Shown: positions 1 to 40,035, numbered from the stretch's first letter. The stretch is DNA of 40,035 nucleotides from Promethearchaeota archaeon (GCA_019057795.1 JAHLWS010000036.1:1-40035); one strand, 5' to 3'. Made by a program: numbers and translations. The notes: a model not told the origin generated them from the letters alone.

Positions 1-190
1 CGAAGAAATCACTCAATTAATCTGTTAAACGCAGTTTTGAACAATTCTAAGAACTTAAAATACTGAAGAAATAATGTCGGAAAGAAAAATAAGAGATATT
101 ACAAAAAAATATAAAAAAAGTTGTTAACTTGTAAACTTAAGAAATACTTAATTTAATATTTTTAAAAAAATATAAACATTTGAACAAAAA

Positions 191-3067
191 ATGGTAGAAA
201 TAAAACAAATTAGTGCACATTCGGAGAATATTGAAGAAGTCGTAAATGCAATGAATGTTTCAATTAAAACTGGTTTATCTACATCAGAAGCAGCAGCTCG
301 ACTTGAAAGATATGGAAAAAACGAATTAATAAAGGAAAAAGGAAAAACTGCTCTAGAAATTTTCATAGGCCAATTTAAAAGCTTTCTTGTTTATTTATTA
401 CTTTTTGCGATTGCCATCTCAATTGTGATTGGAATGTGGGAAAGTGGCCAACCTGGTGCCGAAGTATGGTCTTCAGAATATACAGATGCTATTGTGATTG
501 GCACTATTTTAATTGCCAACGCAGTTTTGGGGTTTTATCAAGAATATCAAGCAGAAAAATCAATGGAAAGTTTAAAAAAACTTGCGCCCCATTTTGCTAA
601 GGTTCGTAGAGATGGTAAAGTTAGTGAAATTGCCGTAGAAGATGTAGCACTAGGAGACATTATCCTTTTTGAAGACGGGGATAAATTTCCAGCAGATTTA
701 AGGTTAATAAAAGAATTTTCACTTTACGTCGATGAGGCAATTTTAACCGGGGAATCTGCACCTGTAAAAAAACAATTAGATATCGTAGATGAAAAGATGA
801 TTCTAGCGGATAGAATTAACCTTGGATACATGAACACGATAATCACGAGAGGAAATGGAGAAGGAATTGTAATTGGGACGGGGATGAATACCGAAATAGG
901 AAAAATAGCTGAAAGTTTGCAACAAGAAGTAGTAGAACCTAGTCCCTTTCAAGTAGAAGTAAATCGATTTGGAAAATTATTAGGAATAACGATTCTATTT
1001 ATTTGTGCTGGCGTATTTATCACAGAACTAATTATTATACTACTTACAGAAGGTTTAGATTTCCAAGCCGAAGAAATAGAGCATATGATCGACGCGTTTA
1101 AAATTGCTATAAGCTTAGCTGTATCGGCAGTGCCTGAAGGTCTCGTTGTTGTTATTACGGTGGTTTTGAGTATAGGTATGAAAAAAATGGCCGCAAAAAA
1201 TGCTTTGGTTAGAAAGTTAACGGCTGTGGAAACGCTAGGACGTGTTAATGTCATTTGCTCAGATAAAACAGGTACCTTGACAAAAAACGAGATGACAGTA
1301 GTGAAAATGTATTTAAACGAAAAAGTGTTCGATGTAGATGGCGTAGGATATAATATTATAGGGGATATCAAAGAATTTGGAAATCCTGTTAACATGAATC
1401 CTGATCTTAAGCGGTTTCTAGAAGTTTGTTTGTTTTGCAACAACTCTAATGTAAATATTCTCGACCAAAAAACGGGAGAAGTTAGTGTCGTTGGTGACCC
1501 TACTGAAATCTCCATGAAAGTCTTAGCGTTGAAAACGAAACTTAACGAATCTTTTGAAAAATTAGACGAAATTCCTTTCGACTCTGATCGGAAGATGATG
1601 AGCGTAATTGGTAAAGTAGATGGTAAAATCGTTGCTTTTATAAAGGGAGCTCCAGATATAATGATGAGAAATGCTTCTCATGTATTATTAGATGGCGAAA
1701 GCAAGTTAATTGAGAACGCAAAAGATAAAATATTAAACCAAAATAACGAATTTGCTAAAAATGCTTTGAGAGTTCTTGGAGTAGCATATAAGGAGTTAGA
1801 GCCCGGATACGATCTCAATGATGTAGAGAAAGATTTCACCTATATTGGTTTAGTAGGAATTATTGATCCCGCCCGAGACGAAGTTAAAGACGCAATCAAA
1901 GAAGCTAGAATGGCGGGTATCCGTACGATCATGATCACGGGAGATCATAAAGTAACTGCCATAGCAATCGCACAACAAATTGGTCTAACTGAATCAGATG
2001 ATGCAATTACAGGAATAGAATTAGAAGAAATGACTGAAGACGAATTGCTGGAAAGAGTTAAAACCGTTGATGTTTTCGCAAGAGTAACTTCAGAACATAA
2101 ACTAAGAATTTTGAGGAAACTAAAGGATCTCGGCTTAGTGGTTGCCATGACCGGGGACGGGGTTAACGATGCTCCAGCTGTAAAAGGTGCTCATGTAGGC
2201 GTGGCAATGGGTTTAAAAGGAACTGAGGTCACTCAAGAAGCTTCAGACATGATTCTTATCGATGATAATTACGCAACTATTGTAAACGCAATCGAAGAAG
2301 GTAGAGGGATATTTGAAACAACCAAGGGTTTCTTCCGCTATATGCTTTCAACGAATTTTGACGAAATTTTTCTGATTTTAGTAGCATTTATTATTATGAA
2401 ATTATGGAGTGATGTCTTCTTAGGACCACCTGTTACACCAATCTTGATCCTCTGGCTCAACATAGCAACGGATGGTATCCCTGCGATGGTTTTAGGGCTA
2501 ACTCCAACAGACCCCGATGTCATGAAGAAGCCTCCGAGAAAAGGTTTTACATTGTTAAAAGAAATAAAAGGTCCTGTTCTACTACTAGGAATTTATACAT
2601 CAATTACGGATATTACTCTTTATATAGTTCTTTGGACAGTTCTTATTCCTACTTGGAGCAATCCCAGTTCTATTGGGTTTGATCCAGCTTTACTAAGCGG
2701 CACAACAATATTAGGGGTTCATTACACAGCAACCGAATACGCTATAGCATTAGCGCAAACGGTATTATTTACAAATTTAGTGATATGTGAATTATTGTTC
2801 GTTTTCACATGTACTTCTAATATTAAACCGTTTTACCTCTTTCCCAACAAGCACTTATTTTGGGCTACAGGACTTTCTCTCGCTTTACAACTTTTAATCC
2901 TTTACACACCAATGGCTATCGCTTTTCACGTCGTACCTTTAACACAATGGTATCACTGGGTAACTCTCTTTCTTGCCGCATTTAGTGTTTCTGTCGTCGA
3001 CGAACTAAGAAAATATAGAATAAGATTGAAACTTAGAAAAGATCCTAATTATTTATTAAAAACTTAA
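191..3067 (+). CDS. P-type (P2A, SERCA-like) cation-transporting ATPase, probably Ca2+
   Basis: Phosphorylation motif DKTGTLT; actuator motif TGES; PEGL in M4; KGAP; TGD; GDGVNDAPA; M5 STNFDE; M6 LNIATDG; about 10 hydrophobic segments. Confidence 0.95.
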   Translation: MVEIKQISAHSENIEEVVNAMNVSIKTGLSTSEAAARLERYGKNELIKEKGKTALEIFIGQFKSFLVYLLLFAIAISIVIGMWESGQPGAEVWSSEYTDAIVIGTILIANAVLGFYQEYQAEKSMESLKKLAPHFAKVRRDGKVSEIAVEDVALGDIILFEDGDKFPADLRLIKEFSLYVDEAILTGESAPVKKQLDIVDEKMILADRINLGYMNTIITRGNGEGIVIGTGMNTEIGKIAESLQQEVVEPSPFQVEVNRFGKLLGITILFICAGVFITELIIILLTEGLDFQAEEIEHMIDAFKIAISLAVSAVPEGLVVVITVVLSIGMKKMAAKNALVRKLTAVETLGRVNVICSDKTGTLTKNEMTVVKMYLNEKVFDVDGVGYNIIGDIKEFGNPVNMNPDLKRFLEVCLFCNNSNVNILDQKTGEVSVVGDPTEISMKVLALKTKLNESFEKLDEIPFDSDRKMMSVIGKVDGKIVAFIKGAPDIMMRNASHVLLDGESKLIENAKDKILNQNNEFAKNALRVLGVAYKELEPGYDLNDVEKDFTYIGLVGIIDPARDEVKDAIKEARMAGIRTIMITGDHKVTAIAIAQQIGLTESDDAITGIELEEMTEDELLERVKTVDVFARVTSEHKLRILRKLKDLGLVVAMTGDGVNDAPAVKGAHVGVAMGLKGTEVTQEASDMILIDDNYATIVNAIEEGRGIFETTKGFFRYMLSTNFDEIFLILVAFIIMKLWSDVFLGPPVTPILILWLNIATDGIPAMVLGLTPTDPDVMKKPPRKGFTLLKEIKGPVLLLGIYTSITDITLYIVLWTVLIPTWSNPSSIGFDPALLSGTTILGVHYTATEYAIALAQTVLFTNLVICELLFVFTCTSNIKPFYLFPNKHLFWATGLSLALQLLILYTPMAIAFHVVPLTQWYHWVTLFLAAFSVSVVDELRKYRIRLKLRKDPNYLLKT

Positions 3068-3120
3068 TTTTATTCTTTTTTTTATCCAATTATTTTTTAT
3101 TTTCAAATTATTTTTTTTTG
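3068..3120 (+). terminator. Probable oligo-T archaeal terminator
   Basis: Several T-runs directly after the ATPase stop codon. Confidence 0.45.
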
Positions 3121-3232
3121 ATTAATATACCTAATTTTCGTTTTATTCCATAATAACCCAACAAGGTAATAGTTATAAAAGAGCAAAATAAAGATTTATT
3201 AAATAATTATTCAATATTAAAAATGATAAAAA

Positions 3233-4246
3233 ATGGTAATTGATATAACGGACGGGATAGAAAGCGGTAAGGTAATTGTAAAAGTTTTAGCAACCAATAC
3301 AACCTCTATTACTTTATTAACCGAAAAAAGATTTAATGGAAAAGTTATCCAACCAGGTGTTACGGCTAATAGAGCTGTAGGCGAGCATGGGTTAGCAATG
3401 AGTATTATTGTAGAAGATAATGGCGAGAGACACCTTTTATTATTAGATAGTGGAGGTTTATCTCAAACTATAGTTGAAAATAGTAAGCAATTTGGAGTGA
3501 ATTTGAATGACGTTGAGAAATTTGTTTTAAGTCATGGACATTTTGATCATTTTGGCGGGTTAGCGGGAGTAATTCCTTTATTTAATAAAGGTACCGAATT
3601 TGTTTTGAATCCTAATTGCTTTAATCAAAATTATGCGGCAATTATGAAATCTGGAGAAGTAATTCCTGCTGAAGATTTAGGAGCTACATTGCGAACGCTA
3701 GAAAAAGAGGGGAAACTTAGTATAAGTAAAAAATTACCTATACTTAGTAAAAATATGATAAATAATCTAGTAGATCAACATGGAATTAAGCTAATAGAGA
3801 CAAATGAACCTGTAAAATTATATAAAGGTATCGCGACAAGCGGAGAAATTGAATTATTCGATAAAGAAGAAATTACTAAAGGAATCTACATAATGAAAAG
3901 TAGAAAGGAATTTGAAACAAACTATTTCAGAGACGAAACATCTATTTATATTAACGTAAAGGATAAGGGTTTAGTTGTCATAACGGGGTGCGGACATTGT
4001 GGCATAATGAATACGATAAAACACGGTCAAAAGTTAACGGGGATCGACAAAATTTACGCTGTGATTGGGGGATTTCACGAAGAATGGAACCCAATTGAAA
4101 AAATTGAGGAAAAAGTAAAATATTTTGAAGAATTAAATCCGGAAATAATTTGTGGTATGCATTGTACAGGTTTTAATTTTAACAAACTCATGTCTCGACA
4201 TCCCTCTCATACTTTAGGGATCGTAGGAACAGAATTTCATTTATAA
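3233..4246 (+). CDS. Metallo-beta-lactamase fold hydrolase (COG1237-like, dihydropteroate-synthase-like MBL family)
   Basis: GEHGL, LLDSG, SHGHFDH (HxHxDH), TGCGHCG, GGFH and MHCTG motifs. Confidence 0.85.
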   Translation: MVIDITDGIESGKVIVKVLATNTTSITLLTEKRFNGKVIQPGVTANRAVGEHGLAMSIIVEDNGERHLLLLDSGGLSQTIVENSKQFGVNLNDVEKFVLSHGHFDHFGGLAGVIPLFNKGTEFVLNPNCFNQNYAAIMKSGEVIPAEDLGATLRTLEKEGKLSISKKLPILSKNMINNLVDQHGIKLIETNEPVKLYKGIATSGEIELFDKEEITKGIYIMKSRKEFETNYFRDETSIYINVKDKGLVVITGCGHCGIMNTIKHGQKLTGIDKIYAVIGGFHEEWNPIEKIEEKVKYFEELNPEIICGMHCTGFNFNKLMSRHPSHTLGIVGTEFHL

Positions 4247-4272
4247 TTTTTTTTTTTTGTTTTGTTTTTTAA
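4247..4272. terminator. T-rich terminator between convergent genes
   Basis: Long poly-T run on the + strand in the 26-nt gap between two stop codons. Confidence 0.5.
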
Positions 4273-5361
4273 TTATAAACTCTCTTCAATGTACTTAAAA
4301 AATAAGCCAATTCCTATAATTTTGAATGTATCTTGAACATTTATATATTTTAATGCTGAGGTTTCAATGAAAAAACTTTTCAATTTTTTTGCTTTTTCTA
4401 ATCCCTCCTCTTTGGTTATTTCCCTTTGATCTTCTAAATCAATTTTATTTCCTATAAGCACAAATGGGACGTTTCCTAATTTCTTCTGAGCATCTTCGAG
4501 CCAGAAATCTATAGCTTCATCAAAAGTCTCTCTTCTGGTAACATCGTAAACGATAAAAGCACAATTTGCTCCGCTATAATACTCGTGTCTAACACGCTTA
4601 AAAAAACTTTGCCCGGCAAGGTCGTATACAAGAAATTTGATAATATCGTCTTTGAAGCCTTGAACATGAAATTGTTGAGTTGATATCGAAATACCTAAAG
4701 TTGGTCGATAATCGATAACATCCTCCTTTTTTAAAAATTGATTCACTAGCGTAGTTTTACCTACGGCTGCTGAACCTAATACAATTAGTTTAAAGAGTTT
4801 TTCTATTTTCTTAGGTTTCCTAAATTGATGTGCTGTGGTCACACCATTTATCATAGTTTTTGGTTCGTTGATCGAAAACTTGTCTAATCCTAAGGAAAAT
4901 GTATCGTGAATATTTAAATCGGGGATTTCTAAAGTATTAAATTTAAAATCGAAGCTATCTTCAAGCAATTGAGCTATTTTCTCAACTACGAGGTAAGCAA
5001 TAGGGAAGAGCTTGTTTAAATTTGTTTCATAATCGCAAATTAGTAATAGTATAGCATCGGATCCCGCTTCTAAGTAAATAATGCGATTATCCTCAGTTTC
5101 AAATGAACCAGTACCATAATGACCGATTTGATATTCTAAGCTAATCTTACTCAAAAGGTTTTCTACCAATGCAGTAAAGGCGCCGTATACATCTTCCGTT
5201 TCTTTCTCGTCTTTAGCTGTACTATCTAATTTTCCATATTTAGTCATTAAAAGTCCTTGGTTTGAATATAAAAAGGCGACAACAATATCATCTCGCGACT
5301 CTACAAAGTTTTTTAAGAGAATCCGAAGATTTTCTTCTTTTGTTATAGCTTTAGATGCCAT
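4273..5361 (-). CDS. Roadblock/LC7-like N-terminal domain fused to a Rab-like small GTPase
   Basis: C-terminal G-box motifs GSAAVGKT (G1), YRPTLG (G2), DLAGQ (G3), NKID (G4), ETSAL (G5), plus Rab-like YYSGA. The N-terminal ~135 aa have a roadblock-like pattern (VVAFLYSNQGLLM...IIYLEAGSDAILLLIC). Confidence 0.85.
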   Translation of the reverse strand: MASKAITKEENLRILLKNFVESRDDIVVAFLYSNQGLLMTKYGKLDSTAKDEKETEDVYGAFTALVENLLSKISLEYQIGHYGTGSFETEDNRIIYLEAGSDAILLLICDYETNLNKLFPIAYLVVEKIAQLLEDSFDFKFNTLEIPDLNIHDTFSLGLDKFSINEPKTMINGVTTAHQFRKPKKIEKLFKLIVLGSAAVGKTTLVNQFLKKEDVIDYRPTLGISISTQQFHVQGFKDDIIKFLVYDLAGQSFFKRVRHEYYSGANCAFIVYDVTRRETFDEAIDFWLEDAQKKLGNVPFVLIGNKIDLEDQREITKEEGLEKAKKLKSFFIETSALKYINVQDTFKIIGIGLFFKYIEESL

Positions 5362-5527
5362 AAATAAGATATAACTTAAATTTAATTAATATAATGTTCC
5401 TTTTTTTTTATTGAAATTTAGGACTCTATTTGATTAAAAATACTACTCGTTATATTTAAATTTATTTTATCCCTTTATTACCTATTATAATTCTTAATTT
5501 TAAATTGACTTTTTTGAGATAAATATA

Positions 5528-6226
5528 ATGAATATTTCAGAACTATTGAAAAAAAAGCTTGAATCAAACCAAACGGTACTTACAGAATTTGAATCGAAGG
5601 AATTGCTTAAAGAGATTGGAATTTCTGTTCCAGACCAAAAATTAACCTCTACTAAAGAAGAAACCGTTTCAGCCGCAAAGAGCATTGGTTTTCCGGTTGT
5701 TTTAAAGCTCATGGCAGAAGATATTGTCCACAAGTCAGATACGGGAGCGGTTAAGTTAAACATAAAAAACGAGGATGAAACTGCTAATGCGTTCGAAGAA
5801 TTAATGAATATTCCTTCCCAAGCCGAGAAATTGATTAGCGTACAAAAAATGGCCAACGAACCAATAACGGAATTAATTTTAGGGATGACTACTGACGCTC
5901 AATTTGGACCTGCGCTAATGTTTGGAATTGGAGGTATTTTAGTTGAACTTTTAGAGGATGTAAGTTTCCGAATTGCTCCAATTACAGAATATGATGCTCG
6001 GGAAATGATTAAAGAAATAAAAGGATTTCCAATACTAGATGGATATCGAGGAAAACCAAAAGCCGACATAGATGCGATAGTAAAAACGCTATTGAAAGTA
6101 TCGGAGCTCGTCATAAAACACGAAGAAATATACGAAATGGACCTAAACCCCGTTTTTATCTACGATAAAGGGTTAATTTGCGTAGATGCGAGGATTATTC
6201 TGAAAAAACCCGAAAAACAAGATTAG
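5528..6226 (+). CDS. acdB: ADP-forming acetate/acyl-CoA ligase beta subunit (ATP-grasp)
   Basis: LTEFESKELL, GFPVVLK, HKSDTGAVKL, FGPALMFGIGG and EMDLNP...VDARI are typical of ACD beta / ATP-grasp_5. Confidence 0.88.
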   Translation: MNISELLKKKLESNQTVLTEFESKELLKEIGISVPDQKLTSTKEETVSAAKSIGFPVVLKLMAEDIVHKSDTGAVKLNIKNEDETANAFEELMNIPSQAEKLISVQKMANEPITELILGMTTDAQFGPALMFGIGGILVELLEDVSFRIAPITEYDAREMIKEIKGFPILDGYRGKPKADIDAIVKTLLKVSELVIKHEEIYEMDLNPVFIYDKGLICVDARIILKKPEKQD

Positions 6227-6406
6227 TCTTGTACCTTTTTTAATCAATTTTTTGAACATTTTATAGAAAATTTTTTATGCACATTTGTTAAATTAATTCA
6301 AATATTCATACCAGCTAACATAAAAGAAGTAATTTTATATTCAAATTACGCGATTATTATTGTAATTATTCTTATTGAAAAATATTATTATTTTAAAAAA
6401 ATTGAT

Positions 6407-9400
6407 TTGATGTTTATGAAAAATTTAAATAAAAAAAAGAGAATGATAACTTGCTCAGTTCTGTTATTTAGTCTTTTATCGATAACAATATTTACAAATT
6501 TCAATTTCGAGTCTCTTTTTTACAAAGACGATGCGAATAAAGACGATTTTACAAATTTTCCAAAAACTTCTGATTCTCTTCCTTCTTTTAAAGGGACGGG
6601 AAATAAAGTTAATATTACTTTACATCAATCTATTTTAAATACATCAACGATATCTTTTTCTAATTTAGATAATGAAAATACTTTTCAAGAACCAGCACCA
6701 AAATTTCAGGGTTATAATACATCTAATATAAATATTGATGTAGATGACATAAATGCTCCAAATAAAACTATTTTGTATGAAGATCAAACAAGCGCACGTA
6801 TAATTGATGCTGTTAATAGTCATTATATTTCATTTAAAGCTAGGGGTGTGGGTTATATAGAAAACATATCCATCTATTTAAATAGAACAGCACCACTCCT
6901 TACAAGACTTATAGTATCGTTGTATAATTCTGAGTTAGACGGTTCTATACCAAAACCGCTTAATCTTGTATACGCACTTCCAATAGTTGATTTGTCAGTA
7001 ATCACAGGAGATTCACCTCATTGGCATAATATGACAAATATAGGTTCTTTATTCAATTGTTCAGAAACATACAATGATACTTTTTATTTAAATATTGAAG
7101 AGATTGGCTCTGGCGTTGATATTGAAATATATGGTGAATTAACTTCAATGGGTGGAGATGGTTCAAATGATAATTATGTATTAGATAGTGGAGAAAACGA
7201 ATTTAATATTGCAGGATCACTTGTAGATGCCGCAGTAGAAATTGATTTTGTTCCATTGAATAATACTCCTAAACCCTCTCAAATTGGACTTGAGATAAAT
7301 AACAAAAGTGTAAATGATGTCAATTTTCAAAAAGGAAAATATATTATGACTGAAGGCATCTTAAAAGATTTATCAGGCACTATTGATTTCAATGTATCTG
7401 CAGATTGGTGGGATGTTGCTTGTAATGTCTCTAGAGTTCAAATCAATTACACTAAAACGGATTTAAGAGCAGATTCTAGCTTTGAAGTTTTAGGAAACGG
7501 ACAAGATGTTTTGTGGAATGTGACAAAACCAGGCGGATTGAATTATTTTGATTCGCGGTTCAATAATTATACGATAAATTTCACCATTTCTTCCAGATGG
7601 GAGAATATTGAAGTGTGGAATGGGGGTACCAATAAAACAGATGACATAAAACCAAATCCTCTCAATAATTATAAAGACATACAAGTGTTTAATGCCGGAA
7701 ATGGTACTCATTGGTTTTTAAACGCCACATCTTCCAACCTTCTTGAGGATATAAAAAAATATGTTGGTACAATGTCAGCAGCAGATAATTTTAATTATAC
7801 CGATCTTGTTCGTTTTAACGGAACTTTTTCTAGCTCTATTAGCGATGGAAGTATTAACCTTAGCGTGTATAGCCCATTAATATTAAATGATCATTTGAAC
7901 TATACATTTATTAACAGTTCTTTTATTTCAGGTGATGACATATACTTTGGTGATTGGGATATATCTGAAAAGGTAACCAAATACGGAAAGTTTCGAATAC
8001 TAACTCAATGGAATAATGGCACTGATGCGGGTTTCTTTAGAGATAACATAACCATATTTGCAGAAACAAATCTACTTATTGATCAGCCCTCCCAGAACAC
8101 AACGTTCAATTCTAGCACCATTTTCAATGTCACTATAATCTATAACGATACAGGACAAAGTCTGGATATTTCTGACGGTGATATTTACTATAAAATTAAC
8201 GCTGGAACTTATAGTTCTGTAAATGAAAGCGTAAAATACATCGGTTCGGGAAAATATAACATTACTTTTGATTGTAATAACACAGAATTTAATTATGGTC
8301 TTAATACGATCTCGATTAGAGCAAATAACACTTACTATCACAATCAGACTGACACGCTATATTTTTTCATTTTAGGAGAAACAAGCCTTATTAGATCGTT
8401 TCCAAAAACGTATAACTTTGATTCTGGTGAAACATTTAATGTTACTCTTTATTTCAACGATACTGTTAAAAATATAGGAATTGATGGTGCTGATGCAGTA
8501 GATATTTATGTAAACGATAGTGATTATACTCCCTTAGATTTTTTTGATTACGGAAATGGATATTATAATCTTACTGTAAATTGTAGCGATTCTATATTTA
8601 ACGATTACGGTTCGTTTGATGTAAAGGTTGACGTTAATAAAACTAATTATTACAATCAAACTACTTCGTTTGTTATTAGTATTACGGGAGAAACTAGTTT
8701 AGATGTCTCAGTTATGCCGGTAAGGAAGTTTTATTATTCAACCGAGATTTTTAACATAACGGCATATTTTAATGATACGGCGAGAAATCAAGGTATTAAT
8801 GGCGCAACAATAGATATTGACGTGGACGGAAGCGTTTATTCTCCTCTCAGTTGGTTTGATTACGGTAATGGGTATTATAACATTAGTGTAGATTGTAGCG
8901 ATCCTATTTTCAGTAATTACGGATCTTTTCAAATGAGAATTAACGCCACGAAATTAAATTATTACAAAAGCGTTGATTCCTCTTTTGAATTAATAATTGG
9001 AAACACGACTTTAACTAGGCTTTCACCCCCTTTAAATTCGCCTTATGTTTATGGAGATAGTTTTAATATTACAATTTATTACAGAGATGTAGTAAAAGAT
9101 TCCGGAATTACTGGTGCTACGATAGAATATTCTATTGACGGAAGTTCATATAAAACTGATAATATAGATCCAAACGGAAATGGGAATTACAATATTACGA
9201 TTAATGTAGACGATACTGACTTTGGTAGTATTTTTGGATTTAGAACTATTATAATAAACGCAAGTAAAACCAATTACAACAATGTATCAATAGATTATGT
9301 ATTTCATAGACAAATTAATACTACAATCGAGCCAGACAATTTTAAAAACTTAGGTAGCGTTGAACGAGGGTTAAACGTATCGTTTAGATTCAATTATTCG

Positions 9401-12037
9401 GATGGTACTGGCAAACCGATAACGCAAGCCGATTGGTCAATAGTTAACAATTCCGACGGTTTTGTTGCTCATCTTGAAAATTTAGGAGAGGGAAATTATA
9501 CTATGCATTTAAACACTTCGTTTGTAACTGTAAGCGGTTCCTTTCAATTGTTTGAGTTCAACATATCTTCAATCGGAAATGAAACACAAATTATCACATT
9601 GCAAGTAGACATTCAAATTATCCACACTCAACTTCAAGATGTAGCTTGGAATTCTTTAATAGCAAGAAATTCAGGGTTAAATCAAACAGTCAATTTTTAC
9701 TTTAATGATACTACAAATAATCAGCCGATTCTTGATTTAACAACTCTAAATGTCGATGTTAAAGACTTTGACACGGGTTTACTTTGGGACACGGGAGACT
9801 TTAATTGGAATTTAAATAATCCTTTAAACGATGGGAATTACGAGTTAGATGTTAGTACTAATAATTTGAATTCTGGATGGTACACATTGCAAATTGAGGT
9901 ATCGAAATTTCCGAACTATAATACAAGTATAATTTATACTCAATTTTATCTTAGAGGAAACTATACATCATTTAATATTAATTCTATTTCTGATCTTGGA
10001 GGCGAAGGGTTGCTAACTCCTGTAGGAAACAATTATTCCGCGTTTATCGAGAGAAATATATATGTAGCCTTTAATTTAACGGATAACGAGTTTAACAACG
10101 AATTAATTACTGGAGATGCAAATTCATATGTAATCACTTATTACGAAATTTCAAATGCGACAAATCAAGGAACTACAACACATACCTTAACTTTTGACGC
10201 TAACACGGATTCCTATAATGGATATTTAACTACTTCAAGTTTAACTGTAGGAACATATGCAGTAAATATAACTGTTATAAAAACTAATTACGAAAATTCC
10301 GTTTTTAGTTTTAATTTAACTGTAAAACCTAGATTCAATGTGAGAATCTCAGTAGTTGATCCACCAACCACAGTTACTGCGGGTGATTCTTTTTTCATAA
10401 CTCTTGAAGCCGAATACTACAATGGAACCGATTGGTTACCTTTAATCGGAACAAATATTATATTAACTCCTTATTTTAACGGTATATCCTCAACTCCAAT
10501 AACTATTGCTACTAATGGTACGGGAATAGCTATTTTTGAAATTACAATTAGAAACGATGCTATAAACATGACTCTTCTAGTAGAAATACAAGTCAGTTAT
10601 AATCATTTAGCTGACACATTACAAATTTCAGATATTAGCATTATTCCGCTCACACCTGGTTTTACTTTTGAAGAACTGCTCCCTTATATCATAATAATCG
10701 GAGCTGTTGTTGCTCTTGCTGGTGGTTCTTTAGCAGTTTATCGTGGTGTAGTAGTTCCCAAAAAGAGAGAAAAACAACGAATATTGACTGAAGTTAAGAC
10801 TATTTTCGACGACGCAATTAATTTAGAACATATTTTAGTATTATACAAAGGAACTGGAACCTGTATTTTCTTTAAGTCATACGGTTCAGAACAAATAGAT
10901 CCTGAATTAATAGGAGGATTTTTATCAGCGGTTTCTTCATTTGGAAAAGAAATGAAGACTCAAGAAGCATTAAATGAGATTTCTTACGGCGATAAAATGT
11001 TATTACTAGCTGATGGAGAATATATACGAGTCGCATTAGTTTTAGGAAAAAAAGCATCCTTAATTCTCCGTCGTCATTTAAAAGACTTCATAAATACCTT
11101 TGGAAAAATGTTTAAAGATGACTTACCAAATTGGAGAGGGCAACTTAATCCTTTTAGGAATGCAGGTCTTATTGTCGATGAAATTTTGAACACTTCAATT
11201 ATTCTACCGCATCAGATATCAGATGACTTTTCGAGTGTTAAGGAATTAAAGAATCCCCACGCACGGGATGTATTAAAGGTCGCACATAGCTGTTGTGAAG
11301 AAACAGATAGAAGTTTCGTATTTATTGCAACATTACTCAAGGAAACATCTGAAAGAACTAATAAAGATACAGCAGAAATTTTTATAGGAATTAAGGAATT
11401 ACGGGACAGGAAAATCTTAATCCCAATAGAAATCTCAGCAATCGAAGCTCAACCAGTTTCTCAGCAAGAAATAAATCTTATTAATCAAAAAGTTACTTCA
11501 CTAACCAATTTATCAAACGAGGAAAAGCAAAATTTAGTGAATTTCTTAGCCGAATTAGATGCAATAGAAAGAGAAGCTTACCTTTCTAGCTTGACTAAAC
11601 AACATGAAATCGTCTCTGCCCCAATTAAAACTACTATAGGAACTATTATAGTTGATAATAAGAAATCTGCTATAAAAGGGGTTAAGGAGTTAAGCAAACG
11701 AGCTAAAATTGCGAAAGGAAAGAAGAATTATCGAAAAACAATTGAATTATATCAAAGCGCCGCTATGTTGGCTTCAAACTGGGAATTATCAAGTGAATTC
11801 GTTCAAATAGAGGAGCTTATTCGAAAAACTAAGATTGAAGATTTAAGCGTGAAAAAGAAGGATTTAGAAAAAGAGGCAAAAGATGCTGTTATAAGTAAAA
11901 ATTACGCTGAAGCCAGCGCGAAGTATAAGCACGCGTCTAAAATCGCGTCAGAAATTTTCAAACTAGGCGCTAGTGATATGACAAAAGAAGTCAAGAGATT
12001 AACCAAAAAAGCAAATGAATACGAAAAATTAAAATAA
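6407..12037 (+). CDS. Giant membrane-anchored surface glycoprotein: beta-rich repeated ectodomain, single TM, cytoplasmic longin/roadblock-like and helical domains
   Basis: Basic plus hydrophobic N-terminus (start may be the ATG at 6410 or 6416). About 1400 aa rich in N/T/S/Y with many NxS/T sequons and ~104-aa repeats. TM PYIIIIGAVVALAGGSLAVY followed by PKKREK. About 430-aa charged cytoplasmic region. Confidence 0.8.
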   Translation: MMFMKNLNKKKRMITCSVLLFSLLSITIFTNFNFESLFYKDDANKDDFTNFPKTSDSLPSFKGTGNKVNITLHQSILNTSTISFSNLDNENTFQEPAPKFQGYNTSNINIDVDDINAPNKTILYEDQTSARIIDAVNSHYISFKARGVGYIENISIYLNRTAPLLTRLIVSLYNSELDGSIPKPLNLVYALPIVDLSVITGDSPHWHNMTNIGSLFNCSETYNDTFYLNIEEIGSGVDIEIYGELTSMGGDGSNDNYVLDSGENEFNIAGSLVDAAVEIDFVPLNNTPKPSQIGLEINNKSVNDVNFQKGKYIMTEGILKDLSGTIDFNVSADWWDVACNVSRVQINYTKTDLRADSSFEVLGNGQDVLWNVTKPGGLNYFDSRFNNYTINFTISSRWENIEVWNGGTNKTDDIKPNPLNNYKDIQVFNAGNGTHWFLNATSSNLLEDIKKYVGTMSAADNFNYTDLVRFNGTFSSSISDGSINLSVYSPLILNDHLNYTFINSSFISGDDIYFGDWDISEKVTKYGKFRILTQWNNGTDAGFFRDNITIFAETNLLIDQPSQNTTFNSSTIFNVTIIYNDTGQSLDISDGDIYYKINAGTYSSVNESVKYIGSGKYNITFDCNNTEFNYGLNTISIRANNTYYHNQTDTLYFFILGETSLIRSFPKTYNFDSGETFNVTLYFNDTVKNIGIDGADAVDIYVNDSDYTPLDFFDYGNGYYNLTVNCSDSIFNDYGSFDVKVDVNKTNYYNQTTSFVISITGETSLDVSVMPVRKFYYSTEIFNITAYFNDTARNQGINGATIDIDVDGSVYSPLSWFDYGNGYYNISVDCSDPIFSNYGSFQMRINATKLNYYKSVDSSFELIIGNTTLTRLSPPLNSPYVYGDSFNITIYYRDVVKDSGITGATIEYSIDGSSYKTDNIDPNGNGNYNITINVDDTDFGSIFGFRTIIINASKTNYNNVSIDYVFHRQINTTIEPDNFKNLGSVERGLNVSFRFNYSDGTGKPITQADWSIVNNSDGFVAHLENLGEGNYTMHLNTSFVTVSGSFQLFEFNISSIGNETQIITLQVDIQIIHTQLQDVAWNSLIARNSGLNQTVNFYFNDTTNNQPILDLTTLNVDVKDFDTGLLWDTGDFNWNLNNPLNDGNYELDVSTNNLNSGWYTLQIEVSKFPNYNTSIIYTQFYLRGNYTSFNINSISDLGGEGLLTPVGNNYSAFIERNIYVAFNLTDNEFNNELITGDANSYVITYYEISNATNQGTTTHTLTFDANTDSYNGYLTTSSLTVGTYAVNITVIKTNYENSVFSFNLTVKPRFNVRISVVDPPTTVTAGDSFFITLEAEYYNGTDWLPLIGTNIILTPYFNGISSTPITIATNGTGIAIFEITIRNDAINMTLLVEIQVSYNHLADTLQISDISIIPLTPGFTFEELLPYIIIIGAVVALAGGSLAVYRGVVVPKKREKQRILTEVKTIFDDAINLEHILVLYKGTGTCIFFKSYGSEQIDPELIGGFLSAVSSFGKEMKTQEALNEISYGDKMLLLADGEYIRVALVLGKKASLILRRHLKDFINTFGKMFKDDLPNWRGQLNPFRNAGLIVDEILNTSIILPHQISDDFSSVKELKNPHARDVLKVAHSCCEETDRSFVFIATLLKETSERTNKDTAEIFIGIKELRDRKILIPIEISAIEAQPVSQQEINLINQKVTSLTNLSNEEKQNLVNFLAELDAIEREAYLSSLTKQHEIVSAPIKTTIGTIIVDNKKSAIKGVKELSKRAKIAKGKKNYRKTIELYQSAAMLASNWELSSEFVQIEELIRKTKIEDLSVKKKDLEKEAKDAVISKNYAEASAKYKHASKIASEIFKLGASDMTKEVKRLTKKANEYEKLK
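8050..10660 (+). repeat. Approximately 7-8 degenerate ~104-aa Ig-like repeats within the large protein
   Basis: Recurring FN(V/I)TxxxNDT ... GNGxYNIT ... NKTNY pattern starting near 8122, 8435, 8750, 9062, 9371 and 9680, with weaker copies further on. Confidence 0.7.
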
Positions 12038-12111
12038 ATTTTATTTTTATTATTCTTTTATTTTCTATTTTTTTTACATTAGTATTTTAAAAAAGAGATT
12101 TATTAAATGGT

Positions 12112-13362
12112 TTAATCGGTAATTCCATTTTCTGTTATTGAGAATACAGCTTCTCCTTCGGGTAGATGAGGCGCATCAATCATTTTCGCTACTCTCTGCT
12201 CGCCTTTACCTTTTCTTAAATATACTCTAATTGTTGATCCATGAGCAACTATATTCCCTCCTGTCGCGACTGTTGGGTTTCCATAAAAAACATCAGGTTT
12301 TGATTGAACTTGATTTGTTACAATGACACATAACTCGGGGAAAATATCTGTTAAACGTAATAAATCGTGTAAGTGGGCATTAATAGTTTGTTGTCTGGTT
12401 GCTAACGTACCTCTACCTATATATTCGCTTCGAAAATGTCCAATTAAAGAATCAACTATTATTAGTTTAATGTTTTTCTCTTTAATAAGATTAGCAGCTT
12501 CTTTTATTAGGAGAATTTGATGATCAGAATTGTAAGCACGACCAAATATTATGTTTTTCAAAATCTTTTTGTAATCTAAATCAAGTCCTTCAGACATCTG
12601 TACTATTCTTTCAGGTCTAAATGTTCCTTCAGTGTCTATATACAATGCATTTCCATTGAGACCCCCATCTTCGTAGGGTAATTGAACATTTACACAGAGT
12701 TGGTGCGCTATTTGGGTTTTTCCGGTCCTAAATTCGCCAAAAAACTCAACAACGCATCCAGTTTCAATTCCACCTCCAAAAAGATCGTCGAGTTCTTGAC
12801 TACCTGTCGTAATTCTCGAAATATTTTTTCTGTACTCCCATACATCTTCAGCAGACTTGAAGCCGATTTTTAACTGGGCCATACTAGCTTTAACTAATTT
12901 AGCGGTTGTTTTATCTCCGAGCCCAGATTCATTTTGAATTATCTTTGGGGGCGTATAAGCGATGGACTCAAGGCTACTAAATCCAGCCTTAATTAGTTTT
13001 TTAAGCGTAGCTTCACCTACCCCAGGAAGCTTTTTAATAGCTTCTACACACATATTTGCGTCATTGATTATAACTTCATTACTATCTGAATCTAATTCTT
13101 CTTCTTCCATTTCATTTAATTCGATAATATCATCTTCATCTTCCTCTAAATCTTCAAAAATTTCTTCTACTTCAGATTCAAGTTCTTTTTCATTGCTTTC
13201 AGATTTTTCTTCGATTTCGTTTTTATCTATTTCGAACCGGGCAAATTTTAAATGGTCCTTGTAAATTTTGCCTTTAGTATGGTTTCTTTTACATTCTTTA
13301 CAGAAATAAGGCTCTCCATTCCCAGATTGGCCTCCATTATTAATTTCACTTGCTTTAGCCAT
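12112..13362 (-). CDS. radA: DNA repair and recombination protein RadA with N-terminal extension
   Basis: HhH LPGVG, FxxA polymerisation motif (FKSA), Walker [21 protein letters not shown], Walker [24 protein letters not shown]. Confidence 0.96.
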
Positions 13363-13675
13363 TACAAATCACAATTTATTAAAATTTAGTGTAATTTTTA
13401 TAGTTCTTAATGATTATTTTATAAATATTATAAAAGCTATTTTAAAGAAAATAGACCTCGAATTTTTCAATTTTTAGATGTATTAATTCTTTAATAATTG
13501 ACTATATCACAAGTCATATTTAGAAAAAAATATATTGTTTCAACTGTTTGTTTAAACTTTATAAATTATTATAAAATTCTATAAAAAAGCAAAATTCCAC
13601 GCTCTCTTGGATTTTAAATGTTTATTTAAATACATTTATTTTAAATAAAAATCAGATAAAAAAAACATTTTCCTC

Positions 13676-15196
13676 ATGCTAACGACAGTCAAGTTCCGCT
13701 TACAGCCAACTCCTTCACAGGAGCAAAAACTACACGAAATCTTTGCCATCTACAATAGAGTTAAACGAGCGGGATATAAACTCTATTTTACATTAAAAGA
13801 CATGGATCTTACTAAAACGGAACAAAGAAAGCTCGTTCAGCCCCGTTTAATGGAACTCTGTCAGAATAATCCCTACGTAAATAGCATCCTAATCGACTGT
13901 GAGACTAAGTTAGCCCAGCAACAAACATGGTACGAAAAACGCGAGAAATATCTAAAACTTCAAATAACTACGATTATTAAGATGGTTGAACAAATAAAGC
14001 AAAAAGATAAGAGAGATAGGCGATTAAGAGGGCTTTACTCCCATTTATCGTCTGTTCAGAATAAATTACTCGCTTTAAGACCTAAACCGGTCGTATTTGG
14101 CACGAAACAGTTATTTCGAGAGAGGATACTCGGTAAAATTAGCAGGGACGAGTTTAGAATTAGAAGGGACTCTTCTTTTTGTTGCGTGGGTAAAAGGCAA
14201 GGAATTAATCTGAATTTAAAAATCCTTCCTGACGCGACTCTTAGGGTTCGCATGTTTTCTAAGGAAAAAGGGAAGAAATGGTTAATAATTCCGTTTACTG
14301 CGAATTACAAGCAAGAGAAATGGTTTATAGAAATACTCGGTTTGGAATTATATCAAGTAGAAGTCGTGAGACGCTTTATAAAGGGTAGAGTACGATATTT
14401 CGCTCACATTTCTTACGAAATCCCCGAAACAGAAATGCGTTATGGCTTTGAACGCGGAGCTGTAGGGCTAGACATGAATTATAATTTTGTTTCTCTCTAT
14501 AACATTGACGAAAAAGGTAATTTCAAGAGTTATCACGAAATTAAGTTTAGAAACTTGCATTCATATCGTAAAAACAAGAGTACAGATTATATTAGTTATA
14601 AGATGGATAAGGTGGTTAACTATTGCGTTAATAAAAGGAAGGGACTGGTGATTGAAGACCTTTCCTTTGACCAAGAATTTTCTTATGGTAAAAAACGCAA
14701 TCGAAAATTAAGTAATTTTAAAACTTCAGCATTAACTTTATTAGAAAGAAAGTGCCTTAAAAAAGGTGTTGCTGTTAGAAAGGTACACCCAGCATACACA
14801 TCTTTAATTGGCAAGTATAAATATTCACGCTCGCGTAATTTATCTACTCATGTATTAGCAAGTTACGTGATCGCTCGAAAAGGTCTTGGGTTTAAGGAAA
14901 AGATTCCAACCCTTTATAAGCGGTTGCTTGCACAAGTCGGGGACGCCATAAAGCCCCGTTTGAAACCAAGCAGTCCCTACTATAACTGGGCTAAACTCCA
15001 CGATTTTTTCAAGTACAGTGGGATAACTTCCTTCAAGACTTCCGAAGTAATGAGAAAAGCGCTACAAATGAAGTATGTCTTGAACTCGGTGACGAGCGCA
15101 CAGCCTGATAACCTTAGGGCTGGTCTTTCCTCCAAGGGAAAGGTTGATAATTGGCATAAATTTTGGAATTTTATAGAAATTACCAATATTTTATAA
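13676..15196 (+). CDS. tnpB: TnpB-related RuvC protein (IS200/IS605/IS607 accessory family), zinc-finger-less type
   Basis: N-terminal TVKFRLQPTPSQ; VVFG motif; RuvC-I VGLDMN; RuvC-II LVIEDL; VHPAYTS; RuvC-III region STHVLASYVIARKG. Confidence 0.85.
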   Translation: MLTTVKFRLQPTPSQEQKLHEIFAIYNRVKRAGYKLYFTLKDMDLTKTEQRKLVQPRLMELCQNNPYVNSILIDCETKLAQQQTWYEKREKYLKLQITTIIKMVEQIKQKDKRDRRLRGLYSHLSSVQNKLLALRPKPVVFGTKQLFRERILGKISRDEFRIRRDSSFCCVGKRQGINLNLKILPDATLRVRMFSKEKGKKWLIIPFTANYKQEKWFIEILGLELYQVEVVRRFIKGRVRYFAHISYEIPETEMRYGFERGAVGLDMNYNFVSLYNIDEKGNFKSYHEIKFRNLHSYRKNKSTDYISYKMDKVVNYCVNKRKGLVIEDLSFDQEFSYGKKRNRKLSNFKTSALTLLERKCLKKGVAVRKVHPAYTSLIGKYKYSRSRNLSTHVLASYVIARKGLGFKEKIPTLYKRLLAQVGDAIKPRLKPSSPYYNWAKLHDFFKYSGITSFKTSEVMRKALQMKYVLNSVTSAQPDNLRAGLSSKGKVDNWHKFWNFIEITNIL

Positions 15197-15213
15197 ATAA
15201 TTTGAAGGTTACC
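14920..15213 (+). ncRNA. Putative omegaRNA/reRNA scaffold overlapping the tnpB 3' end
   Basis: Locally GC-richer run of hairpins at 14922-14975, 15085-15096, 15101-15122 and 15124-15143. The location matches known TnpB omegaRNA loci. Confidence 0.5.
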
Positions 15214-15218
15214 TTATT

Positions 15219-15224
15219 AGGTGA
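15219..15224 (+). promoter_or_regulatory. Shine-Dalgarno AGGTGA for pgi
   Basis: AGGTGA ends 7 nt upstream of the ATG at 15232. Confidence 0.65.
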
Positions 15225-15231
15225 ATTAAAA

Positions 15232-16479
15232 ATGAGTTTAGGTTTAAATTTCGAATATTATCCAAAAATTAACGCCAATTTAATGGAAAAACTAATTTCA
15301 GTTTCTAAATCCAATAAACACAACTGGGATCCTCCATTCTTTACTGACACTGAATCGCATATAGACATGGGAGCAATTCACCAAGCGTCTAAAGAATTTA
15401 TGAGTGAGAAAATAAAGAACATTATAGTTTTAGGAACGGGGGGCTCAATTCAAACTTTACTCGCATTAAGACATTTATCTAAAAAGACTCTATATCCTAT
15501 TACAAGTTCTAGGGCTGTAGAATTAAAACGGTGCCTTGACACAACAGATCCTGAAAATTCGGTTGTAATTCCGATCTCTAGAGGGGGCGAAACTTTAGAT
15601 GTAAACTCTACTATAGGAATTTTCTTAAAAAATAATTACAATTTTCTAGGGCTCTCTTCAAAGGGAACGATGCGTCAAATATTAGAAAAAATAGGGTGTC
15701 CCATTCTGGAGGTTCCTGATATCTCTGGCCGTTTTGCGGGATCCATCTCAAATGTTGGAATTGTCCCAGCTTTTCTGTTAGGAGTTAATATCGTAGATTT
15801 TTTAAAAGGATTAAACGATGCTTATAAAGAATTTATGGGTTTTGACGATAACCTAGCTTTCCGTTTTTCAGCATTTCTTTATAATTTGTACAAAAAAGGC
15901 TACAAAACTGTATTTTCTATGCCATATACTCTGAATCTTGAAGGAAGTGTAGGATTATTCGTGCAAGAAACATCAGAAAGTACTGGAAAGAACGAAAAAG
16001 GACTAATTGGCGCTTATCAATCGGCTCCACTGTGCCAGCATTCAGTTTTAGAATATTTATTAGGTGGAACTAAGGGCGCTGTAGTCCCGGTATTGTGGAC
16101 CATAAAAAACGAATTCCCAGATTTTAACTTAGATTCCTCAATAGAATTTGTAAACGGTCAAACTGCCCAAACCATAGTAAATTATCAAGCAGACGCTACT
16201 TTTCAAGCCCTAATAGAACAAGGAGTTCCGTCAGCTAAAATCTCAATTGAACGCTCTGACGAATATAATATAGGCAATCTAATCGCTTTTATTCAATCGA
16301 CAGTCTATTATTTATGTTTATTATTAGATGTAAACTGGTCAAACAATCCGAAAGTAGTTATAGGAAAAAAAATTGGTATCGAAGCCTTAAAAAATAGAAT
16401 TCCCCTTGAAGAAAGAGAAAAAATCAGAAAAGAACTGGCCGAACATAAATTTCATCGAGATTTTTTTGGAATTAATTAA
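15232..16479 (+). CDS. pgi: Glucose-6-phosphate isomerase (PGI superfamily, divergent)
   Basis: GTGGS, ISRGGET, ISGRF, QETSESTGK, QHS and NPKVVIGK. Start moved from 15163 to the SD-supported ATG at 15232. Confidence 0.8.
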   Translation: MSLGLNFEYYPKINANLMEKLISVSKSNKHNWDPPFFTDTESHIDMGAIHQASKEFMSEKIKNIIVLGTGGSIQTLLALRHLSKKTLYPITSSRAVELKRCLDTTDPENSVVIPISRGGETLDVNSTIGIFLKNNYNFLGLSSKGTMRQILEKIGCPILEVPDISGRFAGSISNVGIVPAFLLGVNIVDFLKGLNDAYKEFMGFDDNLAFRFSAFLYNLYKKGYKTVFSMPYTLNLEGSVGLFVQETSESTGKNEKGLIGAYQSAPLCQHSVLEYLLGGTKGAVVPVLWTIKNEFPDFNLDSSIEFVNGQTAQTIVNYQADATFQALIEQGVPSAKISIERSDEYNIGNLIAFIQSTVYYLCLLLDVNWSNNPKVVIGKKIGIEALKNRIPLEEREKIRKELAEHKFHRDFFGIN

Positions 16480-17914
16480 TTTCTTCTTTTTTTCTACTTC
16501 TACTTTTATTAATAAACTCATTATACAATATATTAATAGCTTTATCGCAATTTTTTCTGTCTATTATTGCGGTAAAATTCAATTCAGAAGACCCTTGTGC
16601 TATTGCTTTAATATTTATATTGTCATCTCCGAGCGAGGTAAAGACTCTTCCAGCTATACCAGGTGTGTGAAGAACTCCTGCGCCAATGACGGCAACTAAT
16701 GAAATATCGTTATTGATTTTAATCCTAAACCACTTTTTACCAAAGAAATCTGAATTTCTTAATAAGAAACTAACTTTCATTGAATCTTCAAACTCTATGC
16801 CAAAAGTTATATTATTTTCTGAGGAACTCTGTGATATAAACACAATATTAACGTTATTATCTCCTAAAAGAGAAAAAATTTTAGAAGCAGTCCCCGTTAA
16901 TGGAACCATCGTATCGCTTTCGACGGTCACCATTGAGAGTTTATATATTGAAGTAATAGCTTTAATTACTTTCTCGCCTCTAACGATTTCTTTCGTTATC
17001 GTTGTAAATTCGTCAGAATCAGGGTCGTTGAAAAACTTAATTTCAGAGGGAATATTTCCTTTTTCGTTGACATCAAGGCATAATGGATGTAGAACTTTTG
17101 AACCAAAAAACGCAAGTTCTTTTGCCTCTTTGTAAGAAATTCTCTTTAAGAGCGCTGTTTTTTCAGCGATTCTTGGGTCTGCGTTTAAAAAACCCTTAAC
17201 ATTTTTCCAGTAAATTACTTTTAAGTTAAAATTAATCCTAAGACAGTATGCTAGGATTGCCGCTGTTAAATCACTTCCACCTCGTCCGAATGTAGTAATT
17301 TTTTTGTCTTTCGTAGAGCCATAAAACCCAGTTACACAAATAATTTCAATTAATTCAGATTGGAGCAAGGGGATTATTCTATCAGTCACCTTTATTTCAG
17401 TCTCTTCTAATAACGGAAGAGCTCTCCCAAAGTTATCGTCTGTAAGGAGAATCTCATCAGAAGAGATATATTCTGTTTTAAATTTTTTTGATTTTAAATA
17501 TTGGCTTAAAATGAATGTGCTAAGTTTTTCTCCATAGGAAATAATTATATCCTGAATTTGCATACTTGGCCGGATTAATTTAATTACCCCACCGATCTGT
17601 TTTAATTCGCTAATTTCTTTTTTTAAAAATTCAAAGGTCTTTTTAAATTCGCTTTCATCGTCGATAAGAATTTGATTAATCATATTTTTATGGATATTAA
17701 AAATATCGTCAATAATGTAATCGCATTTAGGTTCTTCTTTACAAGATTTCTTATAAAAATCTATTAACTTATCAGTTATTCCTTTTAACGCTGATGCTAC
17801 AATTATTATTTTAGAGGCTTCTCTATATTTTTTAACAATATATTGTATTTGACTAAACGATTTTTCATCTTTTAAACAAGAACCTCCAAATTTCATTACA
17901 ACTAGATTTTCCAT
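16472..17914 (-). CDS. lysC: Aspartate kinase with two ACT domains
   Basis: VMKFGGS, ITTFGRGGSDLTA, ADPR, ISYKEAKELAFFGSKVLHP, and ACT motifs SQSSSE / AQGSSE. ATG at 17914 preferred over TTG at 17932. Confidence 0.93.
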   Translation of the reverse strand: MENLVVMKFGGSCLKDEKSFSQIQYIVKKYREASKIIIVASALKGITDKLIDFYKKSCKEEPKCDYIIDDIFNIHKNMINQILIDDESEFKKTFEFLKKEISELKQIGGVIKLIRPSMQIQDIIISYGEKLSTFILSQYLKSKKFKTEYISSDEILLTDDNFGRALPLLEETEIKVTDRIIPLLQSELIEIICVTGFYGSTKDKKITTFGRGGSDLTAAILAYCLRINFNLKVIYWKNVKGFLNADPRIAEKTALLKRISYKEAKELAFFGSKVLHPLCLDVNEKGNIPSEIKFFNDPDSDEFTTITKEIVRGEKVIKAITSIYKLSMVTVESDTMVPLTGTASKIFSLLGDNNVNIVFISQSSSENNITFGIEFEDSMKVSFLLRNSDFFGKKWFRIKINNDISLVAVIGAGVLHTPGIAGRVFTSLGDDNINIKAIAQGSSELNFTAIIDRKNCDKAINILYNEFINKSRSRKKEEIN

Positions 17915-18011
17915 TCTAACTATAAAACACAAAATTATTGAGTTAAATTGAGATATTAATGAATAGAAAAAATCGAAAACTTATAAATAAGTTGGAATTC
18001 CATAATAATTT

Positions 18012-18434
18012 TTATTTCTGAGAAATTATGGGAATTATTGCATTATTTGGACAACTTACGAAACATCTTAAACAATTTTGACATAAATCCATATTTTTCT
18101 TATTAAAGGTAATCTGTTTTTTATCCGAATCTGGTTCAATAATCAGAACATATAAGTTTTGGAAACAAAAACCTTCCTCTAAGCACTTTTTACAAACCGT
18201 ACATCTCTCGCTATCTATTTCAAAATCTATTAATTGCCCGTCTTCCATCGATATTACTTCAATTGCGTTGTGTTCGCATACATCAACGCATTTAAGGCAC
18301 CCTTTACATTTATTGTAATCCACATACCTTAAGGTATCTTTAAAAAAAATAGCTTTTGGATGGCAAGAATACATACATTTTTGACATCGGACGCAAAATT
18401 GCGGGTTAACACTTATAGGAAATAATTTTTCCAT
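18012..18434 (-). CDS. Polyferredoxin-like 4Fe-4S protein (four cluster motifs)
   Basis: CVRCQKCMYSC, CKGCLKCVDVC, CTVCKKCLEEGFC, CQNCLRCFVSCP. Confidence 0.88.
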   Translation of the reverse strand: MEKLFPISVNPQFCVRCQKCMYSCHPKAIFFKDTLRYVDYNKCKGCLKCVDVCEHNAIEVISMEDGQLIDFEIDSERCTVCKKCLEEGFCFQNLYVLIIEPDSDKKQITFNKKNMDLCQNCLRCFVSCPNNAIIPIISQK

Positions 18435-18556
18435 TTTATTTTGCTTTTTTTTTAATTTTAATTTTAAAATTAACTATACTTATTAAAAAAAAGTGAAAAA
18501 CAAGCTAATCAACCTAAAAAGATTTAAAAAAAAATTTCAAAAAATTCGAATTATAT

Positions 18557-18877
18557 TTATTTCGGAGGGGACAAAACGATCTCCATGGAGCTTACATTAT
18601 TTTGACGACCTTCCTCGCCCGTAAGTACCTCCGTGGTAATACTAATGTCCTTATATTCAACTCCCTTCAAGAAACGATTTTTTAAAATCTCGCAGATATC
18701 AACGGCATGAGAAATCGCCTTACCGCGAGCTTTTACCGTACAATCTACTCCTTTATTCAAGACCATCATCACAGCCATTACGTAATTCATCGTAGGACGA
18801 CGCCCAACAAAGACCGCGTTTTCTTGACCTGGCTCTCTTTTTCTTTTCTCTGGCTCTCTTTTTCTTTTCTCTGACAT
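18557..18877 (-). CDS. albA: Alba DNA/RNA-binding chromatin protein
   Basis: VFVGRRPTMNYV, VKARGKAISHAVD, NVSSMEIVL. Confidence 0.93.
   Translation of the reverse strand: MSEKRKREPEKRKREPGQENAVFVGRRPTMNYVMAVMMVLNKGVDCTVKARGKAISHAVDICEILKNRFLKGVEYKDISITTEVLTGEEGRQNNVSSMEIVLSPPK
18829..18873. repeat. Perfect 21-bp tandem duplication in the alba 5' end
   Basis: CTGGCTCTCTTTTTCTTTTCT at 18829-18849 and 18850-18870, followed by CTG. Encodes EKRKREP twice. Confidence 0.95.
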
Positions 18878-19022
18878 TTTTTATTTTCTCCAAATTGTTA
18901 TTTATTTATTCTCCATGTGTGTTAATTATTCCTATGTATTATGCTTTAAATTTATTCAGAATTTATTTAAAAAAATGTAGGTTGCAAATAGAATTGCAGA
19001 ACAAAGTTGAAAAAGTTGCGAT

Positions 19023-19496
19023 TTAAAGTTTACTTAACAATAAAGGTTTAACGATTAAAACTGATTCATTTAACAAATCTTTCTTAACTTCATTTTCCAT
19101 ATTATAACCTTCTATATACACAATTTTTTTAATCCCAGCATTAATAATTAATTTTAAGCAAGTCATACAAGGAAAAATCGTAGTATAAAGAGTTGTATCA
19201 CCCTTAATTGAAGTACCATGAATAGCAGCTTGAATTATACAATTAATTTCTGCATGCACACCTCGACATAATTCTGGTCTTTCACCACTTTTTAAATTCT
19301 GTCGCACACACGTTTTTGAAGTACAATGTTTAAGTCCCGATGGAGCTCCATTATATCCTGTAGATAATATATGTGAATCCTTTACTAATACAGCGCCAAC
19401 ATTTCGTTTAATACATGTACTTCTTTCTGAGACTGCCATTGCAATTTTCATAAAATATTTGTCTTTTGAAATTCGATTTTTGTTTTGATCAATCAT
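19023..19496 (-). CDS. dCMP deaminase (ComEB-like)
   Basis: RSTC, GYNG, HAE and PCxxC zinc motifs. Confidence 0.92.
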   Translation of the reverse strand: MIDQNKNRISKDKYFMKIAMAVSERSTCIKRNVGAVLVKDSHILSTGYNGAPSGLKHCTSKTCVRQNLKSGERPELCRGVHAEINCIIQAAIHGTSIKGDTTLYTTIFPCMTCLKLIINAGIKKIVYIEGYNMENEVKKDLLNESVLIVKPLLLSKL

Positions 19497-19644
19497 AGCA
19501 TATCATGATTTATTTTATTTTAAAACATATAAATTAACCAATATTTAATTTTGTTATCAGTAAACTAAAAAAATAGAACTTAATAATATAATAAATAAGG
19601 AAGAAATAGTAAATTTTTTAAAAATTTTAAGATAGAAATTAAAT

Positions 19645-20694
19645 ATGGAAAATAACGCAGAGTTTAAACGCGAGAAAGGCTTTATAGAAAGAATTTTCGA
19701 TAATAAAGCGTTCATACTTATTATTCTAGGCATAGTAATTAGAGTTATTATGCTTTTTTACTATTACTATACTCATTCAATTAATCCACTAAGATCATGG
19801 GGTGATTTAGGTTCTTATTTCGAAAAGAATCTTACTAGTACACCCCTTACAATATTTATTTTAGAAATTTTTAGATTTCTCTCTTTTGGAAGCATTGAAA
19901 TTTTTGCATTTTGGGGTTTTCTGTGGGATCTATTAACAACTTTAATGTTTTATTTTATAATTAAAAATTTTAATGTCAAAAATTTAAATTATGCTTTCGG
20001 TTTATTTATGATCAATCCATTTTTCTTTTTAAGTAATTCATTTAGCATAGAAAATTGTGGATATCATATTACAGATGCCTTCTTTTTCTTCTTTCTTTTT
20101 TTAGCTTTCATATATTTTCCAAAAAAACAAAAGCATTCGAAATATTTGTTTTATTTATTCTTAGGATTATCAATGTGTGTAAAATATTACACTTTACCTG
20201 CAGTAGGATTTTTCTTTTTAAAATATTTAATTGATAAAGATTGGAAAGAAATGAAGATATTTTTAATTTCTATTGCTCCACTACTAATTATTTTTTTAAT
20301 TCTTCCATTATTTCTAACTGATTGGTTTTTTAATATATTATTTAATTGGTATTCAGTAGGAATTAGCATACCTTTATTTATAAAAATTATTCCACCAGTA
20401 AGTATAGCATTGTTATTTATCATATTCAGAATGAATAAAAGTGATGCTTTTGAAATTTCTATTTTATCAACTGTTACTACTGCTTCTTTTATGGTTTTTA
20501 GTTATTTTTATTTAAGATGGTTTCAATCAATATTATTTTATGGTGTTTTAAAAGAAAAAGAGTTTTTTACTCTTAACTTAAATTTAGGATCTAAAAAAAG
20601 GGAAATAATTGTAAATAATCATTTAATCACATTTTATTTGTCATTTCTAGGGGTTTTATTAGCTTATCTTCTAATTATTTTTGCCTATAGTTGA
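19645..20694 (+). CDS. Polytopic membrane protein, probable GT-C glycosyltransferase (GT87/PIG-M/PIG-U-like)
   Basis: Many TM segments; acidic residue in the loop after TM1 (WGDL); INPF; GLSMCVKYY. Adjacent to a polyprenol-P glycosyltransferase and a flippase-like gene. Confidence 0.55.
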   Translation: MENNAEFKREKGFIERIFDNKAFILIILGIVIRVIMLFYYYYTHSINPLRSWGDLGSYFEKNLTSTPLTIFILEIFRFLSFGSIEIFAFWGFLWDLLTTLMFYFIIKNFNVKNLNYAFGLFMINPFFFLSNSFSIENCGYHITDAFFFFFLFLAFIYFPKKQKHSKYLFYLFLGLSMCVKYYTLPAVGFFFLKYLIDKDWKEMKIFLISIAPLLIIFLILPLFLTDWFFNILFNWYSVGISIPLFIKIIPPVSIALLFIIFRMNKSDAFEISILSTVTTASFMVFSYFYLRWFQSILFYGVLKEKEFFTLNLNLGSKKREIIVNNHLITFYLSFLGVLLAYLLIIFAYS

Positions 20695-20715
20695 TAGAAG
20701 AATAGAACAAATTCT

Positions 20716-21444
20716 CTATTTGCGAAGTCTAAGCCCAAGTAAAAAGAGTGGTCGAAAAATACTCCACCAACCAGTAATGGGTCTCATCTTTGTAATACCT
20801 AATTTCTTTGGGGGATAAATTTTAGTAACAGGTACTTCTCTCGTCTTATATCCTAATTTTATAATTTTATAGTACAAATACGGCTCGAGTTCATATTTAT
20901 CTAGCCAAGATTGCCAAATATTAATCCTTTTGTCTTGGAAAAGTGATAATTTGAAAGCTCTAAAACCGTTAGTGCTTTCAGTGACCCACTTTCCAGATAT
21001 GATCGAAAATATAAGTGGATGAAGCCTTGTAGCCAATATTCTGTATAAAGGGATATCTCCATATTGTCCACCTTTCTTGAATCGAGAACCTTGAACAAAA
21101 TCGCAGTTATCCTTTATAATTGGATTTAATAATCTCGGAATTTCATCAGGATTATCTTTATTATTGCCAGCCATAATAACCATTATGTCAAAATTCTGAG
21201 CTATAGCATATTCAATGCCTTTTCGAAGCGCTACACCAACGCCATAAGTTCTACCTAAAGAGAGGAGTGTAGCACCCTTAGCTTTCGCTGATTCAGGAGA
21301 ACCATCTGTTGATCCATCATCTACAACAAGAATTTCATCAACAATTGATTTATCTATTCTTGATACAACTTTATCGATTTTATGAAGCTCATTGAAACAA
21401 GGGGCAACACATATTATACGATTTCCTTCAAACAAAATTAACAC
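20716..21444 (-). CDS. GT2 glycosyltransferase, dolichol/polyprenol-phosphate sugar synthase (DPM1-like)
   Basis: APCFNE, VVDDGSTDGS, VQGSRF, TESTNGFRAF, EVPV. Confidence 0.88.
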   Translation of the reverse strand: MLILFEGNRIICVAPCFNELHKIDKVVSRIDKSIVDEILVVDDGSTDGSPESAKAKGATLLSLGRTYGVGVALRKGIEYAIAQNFDIMVIMAGNNKDNPDEIPRLLNPIIKDNCDFVQGSRFKKGGQYGDIPLYRILATRLHPLIFSIISGKWVTESTNGFRAFKLSLFQDKRINIWQSWLDKYELEPYLYYKIIKLGYKTREVPVTKIYPPKKLGITKMRPITGWWSIFRPLFLLGLRLRK

Positions 21445-21528
21445 TTTTGGTGATATAGAAAGGTTTTAAAATATTTATAAAAATTAAAGCAATTTTATTA
21501 AATTTTCTCAAATTTGACTTAGGATTAT

Positions 21529-22575
21529 TCATAATACCAATTCTTTTGCTTCTTTTAATTTAAAATTGTAATGAAAAATTGAATATCCACCGAAAAAAAG
21601 GAGATAAGCACTTCTAAATAAATGTTCTATAATAAAAATTGACAAAATTTCAATAAATGGAATTGCAGGATAAAAAATAAAAACAAAAAATGCTCCAATA
21701 TTCTCAGAGATTCCCCAACCTCCAGGAGTTATTGGAAAAGTTTTACTAAAAAATAATAAAATTGAAGCTAAAATAAGTACGAAAATATTTAAATTATATC
21801 CTATAAAATAAAAAAATATTGCTACTATAAGCGCATCAAAAGTCCAAGTTGGAAAACTTAATAAAATTATATATGTGAATTCCTTTTTATGATCTTTAAA
21901 TTTTCTTATACCCTCTTTAAAGTTTTTCAAGAATCTACCTAAATAGTGAGCCAAGTTTTTAAAAATTTTTTCTATAATATTTAGTATAAAATTCGTTTTA
22001 TATAGAAGTAATAAAATAAATAATAGGATCAAAAAGATTAGTATCGCTCCAAAAATAAGGTATATTTGGAGATTTTGGCCTAGGATAATTATATTTTCAC
22101 TTACTCCAATATTGCTTAAATATAAATAAAATAAAGAAAAAATATTAATACAAAATAAAAAAATTAAATCTAAAATTCTTTCAATGGCAATTCCGGCTAT
22201 AGATTCACTTAATTTTATATTCTCTTGATCTTTTAGAATAAAGATTTTTGCTACATCACCTACTTTTCCTGGTGTTAAATCATTTATAACGAAAGCAGCT
22301 CCGATTGAAAAGTATGAAGAACTAAAATTTATGGGTTGATCAAGCCCTTTAAAAACAAATTTTAATTTATAAGCTCTAAAAATAAATGCCACAGTATAAG
22401 TAAAGATGAATAAAATACTTCCAAAAAAACCAATTTCGGTTATTTTTATAATTAGATTAGTGAAATCTACTATAAATATCATAAATAAAATCAAAAGAAT
22501 TGTTCCTAAACCAATAAGAAACTGTTTTCTTTTTTTTAACCAAATTAAGATCTTATTATTTCTTTCCTTAGACAT
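21529..22575 (-). CDS. Lysylphosphatidylglycerol synthase TM / UPF0104 flippase-like membrane protein
   Basis: NDLTPGKVGDVAK, ERILD, PITPGGWGISE; polytopic. Confidence 0.85.
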   Translation of the reverse strand: MSKERNNKILIWLKKRKQFLIGLGTILLILFMIFIVDFTNLIIKITEIGFFGSILFIFTYTVAFIFRAYKLKFVFKGLDQPINFSSSYFSIGAAFVINDLTPGKVGDVAKIFILKDQENIKLSESIAGIAIERILDLIFLFCINIFSLFYLYLSNIGVSENIIILGQNLQIYLIFGAILIFLILLFILLLLYKTNFILNIIEKIFKNLAHYLGRFLKNFKEGIRKFKDHKKEFTYIILLSFPTWTFDALIVAIFFYFIGYNLNIFVLILASILLFFSKTFPITPGGWGISENIGAFFVFIFYPAIPFIEILSIFIIEHLFRSAYLLFFGGYSIFHYNFKLKEAKELVL

Positions 22576-22717
22576 AAATTAAAACTCAAAATTTTTACTC
22601 TATCTTAAAGTTTGTTAATTCTTATCCATAATAAATCCAGTACAATATGAAGCTGGTAAATTAATTTGTTAAATGGAACATGGATTTATTTTTTTTTATC
22701 AAAATATCATAAGAGAT

Positions 22718-23839
22718 TTAATTAAAAAAATTTGTAATTGTAGTTGTAACATATTCTATCTCTTCATCACATAAAAATGGATATATTGGAAGGCTAATTA
22801 TCTCATTAGCGTACTTAATAGTTTTTTTATTGTCAAAGTGATCAAGATACTTAAAGGGTTTAGTTTTTTGAATAGGGATTGGATAGTGGATTACTGTTGG
22901 AATATTATTTTCTAATAAATATTATTGAAATTTATCTCTGTTCTTTACTCTTACAGCATAAATGTGATAAATTTGTTTGTTAATATAGGGTGCCATCTTT
23001 GGAGTAATAATGTTTTTTTCATTTTTTAATAGATTATTATATTTATTAGCAATTTCAATTCGCATATCATTCCATCGATCTAAGTGTTTTAATTTTTCAT
23101 CTACTATTATTGCCTGAATTGTATCCATTCTATTATTCCAACCTTTAAAATCGTAATAATACTTTTTGCTAGAACCATAATTTCTTAATGATTTTACCCT
23201 ATCATATAGTTCTTCACTATTTGTTGTAATAACTCCAGCATCGCCTGCAGCTCCTAAATTTTTACCGGGATATAAAGAAAATGCTGAAATATCCCCAAAA
23301 TATCCAACTTTTTTATTTAAAACTATTGCTCCATGAGCTTGAGAAGAATCTTCTAATACTAAACATTCAAATGTTTTTGCCAATTCAAGAACTCGTTTCA
23401 TATCGGTGGGGTGACCAAATAGATGAACTGGAATGATAACGCAAGATTTCCATTTTTTCCTATTATTTTTCAAATAAGATTCTAATAAATCTCCATCAAT
23501 CTGGTAATACTCATCACAATCGATTAAAACAATTTCATAGTTTAAATCACTTAGATATGTAATAGCTAACGCTGTTGCTATAAAAGTATTCGCAGGAATT
23601 ATAATACCACAAGGTGATTCCAGTTCTAGAGCAGCTAGTGATATTTTTAAAGCATCTGTTCCATTAGAAACGCCTACGGCAAATTTTGTTCCACAATATT
23701 TCGCAAAATTTTTTTCAAATTCACTTATAGCCTTTCCATTAATAAAATCCGATCTTTTAAAGAGTTCTTCTAATCTAGGATTAACATCTTTCTCGATAAT
23801 TTCCCATTGTTTAAATAAATCATTAAATTTTATCTCCAT
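22718..23839 (-). pseudogene. DegT/DnrJ/EryC1/StrS PLP sugar aminotransferase interrupted by an in-frame TAA at 22922-22924
   Basis: SNGTDAL, EDSSQAHGA, FSLYPGKNLGAAGDAG. The same frame continues past the stop for 67 codons containing IHYPIP and IISLPIYP, ending at TAA 22718-22720. Confidence 0.85.
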
Positions 23840-23842
23840 AAT

Positions 23843-24733
23843 TTATGCCTCCAATATTTTAATTGTCTCAGTTGTTAAAAATTTCTGTTTAAGCATATCT
23901 TCTTCTGAAAATGAAAAGAATGAATTTATTGAATTTTTTAAGGGTGATTTATATTCACTACAAGGATAACTTAAATTACCTGAATAAATTGGAAAAATTA
24001 AGTTAGTGGAATCTTCATATTGTAAAAATCTTTTAAAATCATCCCAAACAATAAAGTAATTTTCAAATTCAAAAACACATTCCCTAACTTTTTTTCTGTA
24101 ATGCCAGCTAACATTAATAGTAGTTGAAAAATCTTTATATTCTATTAAACCTAAAGAGCTATCATCTTGTTTTGAATTTATATTTCTTTTATAATCAATC
24201 CATTTTATATTTATTGGTTCTTCTGAGAAAAGGTATTGAATGATTGAAACATCATGAGCTGCTAAATCCCATCGGGCATTTACATCAAATCTTTCAGGTC
24301 CTAAATTTAATCTATTCATAACAATACTTCGAATTTTACCTAATTTACCATTATCATAATCTTTTTTCATTGTTTCAATTTGATTATTAAATGTAAATAT
24401 CCAGTCTGTAAATAAGATATCTCCATTTTTAAGTGCGATATCATACAAAAGTTCTGCTTTTGAGGATGATAAAGTTAATGGTTTTTCACAAAATACATTA
24501 ATACTTTTTTCAAGAAAGTGCTTACTTATTTGAAAATGGGTTGTAGTTGGAGTGGTGATAAAAACATATTCACAATCCAATTTCTTATAATCGTTAACTG
24601 TTTTATACTTTTGATATGTTTTATTTTCGGAAAATGAAATATCGCATAATATAATGTCTTTTTCTCCCATTTCTTCTAGATTTTTTAAAATAATCTTACC
24701 CCAATAGCCAATTCCTATTATTCCAATCTTCAT
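23843..24733 (-). CDS. Gfo/Idh/MocA NAD-dependent oxidoreductase (WbpB/WlbA-like sugar 3-dehydrogenase)
   Basis: GIGYWG, TPTTTH, CEKP, WDLAAHD. ATGA overlap with the upstream gene. Confidence 0.85.
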   Translation of the reverse strand: MKIGIIGIGYWGKIILKNLEEMGEKDIILCDISFSENKTYQKYKTVNDYKKLDCEYVFITTPTTTHFQISKHFLEKSINVFCEKPLTLSSSKAELLYDIALKNGDILFTDWIFTFNNQIETMKKDYDNGKLGKIRSIVMNRLNLGPERFDVNARWDLAAHDVSIIQYLFSEEPINIKWIDYKRNINSKQDDSSLGLIEYKDFSTTINVSWHYRKKVRECVFEFENYFIVWDDFKRFLQYEDSTNLIFPIYSGNLSYPCSEYKSPLKNSINSFFSFSEEDMLKQKFLTTETIKILEA

Positions 24734-25179
24734 TTTAACTTAAAACCCTTTAATTTTCTAATTATTTTCGCTGGATTTCCAACTATAACACAATTAGCAG
24801 GAACATCTTTAGTTACTACTGATCCTGCACCAATTATAGAATTACTCCCAATTTTTACTGGCAATATTGTAACATTTGCACCTATTCGTACATTATCACT
24901 TACATTAGTCTTTCTCATAACCCAACTTTCAATATCTGGAGAATCAAAAAGATCGTTTGTAAACTTTGTCCCATGGCCTATAAAACAATGCTTTCCTATT
25001 GATACTCCTTCACAAACAAAAGAATGACTTTGAATTCTTGTCTTATTTCCAATAACAACATTTTTCTGAATTTCTACAAATGGTCCTATAAAGCAATTAT
25101 CACCTAATTTACAACCGTATAAATTGACAGGTTCAATGATTTTTACATCTTTCCCTAATTGACAATTTTTTATAGTCAA
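24730..25179 (-). CDS. Hexapeptide-repeat N-acetyltransferase (WbpD/WlbB-like)
   Basis: NLYGC, GPFVEIQK, FTND, GAGSVVTKDVP, GNPA; TTG start. Confidence 0.88.
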   Translation of the reverse strand: MTIKNCQLGKDVKIIEPVNLYGCKLGDNCFIGPFVEIQKNVVIGNKTRIQSHSFVCEGVSIGKHCFIGHGTKFTNDLFDSPDIESWVMRKTNVSDNVRIGANVTILPVKIGSNSIIGAGSVVTKDVPANCVIVGNPAKIIRKLKGFKLK

Positions 25180-25603
25180 TTTTTAATCTACTATTTATTT
25201 AATATTCTATTATACTCAATTTCATTTCCATATGATTTGAAAAGAAACTAATCCACTTAAAAATGTTAATTGTGATAATAAGAAGATAAATTTAATTTTT
25301 AATTATAATCTTTCTACTTTCTAAAAATATTTTGAATTTTAATTGATTTCTTTAATCAATTGTATTATTCTTTCGAATTCATAACAAATATTATTTTGGA
25401 AAAGTTCCTTTAAATTAAATATACTAAATTTATTTTATCTAGAATTAAAATTTATTATAATATAATTAATTTGGAAAAAACCAAATTCCCATTAATAGCC
25501 AATTAAAAGATAGTGTTATTATTGATGTTTTAATATTGTTATTTTATTAAGAATAAAACCGACTATTATTATTAAGTAATTCTTTCAAATCTAGTGAATA
25601 TGA

Positions 25604-26836
25604 ATGGTTAAACAATTTAAAGTCCCGTGGGCCGCTTGGAGGGACCCAGAATATTTAGAATTAGAGCTCCCCGATTCCTGGGATGTTTCCGTCTGTAGAA
25701 TGAAAGATGCTGACGCTCCAGAATTATCAAGTGAAGATATTAGAAAAGGGATACTAAATCCAATAGGAACTCCTAATTTATCTGTTATTGCCCAGGGGAG
25801 AAAAAGCGTGGTAATCGTTGTAGACGATATGACAAGAACGACGCCATCATCGAAAATTCTTCCGTTTGTTTTTGAAGAACTAGAAAAAGCTGATATCTCA
25901 GAAGAACAAATCACAATTTTATTTGCTCTTGGCGCTCATAGACCAATGAATAAAAACGATTGCTTATTAAAACTAGGCAAAGAAATTGTAAGTAGGTTTA
26001 AAATCGAAAATCATCATCCTTACGAGAACCTTGTACATCTAGGAGATTCTAAGATAGGGACGCCTATTGATGTAAATAAAACGTATTATAACGCAGATTT
26101 AAAGATTGCGGTAGGAGGTGTTATCCCCCATCCTTTAGCTGGCTTTGGGGGCGGTGCCAAAATAGTATTGCCCGGAGTATGTGGTATTCACACACTCGAG
26201 GCGAACCATTCTGCAGGAATGCGAGGAATTGGAGCGGGAATCGGAAGAATGACTGAAATAAGGGAAGATATTGAGGATATTGTTGATAATGTTGGCTTAG
26301 ATTTTTCTGTTAATGTAGTGATGAATGAAATTGGCAACATAACTGAGATCTATTCAGGCCACTATCGAGACGCGCATAGAAAAGCTATGGAAGCCGCAAA
26401 GGAATCTTATACGACAGAAATTACCCTTGAAAATCAAATATGTTTCTTAAATTCTTACCCAGAAGATTCTGAATTGAACCAATCGATAAAAGCTTTTAAT
26501 ATTTTAATGACGGCTTCAAATAGATTTCTTGATAGAAAAGGCACGATTGTTGTAATGTCATCTTCCTACGAAGGCAAGGGTTTTCATAGTTTAATTGCTG
26601 AGACGGGTGCTAAATTATATAACAATTTTGGGAATGGAATTTTATGGAAAGCGTTTGTAAAGAGAAGAAATGTATATTTCTTTTCTCCAAATATTAGTAA
26701 ACCAGATTTATATCATTTCTATCCAAAATCCGTCCAATTGTTTAATGATTGGAATGAGTTAATTAATGAATTATCAAATATGCACGGAAATTCTCCTAAA
26801 GTAGCGATAATTCCTACAAGTATGCAGTTAACATAA
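25604..26836 (+). CDS. LarA-family (nickel-pincer) 2-hydroxyacid racemase/epimerase
   Basis: VVDDMTRTTP, ALGAHR, NHH, PHPLAGFGGGAKIVLPG, ANH. Confidence 0.82.
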   Translation: MVKQFKVPWAAWRDPEYLELELPDSWDVSVCRMKDADAPELSSEDIRKGILNPIGTPNLSVIAQGRKSVVIVVDDMTRTTPSSKILPFVFEELEKADISEEQITILFALGAHRPMNKNDCLLKLGKEIVSRFKIENHHPYENLVHLGDSKIGTPIDVNKTYYNADLKIAVGGVIPHPLAGFGGGAKIVLPGVCGIHTLEANHSAGMRGIGAGIGRMTEIREDIEDIVDNVGLDFSVNVVMNEIGNITEIYSGHYRDAHRKAMEAAKESYTTEITLENQICFLNSYPEDSELNQSIKAFNILMTASNRFLDRKGTIVVMSSSYEGKGFHSLIAETGAKLYNNFGNGILWKAFVKRRNVYFFSPNISKPDLYHFYPKSVQLFNDWNELINELSNMHGNSPKVAIIPTSMQLT

Positions 26837-27008
26837 TCTAAAACTTTTATATTTCTTTTTAAAACTTACTTAGAACCATTATTTTTTTCATTTAAATCAT
26901 TAAAATATGAATATTATTAAATAAATCTACAGAAAATAAAAGATAGTTTTATTTTTTCTTTTAGTATACTTTAATTTAAGTCAATTTTGAAAATTGTTAT
27001 TGTTTCAT

Positions 27009-28265
27009 ATGAAAAAAGTTGAATTACTTGCTCCAGCAAAAAATTTAAAAGCGATTAAAGCAGCGTCAAAATACGCAGACTCAGTTTATTTTGGAATAGA
27101 GAAGTTTAATATGAGAATGCGTTCGGAAAATATTGCTCTGGAAAATCTTACTAAAATCATGGATTTTTGCCGTAAAGCTGGGTTAAAAGCGTATTTAGCC
27201 ACAAATATATTAATATACGACAACGAATTGAATTACTTACACGAAGTCATAGAAAAAGGAAAAGAGGCAGGTATTCACGCTGTTATTGTTCACGATATTG
27301 CTGCAATTGAAGTAGCTAAAGAGGTTGGGGTGCCTTTTCATATTTCTACGCAATGTAACGTGTCTAATTCTTTATCTGCTAGATTTTATGAAAAGCTAGG
27401 GGCAGAGAGATTAATTTTAGCTCGGGAATTATCTTTAGAAAAAATTAAAGAAATAAAGAGGAATTTATCTAAAGCAGAAATTGAAATTTTTGTTCACGGA
27501 GCAATGTGCACTTCCATAAGTGGCAGATGCTATTTTTCTCAAGATATTTGTGGAACCGAAGAGAAATCAGCAAACCGAGGTAATTGCATACAACCATGTA
27601 GAAGACGCTGGTGGTTAAGGGAAGAGTCTGGTGCAGAATACATCTACGATGGTGTTAGGTTCATGAATTCAAGAGATCTTTGTACAATTGCCCACATACC
27701 TAGATTCATTGAAGCTAAGGTTGACGCTTTTAAAATTGAAGGCAGAATGCGACACCCTCATTATGTCGAGGTGGTTACAAAAATTTACCGAGAAGCTATT
27801 GAGGCTTATTATAACGGTTCTTTTTCAAAAAAAAAAGTAGGTCGATGGGTTACTGACTTAAAGAAAGTTTATAATCGAGGATTTACTCCAGGATTTTACT
27901 TTAAGAGAATGACTGAAGAAGACCATCAACATAAATCCCCTTCAAATTTATCACATTTCAGATATATCAAAGTTGGTCAAGTTGAGGATTATACGAAAGA
28001 TTATGCTAAAATTTCGTTGGATAACGGATATTTAACTAAAAATGACGATTTAATTATTATGGGCAATAATACAGACACATACATTCATCAAAAAGCAGAA
28101 GTTATTAAATTCAAAGAAAAACATATTAATAAAACTCCAAGAGGAACAAAAGAAAAGCCTATATTCGTAAAATTACGAATTAATGGAAAAGCAATTGGTA
28201 ATGGCGAAGATAAAATCTACATCTTTACTGATAAAACCTATGGAAGAGATTATGCTTTACCATAA
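27009..28265 (+). CDS. Peptidase U32 family Fe-S protein (TrhP/RlhA-like RNA hydroxylation factor)
   Basis: ELLAPA, HISTQ, LAREL, HGAMCTSISGRC, NRGNCIQPCR, KIEGRM. ATG at 27009 preferred over TTG at 26994. Confidence 0.88.
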   Translation: MKKVELLAPAKNLKAIKAASKYADSVYFGIEKFNMRMRSENIALENLTKIMDFCRKAGLKAYLATNILIYDNELNYLHEVIEKGKEAGIHAVIVHDIAAIEVAKEVGVPFHISTQCNVSNSLSARFYEKLGAERLILARELSLEKIKEIKRNLSKAEIEIFVHGAMCTSISGRCYFSQDICGTEEKSANRGNCIQPCRRRWWLREESGAEYIYDGVRFMNSRDLCTIAHIPRFIEAKVDAFKIEGRMRHPHYVEVVTKIYREAIEAYYNGSFSKKKVGRWVTDLKKVYNRGFTPGFYFKRMTEEDHQHKSPSNLSHFRYIKVGQVEDYTKDYAKISLDNGYLTKNDDLIIMGNNTDTYIHQKAEVIKFKEKHINKTPRGTKEKPIFVKLRINGKAIGNGEDKIYIFTDKTYGRDYALP

Positions 28266-28384
28266 ATAAATATGACCGAATCTAAAGCTAATTTAATTCA
28301 ATCTATAAAAATTTAAAATTACATTTAAGTAAATAAATTTATATTATTAAAAATTAGAATTAATGTTGTTTTAAGGAGATAATT

Positions 28385-29302
28385 ATGGCAAATAAAAATA
28401 AAAAAATTGTTGAGTCCGTACCTAATTATAGTGAAGGTACAGATGGAGATAAAGTCGAACGAATTGTAGCAGAAATTAAAAACACTCCCGAAACTAACAT
28501 CGTAGACATTCAATACGACTCTGATTACGACCGAGCCGTAATTACTTTTGTTGGTACTCCAGAAGCTGTGCTGAAAGCAAATATTGCTGCGGCTAAAAAG
28601 GCGATAGAACTAATTGACATGAATAAACACAAAGGTCAACACCCTCGAATAGGAGCAATAGATGTAGTTCCGTTTATACCAGCTCAAAATATTACAATTG
28701 AAGAATGCATAGAATTATCAAAACAATTTGCTGAAGAAATGGCAAAAGAAGGCGTTCCAGTATATTTATACGAAGATTCGGCAAGCAATCTTGAAAGGAA
28801 AAATATTGATAACATAAGAGTCGGAGAATATGAAGGATTAAAAGAAACCATTAAAACAGACCCTGAAAGGAAACCGGATTATGGTCCTTCAGAATTTCAT
28901 CCAACGGCAGGTGCAATTATAACGGGAGCAAGATATCCCTTAATTAGTTTTAATATCAACCTTGGGACTAAAGATGTAAAAATTGCGAAAAAAGTAGCAA
29001 AAGCTATTCATTTACGCTCGGGAGGACTTGTAAACGTTAAAGCAATGGGGACCGATTTAAAAACGAGAGATTGCGTTCAAGTAGGGATTAGTAATATTAA
29101 TTATAAAAAAACCCCTCTATATCGTCAGATGGAACTCGTACGAATTGAAGCCGCTCGATATGGTGTACCCATTGTTGGTACAGAATTAATTGGCGTGTTA
29201 CCCTTAGGTGCTGTGCTTAATTCATTAGATTATTATTTACAACTTGAAAATCCTAAAAAACTTGAGCCAAAACATCTGTTAGAGAATTATTTTGATTTCT
29301 AA
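28385..29302 (+). CDS. ftcD: Glutamate formiminotransferase (FT domain only)
   Basis: VESVPNYSEG, HPRIGAIDVVPFIP, HPTAGA, GAR, ELIG. AAGGAG RBS upstream. Confidence 0.92.
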   Translation: MANKNKKIVESVPNYSEGTDGDKVERIVAEIKNTPETNIVDIQYDSDYDRAVITFVGTPEAVLKANIAAAKKAIELIDMNKHKGQHPRIGAIDVVPFIPAQNITIEECIELSKQFAEEMAKEGVPVYLYEDSASNLERKNIDNIRVGEYEGLKETIKTDPERKPDYGPSEFHPTAGAIITGARYPLISFNINLGTKDVKIAKKVAKAIHLRSGGLVNVKAMGTDLKTRDCVQVGISNINYKKTPLYRQMELVRIEAARYGVPIVGTELIGVLPLGAVLNSLDYYLQLENPKKLEPKHLLENYFDF

Positions 29303-29316
29303 ATTTTAAGAGCAAA

Positions 29317-30648
29317 TTAATCAAAATCTACTACAACTTTACCATTTTTTATAACTTTTGAAACTAGGTTTACTCCAAATTGGTAAGGAAGAAAATTATG
29401 ATTCGGTACATCGAAAATTATTAAGTCTGCTTTCTTGCCTACTTCTATACTTCCAATTTGTTCTTGTTTTTGAAGTGCACAAGCGGCGTTAATCGTAGCT
29501 GCTGTTAGAGCTTCAGCTGGTGAAAGTTTCATGTGATAGCATGCTAAAGCAATTATGATTTGCATCGACTCTGTCCAACAATTTGGATTAAGGTCAGTAG
29601 CAAGGGCTATTGGAATACCATATTCGATGATTTTTCTAGCAGGAGCATATTCACTCATCATTAAACAAAATGGCGTCCCAGGTAATAGTGTAGCAATTGT
29701 TTGTGCTTTTCTCATTGCTCTCAAACCTTCGTCGTTAGATTTTAGCATATGTCCCGTCTGCACAGCGTTTAACTCTGCTGCCAATAATGCCCCATTCGTG
29801 TCGACAATTTCGTCGATATGAATTTGCGGTTTTAGACCGTATTTCATAGCCGCCTTTAATATTTTTTTGGTTTGAACAACTGAGAAAATCCCCTCTTCAC
29901 AAAATACATCACAAAATTCTGCTAATTCTTCTTGTGCTACTTTTGGAATCATTTCTGAAATAATTAATTCTACGTAATCGTCTGTTTCACCCTCGTATTC
30001 TGGTGGTACTGCATGAGCGCCTAAAAACGTTGATATTACATCCATGGGATGCTCGAGGTTTAACTCTTTTGCTGCTAATAACGACTTTATTTCGTTCTCG
30101 ACATCAAGTCCATATCCAGATTTCGTTTCCATTGTAGTCGTTCCATATTCCATCATCCTATTAAGAATCTTTTTCCCATTTTGAATTAAGATTTCTAACG
30201 TAGCCTTTCTCGTCGCTTTAACCGTTTTTAATATCCCACCTCCAGACTCTAAAATTTCAAGGTAGGTCTTACCAGCAAGTTTCATTTCAAGTTCATTTTC
30301 TCTAAAACCATCGAAGATAATATGAGTGTGCGGATCAACAAAGCCAGGAGTTACTAAACGATTTGTAGCGTCAATTATTACTGTTTTTTCGTTAGGAGAA
30401 AAGTTAGAATATAATTCATTTGTCGTTCCTACGAAAACTATAGAATTACTAGATATTGCAACTGCGCCATCGTGAATGGGTGCCAGCTCTGCCATGTTCT
30501 TGCCTCTTCTTGGAATCCCATATTTAGAATCCATGGTTACTAATTCGTTGATGTGAATTATAATCAAATCTAATGTGGGTGTTGGAACCTCGTTATCATC
30601 ATCTTTTCTTTTTATTCTTTTTGGCGATGGAGTAGATCTTACTGTCAT
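29317..30648 (-). CDS. hutI: Imidazolonepropionase
   Basis: PGFVDPHTH, GGGILKTV, KSGYGL, FLGAHA, DVFCE, LATDLNP. ATGA overlap with hutH. Confidence 0.95.
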   Translation of the reverse strand: MTVRSTPSPKRIKRKDDDNEVPTPTLDLIIIHINELVTMDSKYGIPRRGKNMAELAPIHDGAVAISSNSIVFVGTTNELYSNFSPNEKTVIIDATNRLVTPGFVDPHTHIIFDGFRENELEMKLAGKTYLEILESGGGILKTVKATRKATLEILIQNGKKILNRMMEYGTTTMETKSGYGLDVENEIKSLLAAKELNLEHPMDVISTFLGAHAVPPEYEGETDDYVELIISEMIPKVAQEELAEFCDVFCEEGIFSVVQTKKILKAAMKYGLKPQIHIDEIVDTNGALLAAELNAVQTGHMLKSNDEGLRAMRKAQTIATLLPGTPFCLMMSEYAPARKIIEYGIPIALATDLNPNCWTESMQIIIALACYHMKLSPAEALTAATINAACALQKQEQIGSIEVGKKADLIIFDVPNHNFLPYQFGVNLVSKVIKNGKVVVDFD

Positions 30649-32171
30649 TTTACATCGTTTGCAATTTTAATTAATTCTTCACTTTTTATAATTTCCAAAG
30701 CAATTTCAATGTATTCCGAAAGAACTACATCTTCGTTAATATGGGGGATATTTTCACGAATATAGGCATGGCATGCTTCTAAAGTTGCACTAGATTTTAA
30801 CGGTCTTCTAAAATCAAACGCTTGAGCGGCACACAAGATTTCTATCGCGAGTATGTTTTCAAGATTATAAATAATTCGAAGCGCTTTTCTAGCACTAATC
30901 GCTCCCATACTAACATGATCTTCTTGTCCCATTGATGTTGGGATACTATCTGCGCTTGCTGGGAAGCACATTGATTTATTTTCGCTAGCTAATGCTGCTG
31001 AACAATATTGAGTAATCATAAAACCGGAATTTAAACCAGATTCTTGAATTAAATATGGGGGAAGACCCCACTTTCCTTCTAAAAGAAGATATGTTCGTCG
31101 GTCTGAGATATTTCCCAACTCAGAAGCGGCTAAACTAATATAATCTAGGGGTAAGGCAAGAGGTTGTCCATGAAAGTTTCCACCGCTGATAGCAGTATTT
31201 TCATCGAAAACTATAGGATTGTCCGTAACTGAATTTAATTCACATTCCAACTTCTCACTTAAATGTGAAAAAGCATCTCTGGAGGCTCCATGGACTTGGG
31301 GGATACATCGAATAGAATAAGGATCTTGAACTCGACCACAATCTGCATGTGATTCTACAAATTGAGAATTCTTCAAAAACTTCCTAATTCTTTTAGCAAC
31401 GGTTTTAGCACCATCATGAGGACGTAAAGCAATTAATCTCTCATTGAAAGGTTGAGGCGATCCTAAATAAGCTTCAAGCGTTATTGCTCCGATAAGATCG
31501 GCTTGCTCTAAACAACTAAAAAACTTTTCAGCGACAATAACCCCATGAGCTGTAATGAATTGGGTTCCATTAATTAACGCCAAACCTTCTTTTGCATGAA
31601 GTTCAAGCGGTTTTAATCCGTTTTGGTTTAAAACTTCTATTGCTGGTTTATATTTTTTACCATCTTTTGACAAAAAACCTAAACCAATTAAGGGTAAAAA
31701 TAAATGAGCTAACGGAGCAAGGTCACCGGATGCTCCTACTGACCCTTGTTCTGGAACCAACGGAATAAAATCGTTGTTGATGTGCCAGAGAATTCTTTCA
31801 ATCAAATTTAAAGAAATCCCAGAATATCCCATGCTTAACGCGTGGACTTTAAGGATCAACATCAATTTTGCAATTTCCTTGCTAATGGGTGAACCAACGC
31901 CTACGCTATGGCTCTTTAGCAAATTTGATTGTAATTTACCAACTTCTTCTTTTGATATTCTAGTTGTACACAAAGACCCAAATCCCGTATTAATGCTGTA
32001 TACTAAGGCTTCCCCGTTTGCAATATCTTGAACAACATTATAGTTTTTTTCTATTTTTATTTTGGTTTCTTCCGTTAGGACACCATTAATCTGACCTCTA
32101 GCAATCTTCAGAGCCAAGTTAACAGTCAAGTGATCTTGCCCGTATTTAAAATCATTTTCCATGATAATCAA
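30645..32171 (-). CDS. hutH: Histidine ammonia-lyase
   Basis: INTGFG, SH, MIO-forming GASGDLAPL, KEGLALINGTQ, QDPYSIRC, GGNFHG, QEDHVSMG. Confidence 0.96.
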   Translation of the reverse strand: MIIMENDFKYGQDHLTVNLALKIARGQINGVLTEETKIKIEKNYNVVQDIANGEALVYSINTGFGSLCTTRISKEEVGKLQSNLLKSHSVGVGSPISKEIAKLMLILKVHALSMGYSGISLNLIERILWHINNDFIPLVPEQGSVGASGDLAPLAHLFLPLIGLGFLSKDGKKYKPAIEVLNQNGLKPLELHAKEGLALINGTQFITAHGVIVAEKFFSCLEQADLIGAITLEAYLGSPQPFNERLIALRPHDGAKTVAKRIRKFLKNSQFVESHADCGRVQDPYSIRCIPQVHGASRDAFSHLSEKLECELNSVTDNPIVFDENTAISGGNFHGQPLALPLDYISLAASELGNISDRRTYLLLEGKWGLPPYLIQESGLNSGFMITQYCSAALASENKSMCFPASADSIPTSMGQEDHVSMGAISARKALRIIYNLENILAIEILCAAQAFDFRRPLKSSATLEACHAYIRENIPHINEDVVLSEYIEIALEIIKSEELIKIANDVK

Positions 32172-32190
32172 ACCAAATAGGACTCTTACT

Positions 32191-34227
32191 TTATTTATAC
32201 TTTTTTAAATACACATTAATAACATCATTTAATAAATCATCTTTTACCAAATAAGGTAAGGTGATGTGCCCTCTATCTTGATTCTTCAGATTCCAAGCAT
32301 AAGCTGTTGTTAAGGCGTTTTCATTTCTAGCCCAAGCTCTCCTAGCGACACCACAGTTTACATCCCACTCAATTGCAGAGCGAATTATGTTATTTACTCG
32401 TTCTGAACCGTCTAATACAAGACCAAAACCACCGTTAATTGCTTTCCCAGTACCAACGCCCCCTCCATTCGATAGTACACACATAGTCATTCCTCTTGCT
32501 ATATTACCTGCCCAAGAGTGATGAGCCATGTCAGACATAATATTACTGCCATCCTTTATATTTGATGTCTCTCTAAAAGGACTATCGGTCCCAGAAACAT
32601 CGTGATGGTCCCGTCCTAACATAATCGCTCCAATATCTCTATTTTTAACCATTTCGTTGAATTTTAAAGCAATCTTTACTCGAGTTTCCATATCGGCATA
32701 TAATATACGAGCTTGAGAACCAACTACTAAGTTGTTCTTTTCAGCATTCTTTATCCAATGCCAGTTATCTCTATCTTGTGAGCTCCGATTTGGATCGATA
32801 GAAGAAATAGCAACTTGATCGGTTTTTATTAAATCTGAATGTTCTAAGCTTAGGCACACCCATCGGAAAGGTCCATATCCATAATCAAAACATATTGGGC
32901 CCATTATATGTTCTACATAGGAGGGAAATATGAAACCATTTTTTGGATCACCATTAATTGCAATATCATGAGCTCCAGCGTCGTAAATTGCTTTTAGAAA
33001 CGAATTTCCATAGTCCCAGAATATAGTACCTCTACTAACCATAATTTTGATGAAGTTATATTGTTCCCTTAAAGATTCGTCAACTAACCTCTCAAATTTC
33101 TCTCTATCAGATTTTAATAACGCCCTACCTTCCTCGAAACTTAAACCAACGGGGGTATATCCCCCCTCATAAGGCGCGTGACAAGAAGTTTGATCTGATG
33201 CAAGCTCCACTTTGATATTGTTGTCCACTACATATTTCCAGATATCAACAATGTTACCATGATACGCAATTGAAATTGGTTCTTTCTTTTTTCTATATTC
33301 TTCAACCCAACTAAAAATTTCTTCAAGATTGCTCGAAATTTTGCTAACCCATCCTTGCTCATAGCGAGTTTTAATTCGAGAATCGTCAACTTCAGCGATA
33401 ACCCCTATACCACCCGAAATTTCAGTGGCTTTCGCCTGAGCTCCGCTCATCCCTCCCAATCCAGAAGTTAAATAGAGAACTCCTTTAAGTCCTTCACTAG
33501 CAGGAATTTTTAAATAAAGCCGGCCGGCATTTAGCAGTGTGATGTAAGTTCCATGAACAATCCCTTGAGGACCTATATACATCCATCCTCCTGCAGTCAT
33601 TTGACCGTAATTTGCCACACCTAAAGCTGAAGCTCGTTTGAATTCTTCGGGTGTATCAAACATACCAACCATCAAACCATTCGTCATAATTACTCTCGAA
33701 GCTTCTCTCTTACTGGGAAATAAGCCAAGAGGATGACCTGACATAACCACGAGGGTTTGTTTTTCATTTATTACTTCGAGATATTTTTTAATTAATTGGT
33801 ACTGCATCCAATTTTGGCAGACTTGCCCACTTTCGCCATATGTAACGAGTTCATATGGATAAAGAGCTACATTAAAATCCAAATTATTATCCATCATTAA
33901 TTGTATCGCACGAGCCTCTAAAATACCCTTGTACTCATCAACAGGTTTAGCTTTTATTTGTCCCACGGGTCGATATCGATAAGCGTATATTCGTCCTCTA
34001 TTAATTAACTCATTTAAATATTCAGGAGCAAGTCGTTCATGTATTTTTTCAGGTATATATCGCAAAGCATTTTTTAACGCAATTATTGTCTCATCACGAT
34101 TCAAGTCGTAACCACGATTAGGAGCCCTTCGGATATCCTCTTTAAAGACGGGATCTGGAGGTAATTCGTCTGATAATTTAATTTTCATGGCTTTTGAAGG
34201 TTCCATATTTTTAACTAACATCAACAT
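32191..34227 (-). CDS. hutU: Urocanate hydratase, long (~670 aa) form
   Basis: YGQMTAGGWMYIGPQGIVHGT, GLGGMSGAQ, SDQTSCH, GPFRW, GRDHHDVSGTDSPFRET. Confidence 0.96.
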   Translation of the reverse strand: MLMLVKNMEPSKAMKIKLSDELPPDPVFKEDIRRAPNRGYDLNRDETIIALKNALRYIPEKIHERLAPEYLNELINRGRIYAYRYRPVGQIKAKPVDEYKGILEARAIQLMMDNNLDFNVALYPYELVTYGESGQVCQNWMQYQLIKKYLEVINEKQTLVVMSGHPLGLFPSKREASRVIMTNGLMVGMFDTPEEFKRASALGVANYGQMTAGGWMYIGPQGIVHGTYITLLNAGRLYLKIPASEGLKGVLYLTSGLGGMSGAQAKATEISGGIGVIAEVDDSRIKTRYEQGWVSKISSNLEEIFSWVEEYRKKKEPISIAYHGNIVDIWKYVVDNNIKVELASDQTSCHAPYEGGYTPVGLSFEEGRALLKSDREKFERLVDESLREQYNFIKIMVSRGTIFWDYGNSFLKAIYDAGAHDIAINGDPKNGFIFPSYVEHIMGPICFDYGYGPFRWVCLSLEHSDLIKTDQVAISSIDPNRSSQDRDNWHWIKNAEKNNLVVGSQARILYADMETRVKIALKFNEMVKNRDIGAIMLGRDHHDVSGTDSPFRETSNIKDGSNIMSDMAHHSWAGNIARGMTMCVLSNGGGVGTGKAINGGFGLVLDGSERVNNIIRSAIEWDVNCGVARRAWARNENALTTAYAWNLKNQDRGHITLPYLVKDDLLNDVINVYLKKYK

Positions 34228-34353
34228 GTATATATTTTTTAAAGTAAATGAATCATACCACTAAAAAATGTTTCAAATGGAATTCACAAAAGATAAAATG
34301 AAGGGAACTATTTTCGTATTAAAAAAGACTTACAAATAACTTGAGCAATTAAA

Positions 34354-34551
34354 TTGAAGGGAACAAAGCGAGCAGATATCAAATCAGGCACGCGGGTTTT
34401 AATCGTTTTAAAGAAAGATCAGCGAACTGGTAAGTTAACCGAGGGTATAGTCAAAGATGTGCTTACAAATACTCCTAATCACCATTATGGGATTAAAGTT
34501 CGGTTGAGGAGTGGTGAAATTGGGCGAGTAAAAAAAATAGTTAGCTTTTAA
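34354..34551 (+). CDS. YwbE/DUF2196 family small protein
   Basis: VLKKDQRTGKLTEGIVKDVLT...HHYGIKVRL..GEIGRV; TTG start. Confidence 0.85.
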   Translation: MKGTKRADIKSGTRVLIVLKKDQRTGKLTEGIVKDVLTNTPNHHYGIKVRLRSGEIGRVKKIVSF

Positions 34552-34604
34552 CATAATAATTGTAGAATAGAACGGATATTAGAAAATAAAATAAAAAAAA
34601 GTGT

Positions 34605-36443
34605 TTAAAGATTATCTAGTCCTAATTTTTCTAGCTTATCTTGTTTTGGATAACCAGTTTTAGAATCAAATGTTCTATATTTATAATAGGCTTCTTTTAA
34701 TTGTTCAAAATTAGGAGTCTTACCTGCAGAGCCTCCTTCATTTACGGGATTGAGAACGATTTTTGGTAATCTATCATCTGCGGGAGTAATTCCCATTTTT
34801 AAATTAAATAAACGTTTCACCATGTATATACGTTCTCCTAATATTTTGAAGTCCTCCATAGTTAAGTTTAATCCTGCTGCTTTAGTTAAGATATCGAGAA
34901 TCATCGTGGGAGGTTGATTAGCAAACGAACACACTATTAATGCACTATATATCGCACGATAATCTTGAATGCGAGCACAAAATTCTGCCATTGCTGCATC
35001 ATCTTGATACCAATCTACATTTGGATTAATTCCAAAGTCGTCAAGGGCTACTCCTAATAGAATTAAATAGGGATCACATGATGTATGGCATGGGCCTCGA
35101 GGAGTTGCCAAGGCATAACTAACAGCCATTCCAAACATTCTCCGCAAATCATGGTATGGTATTTCCATACCATAAACTGTAGCAATCTCATCTTGAGGAA
35201 TGTTAAATTTATGTCCAACTTTATCTGAACCTTCAGCCATTACATCTCCAATACCCTCTTTTAACGCAATCATCTTAATTAATTCAAGAGCAGGAGTAAT
35301 TTCGCCCCATTTTGGCTCTAATCCATTAATATCATCGGAATTTATTTTTCCGTTATTAAATAGATAATAGATAAATGCTATTGTACTACTGCCGCTAATT
35401 GTATCTATTCCGTAATCGTTGCATAAGTAATTCGCTTTCTGGATTGCTTCGAGATTATCGTTTAAAATCATAGAACCAAATCCTGCCACGGTTTCATATT
35501 CAGCTGCTTCAATCTCATTATCAGTTTTATATTCACCCTCTTTAATTACTGCCCTCTTTGCACAACCAATAGGGCATGAAAAACAGGGAAAACTTCCCGA
35601 AAATATTTTTTCAAAAGCAGTAGACCCTGAAATATTGAAAGCACCCTCCCATGTCCCTAATGTCCAATATTTTATTGGTAATTCACCTGATGCATTGTAC
35701 ATATCAACAACTCCAGATGTACCAAGACTTCCCATCATTTGTGTCGTAAACGAAGACATCAGATTATCGGTTGCTGCTTTAACTGCTGCTTTAAATTCGT
35801 CTGGTTCAGCAGTTTCATACTTTCTCTTTGCTCCTCTAACTGTTATTGCTTTCAATTTTTTTGAGCCCATTACGGCACCCATACCTGTTCTTCCCGCAGC
35901 TTTTTCCTCTGACCCAATAATCGCGAATTTTACAAGATTTTCGCCAGCTTGCCCTATACACGCAACTCGCGTTAGCTGTGACCCTGATTTTTCCTTTAAT
36001 ATTTTTGTTGTTTCAAATATTCCCTTCCCCCATAAGCTAGAAGCATCTTTAATCTCTGCTCCATTATCATTTATTTCCAAATATATTGGGCTTTCAGAAG
36101 CTCCTTTAATAACTATTCCATCGTAACCTGTTTTTCTTAATTCCGGACCAAAGAAACCACCACAATTGGATTCGCCCCAAATTCCTGTTAGAGGAGATTT
36201 AGCACAAGCAACGAACCTTCCACTAGTAGGAACATTAGACCCACAAAAAAGTCCTGTCATAAACATTAATATATTATCCGGCGAAAGTGGGTCAGTATCT
36301 TTGTCAATCTTGTCGTATAAATATCTACACGCATATCCAGCGCCTCCGAGAAAATTCTCTGCGATAGAATCGTCAATCACTTCTTCACTAATCTCTTTGC
36401 TACTTAAATTAACTACTAAAAGTTTTCCAACAAAACCTTTCAT
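34605..36443 (-). CDS. aor: Tungsten-dependent aldehyde:ferredoxin oxidoreductase family protein
   Basis: KSPLTG, SNCGG, GQAGEN, GRTGMGAVMGSKKLKAI, CFSCPIGC, EYET, DDRLP. ATG at 36443 follows an AGGTG RBS. Confidence 0.93.
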   Translation of the reverse strand: MKGFVGKLLVVNLSSKEISEEVIDDSIAENFLGGAGYACRYLYDKIDKDTDPLSPDNILMFMTGLFCGSNVPTSGRFVACAKSPLTGIWGESNCGGFFGPELRKTGYDGIVIKGASESPIYLEINDNGAEIKDASSLWGKGIFETTKILKEKSGSQLTRVACIGQAGENLVKFAIIGSEEKAAGRTGMGAVMGSKKLKAITVRGAKRKYETAEPDEFKAAVKAATDNLMSSFTTQMMGSLGTSGVVDMYNASGELPIKYWTLGTWEGAFNISGSTAFEKIFSGSFPCFSCPIGCAKRAVIKEGEYKTDNEIEAAEYETVAGFGSMILNDNLEAIQKANYLCNDYGIDTISGSSTIAFIYYLFNNGKINSDDINGLEPKWGEITPALELIKMIALKEGIGDVMAEGSDKVGHKFNIPQDEIATVYGMEIPYHDLRRMFGMAVSYALATPRGPCHTSCDPYLILLGVALDDFGINPNVDWYQDDAAMAEFCARIQDYRAIYSALIVCSFANQPPTMILDILTKAAGLNLTMEDFKILGERIYMVKRLFNLKMGITPADDRLPKIVLNPVNEGGSAGKTPNFEQLKEAYYKYRTFDSKTGYPKQDKLEKLGLDNL

Positions 36444-36608
36444 TTGAATAACACCTTTCAAGTTATATTTTTAATATTTTTAATTTTAATCGTAGGTATT
36501 TCGATTAATTATGTTAATCTAGATACGATTATTAATTCTTTAAATATTAAATATTCATGTTTAGAATTTATAAGAATTTATTTATATTTTCCTAAAATTG
36601 ATATTTTT

Positions 36609-38336
36609 TTACTTAAAGATTTTCACTTCACGATCTTCTAGTTTTTCTAACGAAGGAGGAAATTTCGTTAGGTTATTACGTTCAATATTTAAATACCGAA
36701 GTGAAGTAAGAGAATCTATTGATTCTGGTATTTCTGTTATGTAATTAGTTCTTAAAAATAAGTATTTTAAGGATTTTAAATTACCAATTGTTTCTGGAAG
36801 TTTTGTTAATTCATTGTTTCCTAAATATAGATACTTTAATTTTTCAAGGTCACCAATCGATGCAGGTATTTCTTTTAAGTCGTTATAGTATAAGTACAGT
36901 CTTTTAAGAGATCGTAGAGAACCAATTGAAGCGGGAATTTCTTTTATAGTATTCTTTCCTAAATCTAAATTTTCTAAAGTAGATAAAGATCCTATAGTGT
37001 CTGGAATTGTTTCTAATCGATTAAATCCTATTATTAAGTTCTTTAAGAGCGGTAATTTACCGATAGTAGATACCAAACTGGTTAATTTATTAGTAGAAAT
37101 ATCAAGTTCCCTTAAAGAAGACAATAATCCTATTGACTCAGGTAAAACTGATAATTGGTTTTTGCTTAAATCTAATACTTCAAGAGAAGATAAATTTCCT
37201 ATGGATTCTGGAAGTTTTGTTAGTTTATTATCGTATAAATCCAATTCTTTTAAAGATTTTAGTTGCCCAATTGAGTCGGGAAGTTCTTTTAATTCATTTT
37301 GATCAACTTTCAACGATTCTAGAGTAGTTAAATTACTTATAGAATTATGAAGGAATTTAAGATTGTTTCTATCAAACTTTAATATTTTAATTGAACTTAA
37401 ACTATCCATATCCGGTAATTGAGTTAATTCATTACTAGAAAGTTCTAATCTTAGAAGAGATTTTAGTTGCCCAATTGAGTCGGGAAGTTCCGTTAGATAA
37501 TTAGAAGAGATATTTAAACTTTCTAATGATTTAAGAGAACCAATTTCAGGAAGTAATGGTAGCTTATTTGACGCTAATCCTAAATATTTAAGATTTTTTA
37601 AATTACCTATTGAATCAGGCACATACGTTAAATTATTTCCTTTTAAGAATAGCGACGACAACGACGATAAATTACCAATGGCATTAGGTAATTTACTTAA
37701 TTTATTATTTCTTAAATTTAACCTTTTTAAAGAACTTAGAGAACCTATTGACTCTGGAAGAGTGGTTAAATTATTTTTTCCTAAATATAACAGTTCTAAA
37801 GATTTAAGATGCTCAATAGAATTCGGGAGTTCATCAATTTTATTTTGGCTAAGATCTAAAGATTTTAAATTTCTTAATGACCCAATACTCTCAGGAATTT
37901 CAGTTAATGAATTATCACTTAGGTCCAATAATGTAAGAGAAGATAACGAACTAATCGTCTCTGGTAAAATTGTTAATCGATTCGATTCTAAATGTAATTC
38001 TTTTAGTGAAACTAAAGAATAAATCGCTTTTGGTAATTTTACTAATTTATTTTCGCTTAAATCTAAAGTGTTGAGAGCTGAAATAAAACAAAGTTCCTCT
38101 GGTATTACTTTTAACTTATTACCCCTAACTATTAGTTTTTTTAGATAAGTGAGTGTGGTAATTTTTTCGGGTATTATCGTTAATCCACACGAAAACAAGC
38201 TTAAGCCATCTACATGGTTATCTTTAACAGTATACCCAAAAGTATAACTTTGTAGCTCTGGTACTTCTGGAATGGGTACACCTATTAATTTTTCTATATA
38301 TTCGAGAAACTTCTGTTCTTCTTCTGGAAGGGTCAT
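36609..38336 (-). CDS. Leucine-rich repeat protein (about 22 repeats of 22-23 aa)
   Basis: Consensus LxxLxLxxNxLxxLPxSIGxL over nearly the whole length; no signal peptide or TM evident. Confidence 0.95.
   Translation of the reverse strand: MTLPEEEQKFLEYIEKLIGVPIPEVPELQSYTFGYTVKDNHVDGLSLFSCGLTIIPEKITTLTYLKKLIVRGNKLKVIPEELCFISALNTLDLSENKLVKLPKAIYSLVSLKELHLESNRLTILPETISSLSSLTLLDLSDNSLTEIPESIGSLRNLKSLDLSQNKIDELPNSIEHLKSLELLYLGKNNLTTLPESIGSLSSLKRLNLRNNKLSKLPNAIGNLSSLSSLFLKGNNLTYVPDSIGNLKNLKYLGLASNKLPLLPEIGSLKSLESLNISSNYLTELPDSIGQLKSLLRLELSSNELTQLPDMDSLSSIKILKFDRNNLKFLHNSISNLTTLESLKVDQNELKELPDSIGQLKSLKELDLYDNKLTKLPESIGNLSSLEVLDLSKNQLSVLPESIGLLSSLRELDISTNKLTSLVSTIGKLPLLKNLIIGFNRLETIPDTIGSLSTLENLDLGKNTIKEIPASIGSLRSLKRLYLYYNDLKEIPASIGDLEKLKYLYLGNNELTKLPETIGNLKSLKYLFLRTNYITEIPESIDSLTSLRYLNIERNNLTKFPPSLEKLEDREVKIFK
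37254..37490. repeat. Exact 33-bp direct repeat within the LRR gene
   Basis: AGATTTTAGTTGCCCAATTGAGTCGGGAAGTTC at 37254-37286 and 37458-37490. Confidence 0.9.
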
Positions 38337-38483
38337 GTGTTATTTTTGATTGTTATGCAATTCATTGATCAATTATCAAAATACCTAAATAGATAATCAA
38401 AATGCATATATTTATTGTTTAACATTTCGGTAAAATCAGCTTAGAATGTGAAAAAATAAAAAAAAATAGTAAATGAATTATGA

Positions 38484-39683
38484 TTAGAAGTCAACATCTT
38501 TTCCTTCAAATGCATACTCATAGAGTTTCCCAAATTCCTCGGTATTGGCAGATCTTGGGCCAAGAACGCTAGAAGAATCTTCAAAACAAAGGTTTATTAA
38601 GACACTAATATTTTTATCATAATCCTCCTTTGTAGCACCTATTTCCTTTAAACTTAAAGAAAATCCAACTTCTTTTTGAAGTTCTTTTACTTTTTCTATG
38701 ACAATTTTTGCTGCTTTTTTGTTGTTGTCATCCCAATTTGCCCATCCTAACTGTTTCGCCACTTTTCCAAGTAAATCTTCAGTTTTATCTGCCTCATCTG
38801 GGTTGTTTAAACTGTACTGCAATACATAAGGGAGAAAAATACCCACTGCCCTACCATGAGGAACATGGAAGACGGAGCCCCATGAATGCCCAAGAGTATG
38901 CGCAAGTTGTGCTTGAGAATTACCAAAAGCTAACCCCGCCATTGTAGCTGCTTGATGCATATAATCTCGTGCTTCCATATTTTTACCATCCTTAGCAACT
39001 ATTGGTAGATACTTGAAAATCAATTCAATTGCTTTTAGAGCCATTGCATAGCTAAACTCATTTTTCCAAAGAGATGTAATACCTTCTAAAGAATGTGCTA
39101 AAGCATCAAAAGCTGTATCTACTGTTAGTTTTGGTGGCATTCCTACTGCAAAAATTGGGTCGACTATAGCGAAGGAGGGCATTATACTCTTATGCAAGAA
39201 AAAGTGCTTTTTCCATATTCCATCAATAAACCTAGAGACAACACTTACATTAGTAATTTCCGCTCCTGTTCCAGATGTAGTAGTAATAGCAACAAATTTT
39301 GACTTATTTCTCAGTTTATACAGTTCCCCATTAAAGGGATGTATATCATCAAGAGAAAGTTCAGGAAATTCATTTAAACACCATACAACCTTAGCAGTAT
39401 CCATAACTGAGCCGCCGCCTAAAGCTATGACCAAATCAGGGGCATAATCGATACATTGTTGTCTCGCAGATAGTACATCATCTTCGTGAGGATCTGGTTG
39501 TACATCAGTAAAAATTTTATATTCTTTTCCAAATTTGTCTAATTTTTCAGTTAATATCTTTAAATAACCTAATTCTTCTAACACCTTATCTGTTACAACA
39601 AATACTTTTTGGCCAGGAATAAATTCAAGAAAATCTATGGCATCTTCGCCATATATAATACCTGGACTATAAAAAAACCACAT
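38484..39683 (-). CDS. Iron-containing alcohol dehydrogenase
   Basis: GGGSVMDTAK, TTSGTGAE, DALAHSLE, LAHTLGH, HVPHG. AGGTGA RBS upstream. Confidence 0.93.
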   Translation of the reverse strand: MWFFYSPGIIYGEDAIDFLEFIPGQKVFVVTDKVLEELGYLKILTEKLDKFGKEYKIFTDVQPDPHEDDVLSARQQCIDYAPDLVIALGGGSVMDTAKVVWCLNEFPELSLDDIHPFNGELYKLRNKSKFVAITTTSGTGAEITNVSVVSRFIDGIWKKHFFLHKSIMPSFAIVDPIFAVGMPPKLTVDTAFDALAHSLEGITSLWKNEFSYAMALKAIELIFKYLPIVAKDGKNMEARDYMHQAATMAGLAFGNSQAQLAHTLGHSWGSVFHVPHGRAVGIFLPYVLQYSLNNPDEADKTEDLLGKVAKQLGWANWDDNNKKAAKIVIEKVKELQKEVGFSLSLKEIGATKEDYDKNISVLINLCFEDSSSVLGPRSANTEEFGKLYEYAFEGKDVDF

Positions 39684-39798
39684 TTAGTTTTTCACCTAAT
39701 ACTTATTTTTGGAGTTATATTTAATATTATTATTTACGATCCAAGTTAATTTTAATTTCCCTTCATGAAATAAAAATTTTATTCTAAAAATTTTGTAA

Positions 39799-40035
39799 TT
39801 ATGAAACAGCAATAGAATACGGATATAACCCTATACCCTCTATCCCATCAACCAATACGGCATTTGGGACTACTTTCTTAATTATATTATACCCCGCATT
39901 GACATCGGCGTTAAGAATAATTCCTTTCTTACTTCGAAATAGCCCTCTGTTAATTCGCTTTCCGGCATATTTTTTGTGTTTTTGAATGGATTCGTTATCT
40001 AAAAAACTGCATTTAGAGGTATAAGATTCCTTTTC
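39799..40035 (-). CDS. tnpB: C-terminal part of an IS605-family TnpB, truncated by the window edge and absent from the ORF track
   Basis: Manual translation: EKESYTSKCSFLDNESIQKHKKYAGKRINRGLFRSKKGIILNADVNAGYNNIKKVVPNAVLVDGIEGIGLYPYSIAVS*. Contains the canonical RuvC-III NADVN. Confidence 0.9.
   Translation of the reverse strand, partial: EKESYTSKCSFLDNESIQKHKKYAGKRINRGLFRSKKGIILNADVNAGYNIIKKVVPNAVLVDGIEGIGLYPYSIAVS

Follow-up and report, generated by a model that had tools for sequence, protein, structure and literature searches.

Longin and roadblock platforms dock or regulate GTPases of the Rab, Arf, Rag and MglA kinds. In the Rag/Gtr system, a small GTPase with its own roadblock domain and no lipid anchor is held at the membrane by Ragulator/EGO, a membrane-attached scaffold of the roadblock/longin type; in MglA-MglB, roadblock dimers regulate a Ras-like GTPase. 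Fusions of roadblock and longin domains to GTPases are already known from Asgard archaea (PMC10933270, PMC4917890), in which an operon has also been described that joins a LAMTOR1-like roadblock protein, a Rab-like GTPase and a DENN protein (Liu et al., preprint 10.1101/2020.10.19.343400). The actinobacterial CvnA-D conservon and the Group 1 Rup neighbourhoods (Wuichet and Sogaard-Andersen 2014, PMC4316618) combine a small Ras-like GTPase with a roadblock protein and a membrane sensor, and may be read as prokaryotic receptor-coupled GTPase switches.

The locus analysed here lies in a window of 40,035 nucleotides of Promethearchaeota DNA, and positions are counted from its first letter. The genes concerned are the following.

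191-3067, + strand: P2-type cation-transporting ATPase of a Ca2+-ATPase-like kind, with which the conserved island opens (Pfam E1-E2_ATPase, Cation_ATPase_N/C)
3233-4246, + strand: metallo-beta-lactamase-fold protein (Pfam Lactamase_B, E = 3e-8)
4273-5361, - strand: roadblock-Rab-like GTPase fusion, 362 aa, whose orthologs form one clade across families f1 and f2
5362-5527, no strand: divergent intergenic region between the GTPase gene and acdB, whose AT-rich block is conserved within genus g1 (alignment)
5528-6226, + strand: acdB, beta subunit (ATP-grasp_5) of an ADP-forming acyl-CoA synthetase (Pfam ATP-grasp_5, E = 3e-76, 256 bits)
6407-12037, + strand: giant single-pass surface glycoprotein, 1876 aa, hereafter the receptor, with a single-copy ortholog in 108 of the 151 genomes of the order

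The public record of the receptor takes the ATG at 6416 as its start, which makes the protein 1873 aa long. Among NCBIfam models, the PMR1- and SERCA-type Ca2+ ATPases match the ATPase best, both under the equivalog cut-off. AcdB is a stand-alone ATP-grasp_5 domain of about 230 aa, and NCBIfam archaeal acetate-CoA ligase models match through their beta part; it is the only stand-alone beta subunit of the genome, the other copy belonging to a fused enzyme of 723 aa, as its beta part. The region between the GTPase gene and acdB may serve as a promoter.

The GTPase consists of three parts.

4957-5361, - strand: Roadblock/LC7-fold domain, aa 1-135 (AF2 model, Foldseek, profile match)
4807-4956, - strand: linker, aa 136-185, in which an L-E-I-P-D-L motif is conserved and its Pro147 invariant (alignments)
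4312-4806, - strand: Rab-like G domain of the Ras superfamily, aa 186-350; motifs G1-G5 are intact, and the C-terminus lacks Cys (Pfam Ras, PDB sequence matches, invariant columns)

In the AF2 model, residues 1-135 form a helix-strand-strand-helix-strand-strand-strand-helix arrangement with a core pLDDT of 87-96; in the linker, pLDDT is low past residue 150. The best-ranking PDB fold matches of the N-terminal domain were 9jue (Roadblock3 of Prometheoarchaeum MK-D1), MglB, a Thorarchaeota roadblock and LAMTOR (Foldseek E = 2e-7 to 1e-5 against 9jue, 1j3w, 3t1s, 6hjm and 7f8m, and up to 1e-4 when LAMTOR is included; TM by target 0.6-0.75). A weak profile match to 9jue (E = 0.002) agrees with the fold match, while a Pfam search with these residues gave no match, Robl_LC7 (PF03259) being absent even at E = 10. 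By its predicted structure, though not by Pfam family, this is a Roadblock/LC7 (MglB-like) domain. The G domain matches Pfam Ras at residues 191-348 (E = 4e-41, 140.7 bits for a cut-off of 21.6), and its nearest solved relatives by sequence are Rab14, Rab2 and a Thorarchaeota Rab, which places it in the Ras superfamily as a Rab-like protein. The G1 P-loop, the switch I Thr, G3 D-x-x-G-Q with the catalytic Gln, G4 N-K-x-D and G5 S-A are all invariant columns of the alignment. No prenylation motif was found at the C-terminus, the only cysteines being at positions 109 and 267. The protein would not qualify as a bona fide eukaryotic-type Rab, since the C-terminal Cys motif is missing; it is a soluble protein that lacks a lipid anchor and looks catalytically complete.

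This organisation recalls Rag/Gtr: a small GTPase that lacks a lipid anchor has a roadblock domain of its own and would dock on a scaffold at the membrane. The roadblock domain is, however, N-terminal here and C-terminal in Rag, the G domain is Rab-like by sequence, with Rabs as its best matches, and a transmembrane glycoprotein would provide the scaffold with its tail, in place of a lipidated LAMTOR1 complex. The MglB/roadblock fold of the N-terminal domain is likewise shared with MglA-MglB and with Asgard roadblock proteins (9jue, 7f8m). Here, in contrast to MglA-MglB, the roadblock is fused in cis, the catalytic Gln is kept in D-x-x-G-Q, and a separate MglB-like gene is absent from the island.

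The receptor begins with a hydrophobic segment, after which five regions were delimited.

6512-10666, + strand: extracellular region, aa ~36-1420, fast-evolving and sequon-rich (sequon count, family identity)
10670-10744, + strand: transmembrane helix, aa ~1422-1446, followed by a basic stretch (hydropathy and sequence; the helix continues into the model of the tail)
10820-11203, + strand: membrane-proximal longin domain, aa ~1472-1599, the best-conserved part of the receptor (VIA, Foldseek)
11204-11659, + strand: middle tail, with an alpha/beta module (winged-helix-like by secondary structure alone) and short helices (AF2, pLDDT ~80-88)
11660-12034, + strand: domain of helical repeats at the C-terminus, aa 1752-1876, resembling TPR or MIT (pLDDT 89-95)

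The ectodomain holds 72 N-x-S/T sequons, compared to 30.7 +/- 4.6 in shuffled sequences, and the tail holds 2. This enrichment, confined to the ectodomain, and the basic stretch after the helix support the predicted single-pass orientation. The ectodomain had no Pfam match, and its identity between families is 17-21%; that of the longin domain is 59-61%, the highest of the whole protein. In VIA comparisons, the longin domain superposes on Sec22b (1ifq; Z = 12.8, rmsd 3.1 over 126 residues), on AP sigma subunits and Fuzzy LD1 (Z = 11-12), on Ykt6 and TRAPP subunits (Z = 10-12), and on the longin of 8yqg, a solved Lokiarchaeota roadblock-longin fusion protein (Z = 10.3); Foldseek concurs. Pfam, NCBIfam and PDB sequence searches returned no curated longin family or sequence match for this domain. 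It is the modelled fold (beta-beta-alpha-beta-beta-beta-alpha), and not membership of a sequence family, that identifies it as a longin. No relation at the sequence level was found between this domain and the roadblock domain of the GTPase.

Fold searches barely covered the middle module. For the C-terminal domain, VIA gave TPR proteins and the Calpain-7 MIT at Z ~10-11, which is below a convincing level for helical repeats; there was a short match to a designed TPR, and Pfam MIT scored 18.5 bits (E = 0.002), under the cut-off of 30. The tail is nevertheless strongly conserved in its three parts: longin, middle alpha/beta module and TPR/MIT-like helical repeats. Its longin superposes on the longin platforms of TRAPP (Bet5/Trs23), Mon1-Ccz1, Fuzzy-Inturned, AP sigma and Sec22b/Ykt6 (Z = 10-12.8). 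In contrast to these, it is a single longin fused to the transmembrane helix of a giant surface protein, outside the Pfam longin families and without an established SNARE motif or tri-longin architecture.

The original prediction, made from the DNA of this locus, thus described the two proteins correctly: a longin-tailed membrane receptor and a GTPase devoid of a lipid-anchor motif, both carrying profilin-fold-like modules, and encoded about 1 kb apart with only acdB between them (the gap is 1046 bp).

It had also proposed synteny across Lokiarchaeia as a check, and the linkage proved to be conserved. When ~53-kb regions of the Lokiarchaeial families f1 and f2 were compared, the only shared genes were those for the P-type ATPase, the GTPase, AcdB and the receptor. 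As a control, 49 and 35 ORFs around the island were searched for in the matching regions of two closed genomes (G038 and G032), and only these four recurred. In 19 genomes, which span eight genera of both families, the GTPase and receptor genes share a contig, with protein identities of 40-45% and flanks that are unrelated. The island GTPases form one clade (100/98), apart from paralogs. ATPase orthologs adjoin the GTPase gene or acdB in both families, and acdB always lies immediately 5' of the receptor gene. The GTPase gene has held the same site through one inversion and one insertion: it is transcribed divergently in genus g1, and in f2 it is co-directional with acdB and the receptor gene, with spacers of 72-231 bp. 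The metallo-beta-lactamase-fold gene, which has homologs at the same site in g1 and in one g16 genome (G075) and is absent from f2 islands, is a lineage-specific insertion outside the conserved island. Linkage is thus kept where the surrounding gene order is lost, and without selection for linkage it would be difficult to account for the survival of four genes alone in the reshuffled surroundings of two families. We conclude that the P2-type cation ATPase, the roadblock-Rab-like GTPase, AcdB and the receptor constitute an ancient four-gene island of Lokiarchaeia.

As in the operon of Liu et al., a roadblock-superfamily protein and a Rab-like GTPase are joined in a conserved Asgard neighbourhood. 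The present one has no DENN protein; its roadblock is part of the GTPase itself, its other members are a P-type ATPase, AcdB and a membrane glycoprotein, and it is confined to two families within a single order. With the CvnA-D and Group 1 Rup neighbourhoods it shares a membrane protein encoded with roadblock and GTPase; it differs in lacking a histidine kinase and a c-di-GMP output module, in having a longin-tailed sensor candidate, and in having a Rab-like rather than an MglA-like GTPase.

The four genes are not equally constant. Among the 151 genomes of the order, an ortholog of the GTPase was found in about 60, compared to 108 for the receptor. In genus g12, the receptor was found in 46 of 53 genomes and the GTPase in 5 at the ortholog level (a tally of 6 takes in a paralog match at 1e-61 in G145). 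Lokiarchaeum GC14_75, G030 and the closed genome G051 have ATPase, acdB and receptor genes without the GTPase gene, and G051 carries two ortholog copies of it megabases away from the island. Overall, more than half of the receptor-bearing genomes have no GTPase in the island or in the genome, and the two proteins do not co-occur consistently across genomes. The receptor-GTPase circuit first proposed is supported only in part, through the conserved linkage and not through a constant pairing: the receptor is the core of the island, and the GTPase an ancestral member often lost or moved. The longin domain is equally conserved in genomes without the island GTPase, so the main constraint on it is independent of that protein. 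No GTPase, acdB or ATPase gene was found beside longin-tailed giant proteins of other classes or beside the f4 ortholog of the receptor.

These losses give weight to a reading in which GTPase and receptor do not touch, the island persisting through co-expression or as a historical remnant. In that case the action of the roadblock domain would be confined to cis or to a homodimer, as with Rag C-terminal domains and MglB, and the longin would serve dimerisation, sorting or other partners. Retention of the receptor and conservation of its longin do not require the GTPase, whose gene is divergently transcribed in g1, and the receptor has longin-tailed paralogs without GTPase neighbours. The island also includes an ion pump that shows no evident connection with the GTPase or the receptor, and a housekeeping-looking AcdB, the sole stand-alone beta subunit for at least 11 stand-alone alpha-subunit genes elsewhere in the genome. 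For MK-D1, moreover, Tran et al. (PMC10933270) report that genes for GTPases as a rule lie outside operons containing roadblock or longin genes. On the other side, these four genes alone outlived a full reshuffling across two families, and the GTPase site persisted through rearrangement. Roadblock and longin domains are, in addition, established GTPase partners in many systems. We regard the absence of contact as a serious possibility, although short of probable.

The GTPase gene invariably lies between the ATPase gene and acdB and is never the immediate neighbour of the receptor gene, so that its partner could be another member of the island, for example in ion pumping or energy metabolism. 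In f2, it lies 72-87 bp upstream of acdB, and four contigs (L033, L034, L040 and L056) show it with the ATPase gene or acdB and no receptor gene in view. These contigs end beside the pair, however, and the receptor gene may lie beyond; the adjacency of ATPase and acdB persists without the GTPase; and P-type ATPases and acyl-CoA synthetases are not known to be regulated by any roadblock-GTPase. A function of the GTPase with the ATPase or AcdB, and not with the receptor, appears improbable.

The original prediction had allowed that proximity might be due to chance, both families being abundant, which they are: 62 ORFs of the genome encode small GTPases and about 17-20 this longin-type domain. 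Four percent of ORFs of at least 150 aa lie within 1.1 kb of one of the 62 GTPase genes; for 16 longin-type genes, 2 such neighbours were observed and 0.64 expected, which is not significant (P = 0.13). Within this genome alone, the proximity could be no more than chance would give, but across genomes it is not chance: the linkage of the orthologous pair in 19 genomes, eight genera and two families contradicts a mere juxtaposition of two abundant families, which we consider very improbable.

The folds, topology, orthology and conserved island are established; a functional coupling of GTPase and receptor is plausible, and the pair is a candidate for membrane docking. The reading that we favour, with a probability of about 40% as a whole, is that a membrane-fixed longin domain, probably dimeric, would serve small GTPases as a platform for docking and regulation, the island GTPase, where kept, being its best candidate client. 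In favour of such a platform, this genome also encodes the longin-type domain as a fusion with an Arf-like GTPase, and in a gene at 11 bp from a further GTPase gene. The roadblock domain of the GTPase would pair with the longin platform or stack on it, so that the G domain would reach the membrane unprenylated. We infer the binding itself, the direction in which it would work (GEF, GAP or anchor) and a signal from the ectodomain. Where the island GTPase has been lost, one of the ~60 other GTPase paralogs, or another partner, may use the longin platform of the receptor.

The genome bin that contains the window is Lokiarchaeial (4.95 Mb in 87 contigs), and the window is all of its contig C36. 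The genes that matter here, the first four of which form what we call the island, are the following:

191-3067, plus strand: P2-type cation ATPase
4273-5361, minus strand: ORF of the roadblock-Rab-like GTPase, 362 aa
5528-6226, plus strand: acdB, 232 aa, a stand-alone ATP-grasp_5 protein of the AcdB type by domain match
6407-12037, plus strand: receptor, 1876 aa (1873 aa in the public record, which begins at the ATG at 6416)
12112-13362, minus strand: RadA, directly after the receptor gene
13676-15196, plus strand: 506-aa ORF after RadA with an IS605 OrfB-type helix-turn-helix, and hence TnpB-like

In the window's family, Lokiarchaeum GC14_75 included, the gene after the receptor is RadA; the second family of the order lacks this arrangement.

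The GTPase matches Pfam Ras over residues 191-348 (E 4e-41), its nearest solved relatives being Rab14, Rab2, Rab4, Rab11 and a Thorarchaeota Rab; the P-loop, the switch I Thr and the D-x-x-G-Q, N-K-x-D and S-A motifs are invariant among its orthologs. A Pfam scan of residues 1-135 gave no match. Modelled from a 24-sequence alignment, these residues form a helix-strand-strand-helix-strand-strand-strand-helix domain (core pLDDT 87-96), which in fold comes closest to Prometheoarchaeum MK-D1 Roadblock3 (9jue), MglB, a roadblock from Thorarchaeota and LAMTOR subunits; a profile of the domain also matches 9jue weakly (E 0.002), in agreement with the fold comparison. Architectures with a roadblock followed by a GTPase are already known from Asgard archaea (PMC10933270; PMC4917890). 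A check of the sequence found no C-terminal Cys, and the protein is soluble and anchor-less and looks catalytically complete. The linker between the roadblock and G domains (window 4807-4956, minus strand; GTPase residues ~140-150), otherwise variable, carries a conserved L-E-I-P-D-L motif that may be a docking or packing element; Pro147 of the linker is invariant in both families. The same bin has another roadblock-GTPase copy, with 72% identity, at the end of a 13.9-kb contig (C27:11954-13072, minus strand; locus L026:4955-6073). It has a 119-aa ORF with a weak GTPase match beside it instead of acdB, and its place in the tree is among other species of the genus. As the bin is 7.5% contaminated, this copy may come from the contig of a co-binned relative, rather than being a true paralog.

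The receptor starts with an N-terminal hydrophobic segment, followed by ~1,385 extracellular residues, a single transmembrane helix (~1422-1446), a basic stretch and a 430-aa cytoplasmic tail. Its ectodomain holds 72 N-x-S/T sequons, compared to 30.7 +/- 4.6 in shuffled sequences, and the tail 2. Pfam and NCBIfam scans of ectodomain and tail returned nothing beyond a sub-threshold MIT match, and the ESM Atlas matches were to unnamed Promethearchaeota clusters only. In the model of the tail (mean pLDDT 80), a strand-strand-helix-strand-strand-strand-helix domain comes immediately after the membrane helix. Aligned with VIA-align, this domain matches the longin domain of Sec22b (Z 12.8, rmsd 3.1, 126 residues), AP sigma subunits, Fuzzy LD1, Ykt6 and TRAPP subunits (Z 10-12), and the Lokiarchaeota longin domain 8yqg (Z 10.3). 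After it come a middle region of alpha/beta type and, at the C-terminus, helical repeats that weakly resemble TPR or tandem MIT units; the middle region (aa ~1600-1750), barely covered by the fold searches, may be winged-helix-like, judging from secondary structure only. In second-family receptors (L021:3699-5612, L022:13420-15333, L029:9370-11331), the helical repeats extend over ~200 additional C-terminal residues that receptors of the window's family lack. No part of the receptor is as well conserved as the longin domain, which is 59-61% identical from one family to the other, compared to 17-21% for the ectodomain. Profile-profile comparison of the roadblock and tail alignments showed no relation between them (probability 0.5%), and a literature search for the Lokiarchaeum ortholog, Lokiarch_08060, found no paper mentioning this locus tag.

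In 19 genomes, orthologs of the receptor and the GTPase share a contig and flank acdB. These genomes belong to six genera of the window's family (g1, g12, g13, g14, g16, g18) and two of the second family (g2, g9), and the P2-type cation ATPase lay upstream in all linked cases. Protein identity between the two families is only 40-45%. Second-family islands run ATPase, GTPase, acdB, receptor, the latter three being co-directional with spacers of 72-231 bp; the ATPase is also on the same strand, and in one genome (G032) a 244-aa ORF on the opposite strand separates it from the GTPase. Islands of the window's family have the GTPase gene inverted and, in some genera, an inserted gene for a metallo-beta-lactamase-fold protein. 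At one locus of genus g18 (L052, on G068:C123), the receptor gene is flipped with respect to acdB and there is an additional inserted gene of 357 aa, with GTPase, acdB and ATPase still lying within 5 kb.

As a control, the ~53-kb regions around the island in genome G017 (49 ORFs of at least 100 aa) and in the window (35 ORFs) were compared with the matching regions of two closed second-family genomes. The four island genes were the only ones in common; the island is therefore a remnant of synteny amid reshuffled flanks, not a case of general conservation of gene order. In a maximum-likelihood tree, all island GTPases and a few relocated copies grouped in a single clade (100/98) that excludes the paralogous roadblock-GTPases; the position is therefore ancestral to both families. 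We conclude that an anchor-less roadblock-GTPase and a longin domain, the latter at the inner membrane face on a glycosylated surface protein, are encoded together in an ancient, selectively retained island.

Several results weaken the case for a dedicated pair. A receptor ortholog was detected in 108 of the 151 sampled genomes of the order, and a GTPase ortholog in about 60 (the tally of 62 at E 1e-60 includes a few weaker paralog matches). In g12, the largest genus, searches recovered the receptor from 46 of 53 genomes and the GTPase, at ortholog level, from 5, all five receptor-linked (6 when a 1e-61 paralog match in G145 is counted). Many sampled genomes are incomplete, so that lone absences prove nothing, but the contrast between receptor and GTPase is still large. 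The island is GTPase-less in Lokiarchaeum GC14_75 and in G030. In a closed 6.0-Mb genome (G051, loci L048-L051) it reads ATPase-acdB-receptor (2581 aa), and two GTPase orthologs lie at about 0.046 and 4.97 Mb, megabases from the receptor, which indicates relocation and duplication of the gene. The neighbours of longin-tailed giant proteins of other Asgard classes, of paralogs in the window's genus (in this bin, G000, and in G023) and of a receptor ortholog of a fourth family (f4) included no GTPase, acdB or ATPase; pairing is thus not a general property of this longin domain family. A 1:1 complex prediction with tail residues 1462-1685 and the full GTPase (alignments A3 and A4), run without controls, scored 0.00 and is uninformative either way. 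Among sequencing runs recorded as RNA, none contained the stretch. One possible RNA run, probably DNA, yielded five short contigs, which cover portions of the GTPase and acdB genes and bridge none; it bears neither way on expression or co-transcription.

Roadblock and longin modules dimerise, and act as GAPs, GEFs or anchoring platforms for Ras-superfamily GTPases, as in MglB-MglA, Ragulator-Rag, TRAPP, Mon1-Ccz1 and Fuzzy-Inturned. The receptor longin domain would most likely be a membrane-fixed platform for small GTPases, and the island GTPase, where retained, its best candidate client. The original prediction that both proteins carry profilin-fold-like modules is borne out by the fold matches: the GTPase has a roadblock, the receptor a longin domain. 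The receptor-GTPase circuit it proposed is partly supported, by the conserved linkage, but the GTPase is missing from many receptor genomes, and the longin domain is equally conserved where the GTPase is unlinked or missing. We put the probability that receptor and GTPase are functionally coupled at roughly 0.4. The main rival is a conserved island whose GTPase and receptor have no physical contact, a distinct possibility given these GTPase-less genomes. Direct roadblock-longin docking, by which the glycoprotein-fixed longin domain would recruit and regulate the island GTPase as a switch without prenylation, seems unlikely. If it does occur, the receptor-anchored switch would date back to the ancestor of two Lokiarchaeial families and would be close to Rag on Ragulator in mechanism.

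The GTPase gene keeps a constant position between the ATPase and acdB genes, and was never seen directly adjacent to the receptor gene, a further point that weakens a dedicated pair. A tie of the GTPase to the ATPase or AcdB would fit this position; we regard it as a minor and improbable rival. A genome-wide search identified the window's acdB as the sole stand-alone beta subunit, to be set against at least 11 stand-alone alpha-subunit genes (Succ_CoA_lig) elsewhere; AcdB therefore looks like a shared housekeeping subunit, presumably serving many alpha subunits. The genome also has one fused alpha-beta enzyme (C60:17133-19304). Alignment of the GTPase-acdB intergenic region revealed an AT-rich block conserved within the genus.

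Chance proximity, which the original prediction had allowed for, would be tenable in this genome alone (P = 0.13) but is effectively excluded across genomes, the linkage being conserved in 19 of them from two families and the four genes surviving within reshuffled flanks. The first figure comes from a census of 62 small-GTPase ORFs and 16 further ORFs with the receptor's longin-type domain: 2 of the 16 lie within 1.1 kb of a GTPase gene, as do 4% of ordinary ORFs (0.64 expected, not significant), and at 3.5 kb the enrichment is marginal (P = 0.04, uncorrected). The census also brought up a longin-type domain fused to an Arf-like GTPase (294 aa, C87:100068-100952, minus strand), and another in a tandem-longin-like protein of 271 aa, with 11 bp between the end of its gene (C11:36658-38041, minus strand) and a small-GTPase gene. 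In three multi-pass membrane proteins (C49:109673-111898, C87:86950-88602 and C38:79373-80692, with about 12, 10 and 6 hydrophobic segments, respectively) the longin-type domain is at the C-terminal end, which suggests that membrane-anchored longin domains form a wider class in this genome.

Among known systems, Rag on Ragulator is the closest in working principle, but the island is not a member of it, because its roadblock is N-terminal and its G domain Rab-like. Bacterial conservon and Group 1 Rup neighbourhoods resemble the island in combining a membrane sensor, a roadblock and a small GTPase (PMC4316618); they have kinase or c-di-GMP outputs, which the island lacks. An Asgard roadblock-Rab-DENN operon is similar but has different partners (10.1101/2020.10.19.343400). 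A literature search for the island or the receptor family found no description of either.

Asgard genomes encode dozens of small GTPases and dozens of roadblock/longin proteins, and almost no GTPase-regulator pairs can be assigned because the two are seldom encoded together (PMC10933270; 10.1101/2020.10.19.343400; an outstanding question in PMC4917890). The island bears on how GTPases without lipid anchors reach Asgard membranes: it offers a concrete, evolutionarily supported candidate pair of a transmembrane-held longin domain and a roadblock-GTPase, for which the GTPase-less lineages are natural 'knock-outs'. Should docking prove true, this would be among the few Asgard GTPase-regulator pairings readable from the genome, and demonstrated binding would give prokaryotes a simple equivalent of GTPases anchored to a scaffold, as Rag is on Ragulator. 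If the two do not bind, what the island defines is still a surface glycoprotein of Lokiarchaeia, conserved and single-copy, whose cytoplasmic tail is unusually well conserved.
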